Shown here one piece after another: positions 1 through 64,000 of a stretch of 64,000 nt of DNA. Both the position numbers and the translations under genes were made by a program. The notes under the pieces were generated by a model. It was not told where the DNA came from. It saw nothing but the letters and a program-made list of their open reading frames with translations, and ran no database searches. Source of the DNA: Octopus vulgaris (taxonomy: Eukaryota). How positions within the stretch are numbered: the stretch's first letter is position 1; each line of letters begins with the position of its first letter. Location of the stretch: positions 178,808,001 to 178,872,000 of the forward strand of contig OX597815.1 of NCBI GenBank assembly GCA_951406725.2, read 5' to 3'.

Positions 1-61
1 GTCTTTAACCCTTTAAGCATACAGATTATCCTGTCAAACGTTAATCCTTATTTATTCCCAT

Positions 62-750
62 TCATCATCATCATCGTTTAATGTCTGTTTTCTATGCTGG
101 CATGGGTTGGACGGTTCGACAGAGGTCTGGGAAGCCAGGAGGCTGCACCAGGCTCCAGTCTGATCTGGCAAAGTTTCTACATATGGATGACCTTCCTAAC
201 GCCAACCACTTCGAGAGTGTAGTGGGTGGTTTTTTACATGCCACCAGCACAGGGGCTAGAGGAGGCTGACATTGACTACAATCGGAAGGTGCTTTTTACA
301 TGCCACCGGCACAGGGGCCAGAGGAGGCTGACATTGACTACAATCGGATGGTGCTTTTTACATGCCACCGGCACAGGGGCCAGAGGAGGCTGACATTGAC
401 TACAATCGGATGGTGCTTTTTACATGCCACCGGCACAGGGGCCAGAGGAGGCTGACATTGACCACAATCGGATGGTGCTTTTTACATGCCACCAGCACAG
501 GGGCCAGAGGGGGCTGACATCGACCATGATCGGATGGTGCTTTTTACGAGCCACCGGCACAGGGGCCAGAGGAGGCTGACATTGACCACAATCGGATGGT
601 GTTTTTTACGAGCCACCGGCACAGGGGCCAGAGGAGGCTGACATCGACCATGATCGGATGGTGCTTTTTATGAGCCACCGGCACGGAAGCCAGCCAAGGC
701 AGCACTGGCACCGACTATGATTGGATGGTGCTTTTTATGTGCCACTGGCC
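62..750 (-). mobile_element. RTE-LINE 3' end with about 9 tandem ~60-bp 3'UTR repeats, nested in a TTAA-CCCT-type MITE (about 6-922)
   Basis: (GAT)n tail and the same 3' UTR as the RT-bearing copy at 62740-64000; tandem unit ggatggtgctttttacatgccaccggcacaggggccagaggaggctgacattgac... Confidence 0.85.
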
Positions 751-1820
751 CATTGTCTTGAATTAATCACGCACTATCTCTTCTCTTTGAAATTTTGATA
801 GTGTGATTGTTTATTTTTAGAATGACATTGTAGAGTAAGTGTGAGAGTCCAGATCAGGCCAGTCTGAACATAAGACAGGTTGAATATTTGGACTGGACTT
901 GGCTGGTTTAAATGCAAAAGGGCCAAACAAAAACTAAACAAACTAATAAAGAAATTTCTAATGTAACCAATTTACCAAATTTCTCTGAGCAATTATTTCC
1001 TACTGTCTATAAAATTGGAATTAAATGTTCTTAGTTCTTATTCTTTGGACTGCATATTCTCCAGTTAAGGCAAGATGGCCATAGCTGGAAAGGCTAATCT
1101 AAATGCTAGAGTACCATCAATCAGTGTTGACTAGGTTTATCTAATAACAATAGAAACTATTATATTGCACTTAATCTGTCCAAATGTCTCCAATACAAGG
1201 AGAGCAGAAGAGCACCAATCCATTAGATGAAAACCGTTGTTGATTTGCAAGAAATGTTACGAGTATTAAGTGGAGAGGAGTTGGCAGAAATGGTAGACTG
1301 CTACACGAAGAAATGTTGTACAGTGTTCATTCATTAGGAGAATTTCTAAAGAGAATCTCCTGCTTGACAGGCAGGCGAGTAATGAAAGGTTGTTAATGAT
1401 AGATGACAACAGAAATGAAGGTAAATATATCTTGAATATGAAATAAGCTATTCAAGGCAACAAAAGGAAGAGGAACAATGGAAATTTATAAATAGATGAG
1501 GATTGCATTGATGAGAGATCAGCAAATGACACTGCTTCGTTTAAAAAAAAATTGATCAGAAGAGCTTAGAAGTAAAGATTAGGCAGCGTTAAAATAAATG
1601 AGTGAAAACAGCTTAGATGGGTTTTTTTTTAAAAAAGCCATAGATATCTAAAGTGTTATGAGGAATTCAGGAAAATTTTCTCCATCATTAATATTAAAGA
1701 ACAAGTTCTAGAAACTAGTGCATGGAATAAACAGGAAGGAATAACAGTGATATCAGAATGGTGCAAGTTATGGAAGGAAAATAGTAAAATATCTTATATC
1801 ATTAGCTGACTGGATGTAAA

Positions 1821-2046
1821 ATACCTATTTCTTTATTACCCTAAGGGGCTAAACACAGAGAGGACAAACAAAGACAGACAAACGGATTAAGTCGATTATA
1901 TCAACCCCAGTGCATAACTGGTACTTAATTTATTGACCCTGAAAGGATGAAAGGCAAAGTTGACCTCGGCGGAATTTGAACTCAGAACGTAAAGAGGGGA
2001 CGAAATACCGCTAAGCATTTCACCCGTTTCTGCCAGCTCATCGCCT
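1821..2046 (-). mobile_element. tRNA-derived SINE family B (head ggcggtgagctggcagaa...)
   Basis: Recurrent ~230-bp element with a gagttcaaattcc B-box; other copies at ~7786-8022(+), 10303-10533(+), 14805-15005(+), 17893-18128(-), 49693-49929(-). Confidence 0.8.
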
Positions 2047-2368
2047 ATATATATATTTGTATATTATTGTAGGTATTTGTGGCTAATGCACAAATCCACT
2101 CATAAGGCTTTGGTCGGCCTGAGGCTACAGTAGAAGACACTTACCCAAGGTGCCACACACTGAACCCGGAACCCAGTAGGCTTTATACTTTTATGTGTAA
2201 TACCTACTGATTTTGTTGGCATTAAGATAAGTAGTGGCAAAATAAATGCTTTGTCAAATTTAATTTAATTACATCTAAAATAGGTTGTAAAACAAAAAAC
2301 AAATTTAAAGGTGACCTTCAAACTATATCAGCTGTATAAGCTGCTTATGTGTATCTGCTCTACAATCA

Positions 2369-2508
2369 TTTACATTATTTACATTTGATGGATATTTGTC
2401 CTCATCTTGCTTGTTGTTAACACATTTTGGCTGATCTACCCTCAAGCCTTCATCAGGTGTCTTGGGGAAATTATGAACCTGGGTTCTCATTCCTAAGGTA
2501 TTTTTTGA

Positions 2509-2541
<33 letters not shown>

Positions 2542-2636
2542 CATTATTCAGGTCACTGCCTGGAATTGAACACAGAATCTTGGGGTTAGTAGCCCGTGCT
2601 CTTAACCACTACGCCATATGCCCACAAGCATATGGT

Positions 2637-2730
<94 letters not shown>

Positions 2731-2937
2731 TGATGATGATAATAATAATAATAATAATGATGATAATAACAACAACAACAACAAGATCGAAAAATGCCTT
2801 AGGCATGAGAACCCAAGTTTGAAATTTCCCCAAGACACCTGATGAAGGCTAGAGGGTATATCAGCCGAAATGAGGACAAATATCTGTCAAATGTAAATAA
2901 TGTAAATAATTCCTCATTTCTTAAACATAGAACTGTA
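2369..2937. mobile_element. Composite tRNA-head/hammerhead-like element with inverted arms and 13-bp TSD
   Basis: TGCTCTACAATCA at 2356-2368 and 2938-2950; tRNA-like head on the minus strand at ~2549-2623; homologous arms at ~2370-2510(-) and ~2785-2937(+); (AAT)n spacers. Confidence 0.8.
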
Positions 2938-3081
2938 TGCTCTACAATCAACCAGTAAAAAGTCAATTAGTGAGAACAGATATAAAAGTTGTAATGCACA
3001 ATTAGCAAATGTTTTCATGGTACTTCTATTTAAGTACTTCCATTAGGAAACACTTTTGCCCTTTCAGTATAAACATATACG

Positions 3082-3226
3082 ATGGTGGTGGTGGTGGTGG
3101 TAGTGGTGGTGGTGGTGGTGATGGTGGTGGTGGTAGTGGTGGTGGTGGTGGTGGTGGTGGTGGTGGTGGTGGTGGTGGTGGTGGTGGTAGTGGTGGTGGT
3201 GATGGTGATGGTGGTGGTGGTGGTGA
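3082..3226. repeat. (GGT)n microsatellite
   Basis: Direct reading; it explains the poly-G, poly-P and poly-V ORFs. Confidence 0.98.
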
Positions 3227-3729
3227 CACTTAATGATAATAATTATAGAATTTCAGGAACAAAAATATTTGTGTATTATTCTTAATGATTATTGACTTAA
3301 TCTTCATATATAATGAAAGCATTCCATTCTGGCTTTCTCTGTTGAAGATTGATGACATTTTATTCCATGGGACCTGAGCCTGCACGTAAAAAGCACCAAC
3401 CAATCGTGATTGCTGCGCCAGCCTCCTCTGGCCCCTGTGCTGGTGGAACGTAAAAAGCACCCACTACACTCATGGAGTGGTTGGTGTTAGGAAGAGCATC
3501 CAGCTGTAGAAACACTGCCAGATCAGACTGGAGCCTGGTGCAGCCTCCTGGCTTCCCAGACCCTGGTCGAACCGTCCAACCCATGCTAGCATGGAAAACA
3601 GATGTTAAACGATGATGATGATGAAAAATGTAACATTAATACAGTGATTTGAACTCTTTGTTATATTAAAGTCAGCTTAAACAGGAATGCATTTGTCTGG
3701 AACAAACGGATAGTATGGTTTCATACACA

Positions 3730-4137
3730 AGGCGCAGAAGTGGCTGTGTGGTAAGTAGCTTGTTTACCAACCACATGGTTCCTGGTTCAGTCCCACTGCG
3801 TGGCACCTTGGGCAAGTGTCTTCTACTATAGCCTCTGGCTGACCAAAGCCTTGTGAGTGGATTTGGTAGACGGAAACTGAAAGAAGCCCGTCGTATATAT
3901 GTATATATATATATGCATGTGTGTGTTTGTGAGTCTGTGTTTGTCCCCCTAGCATTGCTTGACAACCAATGCTGGTGTGTTTATGTCCCCGTTACTTAGC
4001 GGTTCGGCAAAAGAGACCGATAGAATAAGTACTGGGCTTACAAAGAATAAGTCCCGGGGTCGATTTGCTCGACTAAAAGCGGTGCTCCAGCATGGCCGCA
4101 GTCAAATGACTGAAACAAGTAAAAGAGTAAAAGAGTA
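3730..4137 (+). mobile_element. tRNA-derived SINE family A (~410 bp, internal (TA)(TG) microsatellite, (TAAAAGAG)n tail)
   Basis: Head ggcgcaggagtggctgtgtggtaag...gggttcagtccc. Near-identical copies at ~11076-11485, 16288-16692, 27382-27812, 56601-57010, 59633-60028 (+) and 8660-9265, 32649-33030, 55775-56310 (-); older copies at ~5630-5975, 21342-21735, 36530-36865. Confidence 0.88.
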
Positions 4138-4859
4138 ACCCTGGAAAAAAACGGAGATTATAAATGAATAAATATGGTGTTTAAAAAGACATGGGTGATT
4201 GTAGCAATAGCCCGAGTAAAACAAGTCGGACAGATTGAAAGAAAGTTTGTTGTTGGTTGTTCCTTCTCAAGCCAAGGCAAGCTCACAAGGCCCGGTTTTC
4301 TGGTTTCATTGGTGTATAGGTTCCCTACTTGGACGGGACACCAATCCGTCGCAGGTAAGCTGCTAGATGCAGGAGGAAAGAATGAGAGAAAGTTGTGGCA
4401 AAAGAGTCAGCAGAAGTTCGCCATTACCTTCTGCCAGAGCTGCGTGGAGCTTAGGTGTTTTGCTCATAAACACACACATCACATGGGCTGAGATTCGAAC
4501 CCGTGATCTCTCGACCACGAGTCCGCTGCTCTAACCACTGGGCCATGTGCGTCCATGAAAGAACGGTTAGTATAGAATAAACCAAATACTACATTAGAGG
4601 AAATAAATTGCAGACTAAAGAAAAAGAGAAAAAAAATTGTGATGAAATTTTAAATATCCGGTAGAAAGATATGATAGTCAGACGACCATTCAAGTTTAGG
4701 AAATAATTACAAGAAGCAAAGAGAACTGGATGAAAGTTTAGCAAAAAAGAAGCAAAAAAAAAATGGAAACAGTTTGGATGGTTTTATTCATGTTTTCTAC
4801 TGAAAAAATATAGTTCAACTTGAACAATTTATAATCAAATACAATGAAATATACAAGTG

Positions 4860-5295
4860 CTGGGCCTCACGGAGGCAAAGTGGCTGAGTTCCTTTCGAGT
4901 GTTGCGCCTTGTGGAAGCAAATTGACTGACTTCCTTTTGAGCATTGGGCCTCGTGGAAGCAAATTGACCGAGTTCCTTTTGAGCATTGGGCCTTGTGGAA
5001 GCAAATTGACCGAGTTCCTTTCGAGCATTGGGCCTCGTGGAAGCAAATTGACCGAGTTCCTTTCGAGCATTGGGCCTCGTGGAAGCAAATTGACCGAGTT
5101 CCTTTTGAGCATTGGGCCTCGTGGAAGCAAATTGACCGAGTTCCTTTTGAGCATTGGGCCTCGTGGAAGCAAATTGACCGAGTTCCTTTTGAGCATTGGG
5201 CCTCGTGGAAGCAAATTGACCGAGTTCCTTTTGAGTGTTGTACCTCGTGGAGGCAAAGTGGCCGAGTTCTTTTCGAACATTGGGCCTTGCAGAGG
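4860..5295. repeat. 42-bp tandem repeat (~10 copies) at the 5' end of an RTE 3' fragment (5295-5600, +)
   Basis: Unit gggcctcgtggaagcaaattgaccgagttccttttgagcatt; 14-aa periodicity in the ORF track. Confidence 0.95.
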
Positions 5296-6611
5296 CAATG
5301 ACTGAGACTTTTGGCAGTATGTCGTGCTTGAGAAGAAGAGCCATCAAGCCAAGCAAAATTGCAGTTGTGGCAGACACCAGCGTCACACAAATGGCACCTG
5401 TGCCATTGGCATGTAAAAGCACCCATTACACTCTCGGAGTGGTTGGCATTAGGAGGGGCATCCAGCAGTAGAAAACCATGCTGAATCAGACTAGAGTCTG
5501 GTGCAGCCTTCTAGCATGCCAGCCCTGGTCAAACTGTCCAACGCATGCCAGCATGGACAACAGAGGTTAAATGATGATGATGATGATGATGACGATGACA
5601 TGAGGCTTCATTTTTACGCCATTTATTTTTTTTACTTGTTTCAATCCTTGGACTGTGGCCATACTGGGGCATCGCCTTGAAGAATTCCAGTCAAGCAAAT
5701 TTACCACAGTATTTGTTTATTTTTTTAAAGCCTGGTATTTATTCTATTGGTCTCTTTCAGCAAACTGCTAAGTTATGGGGACATAAACACACCAACACTG
5801 GTTGTCAAGCAATTATGCGGGGACAAATACAGACAAAGACACATGCACACACATGATGGGCTTCTTTCAGTTTCTACCTACCAAATCTACTTACAAGATG
5901 TTGGTTGGCCTGAGGCTATGGTAAAAGACACTTGCCCAAGATGCCACACAATGGCACTGAACCTGGAACCATATGATTTCCAAACACATGGTTTTGGGTT
6001 CTGTCCCACTACATGGCACCATACGAGTCAACTAGCCTTTCGGCTTCTGAGCACCGCCACGACAACATCGATCTCTTCGTCTGCCGTAAGGCATTATTTT
6101 CCAAATACGCCAGCTAAGCTAAGTTGAAATGTCTAAAGTCGTAAGACACCCGCTGTTTTTGTCCTGTTATTACTATTATTGTTTTTTGTATTTATATTTG
6201 TGTGGCATCGTCCGTTTTTCTGTCCTTGTTTCGTATACATTCGATCCTTTTTCTAAGAAATCTAATGCTCGTAGCTTAGTTTTTCCTTGGAGCTGGCCGG
6301 ATCGGAGCGATCTCAAGATTAATCAGCCGAAATTGCGAGGATGATCCGGTTCTTGACTGAAGATTAGAGGCTTCGAATGACCCGTCCGTTTTTTGTGTTG
6401 TCTATTTGAGTGTTTTGCGTTCTTGTCCCATTTTGTATTTTTATATATATTTTTTATACATATATATTTATATATATATATATATATAGGTTATAAAATG
6501 AGATAGGGGTTGAAAAATTCAACCCACCATGAATAAAGTATTGATTGGGTATCATCTGATAGTTGATGTTTTATTGATTTAAGTATGTTTCTCCATTTTC
6601 TAATTTTGTAG

Positions 6612-6639
<28 letters not shown>

Positions 6640-6643
<4 letters not shown>

Positions 6644-6948
6644 ATGATCACGTGACCGACCAGGCTATCAGATGTTGCTACACATTGCTGGTCACAATGT
6701 GCTTTGCATTGTTTTAGCCTTCAAATGACACCACCCCGCTGGCTAAGCGAGCAAGCCAACAGAAGAAAGAGTGAGAGAAAGTTGTGGCAAAAGAGTACAG
6801 CAGGGATCGCCACCACCCCCTGCCGGAGCCTCGTGGAGCTTTAGGTGTTTTTCACTCAATAAACAGTCACAATGCCCAGTCTGGTAATAGAAACCGCGAT
6901 CCTATGACCGCGAGTCCACCTCCCTAACCACTGGGCCATTGCGCCTCA
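6640..6948 (-). mobile_element. tRNA-derived SINE family C (head ggaggcgcaatggcccagtggttaggg...)
   Basis: A/B-box-like head; related copies at ~4250-4555(-), 10592-10900(+), 41675-41945(-), 59055-59372(+, truncated). Confidence 0.75.
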
Positions 6949-6987
<39 letters not shown>

Positions 6988-8875
6988 CACACACACTCTA
7001 TACGAGTGTGTATATATATACACACTTGTATAGATGTTAGTATGTACATATGTATATATGCATATATACATATATATTTACACACACACACATACACATA
7101 TATATTATTTATATTATTATATGATTGAATGCCACACATCCACTTCCAAGTAAGTTTTATCTTAATAATTCTGATGCCCACTCCATACGATCTTTTTACT
7201 CTTTCGTTTTTCTCTCTCTTATTCTTTGACCTCTTCTTCTCCCACTATTCTATCCTAGTACTCTGTCATTCTCTCTCCCTCACTCCTTCTCCCTTGTTGT
7301 TCACGTGGCTCCCACGTAACCATTGGCCATCTTTCTTTCTTTTCCTAACTTGCGTTTCTTTCTTTCTCTCCATTGTAGGCTGGAACAAGGAAGACCTGTT
7401 CTTGTCTGTCTCTTGTCCAAGCTTTATTTACGCATTCGCCACCACAACCTCGTTTAGGCTTAGCAGCCCTTCTTATTTGTTTTCCCTGCCCTGCTTGTGT
7501 TACCAAATTTGACTCTCCGCAAAATCCCAAATTTTATTTAATTTTCTTTGCGGGAGCAGCTGTTTTATCGAAAGCGTATATTGTTGTTAAATGCTCGAAA
7601 TACGAGACTAGAAAAACAGGCAACAACTGATGAAGGGTTGTTCTTTATGTTGTTTGTTTTGTTTTCCAGCTGTGTCTTTCGTTGCTTGAAAGAATAGATC
7701 ATGTTCCATGTACTCGTGCTTCGTATTATTTGTGTGTGTGTGTGTCTTTGTGTCTATGGTTGTCCTCCACCACCACTTGACAACAGGCGGTGAGCTGGCA
7801 GAAACGTTAGTACGTCGGGCGAAATGTGTAGCTGTATTTCGTCTGCCGCTATGTTCTGAGTTAAAATTCCGCTGAGGTCGACTTTGCCTTTCATCCTTTT
7901 GGGGGTCGATAAATTAAATACCAGTTACACCCTGAGGTCGATTTAATTGACTTAATCCATTTGTCTGTCCTTGTTTGTCCTGTCTGTGTTTGTCCTACCT
8001 TGTGGGTAGTAAAGAAATAGGTGCTGGTGCGACAGTTTGGTGGAATAAGTATCAGACTCAGAGAACAATAAGTGCAGGGGTCGATTTATTTGACGAAAAA
8101 TTCTTCAAAGCGGTGCCCCAGCATGACTGCAGTCTAAATGACTGAAACAAGTAAAAGATGAAAGGGAAAAAAAGTATGTAATACTCAATACGGTAGCAAT
8201 TATTGATATGATTTGTCCCTGAGAACTAAATCAAAACATGTCTCTGGAAAAAAATAAAGCAAAAAGAGAGAAAATATCAATAACTTGATTCATTAAAGAA
8301 GAGATATTGTGAAGATTGTAAGCAATTGTGATTGATTGCTTCGGAAGATGTTTGGCAGTTGACAGACAAGAGATAATTCAGAGGGGGAAAAAACAGTAAA
8401 CGAGGAAGGCGGTGAGCAGAACACTTGGCTGTGTGCAAACAAAATGATGTTGAGAAAAATATCGTCAGGATTTTGTGAAATAGATTAAACTTAATTCTTA
8501 TAAATAGTTAATAAACTCTTGGTTGTCTGGCATCATTGTAGACTTGAACAATAATCATGCTTATGGTAACCCAAATAAAAGATTTGTTTAGAAAAGAAAG
8601 CGTTTTCGTGGTGGGAGACAGATGCAGTTGACAGAAAACAATCGCTCTGTATGTTTGGTACTCTTTACTCTTTTACTTGTTTCAGTCATTTGACTGCGGC
8701 CATGCTGGAGCACCGCCTTTTAGTCGAGCAAATCGACCCCGGAACTTATTGTTTGTAAGCCTAGTACTTATTCTATCGGTCTCTTTTTGCCGAACCGCTA
8801 AGTGACAGTGACGTAAACACACCAGCATCGGTTGTCAAGCGATGTTGGGGGGGGGGAACAAACACAGACACTCAA

Positions 8876-8914
<39 letters not shown>

Positions 8915-8916
<2 letters not shown>

Positions 8917-9125
8917 AAGTTAATCCAAACAAGAAAGCACAAAAAAAAACACAACAACGCGAGGACGTGGAACAAATATAGTATTATTGGACGCTCAGGA
9001 AAGAAGGAAAGAAGGAGGGTTTAACGTTTCGAACGGAGCTCTTCGTCGGAAACATAGGAGAAGGAAAGATCCAGAGAAGGGAAGACAGAGGGAAAAAAAA
9101 TCGCCAACAGTACACACGAGGTCAT
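8915..9125 (-). mobile_element. Short element with a minimal hammerhead-like motif inserted in the microsatellite of a family A SINE
   Basis: Interrupts the (CA)n(TA)n tract; motif GTTT CCGACGA AGAGC TCC GTTC GAAAC GTT AAAC at 9019-9053(-). Confidence 0.6.
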
Positions 9126-11486
9126 ATATACGACGGGGTTCTTTCAGTTTCCGTCTACCAAATCCACTCAGAAGGCTTTGGTCAGCTCGGGGCTATAGTA
9201 GAAGACGCTTGCCCAAGGTGCCACGCAGTGGGACTGAACCCGAAACCACACAGCCACTCCTACTTGTATTAACGTTGAAGAAATGTAAAAGAATTAATTC
9301 AGTGTGATTTAAAATGTAGAATATAGAGACAGATCACAATACTGGAAATTCATTTAATCTCATATTTGATAAGTCACAACCAGGACTCTATTTAAACCAT
9401 GTGGGGGTCCCAGGGCACTTCAAGTTTGGTGGGTCTTTCATACATAAGAATTAAAATCTTGGAAAATTATAAAATTTAAAACTCAAAACTCGTTTAATCT
9501 ATGTAATTGAATTTGATGGGTTAGCAGAGAAAGTTAAAATAAATGATTGACTGAAAATGTTGCTTTATAGATACACTTTTCAAAATTCAAATTTCATTTT
9601 TCACACATCCACTTGCGACAAGAGGGAAGATGGGATAAGATTTTTTTTCTTTTTAATGCGATTTACATATATTTCAGAATGTGGAATACAATAAAATGAC
9701 AGAATAGGCGCAATAAATGCATGAGTGTAGTGTGTATGTGTGTGTATATGAATGTTTGTTTTCTGAATGGTGTGTGTGTGTGTGTGTTTTACAATAATTC
9801 TAAAGCCCCCTACCCCACGCTTGTTTTATAAAATAAGACCAATTTTAAATGCCTTGCTGAAATAATTTAGAAATAACATGGATGTGTGTGTGCACGCGCC
9901 TCTAACTGCAAGTGGTCAAACCAAGGTCACTGCTCAGTCATGCGTAGAAAGAATTTGCCCTAGAGACACCAACTCCTATCAATTTCTTTATCTTTACATT
10001 CAAACTTACACACTAATTCACGCATACATACATACATACATACACACACACACGTACACACACACATACATACACACGCACACACAAACATACATACATG
10101 TTACTGTAACTTTATAAAAATATCGAAAATTAACCTTCTTCCCAACTCTACAAACAAAAACGAAAACGCGAATGATACAAGACCACCACGTGGATTCGCA
10201 GCTGTTGACATTCCAACAGATTCCATTGTGCCTGCCAGCCAAACTACATTACTGGCTCAAGTAACTGACCACTGTCCCCCTACTACGACTATGGGAAATA
10301 GCAGGCAGCGAGCTGGCATAAACGTTAGCGCGCTTGGCGAAATGCTTAGCGGTATTTCGTCTGCCGTTACGTTCTGAGTTCAAATTCCGCCGAGGTCGAC
10401 TTTGCCTTTCATCCTTTCGGGGTCGATAAATTAAGTACCAGTTACGGACCAGTCCGTAATCGACTTAATACCTATGTCTGTTCTTGTTTGTCCCCTCTGT
10501 GTTTAGCCCCTTGAGGGTAATAAAGAAATAGGTAAATAGCAGGCACAACCGCACCGGATTATTGTAGTAGTAGTAGTAGCAGCAGCAGCAAGTGGAGGCG
10601 CAATGGCCCAGTGGTTAGGGCAGCGGACTCGCGGTCGGAGGATCGCGGTTTCGATTCGCAGACCGGGCGTTGTGTGTGTTTATTGAGTAAAATCACCTAA
10701 AGTTTCACAAGGCTCCGACAGGGTGTGGTGGTGACCCCTGTTGTACTTTCTCTCTTTCTTCCTGTTTCTTGTCCCCGACTTCCTACGCAACCGCTGAGCT
10801 CGCAACCGCTGAGCCTGGATGCGCATTCATCCATCCGTCAATGTTCTCGGTGTCGGGGTTTGACCTGCTTTCTCTTCTGCGGGTCTTACAAATAGCAAAG
10901 GACCACTGCGAGCTCTGGGATGAAAACCGCTTTGCTCAGCAGCAACAGCAACAACAGCAGCAGCAGTCAGGATCATATGCCAGTGAAATATGCCCTTACT
11001 GAAATTACTTTGGCCTTGTAGGTCTCTTGAGGAGAGAGTATTCTCTTCCAAAGTAAGTAAAAAAAAAATTCCACTAGGCGCAGGAGTGGCTGTGTGGTAA
11101 GTAGTTTGCTTACCAACCACATGGTTCCAGGTTCAGTCCCACTGCGTGGCATCTTGGGCAAGTGTCTTCTGCTATAGCCCCGGGCCGACCAATGCCTTGT
11201 GAGTGGATTTGGTAGACGGAAACTGAAAGAAGCCTGTCGTATATATATATATATATATACGTGTGTGTGTGTGTTTGTGTTTGTCCCCTAGCATTGCTTG
11301 ACAACTGATGCTGGTGTGTTTACGTCCCCGTCACTTAGCGGTTCGGCAAAAGAGACCGATGAATAAGTACTGGGCTTACAAAGAATAAGTCCCGGGGGCG
11401 ATTTGCTCGACTAAAGGCGGTGCTCCAGCATGGCCGCAGTCAAATGACTGAAACAAGTAAAAGTGTAAAAGAGAGAGTAAAGAGTA

Positions 11487-14250
11487 GGTATGGTATTAAA
11501 AGCTGTTAATGAAATTGGTGATGAGTATTTACAACAATGTAATGAACCCATATTCTGGCAGATTAACACCTGTCTATGTGCTCTGGTGACTACTGCAAAG
11601 CAGGACATGAATAATATTCAAAAGGTAAACAAGAGGTAAACAAAAGGTAAACAGTGGTGGTGCCCCAGCATGGCCGCGGCCTTCGGGCTAAAACATTTTT
11701 AAGGATTTACGGAAGACCGAAACAACAAAGAAAGTACCATCATGGGATTTGAAGACAGAGAAGAAGAAAACTGGTTTACGGAAGACCATAAGTCATGTAA
11801 TGATGCTTATTGCATGCAAACAAGCAAATCAATATAAGTCCCACCAACAGAAAGTAAAAAAGGAGATAGAAATGAGGTTTGGAGACAGCAAAAAGAGGAC
11901 ACTCACTTGCGAACTGATTACCCTCAAGCAGGAGTTAAAAGCTGTCAGTGAAAAACTCTGACATCAGAAGAGAATAACCAAGAGAAGAACAAAAAACAAA
12001 AAAATTAACTGCACCTAGACAGAAGTATACAGAGACATGAGAGGAAGAGCAGTAAAAATCACAGAAGCTCCTTCACGTGAAGACATAGACTCGTTCTGGA
12101 GGAAAATCTGGAGTGAAGAGAAAGAATTTAACCAAAATGTTCTGTGACTGGAAGAAATCTGAAGTTATTGCTCCTGCGTTACATCCAAGACATACAACAT
12201 TGATGGTGAAACTCTTGCAACAGTGATCCAGAAACTCCAGAATGGAAAAGCACCTGGAAGAGACTTGATTGTTGGATATTGGTACAAGAAGCTAACATTC
12301 TACCGATCATATCTTATCAATCTGTACCAGCAAGCTTTCATTGGGAACAGTAAGCATACCACACTGGTTAGCTCTGGTAGAGACAAAATTGATCCCCAAA
12401 TGCAGAACCACCCACATAGCAATAAACTACCGGCCAATTGCATGCCAGAACTTAATGCATAAAATATATACAGCATGTTTAAATCTCGCGCATTCTCTCC
12501 TGATGACCCCATACACTTGCTAGCTTCCGATATACGGAGCTTTTAACTGGTAGCACTTGCATGTGCAAGTTGTTTGCAAGATATCTTCCACCAAGACCAT
12601 TGTGAAACCAATAACATTATCACAGCAGCTGGGAAGAAGGGAGTCTTGGGATGTGCCAAGCAATTGTTAACAAAACTGTGATGTTGGGGGTGCGAGAGCA
12701 TAGGAGGAACCTGATTTCAATGTGGCTTGACTACAAGAAAGCCTTTGACTGTTTCCCCCACTCATGGATGCTAGAAGCCCTTCAACTTGCTAAAGTTCCA
12801 GTGAGAATAGTCAAAGCCATAGCTGATCTGACTTCATCGTGGGCCACCATCTTGAAATTAAACACAAAGTGTGACTGTATTATGACTGATAGAATACAAT
12901 ATCGCAAAGGCATATTCCAAGGAGACAGTCTCTCTGTGATGTTATTTATACTTTCTGTAAACCCTTTATCATTCCTGTTAAGGAAGTCTGAAGGATATCT
13001 CACTGGTTCACAAGGAAGCAGAACTATCCAAATTACACACTGTTTCTTTGTGGATGACTTGAAACTTTATGCAAAGAATATGTATGAGATGAAAAAGAAC
13101 CTTCACCTGGTTACAACATTCTCAAGGGATGTAGGGTTGGAGTTTGGTCAGGATAAATGCTGTTATATGGTTGTGAAATGGGGGAAAACTATAAACCAGA
13201 CTAGTAACATCTCCATTAATGATTTACTGTTTCTCCTGTATCTGACGAGGAATGTTACAGGTATCTAGGGGTGGATGAAAATATATCTTACAATGGCACC
13301 TGTAACAAAACACGTGACACTAAAGAATATTACAGCCTAATAAAGAAAATTTGGCCCTCAGAACTCTCTGCATTCAATAAAACAGTGGCCCACAATGTAT
13401 TTGCAGTGCCAGTACTCATAACAATATTTGGGCTGCTTGATTGGATGCTTGATGATATCCGAGCCATTGAGGTGAAAACCTGAAAAATACTAACAAGCTC
13501 ACATAATTTCCACATCAACAGTGACGTAGACTGCCTCTACCTAAAACGAAAACAAGGCAGTAGAGGCTTGACATCAATCCAAAATGCCTTTGAATGTTGC
13601 ATCATACCCCTTCGGCAACATCTTTTAAGCACCAAGTGTTGAAGTGCATCCCTTGACTAAGTTTGCATACATGAGGCTGATAACATCATAAGACTTGGAA
13701 GGCAGTTCCTTGAGCAACATTCCTTGTCTGATAACCTAGAATACATTCCCAAAGAAGTTGCACGACTCTACCACAACGTATCTTCAGATGAAAGGATGAG
13801 CCTATATGAGCAGAAGACTATGCATGAATATGTTACTAGAAAGTTCTGTAATGATAGTAACATTAATCATCAAAGCAGTTTATCATGGACGAATAGCTAC
13901 TTTGAAGGGTATACGTTTGCAATCCAGAAACAGGAAATATCAACCAAGTACCTGATGCAAAAAAGGGACAGAGATGCAGGTAAAGCTGTAAAGTATGACA
14001 ACCGATGCAGACTTTGTGGAGTTCACACTGAAGATATCACCCACATCATAAGCGATTGTCCAAAAGTGTCATCACGGTATTATCTACTGATGAGACATGA
14101 TGTTGTAACTAGGATGCTCTATAATGAAATCCGTCGGAAGGATAATCCTGAGAACAAAGAAATAAAACCCCACAATATGGTAGAAGCCATAGCCACTCCA
14201 TAATAAAAAGGAATACTGGTAGAATGTACCAGTGAAAACTTCAATAATAG
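11487..14250 (+). mobile_element. Decayed RLE-type non-LTR retrotransposon (R4/Dong-like): reverse transcriptase plus CCHC finger
   Basis: KAPG-D, YRPIAC, WLDYKKAFD-PHSW, GIFQGDSLS, FVDDLKLY, CRLC...HIISDC...RHDVV across frameshifted ORFs with stops; ends before the RLE PD motif. Confidence 0.88.
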
Positions 14251-15039
14251 TCTGGGTAGTTATTGAATTCTCACTAAAGAGAATCCATTATGTCAAGATA
14301 CCATTGTATTTTGAAAGATAGCCTCTTCATGCCAGACTACTGGGAAGTGGGGCCCCCCCAATATTTAGCAGGGGGAAGTGGGGGTAAGAGAAGTGCAATT
14401 ACTTGCCCCTCCCCATAAATCCACTCCTGGTCACAACTGAATCATTTCCAACATAGCACAAGGCCAGAAACACAGTGAAAGGGAGACAATCCATCAAACT
14501 GGACCTTAGCACCTGACTGTACTTTAGAAAGGATGAGAGGTAAAGTTGGCCATGCTAGGATGTTCTTCACCTAAATAATAGCAACAATGCAGTGTTACTT
14601 GATACAAGGCCACAAATTGGTTGAGTGGTGGTATTTTTTTAATGAAATCCATCTCAGTTATTTTATTTTTCATAGAATCATAAAAAAAAACTCAAGCGTA
14701 TGTGTTGGAACTAAAATTCAGAATGCAGAAATCTGAAATGGAATACTTTTAGGGTTTTCCACTGGTGCCCTCTTATTTGTCTCCCCAATATTTCTTTATT
14801 GTAAAGGCTGTGAGCTGGCAGAATCGTTAGCACACCAGACAAAATGCTTCATGGCATTTCTTACATTCTGAGTTCAAATTCTGCTGAGGTCAACTTTGCC
14901 TTCATCCTTTCAGGGTCAATAAAATAAGAACCAGTTAAGCAGTAGGGGATCAGTGTAATTGACTTAATCCCTCCCTCAAAACTACCGACCTTTTGTGTTT
15001 AGCCCCAGGTCTGCTCTAATGGAGCAAACCTGTTGCTCA

Positions 15040-15625
15040 TTCATCATCATCGTTTAACATCTGCTTTCCATGCTGGCATGGGTTGGATGGTTTGACTGAG
15101 GACTGGCAAGCCAGGAGGCTGCACCAGACTCCAATCTAATTTGGTAAGGTTTCTACAGCTGGATGTCCTTCCTAATGCCAACCACTCCAAAAGTGTTGCA
15201 GGTGATTTTTATGTGTCACCAACACACGTGCCAATCAGGCAGTACTGGCATCGACTATGACAATGACTTCACTTGACTCAACAGTTCTTCTCAAGCACAG
15301 TTTATTGCCCAATGATTAAGGGTACTCTTAAATAGGCTGGTTATGCAACACTGGCATAGACCACGGCTATGGTCTCACTTGGCTTGCCGGGTCTTCTCAA
15401 GCACAGCATATCTGTAAAGGTCTTGGTCGCTTGTCATTGCCTCTGTGAGGCCCACTGTTTGAAGGTCATGCTTCACCACCTCATCCCAGGTCTTCCTGAG
15501 TCTACCTCTTCCACAGGTTCCCTCCACTGTTAGGGTGTGACACTTTTTCACACAGCTCTCCTCATCCATACGCAACACATGACCATACCAGTGCAATCGT
15601 CTCTCTTGCACACCACACCTGATGT
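15040..15625 (-). mobile_element. 5'-truncated RTE LINE (ORF C-terminus plus 3' UTR)
   Basis: ERRLHWYGHV...GRGRLRKTWDEVV; (GAT)n tail. Confidence 0.9.
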
Positions 15626-17574
15626 TTCATCAACTTTTCAATCAAACAGTATTCTAACCATGACCACCCAGCTTGGTTTTAGTTATCTGTCTACATTGTC
15701 CATTATGTCTTCTCTTTTTGAGACTGCAGTATTTGATTTGAGGGTATATAGCTGTTATTTCTAGCATGTCAAGCAACCCCATACCAGCTTTCTAGTTAGT
15801 TTGTCTCATTCCAATAGCATGCTGCCTAAATACATCTGCTGTCAAAGACCAGGGGAATAAAAAGAAAAAGTCGTCCCGTAGCTGAAAAACAGGGAAGGAC
15901 ATCCTGTTGCAGACTTTTCTCCTGAATAAGTCTCCATCGAACTCACTACAGCAGAATAAAAATAGACGTGAAATATATGTACAAACGAATTGGTAATTGT
16001 GCCAAATACATTTGCAATCAGGAGATCTTTGATGTTTTCTACAAAATACTGATATGACATATTAAACAAAATTGAGCTGACAGAAATAAATTAATGCATT
16101 ACAAAAAAAAACAAAACAAAACAAAAAAAATCTTTTAACAGCAAAATTTATGTTTGTGTTGTTCAAATCTTTTCAAAGGAACTGATTTGGGTGAGAAAGT
16201 GCCAAGTCAATTATCATGTAGTTATCACTAGTTTTTTTAAAATTTTATATATATTTCGAAGTCATTTTATTTTTATTTATTGACAATAGGCGCAGGAGCG
16301 GCTGTGTGGTAAGTAGCTTGCTAACCAACCACATGGTTCCGGGTTCAGTCCCACTGCCTGGCATCTTGGGCAAGTGTCTTCTGCTATAGCCCCGGACCGA
16401 CCAATGCCTTGTGAGTGGATTTGGTAGACGGAAACTGAAAGAAACCTGTTGTATATATGTATATATATGTATGTGTATGTGTTTGTGTGTCTGTGTTTGG
16501 CCCCCTAACATTGCTTGACAACCGATGCTGGTGTGTTTACGTCCCCGTCACTTAGCGGTTCGGCAAAAGAGACCGATAGAATAAGTACTGGGCTTACAAA
16601 GAATAAGTCCCGGGGTCGATTTGCTCAACTAAAGGCGGTGCTCCAGCATGGCCGCAGTCAAATGACTGAAACATGTAAAAGAGTAAAGAGTAATAAATAC
16701 TGGTTTTGTTTCCAGATAAATGGATTTTTAAAAAAGGAATTCTTTACAAACACATTTTGAGAGGGTGCATTCTGATTATATCGGAGTTTATTGTGAAAAA
16801 AATTTCTGGTGTGTGTGTGGAGTTTCAAAACGATTCATACCAATCGACTTTGTTTCCTCCTAACTTTCAGACAATGGGTATTTTTTAAATGAAGTTCTCT
16901 ACACATATCTTTCAGAATGTTTAGATTCCGATTGTATCGGAATATGATGGTGATGATGATCATCATCATTTAATGTCCGTTTTCCATGCTAGCATGGGTT
17001 GGACGGTTCAACCAGCCCTTCCTAACGCCAACCACTCCGTGAGTGTAATGGGTGCTTTTTATGTGCCACCGGCACAGGTACCAGGGGAGGCTGGCAACGG
17101 CCACGATCGCTTGGTGCTTTTTGGCGCTGGCATTGGCCATGCATGGATGGTGCTTTTTTAGGTACCACCAGCATAGGTGCCAGGGTAAGCTGGCAATGGC
17201 CATGATCAGTTGGTGCTTTTTATGTGCCACCAGCATGGAAGCCAGTCAAGGTGGCACTGGCATCGGCCACGTACAGATGATGCTGATGAGTTCGCACATA
17301 TACATACTGACAACTCATAATTTTTGCTGTAATTTCAAGTTTCATTTAACTGATGTGTTATGTGTGCCAGTATGTATGTGCACGAGCACATCGATTTGCT
17401 TTTTTCACCTTAAATTCCGATATAATTGTAATCTACACACTCTGAAAGGTATTTGTAAAAAAATTCATACAAAAGTATAAATTTTTCTGAAACAAAGGAA
17501 ACAGAGTCGATTTGAGTGAATTTCTAGAAACAGTTGTTCCCAGCCATGGAAAAAATTTATTTTCATAACAAATT

Positions 17575-18400
17575 CCGATTCGATTCCACAGGCCTCTATG
17601 GTCTTTCTTGCCACCTGAATGATGGTTGCTTCGCGCATCATATGGAGTTGAACCTGATACTCAAGAGGATCTTGGCCCGGGCAAAACATCTCTTCCATCT
17701 TGGGACCATCTGGATTGTCCAGATGTGATGGGAAAAGACCTGACGGCCTCACCCTGTGCCCCTGGTCATGAGGTAGATGGCTTGTTTGGGATGTCACAGT
17801 TAGCGACTTCTTTGCTTCTTCTCACATCCTGGATGCTGCGGTCAGGGCAAGACCCACAGCTTCTGTGGCCGAGCAGAACAAAATCCCGAAATACCTATTT
17901 CTTTACTACCCACAAGGGGCTAAACACAGAAGAGACAAACAAGGACAGACAAAAGGATTAAGTCGATTACATCGACCCCAGTGCGTAACTGGTACTTAAT
18001 TTATCGACCCCGAAAGGATGAAAGGCAAAGTTGACCTCGGCAGAATTTGAACTCAGAATGTAATGGCAGACGAAATACTGCTAAGCATTTCGCCCGGCGT
18101 GTTAACGATTCTGCCAGCTCTCCGCCTTATAAATCCCGAAAATACCGCAATCTATTGGCCAACTACATTTTCCATTCTGTGGCATTTGAGACGTTTGGTG
18201 GGGTTGGACCATTAACTGCAAGGTTCCTGTCTTCACTGAGAACTCGCCTAACAGAGGTAACTGGTGAGGCTGGTGAGGGTGCTTGGCTATTCCAGTGCAT
18301 CAACCTCGCCATCACCCATGGCAACGCTGCAAGCGTGCTGGCGTGCCTCAATAGCCAGTAGAGAGGTTTCCCAGTGTCCCCAACTTTTCAACTTAAGGTG
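17575..18400 (+). mobile_element. CRE-like non-LTR retrotransposon C-terminal restriction-like endonuclease fragment, interrupted by a SINE B copy
   Basis: Across frames: H-ELN-ILKR, DGKRPDGLTL-PW, LVWDVTV, AEQNK, AFETFGGVGP, WLFQ-I-LAI-GNAASVL. The SINE is flanked by an AAATCCCGAA(A)ATACC duplication. Confidence 0.78.
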
Positions 18401-18467
18401 GTGAATTTTTTCCTCCCCTTTCTTTTTTTGTTTTTAAGTTTTGTTTCCAATTGTGTCTTCTGTTTTG

Positions 18468-18622
18468 GGCGATCTTTCGGTACAAGTACCATAACTGCCT
18501 AACCCTAACCCTAACCCCTCATATATTAAAAAAAACATTACGGAAAATGACGATCTTCAAATGTAAACAAACAGTAATTAGCAGTTGTGGTACTTGTACC
18601 GAAAGATCGCCTATTTTTAGGC
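18468..18622. mobile_element. Small inverted-repeat element with internal (CCCTAA)n and a terminal hairpin
   Basis: 31-bp IR ggcgatctttcggtacaagtacca-aactgc (18468-18498 / 18581-18611); hairpin cgccta-tttt-taggcg at the right end. Confidence 0.7.
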
Positions 18623-18749
18623 GTGATCAGACACGCGCACGTTGTCTCTCTCTCTCACACACATATATCTGAGAGGATGTATAATGTTTGTTTTAATTAT
18701 TACAGTTGCTTTAAAATACATGAAAAATGATTCCTTCATATGATGACTG

Positions 18750-19078
18750 GGTACTACTTAAGAAGAGTGGTCCCGGTGCGCGCACTCGCGCATCCGCGCA
18801 CTCGCGCATCCGCGCTAGCTAGTCGTGACTAGTCGATCCTGCAACGACTACCTAGCAAAGTAAATAAAATACAAAATAAATAATTTTTTTACACAAAATA
18901 AATAATATTTGGATCTTTTCCTTTTGAACGGCACTTTGTAACATAATTTCTAGGTAACTAAAGAGTTTTAAACAAAGTAAATAAAACACAACGTAAGGAT
19001 CGACTAGTCACGACTAGCTAGCGCGGATGCGTGACTACGCGAGTGCGCGCACCGGGACCACTCTTCATAAATAGTACC
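18750..19078. mobile_element. Mutator (MULE)-type MITE in the SPOUT1 promoter region
   Basis: 9-bp TSD TGATGACTG (18741-18749, 19079-19087); ~85-bp CpG-rich TIRs with GG...CC termini. Confidence 0.85.
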
Positions 19079-19214
19079 TGATGACTGTACATTATTAAAT
19101 TTGTTTATATCTTTTCCAGCGTGTATATCCGATGCCGTTCTTAAGATAAACATAATTAAACCGGAATTTATTTTGAAAGGGTCTAGTCTTCCAGTTGCAC
19201 CGGTTGCGGCAAGT

Positions 19215-19313
19215 ATGAATTCTTCGTCTTCGGCTAAAATTAATTCGAAAACTAAACGAAAACGTTCCAGAGAGAATATAAAGCAATCAGAACCGTACAT
19301 AAATATGCGTAAG
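19215..19313 (+). CDS. SPOUT1: SPOUT1 exon 1 (MNSSSSAK...YINMRK)
   Basis: ATG at 19215, 33 basic codons, AAG|gtgagg donor, phase 0; CpG-containing context. The N-terminus is poorly conserved, so the assignment rests on phase and overall protein length. Confidence 0.75.
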
Positions 19314-22300
19314 GTGAGGTTCAAACGAAAGTGTTTATATTAAGATGTTATTAACGACAATGATATATCCTAAGCATTATTTTAGGTTTCGGGAAAACAC
19401 GTGTTCCAATTAAGTTATTTATTTTATTCCCTCTTTGCAAAACATTGGTAAAAACCTCTCTTTTATGGGACAAATGTTTTCCAAATGTCTCGGCCCTTTC
19501 TCCTTCCCAGTCATACCTTTGCAGTATGTACCCCAACTAAGATTTTGTAATCGTTTCCCTTATTTTCCCTCATTCTATAGTATTCTACAGAGTGTCCACA
19601 AAGTTTGGGTACATGGAGTAAATAAAATCATAACATAAACAATTAAATATAAGAAATAATAATTTCTTAAAGTATTTGTTAATCCTCATGTACCCAGACT
19701 TTGTGGACACCCTGTACAAGCATACCCACACACCCCTCCAACTTTGTTTCCTCATAACATTCAGAAAAACGAATATCTTTAATGAGATATATAACAAATA
19801 TGCTTCAGATGGTATAAACCCCGATTATGTCGGAATTTGTTGCTGGTAAAGTTTTTCTGACGGGTGGAGAGAAAAGTTTCGTAAAATTCACACGAATCAT
19901 TTTTGTTTCCTCATAACTTTCAGAAAAATTGATGTTTTTGGTTAATGTTTACATCTTCTGTTAAACCATATTAGTTTTTTTCGTTAAATTTTCCACAAAA
20001 TATCTTTCAGACTGTAGATTGCGATTATATCGGAATTTGATACATATTGACACATGGCAATTTTTTTTCGAAATATCCAGTTTCACTTTGTGCATTACGT
20101 GTCAGTATGCATTTGCGCAAACCCGCCAATTCTTTTTATCTTAAATTCCGATATAATCCTAATCCACACAATCAGAAAAGTATTTTGTAGAGGAACATTT
20201 TATAGCAAAATCCCCATTTTCGGACAGTTATGAGAAAACAAAGCTTATGAATTTCCCGAAATACTTCTCTCTTTCTACGGAAAAGTTTTCCACCACAAAT
20301 TCTGGTATAATCGGAATCTACACCATCTGAATCGTATTTGTAGAACATGTTATGAAAAGAAATTTTCATTTTTCTGGACGTTATGAGGAAACAAAGTGAA
20401 GGAGGCACAATTATGGAAGTATACCGATTCCACATTCTGAAACGTTTGTAATTCATTTAAAGAAAACTGCCCTCTCCACGTTTATCATACTTTTCGCGAT
20501 TATAATAAACGTTTTTTTTTTTTTTGTTTTCGTTATTTTGTAGTATTCCATATTCTGGAAACACTTTCGGAATGACTGTGACAGCTCTTCTGAAAGTCTA
20601 CACTCGATTGTATGTGTCAGTTAACATGCTAGAAATAATGTGTATATCTCACATATGTACACATTTAGATACATACAAAAATGCCTGTTAGAAAATTACT
20701 ATTTTTAAATCTCACACCGTGAGATATTCAGCAACAGTATTTTGGAGTAAAGATTATTAACCAACATAACATGGCACTCCTGGTTTAGGACGAATGTTGC
20801 TGTAATTTAGCCCCAGGAGACATTGTCTCCAGCTGGTTATACGACATGGTCTGTGTCGTTATATTTTCGAACAAGGGAATCTAGCAACCCCACTCAGCTC
20901 AAAACCAACACTCAGCGATACACAGTTATTGTTTTGAGTTGAGTGGGGGGTACTAGATTCCCTTGTCTGAAAATATAAGGACACAGATCGTGTCGTATAG
21001 CCAGCTGGAGACGATGTCTCCTGGGGCTAAATTACAGCAACATTCGTCCTAAACCAGGACTGCCATGTTATGTTGGCAAACAGTCTTTACTACAAAAATG
21101 CCTGTGTTACACATTCTGCTGTTGTTGTTAGTTACGTGTGAATATGTGGGATGGCTAATCATTATTTCCCATCTGTTCTAGCTGGCGATTCTTGACTGCC
21201 CAGCTCTTGGGAAGATCCGGATTCTCGGGAAGTGGCACCAAATCCTAAGGAAGGGGAGAGAACTCTTAAGATAATGAGAACGAGAGCAACAACACCGTCT
21301 TGATTGAATTCCAAGCAAAAATTATACACGGGTGAAATAAACAGGTGTGGCCATGTGGTTAGAAGTTTGCTTCCCAATCTCATGGTTCCATGTTCAGTCC
21401 CACTGCATGGTACCTTGGGCGAGTGTCTTCTGTTATAACCTTGGGCCAACCAAAGCCTTGTAAGTGGATTTGGTGAATGGAAAGCGAAAGAAGCTTGTCG
21501 TACATATATATGTACATGTCTGTGTCTGTCTCTCCACCACCACCGCTCGACAACCGGTGTTGGTGTGTTTACGTCCCTGTAACCTAGCGGTTCAGCAAAA
21601 AACACTGGTAGAATAATTAACTGGCTTTAAAAATAACATGTAAGTACTGGGGACGATTTGTTTGACTAAAACTCTTTGAGGCAGTGCCCCAGCATGGCCA
21701 CAGTCTAATGATTGAAACAAGCAAAAGACAAAAGATATCAGAGCTGCTTTGCTCCATGCAGAAACAAGTCTTAAACACACAGCTATCTTTTGAAAGAAAT
21801 TTGATAGAATTTTACTAAAAGTGAAGATTTAGCAGCAGGATGAGGGAACTTCTTGCCAGATCAGGCTGGAGCTTGGTGCAGCCTTCTGGCTTTCCAGACC
21901 TCAGTCAAACCGTCCAACCCATGCCAGCATGGAAAACGGACGTTAAATGATAATGATGGTACTGCAGTGAATAGCCTTTACAGGTTCAAATATCTCACAC
22001 ATATTTGAACTGGTCTTAAGTTTGTGTGTGTGCATCTGATCATCACATTTGCTTCCCATGCAGGCATGGGTTGGACAGTTTGACCAGAGCTGACAAACTG
22101 AAGATCTGCACCAAGCGTCAAGTGTCTGCTTCAGTACAGTTTCTGCCATTGGATGCTCTTCTTAACACCAACCGCTCTACAGCAGAATGTATTGGCTGCT
22201 TTTTTGCATGGCACCAGAACCGGTGTATCTATGTATGTGTTTGTATATATGTATATATACATATACATACATATATATTTATATATTTCCATGAGATTTA

Positions 22301-22790
22301 GAGGTTGGGAAGCCAACCAACTAAGGGATAGTACCTATCCAATATACTGCTGGTCATGTACCCAGTTATTCATTCCCTAGTGTTGTCTTGCAAACAACTT
22401 GCACATGCAAGTGCTACCAGTCAAAAACTCCGCATACCGGAAGCCAGCAAGTGTATGGGGTCATCAGGAGAGAATGCGCGCTGTTTCGGGGCCTACCTCT
22501 CGACGGCATCAATGCACCTCCCCCTCTCACTGATATGAGGCCCCGCTTGCTAGATCAGCTGGTTATCAAATAAAGCTCAATATTCTTCTAGCCATCGCTC
22601 ATCGTCTCTTATTGTGTGGCAATCTCGCAATTGAGTGTTGTATATGGGTGGGGGTAAAAAGTGGTTTATCCTTAATTTATATGCCAAATAAGAAAATGGA
22701 GGGGATACAAAAATGACATGCATCAGCCAGTAGACATTCTAGTATGTCTACTGGCTGATGTAGTTTTTGTATCCTCTCCATTTTCTTATT

Positions 22791-22830
<40 letters not shown>

Positions 22831-25800
22831 GTTGAAATTTATAGGAAAACAAAAGACGAGGACAGGTGTATGAATAACAAGTAAGTGTATTAGTTTGATG
22901 CTTGGGAAAAATGGAAAATTCTTTTATGTTTCGAGCCTACGCTCTTCAACAGAAAGAAATAAGAGAAAATAAACAGAGAGAATGAAAAAGACTTGTAGAT
23001 TTCAGCGGTCCAACATGGTAACATATATATATATACATATATATGTAAAAAGCACCATTCGAGTCTGATCGTTTTAGGTAAAATTATACTAATGTGTCCA
23101 CCTGTTTTAATTTAATTAAATTCTATGTCTTTATGCAGCTGAGGATTGCTCTGCATTTAAATTGATGTAATGATTGCATTGTTCAATTAAATGGAGTTGC
23201 TTGAAATGATCGTACTGCATTACCTCTGGATATCCTTGTTGCTTATTTTGATTTTAATCACCTTATTTTGAAATTGTATGGATAATACAGTACTAAATTC
23301 TGGTGCTTCAACATAAATACCATATTCATCTGAATATATATATATATATACAAAAAGGGTGAAATATAATTAATTTAATAAAATTAATAAATTTCACCTA
23401 GTAGTTTTATCGGTATGGAAAAGACCATATTTGGTAAGGATTATATTAATTATAATAAAGGGTTAATTGCAACAAGTTGCTCAAAACCACATACCAAAAA
23501 TATTAGAAATGGCAGCCAAATAGGTCATCATTTCTCCTACTAGTAAAAAAGTCTCCACAAACAAACAGAGAATTTGCAACCTGTATATGGTAAAGAGAAA
23601 GAAAATAACGAAATCCCAGCCTATTTGGATTAATTATAGATGAAATCGTTTCTGGATTAGAACCAGAGGTTCATTTCCTTCTGTTTGTTTGTGGAGACTT
23701 TTTTACTAGTAGGAGAAATGGTGACCTATATATATATATGTATGTATGTGTGTGTATGTATGTAATTGGGCAAAGGTTTAAAAGAAATATGTAGCTAAGA
23801 ATAAGTTACGTAGGTGTTAATCAACATAAGACTTGAGTGTTCTCTTTCATTTTTAAAAGACTTTCTCTCTTACAAGAAGTTCCCTCATCCTGCTGCAACA
23901 TCTTCATTTTTTCATAAAACATTTAGATGAAATTCTATTAAATTTCTTTCAAAAGGTAGCTGTGTGTTTAATTAAAAAAAAAAAGAAAAACAAAAATCTA
24001 TATTTTTGTATGAAAAATTTTTTGTGGGTGGTAAAAAATTGAAATTTTTCTTTTTATTTGTAGCTACAGGAAGCAATGAAGCAGAAAAGGGAAGAAAGTA
24101 AGCAAAATTTCTTCTAATATTGAAATAATTCTTCTAACATTCAATTTGACCAAAGCAAATGCCAAAGACAATGCATTCCCTGTTCAATTTCACCCTGCAA
24201 GGAATATTCTTCCACATGATTAAACACAGAACAAACTTTGAAGTATAATTGTAAATATGTATATCATCATCATCATCATCATTTAACATCCGCTTCCCAT
24301 GCTAGCATGGATCGGACGATTTGACTGAGGGCTGGCAAACCAGATGGCTGCACTAGGCTCCAATCTGATCTGGCAGAGTTTCTACAGCTGGATGCCCTTC
24401 CTAACGCCAACCACTCTGAGAGTGTAGTGGGTGCTTTTACGTGCCAGTCTGGTGGTACTGGCAATGGCCACGCTCAAAAGGTGTTTTTTACGTGCCACCT
24501 GCACAGTAGTCAGTCCAGCTGTACTGGCAACGACCTCACTCGCATATAAATACTGACATTACGCCACACTGGTGTTGGTGCCACATTAAAAAGCACCCTG
24601 TACACTCTTTATAGTGGTTGGCGTTAGGATGGGTATCTTCCTGTAGAGACCTTTTCAAGACTGATTGTGGAACCTGGTGTGGCTCCTGGCCTTGCCAGTT
24701 CCTGTCATACCATCCAACCCATGACAGCATGGAAAACAGACGTTAAATGATGATGATATAAATACTGAAATCCCCTTCTTCCACCAATTTTTAAAAATGA
24801 CATATCTGAAGATCACATGCCTGGGTCTCAGCTTGTGTGTGGCCGTTACCCAATATTTCAAAATGAATGAACATGAAAACGTCCAACCTTAAAAGCTTTA
24901 AGTGGTTTTTTACAATCAAGTCATCATCATCGTTTAACGTCCACATTCCATGCTGGCATGGGTTGGACAGTTTGACTGGGGTATGGGAAGCCAGTAGGCT
25001 GCACCAGGCCCCACTATGATCTGGCAGTGTTTCTACAGCTGGATGCCCTTCCTAACACCAACCACTCTAAGAGTGTAGTGGGTGCTTTTTATGTGCCACC
25101 GGCACAGGGGCCAGAGGAGCTGGCATTGACCACGATTGGATGATGCTTTTTACGTGCCACTGGCACGGAAGCCAGTCAAAGCGGCACTGGCATCGACCAC
25201 ATTTGGATGGTGCTTTTTACATGCTCCCGAGATGGGGTTCACAGTGTCAAGTGTAGTTTGATAAATTTTTTTTTTTTTGTAACACACAGGGATACATTTA
25301 TTTTGCTTCATATGTTTATTCCATTTATTTAGTTCCATTTTTGAAGCACAGGGTAATCACTTTATTTACTTGCATACAATTTTATAACTACATTCTGTTG
25401 TTTATATTTAGTCATGTCCAAAGGAGTTGATGAAAAATAAATGATATCCAATGGAAGTGTGAGGTAGGATAATAATGAAAAAATAGATAAAAACACTGAC
25501 AAGCTGCTTGTTCAAACTGGATATGTATATATCTTTATATATAAAAGTGAGGTTGTGTGCTGTCTCCTACGATTTAGATTCCTAACTACTCCCACATTTT
25601 GTGGTGCAGTTTAACCAAAACCGGGTATCTTATAGTCGTGATTCATATCGAGCCCTTCTGGGTTTTAGCGTGCGTCTACGATTTAAAAAAAAATTTACCA
25701 TCAATTTTCCCCATTTTTAATGCATTTTTGGCATATATAAGGGAAGTAACTCTAAAAATTTATTATTAAATGTCAGAACGTAAAAAGCTACAGTAACACC

Positions 25801-28800
25801 CCCATCCTTTGTGGTTAGCCATATTGAGATGACTATTATACTTTACATCTCTAAAAATGCTTATATAGTTATTTCCCTTACAAACCCGAGCAACGCCGGG
25901 TGATACTGCTAGTATATATATATAAAAAGGATTACAAAAAATAGGACAAGAACGCAAAACATCCAGACAGTTAGATGATATAAAAAAGGGACAACAAAAC
26001 ATCCAGACAGTTAGATGATATATATATATATATATATATAGCTCCATTGATTTTATATGAATGTATCCACATATTCCACAACATTGATATCATAATTGTC
26101 TTTTCTTCGTTCATGGAGAGTTGTAGTTGGATGTCAGACTTGTAGCTTAAGGCCCAGGGGTTTGCATTGTATTACTGGTGTAGTGTGTATATATGTTCAG
26201 TATCAAGTATTGAAATGGCTGCGTGTATATTATTAGAAGAATTCTTACAAAGAAGAAGAATAAATTTAAGAATTATATATATTTACTACATAAAATTATA
26301 TTTTATTCATTGGCTGTCGATGAAATATAATCAAAATGTAGTATCTAGTTGAAAGAAGTAATCTATGCAAGGAAGTTCAGAAATGTGGAAATAACAGCTA
26401 AGTGGTGGTTTTCAGTCATGTGGCGTAGAGAAATAGATGGACATAGCAACGATATGAATGGTTCTAAGTCTAATCGACTAAGAAGCGAAGAGCAGGGTTA
26501 GCAAGCTGTTTTTATTAATGGAACGCTAGACATTCTAGAAACTTCCAATAGAAATGCAAAGCTTCTTGAATAATTAAGAATTACTTCACATGGAGTAGAA
26601 TCTTCGGAGAGACTTATTAAAGGGAGATTACTCTATAAAGTTTCTTGCCAGATAGATTAGTAGTGGGTAGTGAACTTCTTCACTACTTCAGGGAGTGACG
26701 ACCCTGCCTGACATGAGTTCCGGGCTCAGCTGGCTCCGGCTGACAGTACCCGTTATGGGCCCCTATCCAGGGTTACGGAAAGGAGACAACCTTCAATGAA
26801 ATCCGGAGTGGAGCCCCGAAGGCGGTCTAGTGTTCGATTCGACACTCTTCCGGCAGCTCCTGCAACCAAGCTGGTGCCAAACGTAATGCACTGCACTCCA
26901 CTGGACTACATCAGCAAGGTCGAGAGAGGAAACCTGACGATTGGGCTACCCAGGACTTTCTTATCTATATAGCCCAGGCCTGCGCAAAACTGGAGAGGAC
27001 ACTTCAGTGCTGCTGTAAAAAGCTGCAGAAACAACACGGGAGGTAACAGTCACGAGTGATAAGTCCATTCAGATTGGCATAAAATATGGGCGCTACGGGT
27101 TACCTCTGCCAGTGGGAGGGACTTCCGTGTCCTACTGGTTAGCTACTGCCCACCTCAAGCTGGGCAGCCCCCAGTTAATAAGGTGCTGACCCGCCACAAG
27201 CCGCCTGCTCCATTGGGTGCTTGGAGCTAAGAGTACGACTCGAAAAGCGGCCTGCAACCTCTGCACCAGGCAAGCAACTAAAATTCAAGAAAAGGATAGG
27301 ACTACACAGCCACAGCAGGAAATGTATCAGGAAATAAAATATAACAGCCGGACTAGACCTAGAAAAAAAAAAAAAGCTCCATAGGTGCAGGAGTGGCTGT
27401 GTGGTAAGTAGCTTGCTAACCAACTACATGGTTCCGGGTTCAGTCCCACTGCGTGGCATCTTGGGCAAGTGTCTTCTGCTATAGCCCCGGGCCGACCAAT
27501 GCCTTGTGAGTGGATTTGGTAGACGGAAACTGAAAGAAGCCTGTCGTATATATGTATATATATATATAAGTGTGTGTGTATATGTTTGTGTGTCTGTGTT
27601 TGTCCCCCTAGCATTGCTTGACAACCGATGCTGGTGTGTTTACGTCCCCGTTACTTAGCGGTTCGGCAAAAGAGACCGATAGAATAAGTACTGGGCTTAC
27701 AAAGAATAAGTCCTGGGGTCGATTTGCTCGACTAAAGGCGGTGCTCCAGCATGGCCGCAGTCAAATGACTGAAACAAGTAAAAGAGTAAAGAGTAGAGAG
27801 AGTAAAGAGTAACTCCATTGTCTTCCGAGACAGAAAGGATGCCAATACAATACAATACAGACTACTCTGCTGGTATTGTGCTGACACAAACACTAACCCA
27901 ATCTACCCCATCTTAAAATAGATATCATGAAGAATTACAATTTTCTGCTGAAGGTGGTGACTATTCTAAGAGTAATGAATGTCCTGTTAGCTTACAGGGC
28001 TGAATTAGAGTCAGGAATGGGTTTCACGAAGTTGATGATCCAAGAAGTAATCCATCAAATATATTGAATGCCATCTTCGTGTTGTTGTTTCTATCTTCCT
28101 CTATCTGCGGTGCCATAGATAATCTGTTGTCTTACCTTTATACCAACTCTAGTGAGGTGTTTTTCAAAGTACAGGAGTTTGGATATGGAATCTTATGGTT
28201 TGCAAAATGTTTTTACTTTTCTCAATGTTTCTGCTGTTACATGTCACAGGTGAGCAATCTGTTAATATACCTGTTCTCCAGTGTAATGGCTGCTTGAAAA
28301 TCCAATTCTTCGTTGATCTATTCTGCTGATACAAATTCCTACAATCTTAAGTAGAGAAAGCTTATCCCATCTCTTTGAAATTCAAACAAACTCATTTGAG
28401 CTCCAATAGGGGTCATTGACACCAGCCTGAGGCTATCACTGCTTACCTCAGAGTTCCAATAAAGAAACAACAACAGATTAAAAGTCAAATAATGTGGCAA
28501 TTTGCTCACTAATTTTCAATGTCCCATCAATGCTTTTATTAAACCTTTCCTTAGAATCATTATTTTTACATGCCTTTCTGTTAGATTTGAATATCTGCTA
28601 CCTGAGGTTAGTAGGTGGCTAAGGAGGCCTTACTGATACAGACAAACAAAACATTTTCTGACTGTTGATGTATCATCATATGTCTATTTTCCATGCTGGC
28701 ATGGGTTGGATGACCTGATGAGCTGACAAGCCGGAGGGTTGCACCAGGCTCCTGTCGTTCATTTTCACATGGTTTCTATGGCTGGATACCCTTCCTAACA

Positions 28801-30180
28801 TTGTACAGAGTGTACTGGGTGCTTTTTATGTGACGCCAGCACAGGTGCTTTTTTAAGTGGTATCAGTACCTGCAGGGTCGTCACACAGCTTGCAAGACAA
28901 GAAAATCTCAACTGGGAGAAGTGCTGTGTCCCAGGTGAGAGGTTGGAGTATGGGAGATAATCTGAATGCCATTGCGACTAATTCTTTTGGGTTTTTTTAT
29001 GTTTGTTTTCCTTTTTGTATTTTTAGATGAACCGAAGGAAAAAGAATTACTGGAAAAAATGAAAACACAAGAAAAAACAACAAAGAAAGCTACAAAATCA
29101 GAAGAAGAATTGAATACAAATACCAAAAATAAAGAAAAAAATGATGGCAAAGGTTGTAGAATTAAAACTACTAAAATGATCTGTTGCTGAAACTTTATAT
29201 TCTTGCTGTTATTTTTGAGTAGGTTCAGCATTTCTTGGCTTGATTTTTGGTACAGATGCTATTGATCAAGCAAAGAAGTTTAATGATTTTTTGCAATGGT
29301 CATTATAAATCATTCTCTAAAATGTTATATTGAAAACATGCAATCTTCAAATTTAAAAGTAGCGAGAAATTTTTTGTAAAAGATTTCGATGCTACATTTA
29401 GTTTAAAAGTTTTGCTGAATCTCATTGTTTATTCCGTCTTTCATATTTTTTTTTAATATTTGGTGTTGATTTGTCTTAGAATTTAATTTTTTAATGTATT
29501 TTACCTTGTTGCCATGATAATTATAAATTTAGTCATTTTGTAAACTGAACAGATGTTTTGTAAGAAGTTATTATTAACCTCGTCCAACCCATGCCAGCAA
29601 ACACTTTTCAAATGTGTCATCATCTTCATCATTTAATGTTCATTTCCCTTGCTGGCATGGATTGGACAAAAATTATATTCCTATGATGAGAATTGAACCC
29701 AGGTCACTTGGGTGAAAGCCAAATATCCTAATCCCTACACCATATGCAATTGTATGTGTGTGAGCTATAATTATTTCTTTGTTTTACTTTTTGCAGGCCG
29801 GTCATATACTCTGACCATTGCTTTGCCTGGATCAATTTTGGATAATGCCCAGGCTGCCGTTCTTCGGACATATTTAGTTGGCCAGGTAGGACAAATCTAT
29901 GAAATATAAAAATTAAATTGGAAAAAAAAAAAAATATTAGGATTTGTTTAGAAAGAAATATTGGACTGAAGATTCTTTGAAAGACAATACTATTGTTATT
30001 TCTTTTATCGTTTAAGTAAAGGATAAATGAAATAATTGTGGCCATGCTGGGGCATCGCCTTGAAGAATTTTTAGTTGAATGAATTCATCCTGGTATTTAG
30101 TTTTTAATGCCCAGCACTTATTCTCCATAACAGCTAAGTTATGGAGATGTAAACACACAGACACCAGTTGTGAAGTGGGG

Positions 30181-30226
<46 letters not shown>

Positions 30227-33200
30227 GCACATTTGCAACAAGTGTCTTTCCATTTCTGTCGACTAAATCCACTCACAAGGCTTTAACCCTTTCGTTACCA
30301 ACCCGGCTGGAAACCGCTTCTGGCTCTGAGTACAAATGTCTTGTTTTCATAAGTTCTGAATTAGAATCTTCCACCAAACCTTAGTCACAATTAATGTTCC
30401 TAACACTAGTTTAATGATAACGAAGTTATTTTACTAAATTCTTTGTTATATTTAAAAGTAATTGAAAGAAACACAGAGCATCTCGAAATAAATACAGTAA
30501 CGAAAGGGTTAATCTGTAAGCAACAAAGGGTTTCTCCCTCTAAGTGAATAGCAGATTATATGATGCTTGCGTGTGAAGTATAATATTGCATGGGGGTGAA
30601 ACACAGCCATTGAATGCAGAAACTTTGCAAAGGCAGGAAAGAAATTAGGCAAGCTTGATCTGCTGGGGGTGTAATCATCATTATCGTCATTGTATGTCTG
30701 CTTTCCGTGCTGGCATGGATTGGACAGTTTGATGGGAGCTACACCAGATTCCATAGTCTATTTTCTACAGTTGGATGCTGTTCTTGCTGCCAGCCACTTT
30801 ACAGAGTGTACTCAGTGCTATTTTTTATATGACACCATTACTAGTGCTTCTCATGTGGCACCAGTACACTATGAATAAAGATTCTGCTAGTTATGTACAC
30901 TCAAGACTAGTAGAATTTGCTGTGATTTATACTATAGAATGTGCACCATCACCAGCATATATTGTGCAACTCTTTTAAATATTTTCATGTATATTGTGTT
31001 GATTGCAGGTGGCTCGTGCAGCTGTGATCTTTAATGTTGATGAAATTGTTGTCTTTGATGAAAGAAAACACAGTGACAGGTGAGTTTTATATTCTTAATT
31101 ATTATTATTATTATTATCATTATTGTCAACCTAATCATTACTGTTATCATTAATTTGATTAGTGGTTTGGCATGTAAAAAACACCTGGCATCGACCATGT
31201 TTGGACGGTGCTTTTTACATGCCACCGGCATGGGAACCAGACGCGGAACTGGCATTGACCACATTCGCAAGGTGCATTTTATATCATCGTTGTTTAACGT
31301 CTACATTCCATGCTGGCATGGGTTGGACGGTTTGACTGAGGACTGACGAGCCAGAAAGCTGCACCAGGCTCCACTCTGATCTGGCAAGGTTTCTACAGCT
31401 GGGTGCCCTTCCTAACGCCAACCACTCCGAGTGTGTAGTGGGTGCTTTTACGTGCCACCGGCACAAGGGCCAGTCAGTCGGTTCTGGCAATGACCACGCT
31501 CAAAGGTGTTTTTACATGCCACCTGCACGGGAGCCAGTCTGGCGGCACTGGCAATGATAAAAATATGGGACGCTTCATGAATTTGCGTGCCATCCTTGTG
31601 CTGGGGCCATGCTAATTTTCTCTGTATTGTTCCGATTTTAGTATATGTACTGTCGCATTCTTAATAATGTTGTTTGGAATTCAAGACTAAAAATTTTAAT
31701 ACATTATTCTAATTCTATGGATTATGGTAGGAGAGGAAGAACCAAAAAGGAAATGTTGGTAATCTCTAAGGATGGTGAATTAAGGTGGAAATCCACTTTA
31801 ATTATATCCTGTGTGAACTGTGTGTTGGCAGACTGTCCACTTTTTGCCCATGCTGGAGCGTTACACCAGGCTATAATTGTCTGTCTTGGCTTGTTTTCTA
31901 TGACTGGCTGCCTTTCCTATGCCAACCACTGTACAGAGTGTACTGGGTACTTCTTATGTGGCACCATAGCCAGTGCTTTTTATGTCGCATCAGCACCAGG
32001 GCTTCATATGTGACACCAGCTTGGGTGCTTTTCATGTGGCACCAGCACAGGTGTTTTTTACGTACATGGAGATATATATCACCTCACATTAGGTATACAC
32101 TTTATGTTTCCACACTCTTTCATAGACATCATCATCATCATCGTTTAATGTCCATTTTCCATGCTAGCATAGGTTGGACGGTTCAACCGGGGTCTGGGAA
32201 GCCAGGAGGCTGCACCAGGCTCCAGTCTGATCTGGCAGTGTTTCTACAGCTGGATGCCCTTCCTAACGCCATCCACTCCGTGAGTGTAGTGGGTGCTTTT
32301 TACGTGCCACCGGCACGGATGCCAGTGAAGGTGGCGCTGGCATCGGCCACGTTCGGATGGTGCTTTTTACGTGCCACCGGCACAGGGATCACAACTTGAC
32401 TCTTACTTTCTAAAAGCCTCGAATAATTTCCTTTCCTTTGCAACAAAGGCTTCTGTTAGGATTTTTCTGGCCATACTACAGCAACTCTGCTTACGCGCAT
32501 TCTGTTTTATCCTTAGAAATGCATCTGGAGGGTTTAAGGCAGATTCCAACCACCTCTTTGGTCGGCTCCTACAGTACCTGGAATGTCCGCAGTATATTCG
32601 CAAACAGCTGTTTCCCAGACATAGTGATCTTCAATATGCAGGTGAGATACTCTTTTTACTCTATTACTTGTTTCAGTCTTTTGACTGCGGCCATGCTGGA
32701 GCACCGCCTTTTAGTTGAGCACATCGACCCCAGGACTTATTCTATGTAAGCCTAGTAGTTATTCTGTCGGTCTCTTTTGCCGAACCGCTAAGTTACGGGG
32801 ACGTAAACACAACAGCATCGGTTGTCAATATATATATATATATATATACATATATATATACATATATACGACGGGCTTCTTTCAGTTTCCGTCTACCAAA
32901 TCCACTCACAAGGCTTTGGTCGGCCCGAGGCTATAGTAGAAGACACTTGCCCAAGGTGCCACGCAGTGGGACTGAACCCGGAACCATGTGGTTCATAAGC
33001 AAGCTACTTACCACACAGCCACTCCTATGCCTATGTTCCCATTTCTTTTATCGTTTTGTTTCATATCCATTTTATCAATGCTTTTGAGGCATGTTGTGAT
33101 GGCTTTTTTTTTTTGTGAATTTGGAGATTTATTTACTGGTGAAGCAATTGTTGTTGGTGTTGTTGTTATAGCTTGCAGTCTTCCTTAATTGGAGTCCAAG

Positions 33201-36200
33201 CTTGGCTGTGAGGTTAACAAGTTTCCTGTGTCGTCACAGGGTTCTAGTTTCAATCAAATCCTGCAGGAACTTGGACCAATGCCTTCTTTCTTAGTCTATC
33301 AATTGACTCAATCTATGTAAGCGTATTTTGAGAGACAGAAACTGTGTGGAAGCCTCTACTTTGGTCTGAGAGTATCAAAACCTTCTCAGTTAATGGAAGT
33401 TTTAAAGTACTTTTTGCTAAGAGAGGAAGAACCCAAAATGCCATCTTCTTTATCTCTTATTCACCCTTAAAGGGTTTCATTGATACTCAGTATTTATTTT
33501 TTATTTATTCTATCAGTCTCTTTAGCTGAAGCACTAAGTTATGAGGGCTGTAAACAGATAAATTGAAATATTGAAAGTTAAATTTATCTTCATCACCTTA
33601 AGTCCACTTTCCATTCTGGCATGAGCTGGATGGTTTGACTGAAAACTGGGGTCTGATTCAAGTTCCAATCTGATTTGGCAAAGTTTTTACAGCTGAGTGC
33701 CTTTCCTAATGCCAACCGCTCTCAGAGTGTAATGGGTGTTTTTTATGTGCCACCAGCTCAATACAACGACAGTAATTTAAATACAAGCTATTGACCCAGG
33801 GGTTTAACAGAAGGGCTGCATTAAGATTACCGCGTTGCCTTACTAGCACGTGTGCTGGTGGCACGTGAAACATTCAAGCAAGGTCGTTGCCAGTGCTGCT
33901 GGACTGGCTCCTGTGCAGGTGGCACATGAAAAGCACCATTTGGGCGTGGCCGTTGCCAGTACCACCAAACTGGCCCTTGTGCTGGTGGAACGTAAAAGCA
34001 CCCACTACACTCTCGGAGTGGTTGGCGTTAGGAAGGGCATCCAGCTGTAGAAACTCTGCCAGATCAGATTGGAGTCTGGTTTGCCAGACCTCAGCCAAAT
34101 CGTCCAACCCATGCTAGCATGGAAAGCAGACGTTAAATGATGATGATGATGATGACTTAATGCAGAGCGCTACATGTGTCATTGCTTCTACCTTCTCTCT
34201 TTATTTTCCAGGTGTCTTAAATCCTGTAGCCTCTCCACATCATATGTCTGTTGGTGAAGAGAGTATATATCGAGAAGGGGTAGTTCATAATGAATCTTCG
34301 GAACCTGGCGGAGGCAGTCTGGTGGATGTGGGTCTGAAAAAGGTAATGTTTAGCATTGATTATTCCTATTTTAACATATGGGATGTTTTTGTGAGGAGAA
34401 AATATCTTTTGAAAGCTGTGTCATATCTATTTTACTACCGAATGCTGTACCTGAAAGGAATAAATGAAATTTGCCGAATGCTTTACCCAGGGGTTTAACA
34501 GAAGGGCTGCAGTAAGATTTGAACAGATGATCTTATGATTCGTAGTCCAGCTCCTTAGCTTCACAAGCCTTTTGTACGAGATCAGATTTTCTACAATGTT
34601 TATTTTTGTCATTGTTTTGGGTGCAAAACCAATTGCACTCAGATTTTGTGTGTCCAATATAAGTACCAGTAATATGCTGGTAACAAATCAAGTGACGTTA
34701 TCTTGAATAAAATGTACATTTAGTTTTCAATGTTCAGTTAAGGAATACCTGTTTCAAGCTAAATGTCTATCACTGACATAATGAATGGTTATTGGTAGCA
34801 TAACGATCCTTTATTGGATTATCCCCACCATCGTTTGATATCCCTTTTTCCTTAGCATGGTTCCTACAACTGGATGCCTTTCCTAATGCCAACCACTTCA
34901 CAGAGTCTGTTGGGTGCTTTTATTCATGTTATTAGTAGTGGTGAGGTTATTAGTGTTGGTGCCGGTGGTATGTAAAAAGCACCATTTGAGCATGGTTGTT
35001 GCCAGCGTCGTGATCAAGTGTGATCGTTCCTGGCGGCACGTGAAAAAGAATATTTGAGCGTGGTTGTTGCCAGTGCCGCCGGACTTGCTCCTGTGCAGGT
35101 GGCATGTAAAAAACACCTTTGAGCGTGGTCATTGCTAGAACTGCTTGACTGGCCCTCATGCCAGTGGCACTTAAAAGCACCCACTGCACTCTGGAGTGGT
35201 TGGCGTTAGGAAGGGCATCCAGCTGTAGAAACTTTGCCAGATCAGATTGGAGCCTTGTGCAGGCTTCTGGCTTTCCAGACCTCAGTTAAACCGTCCAACT
35301 CATGCCAGCATGGAAAGCGGACATTAAATGATGATGATGACTAAGTATCTGTGAGACAAGGCTCCTCAACTGAGTGGGGTGTAGTATTGAGGGATATGAA
35401 AGTAAGATAAAGGGACAGGTGCTGGTGTCCCTTACATGGCCTGCCCGTTTAGAGAGAGAGATGGATGTGAGGGTAAGGTACAAAGAGAATAGGATAAAGG
35501 GACAGAAAAAGTGGGTGGATGGGTAAATGTGCTGGAGTGAGAAGTGTAACAGATGATGAGGGATGAACTCCTGAAACCAGATTTTTTCAGTTCTTTCAGA
35601 AAATCTTTCTTTCTTTTTCAGAAGGTCCTTGTAGACCAAACCATTCCCAGTGGACAGCGTGTAACTGTGAAATTAAATACCGTACGTTCCAGTGAGTATA
35701 TGTAATATACCAATAATATACCAGTAAATGGATATAATTCCACACACTCCTCTGCTCAGTGGCCATTGTTGTTACTCTCATTGTGTTACTGAGAACCACA
35801 AAGGAGAAGTTAAGTTCCTGGCAAGCTTAATCCAGGACTGGGTTTCAATTCTTGATGAAAGAAAAAAAATCCAATTTTCTTAGCTTCTCTTGTTTATTTT
35901 TGGAAAAAGTGTAACACAGCCAAATGTCTCCAATGTTGCTGATATTCACAGAAAATATATGGTTGTCAAAGCTTCATATTTCTTGTTCTCTACAATCTTA
36001 GACTTAGAGTATGGATAGCACTTGGCAGAAATGAACTGAATATTGGGTCATCTCATAAATAATGCATTTATACTTTTAGTTTTCAAAATTAAGATAAACA
36101 AAGTTATTTTTTAATCTAAAATATACTCTCCTTTATTTTCTACAATGCTCTTCCATCTATCTGGTGGACTTGCAAGGCTCCTCTTCCAAAATTCACTTGT

Positions 36201-39200
36201 CCGTGATGAAAAATACTCCTCCAGTACTGTTCTGACCTCGTCAACAGAATTCATATTTTTTCCGTCCAAATGATTTTGAAGACTGCCGAATAAATGATAA
36301 TCAGATGGGGTAATGTCTGGCGAATATGGTGGATGGGGCATCATTCCCCATTCAAACTGCTCCAGCCTTTGGAATGTCATCCTTCCAGAATGTGGCTGAG
36401 CATTATCCTGATGGAAGAACACCTTTTGTCTTGAAACCAAAAATAATTGTTTTTCTTGTGCTGGTGTCAATGAATGGTTGAATGACCAAATCCAAGCTTC
36501 TCTGCTAGTTCCTCAACAGTTATGATGGGATTTTGTTCCTCCAGGACTTATTCTTTGTAAACCTAGTACTTATTTTATTGGGTCCTTTTGCCGAACTGCT
36601 AAGTTACAAGGATGTAAACACACCATCATTGGTTGTCAAGCGATGGTGGGGAACAAACACAAACACAGACACAAACAACAAACATACATATATATATACA
36701 ACAGGTTTCTTTCAGTTTCCATCTACCAAATCCACCCACAAGGCTTTGGTCAGCCTGAGGCTATAGTAGAAGACACTTGCTCAAGGTGCCACACAATGGG
36801 ACTGAACCCAGAACCATGTGGTTGGGAAGTAAGCTTCTTACCATACAACTACTCCTGCACCTATAATTAAATATTATTTGAAATTGCAGAGAAGAATCGT
36901 TAAAATATTGTGTTTTGTAGAAGTATAAACAGTTTATTGCACACAGTTTTAACAACGATTCTTAATCCCCCCCTCCCCATGGTCATATGGACCCTAGTTG
37001 AATCCCATTGGTTTAGTTCCTGACTAAAGTGAATACCTTGTCATATTTAATTCTGCCCCTTTATGTTCTTTATTGAAATGCTGTTGGAATTGAATTAAAA
37101 GGGTAACATTTTATTTATCTGGGGTTGATAAAATAAGGGACCACTCAACAGATGGGGCGAGTAATGGCTTTGGGTCCAAGTCAGACATGATTGTTGTTCT
37201 CTTTGAGAGCAGGTAAATCACTAAGGTATACTGGAGGCGCTCGTAAGCATCCGAATTTCAAAATTTTGCTGTTATCAATTCCTGTACAAGCCAAAGTTTT
37301 GCTTTTGTCCAAAGAAGATAAATAAAGTACATACCAGTGATATACTAGGTCAATTCAATGAACTATAGTCTCTTGTGTCCCAAACAGGGTTTACTGTTAG
37401 AAACTTTCTTATTGCTGGCCACTTGACCATGAAGAGAAAAAAAATAGAACTTGTTTTCTGCTTGACGGGCGAACCGGAGCAAGCAGAGTTATCTACCTTG
37501 CCCAGCTACACTAAGATAAGCGATTATATTGCTGACTGTTACAGAAACATCCGACCAGACGGTGTACTCACCGCCGGGCATCTACCATACTCTGAACGCT
37601 TTGCATCCCTGGGCATGGACACATCAAAGCTCTGATGTCTGGCAACAGACTTGGCAGACACCCACGAGATTATCCATAATCTTTCCATCGACAACCTTGG
37701 CCACTCTTTTGAATTCCATATGACTAACGCTTGTGGACATGTTTAAAGAATCAAGAAGCAACACAGACCCCATGACTTTTAGGAACATCTTCAGAATTTC
37801 TAAAGCATGGAATAAACTACCCCCAACAGTTGTTAGCTGTTGCTTCTTGAAATTTATGAACAGTATGCTTCCTTGAGATTCACCAACACTACACCTGATT
37901 TTCTCCTCTCCATACACACGCAAGCATGTATCTGACTCATACACTGTTCGCTTTCCAGACATTTGTACATTACTGCATATGCTTTATACGCACTTTTGAC
38001 AAGTTGTGGTGCACCTGAGCACTGTATGCAATAATTTCATTATTATTATAGTATGCCTGATGCTAACCCCACTCTTTATTTTAAATGACTCATTCACTGT
38101 TCACTTATGGTGCATTTATTCTCTGTACCATTCAGGCCCTTTTTGGCTACTTTTTATGATGAATAGCGCTGCACCTGAGTATTGTATGCAATAAATTCAT
38201 TCTTATTACTCTTACAAAAGTGGTGAGCTGGCAAAACCATTAGCACACCAGGAGAAATGCTTAGCAGCATTTTGTCTGTCTTCAGGTCCCAGTTCAAAGT
38301 GTCTTGTGTCTTTAGTAGAAAGGATTATTATTATTATTGTTATTGTTATTATTATTCATCGTTTAACATCCATTTTTCATGCTGACATGCGTTTGATGGT
38401 TTGACTGGGGTCTGGAAAGCCATGGAGGCTGCACCAGGCACCAGTCTGATCTGGCAATGTTTCTACAGCTGGATGACCTTCCTAATGCCAACCATTCTGA
38501 GAGTGTAGTGGGTGCTTTTCACGTGATACTGGCACGGGAGCCAGTCAAGGCGGTGCTGGCATTGGCCATGTTTGGATGGTGCTTTTTATGTGGCATGGCA
38601 CAGAAGCCCTTGAGGCAAGGGGGCTGGCATCGACCACATCCAGATGGTGCTTTTTATGTGCCACCAGCACAGAGACCACAACCACAATTTCTATTTGATT
38701 GTAATATGATTTGATGTTGATGTACTTGACTCAATAGGTCTCCTCAAGCACGGCATGTTACCCTATAATCCAAGGTACTTTTTGAGTGGGCTGGTTATAT
38801 TAAGGATTGTTATTATTCTTACAAGATTTCCATTGCTTGATGTAATTTGTTGCAACACTATAACACGGTGCCAGGAAAGATACCTTGGAATGACGCCCCC
38901 CCCCCTCATTACACCTCATTTTAGGGATGAAGCTTTAGAATTTTCAGGAAATACTGGATAAAAGTTACAACATTCATTCCTTTTCCCAGGAAAAAGGGCA
39001 GTAGTCATTTTTCAGCCTGGAATTAAAATTGCCGATTCAGCTGGCCAGAGCTTTACACTAATGTATTACAGTTCTAATTGAATACAGATATAAATATTAG
39101 TACAGTGGTTAAGAGTGCAGGCTACTGACCCCAAGATTCTGAGTTCAATTCCAGGCAGTGACTTTAATAATAATAATAATAATAATAGTGATAACAACAA

Positions 39201-42200
39201 CATCGGAAAAATACCATAGCAATGAGAACCCGGGTTTGAAATTACCCCAGGACACCTGATGAAAGCTGGAGAGTTTATCAGCTGAAACGTGTTAACAACA
39301 AAAGATGAGGACAAATGTCCGTTAAATGTAAATGATGCACATAATTCCTCATCTCTTAAATATAGAACTGAATAATAATAATAACATCAAAAATTACCTT
39401 GGAAATGAGAACCAATGTTCGAAATTTCCCCAGATACCTGATGAAGGCTGGAGGGTATATCAGCCGAAACGTTAATATCCGTCAAATGTAAATAATGTAC
39501 ATAATTCCTCATCTCTTAAATATAGAACTGAATAATAATAATAATAATAATAACATCGAAAAATACCTTAGGAATGAGAACCTAGGTTTGAAATTTCCCC
39601 AAGACATCTGATGAAGGTTTGAGATTTCCCCAAGACATCTGATGAAGGTTGGAGCTGAAACGTTAATATCCGTCAAATGTAAATAATGTACATAATTCTT
39701 CATCTCTTAAATATAGAACTGAATAATAATAATAATAATAATAACATCGAAAAATACCTTAGGAATGAGAACCCAGGTTCGAAATTTCCCCAAGACACCA
39801 GATGAAGGCTGGAGTGTATATCAGCCGAAACGTGTTAATAACAAACAAGACGAGGACAAATATCTGTCAAATGTAAATAATGATTCCTTATTTCTGAATT
39901 GGCTTTGGTAATATCCTTTCCCATAAAATATAAATATTAGTGTCAAGACAAATAATACAGATTGATGATTGTAAATCCTTACGTATACTTTTTCAGAAAC
40001 GAACATTCTGAAGGGCACAGCCGTTTCTTTCTCAACTCCCCGTACAGAAGCCGGTATTTATTGGGGTTATACTGTGAGAATGGCTGATAGCTTGAGCTCT
40101 GTGATCACTGAGTGTCCTTATGAAGAGGGTTACGACACCATCATTGGAACATCTGATAAAGGAACGAGTGTTGATGAATTAAAGCTAGAAAAATTTAGGT
40201 TTGTCTTGTACTTCTTTTTGAAATATAATAACTCTATTATGTGTTATGGGTAGTGAAGATGTGTGGCATAGTGGTTGGGGTATTTGGCTCACATTTATTA
40301 GGTTGTGAGTTCAATTCCCAGCAGTGTTTTGTGTCCTTGAGCAAGACACTTTATTTCATTGAGATGTGTGTGGTTACACTGTCCAGTGCAGTTAGTCTTG
40401 CTGCCACCAGATAGTATGAAATCCATGGTTTCAGTCCTGTCATTGGACTTGTTCCTCACGGGTTGTAGAGAGTAGAATTGGTAAGGCGATGGACAAAAAT
40501 ACCTTGTGGTATTTGATACTTTTACATTCTGATTTCAAATCCTGGCCTAGGTTAAATTTGTCTTTCATCTTTTGAAGGCCAATAAAAAGTACCTGTCATA
40601 AATATCTGCCTCTTATGCTAAAAACAATTATTTAACTCTTTAGCATTCAGGTGTTTGTAATTAACCGAGCATTCACCTCATGCCTTTGAGATTTCAATGA
40701 TGTCATCATCATCATCGTTTAACGCCCATTTTCCATGCTGGCATGGGTTGGACTGTTTGACTGAGAGAGCCAGCAGCTGGACCAGGTTCTAATCTGATCT
40801 GGCAATGTTTCTACAACTGGATGCCCTTCCTAATGCCAACCACTCCAAGAGTGTAGTCAGTGCTTTTTACGTGCCACCGGCACAGGAGCCAGTCAGGCGG
40901 CCCTGGCATCAATCACATTAGGATAGTGCTTTTTATGTGCCACCGGCATGGGGCACTGGCATTGGCCACTTTTGGATGGCACTTTTTACATGCCACCAGC
41001 ACGGGAGCCGGCCTGGCATTGATTACATTTGGATAATACTTTTTACATGTCACCGGCACAGGAGTCAGTCAGGGGATACTGGCATCAACCACATTCGGAT
41101 AATGCATTTTATGTGCCACTGGAACAGGAGCCAGTCAGGGGGCACTGGCCATGGCTACGACTTTGGTTTTACTTGACTCAACAGGTCTTCTCAAGCATAT
41201 CATATCACCCAATGCATCAAGGGTCCTCTTAAATGGGCCGGACATGCAACAGTGACATCGGCCATGGCTGCAATCTCATTTTAGTTGCTGGGTCTTCTCA
41301 ATCACAACATATCTCCAAAGGTCTTGGTCTCTTGTCATTGCTTCTGTGAGGCTAATTGTTTAATTTTAGAAGGATATATTAGGTTTAGTGCGAGAGGCTG
41401 ATTTGAACATAAAACAAATTGAAGGGTTGAAGGGTTGCAGAATCCTTTGTATGTCACAAAAACATGCCTTGTGGCATTTGTTGTGGTTCTTTATATTCTG
41501 AGTTCGAATCTTGTCAAGCTCTACTTTGTTGATCATCCCCCTGAGGTTGATAAAATAGAGATACCAGTCAAATACTAGGGTTGATATTCACTGATCCCCT
41601 TCCTCCCTATTGTGCTAGAGCCCTGTGCCTATTTTAGAAACTATAATTATTATTATTATTATATATTATTGTATCAGAGTATTGACCAGACTATCAGATG
41701 TTGTTATACATTGCTGGTCACAATGCGCTTCACATTGTTTTACCTCTTGAATGATGCCACCCCACTGGCACGAGCAGCAGGCCAACATTTCCCCTGATTG
41801 GAAGGCTAGTCCATTGCAGTTGGGTTGGACTGGAGCAATGTGAAGTGAAGTATTTTGCTCAAGAACACAATGCACCACCCAGTGCAGAAATTGAACCCAC
41901 AATCTAGCAGTTGTGAGTGCAACACCCTAACCATCAGGCCACAGAGATGATAAAGCCATTCTCTGTCTAGATTCAGAGTTCAAATATCTGAGACCAGAAA
42001 CTTTAGCTTTCATCCCTCTCTACTTGGTAAAATATATACAAAGGATAGGCTAAAATTGGTTTAACTCACTACATCCATCTCATACGACCATTTAGCTTAA
42101 CCCTTATGTTACTGTATTTATTTTGAAATGCTCTGTGTTGGCATTAGGAAGGGCGTCCAGCTGTAGGAACACTGCCAGATCAGACTGGAGCCTGGTGCAG

Positions 42201-43238
42201 CCTCCTGGCTTCCGAGACCCCAGTCGAACCGTCCAACCCATGCTAGCATGGAAAACGGACGTTAAACGATGATGATGATGAACAAAGAATTTAGTAAAAT
42301 AACTTAGTTATCATTAAGTTAGTGTTAGGAACATAAATTGTGACTAAGGTTTGGTGGAAGATTTTAATTCAAGACTTATGAAAACAAGGTATTTGTACTC
42401 AGAGCCAGAGCTGGTTTCAGCCAGGTTGGTATCAAAAGGGTTAATGCCTAATATTTTGCATACTGTCTACTTTCATTCTATAGTTTACTGTAATCACTTG
42501 TTATGATGCTAAACCATTCACATTTTTGTCATAAAAATGATACTAGAATGGGTTCAATATTCCTATGAAGCCGAGATTTCACAAATTTTCTTCTAAGAGA
42601 TTCTACTTTTGCAGTAGAGATCAATGCAGTGTTCCTGACTTACCATTTAAAAAAATTATGTTGTACTTCTCCACACCATTGTTAATATATATATACGAAA
42701 ATCTCATGAGAGAAGTACCTGTTCTTTTCAACACGTCCAGTTTTCTATTTTGATCTAGTTATACAAATTCATATCTAAATACCTATTACAGAAAAAAAAA
42801 AAAGAATTATAATTAATATATGACACCATTCCATTATCATTAAGGGAGCTATTATTTTTATTCCTCTTGTTATTTGACTGTCATCTAGGCATGCTTTGGT
42901 GGTGTTTGGTGGCTTACAAGGCCTGGAAGCTAGTCTGGAAGCTGACGCCAAATTAACAGTGGATAACCCTAGATACTTATTTCACTATTATTTGAACACC
43001 TGTCCAAACCAAGGAAGTCGTACAATACGTACAGAGGTAATTTTTTTCCTTTTTTTCTTTCTTTCTTTCTTTTTACCCCCTTCACACAATAACAATCTCC
43101 ATTCTTGGGGCTTTTATTATCAGACAAAGTTCTAAACCGGAGGTGGCAAACCTGTGATTTTAAGGCCTGATGCAGCTTTCTGAAGGGCCAATTACAGCTT
43201 TCTGAAAGGAGTACATTTGAGGGAAATCATTTTATGGG

Positions 43239-43269
<31 letters not shown>

Positions 43270-46200
43270 GTTTAGCGTCCACTTTCCATGCTAGCATGGG
43301 TTGGACGGTTCAACTGGGGTCTGGGAAGCCAGAAGGCTGCACCAGGCCCAGTCTGATCTGGCAATGTTTCTACGGCTGGATGCCCTTCCTAACGCCAACC
43401 ACTCCATGAGTGTAGTGGGTGCTTTTTACGTGTCACCGGCACAGGTGCCAGACGAGTCTGGCAAACGGCCACGATCGGATGGTGCTTTTTATGTGCCACC
43501 AGCACAAGGGCCTGGCGAGGCTGGCAACGGCCACGAACGGATGGTGCTTTTTATGTGCCACCGGCACAAGGCCAGTCGGGGCTGCGCTACAGGTGCCAGA
43601 CGAGTCTGGCAATCGGCATTTTATGGGAATATATTTTTAATTTAATTTATTTGAAGCCTGTCTTTTCAGCTAACTGTGTATTTCAGAATCAACTTTTTTA
43701 TAATTGCTTATCTGGTCTTGGTGCCATGTAAAAAGTAGTGCCACATAAAAAGCACTCGTGTCATTGCCATGAAAAGGCACCTGTGCTGGTGCCATGCAAA
43801 AGCCTAGTACACTTTGTGAAGTGGTTGGCGTTAGGAAGGACATCTACCTATATAAACTATGCCAAAACAGACAATCAGAATCTGGTGCAGCTCCTGGCCT
43901 TGTCAGCTTCAGTCAAACCGTCCAACCCATGCCAGCATGGAAAATGGACATTAAACGATGATGATGATGACGATTGAAGAATCTATTGAGACGTTTTGTA
44001 GTTGTTTTTATCTCTTTTTTGAAAATATTTCCACCCTTGCTGCTCCTGCTTTGTTTTAATAATGGTAGAAGGCATAGAAACACAATAATCTTTTTTTTTT
44101 TATTATACTGGTTGAAGGGGGTTAGGGTCCATATCTTGCTTATATCTACCATTTTTTGACGTGGCTTCTACAGCTTGATGCCCTTCCTAATGCCAACCAC
44201 TTTACAAACTGCACTGTGTGCCTGTGCCATGTAGAAATCACCCAGTGGAGCACTCTGTAAAATGGTTGGCATTGGGAAGGGCATCCAGCTGTAGAAACCA
44301 ACCCCAAACAGACTATGGGACCCAGTGGAGAGAAAGTACTTTTGATGGAATGTGAAGCTACATTTACTTTTTTTTTCTTTTTGCAATAACTTTTCAGTTA
44401 GGAACCAACACTTTGGCATTTCTTCATTTGGCTCCCACACTCTATAATCTGGTAATTTAAGTAAACTAGGCAGAGAATCAGAGCGCCATATAGTATGATA
44501 GAACACAGAAGTAAGTACATTATTTACATTTGATGGATATTTGTTAACGCGTTTTGGCTGATATACCCCTCCAGCCAAGTATCTTGGGGAAATTTCCTAA
44601 GGTATTTTTCGATATTATTATTATTACAATTATTATTATTATTCAAGTCACTCAGAATCTTGGGGTTAGTAGCCCACGCTCTTAACCACTATGCCATATG
44701 CCTGTGGGCAATTATGGAGTGAATTTTAGGGCTTATAAATCTAATATTTTCCTATCCTTCCGAGTTTGATTCCAGGCAGTAACCTGAATAATAATAATAA
44801 TAATAATAACAACAACAACATTGAAAAAAAAATACCTTAGGCATGAGAACCCAGGTTTGAAATTTCCCCAAGACCCCTGATGAAGGCTGGAGAGTATATC
44901 AGCTGAAACGTGTTGACAACAAACAAGATGAGGCCAAATATCTGTCAAACGTAAATAATGTAAATAATGTACATAATTCCTCATCTCTAAAATATAGAAC
45001 TGTACAGAAGTAAGTAGTTGACTGTGAGAGCAATCATGAGGTTTAGTGAAAAACAACATGGGTGACTCATTGCATGGAGTTGATAGCTAACCCTGTTGAC
45101 TGCTGGTTGTGGCAGCAAAGACAATGTGTTGAAAACATTAATGGAATTTCCACTTCTGTTTGTAACAAATGGTTTCTTTTTTTTTTGTGTGTGTGAAAGA
45201 AAGTCTGTATGAAGCATGGTGCAGCCTGTTGAGGATGGATGGACGTTGGATGCTGAAGATATGTGGAGGGTAAAGAGAAATGGGGTTTGAGCTTGATCCA
45301 TTTGATGTGTGATGCTAGTTGTCATGAGTGGCTGATCACTAATGTGCTGAGGGTGTGGCTGGGCCGTGCACATCATCATCATCATTTACTGTCTTCCTTC
45401 CATTCAGGCATGGGTTCTACATTTTAGTGTCGAGATCTGGCAAGGCCAAGAGCCATACCTGGCTTCATTGGTTGCTTTGGAACGGTTTCTATGGCTAGAT
45501 CATCATCATCATCGTTTAACGTCCGTTTTCCAAGCCAGCATGGGTTGGACGGTTCGACCGGGGTCTGGGAAGCCAGGGGGCTGTACCAGGCTCCAGTCTG
45601 ATCTGGCAGTGTTTCTACAGCTGGATGCCCTTCCTAATGCCAACCACTCCGAGTGTGTAGTGGGTGCTTTTTATGTGCCAGGACTGGCTGGCAGTGGCCA
45701 CAATCGATTGGTGCTTTTTACATGCCACCGGCACGGAAGACAATCAAGGTGGCGCTGGCATCGGCCACGTTCAGATAGTGCTTTTTATGTGCCACTGGCA
45801 CAGGTATCACAACTACAATTTCCATTTGATATTTATTTTGATATTGATGTACTTGAAATCAACATCAAAATAAATATCAAATGGAAATTTTTTTATATGC
45901 CCTTCCTAATTCCAACCATTTTACAGAGTGGACTAAGTGCTTAAATCTGTTGGCTTGTAACATCAACAATTTCCCATTCTGCTATTGAAGCTGTGCTGTA
46001 ATTCGTTTCCCTCAGTGATGTAACCGTTACTTGAAGCTGGTGTAGAATCAATAAAAATAATTAAGTGCCTGGAGTGGTTGGCGTTAGAAAGGGCATCCAG
46101 CTGTAGAAACATTGCCAGATCAGATTGGAGCCTGGTGCAGCCGCTGGCTCTTCAGACTTCAGTCAAACTGTCCAACCCGCGCCAGCATGGAAAACGGATG

Positions 46201-47038
46201 TTAACCCGTGGCCTCTACATGGGATGTAGCCAGTCCACTTATGCATACCTTTCCTTTTTGGGACACAAAACTCTACTTGTGAAGACCTGTTGAGGCAAGT
46301 GAAAATCAAAATCGAAATCGATCAACATCAATGGAAATTGCAGCTGTGATACCAGTGCCGGTGATACGTAAGAGAACCATCTGAATGTGGCCGTTGCCAG
46401 TGCCGCCCCGACTGGCCTCGTGCTGTTGGCACGTAAAAAGTACCCACTACACTCACGGAGTGGTTGGCGTTAGGAAGGGCATCCAGCCATAGAAACATTG
46501 CCAGATCAGACTGGGCCTGGTGCAGCCTTCTGGCTTCCCAGACCCCAGTTGAACCGTCCAACCCATGCTAGCATGGAAAGCGGATGCTAAACGATGATGT
46601 TGATGATGATTTGTCAACTGTTTTATTGACCTATATTCATTGAGTAAAATCCACAGAAATATTTGAGTTGAACAAGGTGAATGAGTAAGCACTGCATCCC
46701 ACAGTAGGATGGAGTTTGTGCTAGACTTTCCTGTGACAATGGGGGGGGGGGAATCACCCTTCACTGAATCAGCAAATTAAGTGGGTGATGGGAGTGACAT
46801 GGCAGATGGATGTTAAATGAGGATGATGATGATGACTTATAAAAGATGGTTAATAAGTTTTAACAATATAGAAACTGTGTAACTATACACGGTATGCAAG
46901 TATTTATATAAACATGAGTTCAACTTTGAACTGACTTTTGTACTACTTCCACTCTTTTTTTTTTTTTTTCGGTTACAGGAAGCCATTCTAATAACGATGT
47001 CAGCTTTAAGACCCAAAATAGATCTGGCCCAGAGATGA
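19215..47038 (+). CDS. SPOUT1: SPOUT-domain methyltransferase SPOUT1/C9orf114 homologue; 11 coding exons, 1155 nt, 384 aa (whole-gene span)
   Basis: Manually joined exons with GT-AG boundaries and matching phases: 19215-19313, 24064-24097, 29027-29152, 29797-29885, 31009-31079, 32517-32641, 34212-34342, 35622-35691, 39997-40198, 42889-43036, 46979-47038. Family motifs present: IALPGSILDNAQ, VDEIVVFDE, LQYLECPQY, YREGVV, GIYWGYTVR, IGTSDKG, VVFGGLQGLE, NTCPNQGSRTIRTEEA. Confidence 0.95.
19588..19714. mobile_element. Tc1/mariner-type MITE
   Basis: TA|CAGAGTGTCCACAAAGTTTGGGTACATG...CATGTACCCAGACTTTGTGGACACCCTG|TA. Confidence 0.85.
19735..20405. mobile_element. Old inverted-repeat DNA element
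   Basis: actttgtttcctcataac... / ...gttatgaggaaacaaagt ends with repeated internal gattata-tcggaat motifs; related fragments at ~16735-16945 and 17300-17520. Confidence 0.6.
20689..21090. mobile_element. Foldback element (~165-bp arms) with 15-bp flanking direct repeat
   Basis: Near-perfect palindrome at ~20745-21090; TACAAAAATGCCTGT at 20674-20688 and 21091-21105; second copy at ~53238-53533. Confidence 0.85.
22681..22796. repeat. ~55-bp-arm hairpin followed by (TA)n
   Basis: aaataagaaaatggag.ggatacaaaaa...catcagccagtagacat / atgtctactggctgatg...tttttgtatcc.ctccattttcttattt. Confidence 0.9.
22824..23022 (-). mobile_element. (TA)n-flanked short element with a minimal hammerhead-like motif
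   Basis: TCTTT CTGTTGA AGAGC GTAG GCTC GAAAC ATA AAAGA at 22920-22957(-). Confidence 0.6.
24064..24097 (+). CDS. SPOUT1: SPOUT1 exon 2, 34-nt micro-exon (LQEAMKQKREE)
   Basis: tttttatttgtag| acceptor and |gtaagc donor; bridges phase 0 to phase 1 as exon 3 requires. Confidence 0.75.
25532..25912 (+). mobile_element. Non-autonomous Helitron
   Basis: A|TCTTTATATATAAAA 5' end; CCCG-agcaacgc-CGGG hairpin then CTAG|T 3' end; no TSD. Confidence 0.85.
26680..27360 (+). mobile_element. GC-richer repeat-like segment, probably a LINE 5' region
   Basis: Abrupt rise in GC/CpG with no credible ORF or splice structure; family not identified. Confidence 0.35.
29027..29152 (+). CDS. SPOUT1: SPOUT1 exon 3 (K/E-rich, EPKEKELLEKMK...DGK)
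   Basis: Long polypyrimidine tract, ttttag| acceptor, G|gttgta donor; K/E-rich like the SPOUT1 N-terminus. Confidence 0.85.
29797..29885 (+). CDS. SPOUT1: SPOUT1 exon 4 (RSYTLTIALPGSILDNAQAAVLRTYLVGQ)
   Basis: ttgcag| acceptor, CAG|gtagga donor, conserved motif. Confidence 0.95.
30287..30508. mobile_element. piggyBac-type MITE
   Basis: TTAA|CCCTTTCGTTAC...GTAACGAAAGGG|TTAA; second copy at 42101-42440 interrupted by an RTE 3' end. Confidence 0.85.
31009..31079 (+). CDS. SPOUT1: SPOUT1 exon 5 (VARAAVIFNVDEIVVFDE...)
   Basis: ttgcag| acceptor, AG|gtgagt donor, conserved motif. Confidence 0.95.
31283..31556 (-). mobile_element. RTE-LINE 3' end fused downstream of the U6 pseudogene
   Basis: Same 3' UTR family as 62740-63200; abuts the U6 3' T-run in the same orientation. 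Confidence 0.85.
31559..31655 (-). pseudogene. U6: U6 snRNA pseudogene, about 10 nt 5'-truncated and diverged
   Basis: Minus strand reads ...ACATATACTAAAATCGGAACAATACAGAGAAAATTAGCATGGCCCCAGCACAAGGATGGCACGCAAATTCATGAAGCGTCCCATATTTTT. This matches U6 (ACAGAGA box, AGC triad) with several substitutions. Confidence 0.93.
32517..32641 (+). CDS. SPOUT1: SPOUT1 exon 6 (...RLLQYLECPQYIRKQLFPRHSDLQYA)
   Basis: ccttag| acceptor, G|gtgaga donor, conserved motif. Confidence 0.95.
34212..34342 (+). CDS. SPOUT1: SPOUT1 exon 7 (VLNPVASPHHM...YREGVV...DVGLKK)
   Basis: ttccag| acceptor, AAG|gtaatg donor. Confidence 0.95.
35622..35691 (+). CDS. SPOUT1: SPOUT1 exon 8 (KVLVDQTIPSGQRVTVKLN...)
   Basis: tttttcag| acceptor, A|gtgagt donor, G-x-RVTV motif. 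Confidence 0.92.
36060..36470 (-). mobile_element. mariner transposase 3' fragment
   Basis: HQDNAQPH, PHPPYSPDITPSDYHLF, RWKSIVENKGEY. Confidence 0.92.
37475..38050 (+). mobile_element. CR1/L2-like LINE 3' fragment
   Basis: HLPYSERFASLGM...AWNKLP motifs and an (ATT)n tail; a related fragment lies at ~48560-48940(-). Confidence 0.7.
39100..39895 (+). mobile_element. tRNA-like head followed by 4 tandem hammerhead-like units (~160-200 bp)
   Basis: Head with a gagttcaattcc B-box at ~39100-39165; units end in aatatagaactg at 39370, 39530 and 39721; each carries C(T/A)GATGAA...GAAACGT. Confidence 0.8.
39997..40198 (+). CDS. SPOUT1: SPOUT1 exon 9 (...PRTEAGIYWGYTVR...IGTSDKG...)
   Basis: tttcag| acceptor, AG|gtttgt donor, conserved motifs. 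Confidence 0.95.
42889..43036 (+). CDS. SPOUT1: SPOUT1 exon 10 (HALVVFGGLQGLE...NTCPNQGSRTIRTE)
   Basis: atctag| acceptor, GAG|gtaatt donor; SAM-binding knot region motifs. Confidence 0.96.
44518..45003. mobile_element. Second composite tRNA-head/hammerhead-like element with inverted arms and 13-bp TSD
   Basis: ACAGAAGTAAGTA at 44505-44517 and 45004-45016; same architecture as 2369-2937. Confidence 0.8.
46979..47038 (+). CDS. SPOUT1: SPOUT1 last coding exon (EAILITMSALRPKIDLAQR*)
   Basis: Poly-T tract then ttacag| acceptor; TGA at 47036-47038. Confidence 0.93.
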   Translation, partial: EAILITMSALRPKIDLAQR

Positions 47039-47361
47039 CATTCCTGGAATGAGCAAAGTATTTCTTATGCTGAAGAACTGTTGAACATTTTTTTTGCAAT
47101 AATGTCTCCTTGAAGCTTATATTTTCTATTTATATATATTTTCATACAACTGTTTTTCAATGATCCTGAATGTGTCGAGTGTAAATTATTTCTGAGCAGA
47201 TAAATTTGCTAATTCACCAATTTGCAAAGTTAAGAAGGAAAAAAAAAATCCTTTTCATGTACTTCTCATTTCATTTACATAACAAAAGAAATTTTCTTTT
47301 TTCTTTATCATCAAAGGTCAACGTTCTGTTGTATTAAACAAAGAAGAATGATGTTATTTTA

Positions 47362-47367
47362 AATAAA
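47362..47367 (+). terminator. Candidate polyadenylation signal of SPOUT1
   Basis: AATAAA about 325 nt after the stop codon in an AT-rich, repeat-free 3' UTR; an ATTAAA lies near 47333. Confidence 0.4.
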
Positions 47368-49939
47368 ATAAGTGAATTAAACAGACGTGCGTAGTGGCTT
47401 TTGATAGTAAAGTGGTGGGTAACTCATCAGATGTCATAAGTTCATACCTTGCTGGAGCTGGTGCTGTTGTTGTTTAACCCTAATCAATAGTCTTGAGGTT
47501 CCAGCCATGGCCATCCAGTCTTGTGATAATACCTAGTATACCTAGGGAAATATTGTTCAAAGTGTATTTCTGTTTTTCAGTTGGTAAGGTGACTTCAGAG
47601 TGATTCCAGGCAGGTGGAGCAACCATGTAGAGCAGTGTTTCTTGACCCTTTTTATCCTTGCGTAACCCTTAAAATAAATTACATGTCTCAAGGAACCCTT
47701 GCACAAAAAAAAAATTATATACCATATCTATCTCATATTTTTCTTCTTGGTTCACGTGAAAAATGTCATATAAATATATCCCTCTCTCTCTTTCAGAGAG
47801 GCACTGAGCACCTACACGCACATATACACACACGGCAGTAACTTCCACCTACCGAATTCAATCACAAGGCTTTGGTCGACTCGGGGCTATAGTGGAAGAC
47901 ACCTGCCCAAAGTGCCACGTAGTGGGACTGAACCCGAAACCATGTAGCTAGGAAGCAAGCTCCCTAACACACAGCCATGCCCGCGCCTACCCGGAGAAAT
48001 TGTACAAAATGTATAAATGGATGATGAGTAAAGCACCAGCACAGTTTCGATTACCTGTTGTTATCCGTAGATTTATTACAGGTACTTTGTAGTGGCGGTT
48101 GGGGTAACAGTATTAATAAAATAGGAGATGGAATGTACAATAGACTTTATTGGGTACAACACATGATTCGACCCATTCTGGGTCTCTTCAGGTACATCAA
48201 TGATGCCCTCCTGACTGCTTTCTGTGCTGGTGGCACATAAAAGCACCCACTACACTCTTAGAGTGGTTGGCATTAGGAAAGGTATCCAGCTGTAGAAACA
48301 TTGCCAGATCAGACTGGAGCCTGGTGCAGACCCTTGGCTTGCCAGTCCTCAGTCAAACTGTCCAACCCATGCCAGCATGGAAAGCGGACATTAAACAATG
48401 ATGATGATATATATATACACACACAGACACAAGTAAGGTTGTGTAGTAAGAAGTTTGCTTCTTAAACACATGGTTTCTGGTTCAATCTTACTATGTGGCA
48501 CGTTGGCTAAGTACATTCTACTTTAGCCCTTGGTCCACCAAAGCCTTGTAAGCAGATGCTCAAGATTGTTGTTGGAAAGATGGTGGATAATCTTGTGGGT
48601 GTCTACTGAAATGGATGTCAGATGTCGGGGCTTTAATGTGTTCATGTCCAGGGAAACAAGATGTTAGAGTGTGATGGATGCCTGATGGTGGGTATTTGTT
48701 TAGTTGCATGCTTCTAAACAATTTCCAGGAGATTGATATTCTGAGCAAAATAGGGGTTCCAGGCTGGTGATGCAAACTCTAAATGAGGACGTACCTTAGC
48801 TTTGAGCATCTAGCTGGAGAGCAGGGGACAAAGGCCTTACTGAGTGATATTAAGACACCCTTGGCCTTCTTGACAATCTTAGAGATGTGGTTTGTTCAGT
48901 GCAAATCGCTGTTGACAGTAATACCCAGGTCATCCTTACCCTAACCCTTAATAGATTTCTTAAGATTGGTGTTGTAGAGGGAATTGGAAGATGTAACTCG
49001 TGATTTTTGAACCAAAATGCTCAACACTCGGTCAGTCATAACAGCACCTTGTGATAATATTTTTAAAGGAGATGATAATGTTGGTGGCATGATGATGATG
49101 GTAAAACAATTTTTCTTTTGACTAGGGTTAATTTCTGAAGAAGAGGAGAAATATACTTGAATAAGTATATTCTTGCTGTATATATTTATCAATTCCCTTG
49201 AAAGTTCTTAAATCCTCAGTTCTCAAGTCTTTCGACAATGATAACTATTTAGAACAAGCGGAGTTTGTACTCAAAGAAACTTTGACCATTGTAAAGTATT
49301 GTCAGGATTTCTGTTGATTGTATTGTTACTGCTACCTTGATGATGGTGGTGATGATGATGATGATTTAACGTCTGTTTTCTATGCTGGCATGGGTTGGAC
49401 AGTTTAACCGGAGCTAGCAAAGCCAGGAGCCATACCAGGCTCCATTTGTCTCTTTTGGCACGATTTCTACGGCTGAACGCCCTTCCTAACTCCAACCACT
49501 TTACAGAGTGGTCAGGGTGCTTTATACATGGCACTAGCACTGACAGGGTCACTGGGGGTGGGGTGTGTGAGGGTAGTATGGAAGGGATGTGACTTGTGCC
49601 AGTGGAGAGATTTAAGGTTTGGAAAGTTCGTAGTCTGACAAGGAAGGAATGATGCTAGAGCTGTAAAATCTTGCATGCATTAATTCCAAATCTTATTTGT
49701 TTCTTTACTACCCACTAGGGGCTAAACACAGAGGGGACAAACAAAGACAGACAAATGGATTAAGTCGATTATATCGACCCCAGTGCGTAACAGGTACTTA
49801 TTTAATCAACCCCGAAAGGATGAAAGACAAAGTCGACCTCTGCGGAATTTGAACTCAGAACGTAACGGCTGACGAAAGACGGCTACGCATTTTGCCTGGC
49901 GTGCTAACGTTTCTGCCAGCTCGCCGCCTCTTCAACTCT

Positions 49940-51308
49940 TCTTGCATTGTTTCTTTCCAAGTAAACTGACATTTGATTGGTCAAAGAAGACTTCAAATGT
50001 AAATAGTACCAGCTTCTTTTGAAAATGAACAAAGTTTCATAATGTGGTGTTATCAAGTATTTGCTGAAAAAGGGCTTAGCCCCCAATGACATGCATGTTG
50101 ATATGGTTGTAAAATTAGGGGATGGACACTCCAGCTTTATCAACAGTGCAAAAGTGGACAGCTGAATTTGGGAGAAGAAGGGAGAGTTTTGAAGATGACC
50201 ACCACCAAGGAAAATATTGATTGTGTTCTCCACATGGTGATGGATGATGGGTGAATGACCATAAATCAAACACCCAATGCTCTTAGCATATCTTGTGAGG
50301 GAGTTGAGAATATTCTGCGCAACAAACTGGGCATGAGGAAGGTTTCTGTCCGGTGGGCGCCACGTCTTCTGACAACTGACCAAAGGCATACCAAACTGAT
50401 CACATCACAGGAAAATCTGACATTGTTTGGGGCAGATCCAGCTGGTTTCTTTGAACATTTCCTAACCTAGGATGTGTGGTAGATTCATCACTTTGAGTCA
50501 GAGACCAAGAGACAATCCATGCAGTGGCAACACCCCTCATCACCTGCTCCAAAGAAGGCCAAGGTTGTTTCATCTGCAGGGAAGGTGGTGGCCTCAGTTT
50601 TTTGGAAGGCAGAAGGCATTGTGTTTATTGACTGTCTTCAAAAGGGCCATACCATCAATGGAGAGTACTATGGCAACTTGCTGGGGCAGTTACAAAAGGC
50701 TATTGTTGTTAAGCAACAAGACAGGTAAGGGTGATTAGGTAATGGTCTCAGGCTTAGGGGTGGGAAACCCCAGACCTTGGGGAAAAAAAAAAAACTTTGG
50801 TTGTCTTGTAGTCGAGGGCTCTTTGTTGACGACACCACTAGGATGTGGCCCTCGAAGTCACTGGATATGGAGATCTCCAGGTCCAAATTCTTGAACTGCT
50901 ACAAAAGGCTATCAAGACTAAACACACAGGAAAACTGCTGAAAGGGGTCTTGTTTCATCAGGACAATGTTCCAGCATGGAAGTCCTTGGTTTCAATGGTT
51001 GCTGTGCTTGACTGTGGCTTTGAACTGGTTGATCAGCTTCCCTATTCTCCTGATTTTGGCCCCATCTGACTATCATCTGTTCCCCAAAACACACAATAAA
51101 AACATTTGACTGAGAACGAGTATTGCAGTGAAGATGGTATCATGTCTGCTGTTGATGACTTTTTTGACCAACAGGATGAGAGCTTCTTCACCAACGGGAT
51201 CCAAGAACTGCAACACTGATGGAAGAAGTGTGCTGACCACAAGGAGCACTATGTTGAGAAATAAACCTCACTCCTTGGTCAGCCTATGAACTTTTCACCC
51301 GACCCTTA
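49940..51308 (+). mobile_element. Decayed near-full-length mariner element
   Basis: MRKVSVRWAPRLLT, SAGKVVASVFW, FHQDN, LPYSPD, with frameshifts; carries a ~196-bp insertion (50704-50899) flanked by TACAAAAGGCTAT. Confidence 0.92.
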
Positions 51309-51594
51309 CACAGACAAAGGTGTTTTTTTTGGTGTAGAGTAGATATGTGGATAGTTACAAGAACTGATGTCCTCACATATTCTTCATTTACTATTTTCAA
51401 CTCTATTATTTAAAAAAGAAAGAAATGATTAGGAATGAAAAGAATGTACGAAATACAATTTCCTTTTCGCTAATTAAATCCTTTATTAATACAGTAATTA
51501 GTTTCGCTTTATTGTTGCATTCCTTTAAGTTAGCTCAATGCTGAAGGTATATTAGTTTGATGTGTGTCTAAGTACATGACAGAGATTGAAAAAT

Positions 51595-51765
51595 TATCAT
51601 CATCATCGTTATCGTCATCATCTTCATTATCATCATCATCACTGTCGTCACTTTCATCATCGTCACCATCATCATCATCATCATCGTCGTCATCATCATT
51701 GTCATCATCATCGTCATCACCGTCATCGTCACCATCGTCATCGTCATCATCATCATCAACATCAT
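51595..51765. repeat. Imperfect (CAT/CGT)n microsatellite
   Basis: Direct reading. Confidence 0.97.
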
Positions 51766-53237
51766 TGTTGTTAATCTAATGTCCAATTTCCTATATTAGC
51801 ATACAGTGCGTAGGACTGAGGTGTGTCATATGAATAATTTTGCACCTCAATGGTTCAGTTTCTCATTTCAGACTTCTCCGCTTTGCATTTCTCATCTGCC
51901 CCTCACACTGTTATCCTATTATATTTTCACTCCCACGAGTTCTTATCCATTAATATCACCTGCCCATACTAGCACCACCATTTCTGTAGACTAGTTAATG
52001 TCTATAACACACGACAGGTGCCAAGTAATTTCTGCTCTGCCTTTCATACCTGCATCATATTTAACCCTTTTTTTTATAGATCTGCACTCATTATTTTCAG
52101 CTCTCTATTCTGCACCATCACACTGCATTGGTGGACTCTCCCATCATCGATGACTGATGAGGATTCTGTAATTCGTTACTCAACATCCTGCACAGGTGAT
52201 TTGTTTCTAGTGATCAAATGTTTGTGCCTCACATAAAATCACTCTCGCCATCAAATCGACATTACCTGAACAGGTGCATAATGTACTGCATGTAAGATGA
52301 TGAACTGAAGTATTTTGCTCAAGAACACAACGCACCACCTGGTCTGGAAATTGAAACCATGATCTTGTGATTGTGAGTGTTACACCTAAACCACAAAAGT
52401 CATTCTGATGATGCATGTTTCTGGTTTTCAAAGTAATCCCTTCATATGTATCAGGACAAATGCATGAGAAATTTGTAATACAGATTATTTGTGATGGATG
52501 GAGGCTGTAAACAGAGAGATAAAGTATTTTGCTTTTGAGATATAACTAAAAGCTTTCAAGAAGAGGTAACATAAGAAAAACGGAGCCTCTAAGAAATCCA
52601 ATTCCGTAGAAGTGGCTAAGATGAGAATCAGAGTGAAGGTGGTAAAAAAAGGTGATTATTTAAAGCTGTTCCCATTTCTATAATTTCATCATCATCATCA
52701 TCATTGTTTAACGTCTGCTTTCCATGCTAGCATAGGTTGGACGGTTTGACTGGGGACTGGCAAGCCAGGAGTCTGCACCAGGTTCCAATCTGATTTGGCA
52801 AGGTTTCTACTGCTTTGTTGCCCTTCCTAATGATATTTTATAAATCATTTGTGTAAAAAATGGTAAAAAGAGGATGTTGTCTTTAATATGCAGAAAGGTA
52901 GATGGTCATGGCTAGGACTTAATCACATGTTTATTCAATCAAGGTTGGATTACAACAATGCAACAACAAATATATTTAGAGTCAACAAAGAATCTGCCAT
53001 GTTTTTTGTTTTACTAGTATCAGCTTAAGAGCTCTGGCCATGCTGGGGCACCACTATGCCAGTGATTCTCAAATTCTATTTTTCCTTCACCCCACCCCAT
53101 ACTTTTTCATGTATTTCACTATTTACCCTTTTACCTTCATGGAAAATTATGCATGAATTAATTGCTCATCATCAGAAGCATTTAACATTCATTTTTTCAT
53201 GCTGGCATGGGTTAGATGGCTCGAGAAGAATTGGCAA

Positions 53238-53533
53238 AATTACTATTTGTAAATCTCACAGCGAGAGATATTCAACAACAGTACTTTGGAGTAAAGATTG
53301 TTTGCCAACATAACATGGCAGTCCTGGTTTAGGACGAATGTTGCTGTAATTTAGCCCCAGAGACATTGTCTCCAGCTGGCTATATGGCACAATCTGTGTC
53401 CTTATAAAAAAATCTAAGGACACAGATTGTGTCATATAGCCAGCTGGAGACAATGTCTCCTGGGGTTAAATTACAGCAACATTCGTCCTAAACCAGGACT
53501 GGCATGTTATGTTGGCAAACAATCTTTACTCCA
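53238..53533. mobile_element. Foldback element, second copy with shorter arms
   Basis: Same arms and the same asymmetric leader as 20689-21090; inserted in an RTE 3' fragment. Confidence 0.85.
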
Positions 53534-55159
53534 AGAGCTGGCAAGCTGAAGAGCTGTATCGGGCTCCAGTTGTCTGTTTTGGAATGGTTTCTATGGCTGG
53601 ACGCCCTTCCTAATGCCAACCACTTTAGAAAGTGTACTGGGTGCTCTACAGAGCCACCAGCACTGACCGGGTCACTGAGTAACTTGTAAGACAAAACCCC
53701 TCTCGGCTGGGAGGAGGGAGTTGTAGTGAGTGGGGTGATGGCTTTGTGCCAGTTGATGAGAAATTAGAGGTATAAAAGGACAGGGGTAGATATCCTGCCG
53801 TAGAGTAGATACATGGATGTTGCAGTTGGAAAAGAAAGGGGTAGGCGGGTTAGTTAAGATAAAGAATGTGGGTGGGTTAGAGAGTATGATAAAGAGAGCA
53901 ATAGTGAGAGAGATGGTGGTGAAGATGAGTCAAGACATTGGGAGTGGTGAGAATAAGTGGGGTGACACAGAGGTTTGGATTGGGTGAGTGGGCAGGGTAG
54001 AGCTGATTGAGGCAATGCCAGTGTGAAATGCTACCTTTAAGATAGTGTGTTAGCACTTTTTAAATCTTTAGGATGATGTTAAAATAGATCTGACCAGGCA
54101 ACTCTCTACATTCTGTCACAATGCTGACATTATGTTGACATTGATAAGGACCTGTAAGTATTCAGAAATGGGTGGAGTTAAAGGGAATGCTGTTAAACAA
54201 TTAAGAGATGGCATACACGTGCGTCTGAGTTGATGAGTGTTGTGTATGTATGTTTGAATGTATACATGTATATATGAATATGTGTGTGTTTATGATGATT
54301 GCGTAGATACCTGGTTGTATTTGTGGATGTGTTTGGTTTTCTTAAGGATTATGATGTGTGCGTGTGTGCACAAGCGTAAACTTGTTTGTGGATTGTAAAG
54401 TACAAGAGAAAGATTTGTTTTTTTGAGATGTGCAAAGTTCATATAATTGTGTGTGTGTGTGTATCTATGTGTATGTGTGTATGTGTGTGTGTGTGTGTGT
54501 GCCTATTTGTTAATAAAGTTCTTCTGTATACACAGACACACAACCTGAAGTTTTACATCATATGTGTACATGTCTATTTTAAGGAGTTAATTAAATATTC
54601 TTTTGGCAGCAGATGGAGAAAAGTTTAAACTGGTTAGACCGACCATATGCCAATGTAATAAAAGAAACGAATTATTAGGTAAAGAAATTAAAGAAGAAAA
54701 AGAAAATAATAGTTATTGAAAATTGAAAATACTTACCCAGTTGCATATTTGGAGTTGATGAGGAATTACTTCTAAAATGGCAAAGAATGTTAAATCTTTT
54801 TAGTAACAATTCAATCTTGGCATTTTAACTTCATTTAGAATCAATTTAGAGTTTTCAAGATTTGATCAACAGACAATGTGTATGCAAACCCTAACAGACT
54901 ATTAAAATACTCAACAGAATTGAGCTGAAATCAATTATGTAGATCCTCATCATTATCATCATCATCATCATCGTATCTTACTCTCCAACTCATTCCCCTT
55001 TGTTTGTCCAACTGGGGTATTCATGTATCTACCCTGCAGCAAGGACACCCGTATCTGTCCTCCATCTTAAATGTCACAAAGCCACACCCCTTCAATTGCT
55101 GCTCCCATTCCTAGTTAAAGGGTCTTTTGTCATGCAAGGTACTTGGTGATTGTGTTAGT

Positions 55160-55575
55160 GCTGGGGCTACATGAAAGGCACTGATGTTAGTGCTACATGA
55201 GTTGCACTGGTGATGAGGCTACATGAAGTGCACTGATGCTACATGAAAGGCACTGATGCTAATGCTACATGAGATGCACTGGTGATGGGGCTACATGAAG
55301 TGCACTGATGCTACATGAAAGGCACTATGCTACATGAAATGCAACGATGCTACATGAAAGACACTGATGCTAATGCTACATGAAAGGCACTGATGCTAGT
55401 GCTACATGAGTTGCACTGGCGATGGGGCTACATGAAGTGCACTGATGCTACATGAAAGGCACTATGCTACATGAAATGCAACGATGCTACATGAAAGGCA
55501 CTGATGCTAGTGCTACATGAAATGCACTGATGCTAGTGCTATATGAGATGCACTGGTGATGGGGCTACATAAAAT
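55160..55575 (+). repeat. Degenerate minisatellite (gctacatga-based units) in an RTE-type 3' UTR
   Basis: About 18 gctacatga motifs with variable spacing and a higher-order duplication. Confidence 0.85.
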
Positions 55576-56338
55576 GCACCCAGTACACTCTGTAAAGTTG
55601 CTGGTGTGAGGAAGGGTATCCAGATGTAGCAAAAATGCCAAAACAGACAATGGAACCTGGTGCAGCTCTCTAGCCTTGCCAGCTCCTGTCAAACCATCCA
55701 ACAAATGCCCACATGGAGAACAGATGTTAAATGATGATGATAATTACACACACACACATTCTTTTATTCATTTATTTGTTTCAGTCATTTCACTGCAGCC
55801 ATGCTGGAGCACTGCCTTTAGTCGAGCAAATCGACCCAAGGGCTTATTCTTTGTAAGCCTAATACTTCTTTTATTGGTCTCTTTTGCTGAACCGCTAAGT
55901 TACGGGGACGCAAACACACCAACATCAGTTGTCAAGAGATGGAGGGAAGACAAACACACACATACACACATATACACATATATATATATGACAGGCTTCT
56001 TTCAGTTTCCATCAACCAAATCCACTCACAAGGCTTTGGTCGACCCGAGGCAATAGTAGAAGACACTTGCCCAAGGTGCCAAGCAGTGGGACTGAACCCG
56101 GAACCATGTGGTTGAGAAGCAAGCTTCTTACCACACAGCCACTCCTACGACAGGTTTCTTTTCAGTTTCTGTCTGCCAAATCCACTCACATGGCTTTGGT
56201 TGGCCCGAGGCTATAGTAGAAGACACTTGCTCAAGGTGCCATGAAGTGGGACTGAACCCAGAACCATGTGGTTGGTAAGCAAGCTACTTACCACACAGCC
56301 ATGCCTTGTCCTATGATATACATATATATATATAAGTT

Positions 56339-57097
56339 AAGTTAATCGCCACATCAATGTGGCTGTTCCATGTTACTACTAGTTTAACCCCAGGCAGATC
56401 TTCCACTAGCTGGTTATCAGTGCAGCACTGCACTCTGTACATATATATTGGCAGCAGGGGAACAAACTCCTACCATCCTCCAGCAAATGAAAGGATTGCA
56501 AGACTGATTCAGTTTTCAGCTAGTTTACTCCTCCTCAGTCATGAACACCTAGTCGCTCACCTGCTAGTAATAAATGTTTTTAAAGAAATTTATTTACATA
56601 TAGGCGCAGGAGTGGCTATGTGGTAAGTAGCTTGTTTACCAACCACATGGTTCCAGGTTCAGTCCCACTGCGTGGCACCTTGGGCAAGTGTCTTCTACTA
56701 TAGCCTCGGGCCGACCAAGGCCTTGTGAGTGGATGATTTGGTAGAGGGAAACTGAAAGAAGCCCGTCGTATATATGTATATATATGTATGTGCGTGTATG
56801 TTTGTGTGTCTGTGTTTGTCCCCCTTGCATTGCTTGACAACCGATGCTGGTGTGTTTATGTCCCCGTCACTTAGCGGTTCGGCAAAAGAAACCAATAGAA
56901 TAAGTACTGGGCTTACAAAAAGAATAAGTCCCAGGGTCGAGTTGCTCGATTAAAGGCGGTGCTTCAGCATGGTCTCAGTCAAATGACTGAAACAAGTAAA
57001 AGAATAAAAATAAAAAAAATATATCTACACCGATAACCAGTTAGTGGAAGATCAGCCTGGGGTTAAACTAGTATCCACTTTGATTTGGTAATTAACT
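56339..57097. mobile_element. TIR element with a nested SINE A
   Basis: IR actagtttaaccccaggc.gatcttccacta.ctggttatc (~56378-56420 / 57032-57072). Confidence 0.7.
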
Positions 57098-57163
57098 TTA
57101 CTCGTTAGTATAGTGACTACTCTGATCTCTTTTTAAGCTTTTTACAAGTAGCTACTTTGCTTA

Positions 57164-58758
57164 TCATACTATAATGGGCGTAATGTCCATCCATCTGTAC
57201 TCACATCACGGCCAAATGGTTGGGCCGATCAGCATGAAAATTGGTAGGGGTGTTTGGGGGGGTCTCTAGGGTGGTTTATATATAGGTTTAGTCCCTCTAC
57301 CACCCCTTATTTTCAGAGAAATTCCACCAATTGAGGTAACTTTGGCAGATGGAATAAGGTGGCCTATGCCCTCCTAAAGGTACATGCTTGACCTCCTCCT
57401 TCTGCCCCTGCCCCTGTACCTGTCCCACCACTACCTTCTACCTGTGTAATACCATCAGTTGAGGTAAATTTGGCACCCGGAGGTAAGTTTTGTAAGAGGA
57501 ATAGAGAGGCCTAACTTCTCCCACAGAGATCAGTTCGACCTCCTCTTCCTGCCCCTGCTCCACCCCACCCCAACCAACCCCTTTCCCCCTCTATTGAGTA
57601 ATATTGTTGATTGAAGTAACTTTGGCAACCTGGGCCTCCTACACTGAGTGTGAGAGTCACATCTCTCCTTCTGAACACATAAACAGTTTTGAAACATTGT
57701 TTACAGAATAATAGTTGATCATTTGCGAAGGAGCGTGTCTACAGTGAACACTTAGGATTTTTGCTCTGGTAACTTTTCCTTACTATGTATCATACTACGT
57801 TGTATAAAACAGTGAATGACATGATATGAGTACTTTATATTACACGTTAATTAAAATGTAACAAAAGATTTTTATCCATCGAGGACTACCAGTACACAAA
57901 ATGACTTTGAAGAAGGGTTGTCTGATTATGCTGCTTCGGAATTTTGACCCAGCTAATGGACATTGCATTGGAACAAGATACTCTGTTACGGAACTTAACT
58001 CTCACGTCATCGAAACAGTGATAGCAACTGGTCCTCCTCACACTAGCAAATGGCTGTTTATACCTCGGATACCTCTGATGCCTTCAGATAATCAGATTCC
58101 ATTTCATTTACGACATAGGCAGTTTCCTATCAAATTAGACTTCTGCTTTACGGCCAACAAGTTTCAGAGCCAGACTTTGGATCGTGTCAGTGTGTTTCTG
58201 CCCTCTCCCATGGTCATGCACTGCCAGCTGTATGTCATGATCAGTAGGGCAATGGATTCAGCTAATTTGAAACTTAGTTGTGGACAAACGGAGAATATTG
58301 TTGGCAAAGAGGTTTTGCAAAGATAGCATGTAAAAAAAAAAAACCCACGATATTTTCGTGGCCATTGCCAGTACTGCCTGACTGGCCCTTGTGCTGGTGG
58401 CACGTAAAAGCACCCACTACACTCTCAGAGTGGTTGGCGTTAGGAAGGGCATCCAGCTGTAGAAACTCTGCCAGATCAAGATTGGAGCCTGGTGCAACTA
58501 TCTGGTTCGCCAGTCCTCAGTCAAATCGTCCAACCCATGCCAGCATCGAAAGTGGACGTTAAACTATGATGATGATGATGATGATGATGAGTACCATGAA
58601 TATGTTATGTAACTGTTTACATATATATTGTTCAATAAGGTACACTATATAGTTTGGCACTATCAAATATAATGAATAAAAATAAGTACATTACAACTTA
58701 AATTGTCTTGATTTGCACCCTGCTCTTATCACCCATCATAGATGGGTAAGTTTGCTAG
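57164..58758 (+). mobile_element. Internally deleted Helitron retaining the PIF1-helicase C-terminus (57901-58326), with a nested RTE 3' end
   Basis: A|TCATACTATAAT 5' end; IMLLRN, GTR, IPRIPL, RQFPI, QSQTL, QLYV-ISR, T-NIV-KEVL; ACCCATC-ata-GATGGGT hairpin then CTAG|T 3' end. Confidence 0.9.
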
Positions 58759-58976
58759 TATATATAATTGTAAGATCCAGAAATTTAGGCATAGGAAATT
58801 CGTAAGCTTCAAGCAGTCCATAGGAAGTATAAAAACACAACTTTCTGGAACAATTATAGTTTATTGGCATTGGAGGTTGTAGGTTTTTTCCACGTTGAAG
58901 ATCAAGAAGCTGAAAAAAGCTTTTGTCTATTTCATGGTTAGCAACTAAAGTTGTTATGAATGGGGATAAAAATCCA

Positions 58977-59529
58977 AATTGAGGGAATGGAGCAGGTAAA
59001 ACCCAGGCTGCATATGTTTCCTCACTCGCAGAACCTTGGGAGTAATAATTACTCAAAGACCGGGTGTTGTGAGTGTTTACTGAGCGAAAACACCTAAAGC
59101 TCCACGAGGCTCCGGCAGGGGATGGTGGTGATCCCTGCTGTACTCTTTCACCACAACTTTCTCTCACTCTTACTTCCTGTTTCTGTTGTACCTGTATTTC
59201 AAGGGGCCGGCCTTGTCACTCTCTGAGTCACGCTGAATATCCCCGAGAACTACGTTAAGGGTACACGTGTCTGTGGAGTGCTCAACCACTTACACGTTAA
59301 TTTCACGAGCAGGCTGTTCCGTTGATTCGGATCAACCGGAACCCTCGTCGTCGTAACCGACAGAGTGCTTCCAATTACTCAATGAGTAACCTTCATTTGA
59401 CTAAAGTATCTTTAGCCTGATGAGTAGCCGGTGGAGTATCCTTCATTGAATAATTATTACTTCAGAGGTTCTGCTAGCTAGGAAACGTATGCAGCCTGGG
59501 TTTTACCTGATGCTCCATTCCCTCAATTT
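58977..59529. mobile_element. TIR element with a nested SINE C fragment
   Basis: ~60-bp IR aattgagggaatggagca...ggtaaaacccaggctgcata; the nested SINE is flanked by AATTACTCAA. Confidence 0.75.
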
Positions 59530-60129
59530 CAATATATCAGGTCATTAAGAATGAAAAGTCTGATTTTGAACTGAGAGCTTATTTTACTTTATCTCAAAAA
59601 AAAAAAAATAAATAAAATAAAATGAAAAATTATGTGCAGGAGTGGCTGTGAGGTAAGTAGCTTGCTAACCAACCACATGGTTCCGGGTTCAGTCCCACTG
59701 CGTGATATCTTGGGCAAGTGTCTTCTGCTATAGCCCCTGGCCGACCAATGCCTTGTGAGTAGATTTGGTAGACGGAAACTGAAAGAAGCCTGTCGTATAT
59801 ATGTATATATATATATGTGTGTGTGTGTGTTTGTCCCCGTAGCATTGCTTGACAACCGATGCTGGTGTGTTTACGTCCCCGTCACTTAGCGGTTCGGCAA
59901 AAGAGATTGATAGAATAAGTACTGGGCTTACAAAGAATAAGTCCCGGGGTCGATTTGCTCGATTAAAGGCGGTGCTCCAGCATGGCCGCAGTCAAATGAC
60001 TGAAACAAGTAAAAGAGAGAGTAAGAGTAATCAAAGTATGCACCTAAATTATCAACACAGTTTTGCCATTTTATTGGTAGCTTATTTATGCCAGCACCAA
60101 AGAATCTTGGAGAGCAAAAGGAGATGAAA

Positions 60130-60760
60130 TCACGAAGGGCTGTATTTGCATCTTCTTCAGATTTGCAAAATGTTGTCTAATGCCTGGGAAACTTGATAGT
60201 CAGGTGAATGACAGGTCTGGTGAATGAAAGGGTACTTCCAAGTTCAGTTCCTGTAACTTGAGTAGCGTTCTTTGTGCAATATGTGGTCAAGCATTGTCAT
60301 GCAAGAGATTTGACCTGTCTCTTTTGACCAATCACGGTTGTTTAATTGCAAGTTCACTCATCATTTCATGCAATTGGTTGATGGATACGTCCTCTGTAAT
60401 TGACTTACCAGGTCCCATGAAACTGTAGTGGATGACACCAGCAAAGGACCACCAAACACACCATTAGCATTTTTTGGTGAATATTCATTTTTGGATTGTG
60501 TTTTGGAAGTTTGTCTCGATCCAACCACTGTGCAGAACATTTGCTATTGTTGAAAAGAATTCATTTTTCATCACATGTAAGAATACGATGCAAAAATGGT
60601 TCGCTTTTATGCTGTGACAGCAAAGAACAGCAAGTTTCAAGACAACTTGTCATTTGATGCTCGTTTAGTTTGTATGGTACCCACTTGTCCAGCTTCATTA
60701 CTTTGCTGATTTGTTTCAGGTGGTCCAATAGAGTTGGAATCAAAACATCAAACAATGTCA
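60130..60760 (-). mobile_element. mariner transposase relic
   Basis: KLDKWVPYKLNE, FLHRILTCDEK, and a downstream HDNA-PH motif, with stops. Confidence 0.88.
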
Positions 60761-60764
60761 AATG

Positions 60765-61490
60765 GACATAAAGCTGAATGGACACAGTGCCAAATGGACA
60801 CAAAGCCGAATGGACACAATGCCAAATGGACACAGTGCCAAATGGACACAAAGCTGAATGGACACAATGCTGAACAGACACAATGCCGAATGGACATAAA
60901 ACCAAATGGACACAATGCCAAATGGACACAGTGCCAAATGGACATAAAGCCAAATGGACACAATGCTGAACGGGACATAAAGCCGAATGGACACAATGCC
61001 AAATGGACACAGTGCCAAATGGACATAAAGCCAAATAGACACAATGCTGAACGGACACAGTGCCAAATGGACACAAAGCCGAATGGACACAATGCTGAAC
61101 AGACACAATGCCGAATGGACATAAAACCAAATGGACACAATGCCAAATGGACACAGTGCCAAATGGACACAGTGCCAAATGGACATAAAGCCAAATGGAC
61201 ACAATGCTGAACGGACATAAAGCCAAATGGACACAATGCTGAACGGACATAAAGCCAAATGGACACAATGCTAAATGGACATAAAGCCAAATGGACACAA
61301 TGCTAAACAGACATAAAGCTGAACGGACATAAACCTGAATGGAAACAATAATAATAAAAAAATACATTCCTGCCCACATAGTTTAATGACCAATTCACCA
61401 ATTGAGAGAGTAAATTTTAATTTTTGAATGTCTTTTTGGCATCTTGTCCATTTGGCTTGATGTCCATCTGGCATTGTGTCTATTCAGCTT
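60765..61490. repeat. Minisatellite of atggaca-based subunits inserted in the mariner, with a short inverted block at ~61425-61490
   Basis: Direct reading; source of the long spurious ORFs. Confidence 0.92.
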
Positions 61491-61777
61491 CTTGGCTTCG
61501 ACTTCATGTCCTTCGGCAAAAGCATCCCATCCATGTACCAAATATTCCAGTAAGTTTTATGATGGATGGGTCCTTTCAACCTGGTTTGCTCAGGCAATAC
61601 ACCAAAAAGATAACAAAGCAACAAATATGCCTCAAACATGGTTACTAAAGATAACAACTAAATTCCACTCAAATCACAACTGACTGCCTCCAGAACAAAA
61701 AATAAGGGCACAATTCTATGATCAAGTGGGAGACTATGGTTATTTGTCATCTTTTATCTTTTACTTATTTCAGTCAT

Positions 61778-62030
61778 TGGACTGTGACCATGCTGGGGAA
61801 AACTGTGGTCATACTGCAAAAGACTGGCCATGCTGGAGCAGACGGTGGCCATGCTGGAGCAGACGGTGGCCATGCTGGAGCAGACGGTGGCCATGCTGGG
61901 GCAAACTGCGGTCATGCTGGAGCAGACTGTGGCCATGCTGGAGCAGGCTGTGGCTGTGCTGGGACAAACTGTAGCCATGCTGGGACAAACTGTGGCCATG
62001 TTGGGGCAGACTGTGGCTATGCTGGGGCAC
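61778..62030. repeat. 21-bp tandem repeat (~12 copies) expanded from the SINE A tail
   Basis: Unit gactgtggccatgctggagca matches the SINE A segment gactgcggccatgctggagca. Confidence 0.92.
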
Positions 62031-62739
62031 TGCCTTGAAGAATTTTTAGTCAGATGAATTGACCTTAGTGCTTATCGTTTTTTGTAAGCCTGGTACTTTT
62101 TTCTGTTTAACGCTTTTTCCCAAACCATAAATACATCAGCACCGGTTGTTATGCAGCAGTGGGGAATAAATACACACACACACACAATATTTTACATTCT
62201 TATCTCCATATTTTGAGGGCATGCCCTGGCACATCACCACCATCTCTCTCCTTGATCATTCTCTCTCCTTCTGAATGAGGTAACCATGTATCACCTCTAA
62301 CAGCAATACACCTGTTTCTGTCCCTCTGTCACACTCTAACCCCTCATCACCAAGCATAAGGCCACCTCCTCCAACACCCCTCACCTCCCAAAGGATCTTT
62401 GTCTTGTGAAATGCTAGGTGACCCTGCCAGTACTAGTGCCAAAACCCAGGCCACCCTGTAAAGTAGTTGGCATTAGGAAGGGCATCCAGCTGTAAAAACC
62501 CTGCCAAAATAGACCTCACTGGTGCTGGCACCAGATAAAAAGCACTCGCTCCATCCTGTAAGGTGGTTGGTATTAGGAAGGGCATCCAGCAGTAAAACCC
62601 ATGTCAAAACAGAAAAAAATGGAACCTGGTGCAGTCTTCTGCCAAGCCAGTTCCTGTCAAACTGTCCAACCCATGACAGCTTGGAAAACAGATGTTAAAT
62701 GATGATGATGATGATGATGATAATATATATATATATATA

Positions 62740-64000
62740 TATCATCATCATCATCATCGTTTAGCATCCGCTTTCCATGCTGGCATGGGTTGGACGGTTC
62801 AACTGGGGTCTGGGAAGCCAGAAGGCTGCACCAGGCCCTGTCTGATTTGGCAATGTTTCTACAGCTGGATGCCCTTCCTAACGCCAACCACTCCATGAGT
62901 GTAGTGGGTGCTTTTTACGTGCCAGACGAGGCTGGCAAACAGCCACGATCGGATGATGCTTTTTACGTGCCACCGGCACGGAGGCCAGGCGAGGCTGGCA
63001 ATGGCCATGATCGGATGGTGCTTTTTACGTGCCACTGGCACGGAGGCCAGTCGGGGCAGCGCTGGCAACGGCCACATTCAGATGGTTCTATGTGCCACCG
63101 GCACTGGTATCACAGCTACAATGTTGATCGATTTTGATTTTCACTTGCCTCAACAGGTCTTCACAAGTAGAGTTTTGTGTCCCAAGAAGGAAAGGTATGC
63201 ATAAGTGGACTGAGGCCACGGGTTATGGTCTCACTTGTCCTGCCGGGTCTTCTCACGCACAGCATATTTCTAAAGGTCTCGGTCTCTAGTCATTTCCTCG
63301 GTGAGACCTAAAGTTCGAAGGTTGTGCTTCACCACCTCGTCCCAGGTTTTCCTGGGTCTACCTCTTCCACAGGTTCCCTCAACCGCTAGGGTGCAGCACT
63401 TTTTCACACAACTATCATCATCCATTTTCGCCACATGGCCATACCAGCGCAATCGTCTCTCTTGCACACCACAACTGATGCTTCTTAGGTCCAACTTTTC
63501 TCTCAAGGTACTTACACTCTGTCGAGTATGAACACTGACATTACACATCCATCAGAGCATACTGGCTTCATTTCTTGCGAGCTTACGCATATCCTCAGCA
63601 GTCACGGCCCATGTTTCACTGCCATGTAGCATGGCTGTTCATACACATGCGTCATACAGTCTGCCTTTTACTCTGAGCGAGAGGCCTTTTGTCCCTAGCA
63701 GAGGTAAGAGCTCTCTGAACTTTGCCCAGGCTATTCTTACTCTAACAGTTACACTTTCAACACACCCGCCCCCGCTACTGACTTGGTCACCTAGGTAATG
63801 GAAGCTATCAACTATTTCTAGTTTTTCTCCCTGGAATGTGGCGGAAGTTGCTCTCTGCGCATTTTCAGTGTTTATTGCTCCTGAGCATCTGCCACATACA
63901 AAAACTATTTTCCTAGTTAGCCTTCCCTTGACGTTGATGCACCTCTTATGTGTCCATAGCTTACACTTGGTGCATCTTATAGAGTTTCTACCTACGCCTT
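62740..64000 (-). mobile_element. RTE-clade LINE: RT C-terminal region plus 3' UTR, running off the window end; pseudogenised
   Basis: Minus-strand translation gives NSIRCTKCKLWTHKRC...FVCGRC, SFHYLG, MLHGSETW, ERRLRWYGHV, GRGRPRKTW, with three in-frame stops and a (GAT)n tail. More than 25 further 3'-end fragments are scattered through the window. Confidence 0.93.

What the first reader, a model, noticed from the sequence alone, without database searches (positions are those of the whole stretch)
39100..39895. tRNA-promoter element driving tandem hammerhead-like units (retrozyme/Penelope-like SINE)
Seen: a tRNA-like head (B-box GAGTTCAATTCC; the fuller head with A-box TGGCGTAGTGG is at 2549-2623, minus strand) is followed by four head-to-tail ~160-200-bp units separated by (AAT)n. 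Each unit has a hammerhead-like core. Unit 2 reads CTGATGA-A-GGCTG-gagggtatat-CAGCC-GAAAC-GTT (39438-39473). In units 1 and 4 the GACAC before the core can pair with the GTGTT after GAAAC, but no NUH cleavage triplet lies between them. Known: Penelope-like elements carry minimal type I hammerheads in their pseudo-LTRs, and metazoan retrozymes are tandem hammerhead repeats that yield small circular RNAs. Inference: this is a Pol III-transcribed non-autonomous element mobilised by a Penelope RT, and it may release monomer or circular RNA. It lies sense-oriented about 100 nt upstream of SPOUT1 exon 9, so active cleavage would cut the pre-mRNA. That may explain why every copy here looks defective.
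Basis: partly seen in the sequence, partly recalled or inferred. Interest (0 to 1): 0.75.

Follow-up and report, generated by a model that had tools for sequence, protein, structure and literature searches.

The report
Penelope retrotransposon end with tRNA-type promoter

Summary
The element is not a stand-alone SINE or retrozyme: head + (AAT)n + unit is the terminal repeat (pLTR) of a decayed Penelope/Poseidon-type retrotransposon. The head follows the ORF stop in 24 of 26 copies that reach the ORF end, and the unit encodes the ORF's N-terminus through the hammerhead. Copies show Penelope hallmarks: inverted 5' arms, a tail at one end only, ~13-bp target duplications; roughly 33,000 insertions. 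The family majority keeps a complete minimal hammerhead with a GUU site (2750 vs 362 exact matches); all four units here have lost it. Triplet loss occurs in both orientations, so protection of SPOUT1 is not shown. The unusual feature is the tRNA-like A/B-box head inside the pLTR of a coding element: 40 of 60 copies start at it, and the consensus has no TTTT (weak: P 0.01-0.04; GGGG is also absent). Pol III use and cleavage are untested. The scan reported this family before on other DNA; I reached the reading before seeing those notes.

The parts
39088..39101 (+). left copy of a 14-bp direct repeat, likely target-site duplication
   Evidence: chance 0.00085 for random window pairs; family mode is 13 bp
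39102..39167 (+). 5'-truncated tRNA-like head (head positions 14-77); B box 39143-39151; an A-box consensus match at 39098-39108 is completed by flanking bases
   Evidence: box consensus motifs recalled
39168..39200 (+). (AAT)n linker, part of the pLTR upstream of the ORF start
39201..39370 (+). unit 1 with tail; core at 39256, GAAAC at 39284; 3-nt deletion removes the cleavage triplet
39385..39530 (+). unit 2 with tail; core at 39438; GUU kept but 27-nt deletion removes the 3' strand of helix I
39554..39721 (+). unit 3; likely made by a 191-bp DNA-level duplication (39462-39808, 96%); 31-bp internal duplication, collapsed helix II, same 27-nt deletion
39745..39882 (+). unit 4; ORF start codon at 39765, frame open through the hammerhead; core mutated (39799) and triplet deleted in frame
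39883..39927 (+). degenerate tail start plus about 28 unassigned bases
   Evidence: inference
39928..39941 (+). right copy of the 14-bp direct repeat
39989..39993 (+). first run of 4 or more T after the head (possible Pol III stop), in the splice-acceptor pyrimidine tract
39998..40199 (+). host exon, PF02598 methyltransferase (SPOUT1 type); other exons near 29.8 kb and 42.9 kb place the element in an intron, sense strand
2364..2935 (.). second insertion of the family: head-to-head inverted pair, full head at 2547-2623 (-), tail at one end, 13-bp duplication; both units lack the cleavage site
44508..45002 (.). third insertion, inverted pair; 44702-44761 (-) is the last codons, stop and 3' UTR of the Penelope ORF joined to the head

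Best explanation
The locus is a dead, tandemly amplified copy of the terminal repeat (pLTR) of a Penelope/Poseidon-type retrotransposon whose pLTR starts with a tRNA-like head that likely served as an internal RNA polymerase III promoter. Shown: one monomer is head - (AAT)n - ATG - hammerhead - RT - GIY-YIG-type endonuclease - stop - 29 nt, followed by the next head and unit; short copies are head-to-unit pieces with Penelope-type ends. Inferred: RNA starts at the head; the Penelope RT starts cDNA inside the RNA at one of two sites behind the hammerhead (unit positions about 149 and 174, giving the optional tail, as shown in vitro for PAc in PMC11167929). Starting in the first pLTR would copy only about 270 nt back to the RNA start, giving the SINE-like majority, each with its own promoter boxes; starting in the second pLTR would copy the ORF too. 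The hammerhead is a minimal type I form predicted to work only as a dimer or with protein help, and is probably dispensable for insertion. At this locus template jumps or unequal exchange at the shared CTG before (AAT)n, plus one later 191-bp duplication, likely built the four units, and deletions removed every cleavage site.
For: Head follows the ORF stop in 24 of 26 copies reaching the ORF end, out of 41 ORF loci examined (21 directly, 3 after a short deletion). One copy runs head-unit-ORF-head and starts at the same base as short copies (L360/L259). The unit translates into the ORF N-terminus: L005 matches the N-terminus of database protein P0005 at 47% over 72 aa, E 5e-17 pairwise; the ORF consensus matches P0005 at 57% over 749 aa. 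Inverted 5' arm in 42 of 79 insertions; tail at exactly one end in 30 of 32 two-ended inversions, never both; exact duplication of 8 or more nt in 20 of 32 vs 34 of 992 mismatched pairs. 40 of 60 heads start within -7..+7 of the head start, 6 extend into the ORF, 14 start later. A box in 35 and B box in 27 of 43 full heads; best match among 20 host tRNA genes is tRNA-Arg, z 8.4. No TTTT in the 2571-nt consensus vs 8-17 per ORF in four full or near-full Neptune/Hydra-type ORFs and 2.0-8.8 per kb in 8 of 8 distant relatives. Triplet kept in 2750 vs 362 exact matches.
Against: No RNA evidence: only contigs were available and they cannot show starts or cuts. The TTTT absence is weak (P 0.04 codon shuffle, 0.01-0.02 base shuffle) and GGGG is absent as well (P 0.03); the strand is only 21% T. 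A palindrome sits at the head start, and 5' palindromes are ordinary in Penelope pLTRs (PMC3846280, passages), so the sharp start need not be a transcription start. ARAGORN and Rfam do not call the head a tRNA, and only 20 tRNA genes of six isotypes were compared. Rfam finds no hammerhead even in 10 intact loci. No intact ORF among 135 scored copies (longest open frame 569 aa). Clade name rests on motifs, not a tree. Window unit 4 alone matches P0005 only weakly (E 0.027).
Confidence: 0.75

Rival explanations
1. Same Penelope pLTR, but the tRNA-like head is a passive passenger (a SINE piece once captured at the ORF end). RNA is made by Pol II or read-through, and short copies start at the head because RT stops or folds back at the palindrome there.
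For: Palindrome at the head start; 5' palindromes and TATA-like promoters are described in rotifer Penelope pLTRs (PMC3846280); Kojima argues Pol III is too poorly processive for autonomous elements (PMC10886601); the TTTT signal is weak.
Against: A and B boxes are kept at tRNA spacing in the consensus and in most heads; the 5' boundary lies at the position of a tRNA gene start; other Penelope-like ORFs in this genome carry many T runs.
Confidence: 0.2
2. One reading: an independent Pol III-driven retrozyme whose tandem hammerheads release monomer or circular RNA.
For: Four tandem units here; one five-copy array elsewhere; the family core is a complete minimal hammerhead with a palindromic helix III strand; retrozymes derive from pLTRs (bioRxiv 10.64898/2026.07.22.740005).
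Against: Only 4 of 75 unit starts were directly preceded by another unit, 3 of them at this locus; no unit here has core, NUH and helix I together, so it fails that preprint's criterion of two consecutive complete hammerheads; units differ by private changes and one is a DNA-level duplicate; head and unit belong to the coding element.
Confidence: 0.05
3. On the side question of why local copies are defective: selection removed sense-strand cleavage sites from SPOUT1 introns.
For: Both intronic insertions have sense units without the site; all scorable units in the window are defective against about 12% genome-wide; retrozymes are depleted from introns in Xenopus (preprint passage).
Against: The same deletion occurs on both strands, 26 kb upstream of the first exon found and in the left neighbouring 100 kb (3 of 5 units), but in 0 of 7 on the right; neighbours of deletion-bearing copies mostly keep the triplet (11 of 16), as expected for recurrent slippage between short GT/GTT repeats; minimal hammerheads cleave poorly alone (PMC4209133).
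Confidence: 0.2
4. An ordinary tRNA-SINE whose tail comes from a LINE.
For: tRNA-like head with A/B boxes; octopus tRNA-SINEs are known (Ohshima and Okada 1994, seen only as cited in PMC4758252 and PMC4824008).
Against: The unit is Penelope coding sequence; inverted duplicated 3' ends and one-sided tail; no room for a 60-bp CORE between head and (AAT)n.
Confidence: 0.01

Closest known systems
Penelope/Poseidon-clade PLEs, e.g. PAc of Anolis (PMC11167929, text parts 1-2 of 4 read) and Pen2a_Av of Adineta (PMC3846280, passages)
   Same: Single RT + C-terminal endonuclease ORF, pLTR overlapping the ORF start and holding the hammerhead, inverted 5'-truncated arm, optional tail at one end, variable target duplication, solo pLTRs.
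   Different: The pLTR begins with a tRNA-like A/B-box head and an (AAT)n linker; short head-started copies outnumber ORF-bearing ones; tail about 25 nt rather than 30-40. 'tRNA' occurs 0 times in PMC3846280.
Minimal type I hammerheads of metazoan PLEs (PMC4209133, parts 1-2 of 4 read)
   Same: No helix III of its own, palindromic 15.2-16.2, extra base between position 9 and helix II, G-C closing pair, 5-bp helix I.
   Different: Site is GUU; at this locus every unit has lost the site, helix I or a core base.
Sm-alpha / Sj-alpha SINE-like elements of schistosomes (seen through PMC2770079 and PMC6765202 passages; primary papers not held)
   Same: tRNA-derived Pol III promoter followed by a hammerhead; tandem copies.
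   Different: No autonomous partner carrying the same head is described in those passages; here the head is part of the coding element and the hammerhead is the minimal form.
TRIMp3: Cassandra, Helenus, Ajax (PMC10886601, passages)
   Same: Small-RNA-derived Pol III promoter inside a terminal repeat.
   Different: Those are non-coding LTR elements; the paper expects autonomous partners to use Pol II. Here the repeat is a pLTR of a coding Penelope.
Non-LTR retrozymes (bioRxiv 10.64898/2026.07.22.740005, part 1 of 5 and passages)
   Same: pLTR-derived, hammerhead-bearing, non-coding copies.
   Different: Mostly dispersed single or inverted copies with a tRNA head ('tRNA' occurs 0 times in the preprint); this array lacks two complete hammerheads.

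Membership tests
EN+ Penelope-like element (Penelope/Poseidon) | One ORF with RT and C-terminal GIY-YIG-type endonuclease with CCHH motif | tested here: met
   Consensus of 30 copies is open over 749 codons; RVT_1 hit; endonuclease recognised by motif and by relatives' precomputed domains; PF01541 itself did not hit P0005 or P0001
EN+ Penelope-like element (Penelope/Poseidon) | pLTR-ORF-pLTR layout with hammerhead in the pLTR overlapping the ORF start | tested here: met
EN+ Penelope-like element (Penelope/Poseidon) | Inverted 5'-truncated arm, optional tail at one end, target duplication | tested here: met
   42 of 79; 30 of 32; 20 of 32 vs 34 of 992
EN+ Penelope-like element (Penelope/Poseidon) | Clade placement: no Zn-finger linker, RT phylogeny | tested here: inconclusive
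   No CxxC linker and no (TA)n targeting; 29% to Neptune-type, 25% to Hydra-type ORF; no tree with named references was built
Minimal type I hammerhead (family consensus) | CUGANGA, helix II, GAAAC, NUH, helix I | tested here: met
   2750 exact matches with the triplet; GTT in 98 of 112 full-length sites (includes 28 pattern-picked); fold of L063 gives helices I and II
Minimal type I hammerhead (this locus) | Core, NUH and helix I in the same unit | tested here: not met
   0 of 4 units
Minimal type I hammerhead | Self-cleavage | not testable with these tools
   needs a bench assay
Non-LTR retrozyme | [quoted passage not shown] | tested here: not met
   criterion from the preprint
Non-LTR retrozyme | Circular monomer RNA | not testable with these tools
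   only contigs were on offer
tRNA-derived SINE | tRNA-related head with A and B boxes | tested here: met
   35 and 27 of 43 heads; z 8.4 to tRNA-Arg; not called by ARAGORN or Rfam
tRNA-derived SINE | Head absent from the autonomous partner; only the 3' tail shared | tested here: not met
   head present in 24 of 26 ORF-end copies
tRNA-derived SINE | Pol III transcription | not testable with these tools
   indirect only: sharp start, no TTTT
Octopus CORE-SINEs OR1/OR2 | About 60-bp CORE domain; sequence identity to OR1/OR2 | not tested
   sequences not available; head joins (AAT)n directly, leaving no room for a CORE

The most novel reading that the evidence does not exclude
A protein-coding retrotransposon read entirely by RNA polymerase III: the tRNA-derived promoter makes a terminator-free RNA of about 2.9 kb (pLTR-ORF-pLTR), the RT's choice of first or second pLTR yields a SINE or a full copy from one element, and the uncapped RNA is translated after hammerhead cutting and circularisation rejoin the ORF across the cut site.
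Probability: 0.3. Interest if true: 0.85.

Novelty: new variant of a known kind. Interest (0 to 1): 0.58.

Why it matters
SINEs are described as parasites that borrow only the tail of a LINE, and autonomous retrotransposons as Pol II transcripts. Here one Penelope element appears to contain its own SINE: promoter boxes, ribozyme, ORF start and RT start sites lie in one 270-nt repeat. It offers a direct route for SINE birth from Penelope elements, a small construct to test Pol III transcription of a coding retroelement, and a natural series of copies with and without the cleavage site to ask whether the hammerhead matters in vivo. The locus itself is a dead copy with no shown effect on SPOUT1.

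Tried and rejected
Rfam hammerhead and tRNA models: no hit in the window, 10 intact loci or one pLTR alone. ARAGORN on the window and, relaxed, on the head: nothing. Neptune-type (765-aa ORF) and Hydra-type (899-aa frame) Penelope-like families as partners: their ends do not match the unit. Searches for a different sequence upstream of the unit or a different helix II loop found only truncation junctions. Sequences upstream of head-less units were other repeats inserted in the (AAT)n linker. Triplet-less copies as one subfamily: not supported (11 of 16 neighbours intact; no shared diagnostic changes). RNA: no RNA holder listed on record, contigs only; one RNA-guess run laid gives family-wide signal and nothing on starts, cuts or circles; splicing across the intron was left untested. 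The name 'Twhhb' (recalled octopus SINE) found no relevant paper. Lunse 2017 and Ferbeyre 1998 are not held. Ten paper searches showed no Penelope with a tRNA-type pLTR in listings or passages read; Repbase, Dfam, subscription journals and all supplements (including the curated repeat library of PMC13282606) were not seen and may hold this family.
Full report
Observation. The sequence at 39102-39882 is a 5'-truncated tRNA-like head, an (AAT)n linker and four units separated by (AAT)n. The quoted unit-2 string is exact. A 14-bp direct repeat brackets the whole (39088-39101, 39928-39941; chance 0.00085). The next exon hits PF02598, and exons near 29.8 kb and 42.9 kb hit the same family, so the insertion is intronic and sense. 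Contigs of two coded DNA runs (X18; X19, another organism code) cover both junctions, and one X19 contig crosses the unit 1/unit 2 join without difference; no contig spans the array. The genome is 2.8 Gb; that it is an octopus is my inference and the scan notes' label, not a test.

Family. The unit is a dispersed repeat: 7 insertions in 60 blind 10-kb pieces (one weak head-only hit left out), about 33,000 genome-wide, 95% range 13,000-67,000. An exact 29-mer with a triplet after GAAAC occurs 2750 times (97 of the 100 listed are GTT), the 26-mer without it 362 times, reversed controls 0. So the family norm is a complete minimal type I hammerhead as defined in PMC4209133: 5-bp helix I, an extra base before helix II, and a palindromic ACGU that could form helix III in a dimer. 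Rfam does not detect it. Cleavage is untested.

Ends. Among 79 insertions in loci picked by similarity, pattern or blindly, 42 are head-to-head inversions. In 32 inversions with a unit at both ends the 25-nt tail is at exactly one end in 30, at both in 0, at neither in 2; exact duplications of 8 or more bases flank 20 of 32 against 34 of 992 mismatched pairs, most often 13 bp. These are the Penelope hallmarks listed in PMC8557442 (sections 3 and 6 read) and explained by two internal RT start sites in PMC11167929.

Partner. Intact Neptune-type and Hydra-type elements exist here but do not share the unit. A recalled Penelope/Poseidon RT motif found 113 places. About 1 kb behind the motif, 29 nt after the ORF stop, come the same head, linker and unit. 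Of 41 ORF loci, 26 reach the ORF end; 21 run directly into the head, 3 after a short deletion, 1 keeps only its first bases, 1 lacks it. On the other side the unit runs into the ORF: its ATG opens a frame through the hammerhead that matches the N-terminus of database protein P0005 (L005: 47% over 72 aa), and the rest matches at 57% over 749 aa. One copy has the full head-unit-ORF-head order and starts where the short copies start. The window itself holds the ORF end joined to a head at 44702-44761. The family is decayed: copies average 79-89% identity to each other and the longest open frame among 135 scored matches is 569 aa.

The head. It carries A and B boxes (35 and 27 of 43 full heads; motifs recalled) and aligns best to tRNA-Arg among 20 host tRNA genes of six isotypes (z 8.4), but is too decayed for ARAGORN or Rfam. 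Of 60 heads, 40 start within 15 nt around the head start, 6 extend into the ORF, 14 start inside the head; about 5 would be expected in that window from the truncation rate inside the head. A palindrome at the same place is an alternative cause, as such palindromes are common in Penelope pLTRs (PMC3846280). The 2571-nt consensus has no TTTT, while other Penelope-like ORFs here have 8-17 (2 in one 819-nt piece) and eight distant relatives 2.0-8.8 per kb. The depletion is modest (P 0.04 by codon shuffle, 0.01-0.02 by base shuffle) and GGGG is absent too, so it is a hint only.

This locus. No unit is a complete ribozyme: units 1 and 4 lack the triplet, unit 4 also has a core change, units 2 and 3 lack the 3' strand of helix I. 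Unit 3 is best read as a 191-bp duplication of the end of unit 2 and the start of unit 4. Direct tandems are rare: 4 of 75 unit starts, 3 of them here. The 3-nt deletion looks recurrent: 11 of 16 neighbours of deletion-bearing copies are intact. It is locally frequent (all scorable units in the window, 3 of 5 in the left 100 kb, 0 of 7 on the right) on both strands; I cannot explain this, and selection in SPOUT1 is neither shown nor excluded. PAc inserts without hammerhead cleavage in vitro (PMC11167929), so such copies could still have moved.

Mechanism and verdict. Shown: the anatomy, the partner, the ends, the state of the cleavage sites. Inferred: Pol III starts at the head; RT start in the first pLTR yields the short majority, in the second the coding copy; cleavage needs a dimer or the protein. 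It is a Penelope-like element by the features tested, works like a SINE in its short form, and fails the SINE and retrozyme definitions on one tested feature each. Nearest precedents are Sm-alpha and the TRIMp3 elements; in ten searches I saw no coding Penelope with a tRNA-type pLTR, but Repbase, Dfam and supplements were not seen. Earlier scan notes report the same family on other DNA; I found the partner, before reading them, and they are not independent support. New variant of a known kind; interest 0.58.

Noticed in passing
window 31559-31667 (-): U6 snRNA copy, 89.6 bits, inside a SPOUT1 intron on the opposite strand; gene or retrocopy not determined.
   Followed up: no
window 2364-45002 and G000:C2:178708001-178808000: The 3-nt cleavage-site deletion clusters in about 165 kb (five insertions, both strands) and is absent from the next 100 kb; five exact deletion-type matches lie within C2:175.5-181.8 Mb. 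Unexplained.
   Followed up: partly
L151 (G000:C16:20834000-20843999) and many others: Young Neptune-type element with intact 765-aa ORF, an upstream 346-aa ORF, (TA)n targets and a U3-A8 minimal hammerhead variant about 80 nt before its end.
   Followed up: partly
L221 (G000:C1:119513000-119522999): Young Hydra-type element, 899-aa frame, in 3.6-kb tandem arrays; no hammerhead found by my scan in most copies.
   Followed up: partly
L238:1122, L240:5444, L166:4276, L224:1235 and 1795, L230:7861: Other short repeats with hammerhead-like cores, including a CCGACGA/UCGACGA variant and one with a palindromic helix III.
   Followed up: no
L015, L021, L004, L058, L080, L008, L073, L024: At least three other repeat families sit inside or next to the (AAT)n linker, splitting head from unit; likely AAT-targeting LINEs such as Dong (name recalled).
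   Followed up: partly
G000:C2:2734903-2735793: Five-copy tandem array of the triplet-less unit, period about 216 bp.
   Followed up: no
   Followed up: partly
L261, L305, L309: Short deletions in ORF-bearing copies begin at the palindrome just before the head.
   Followed up: no
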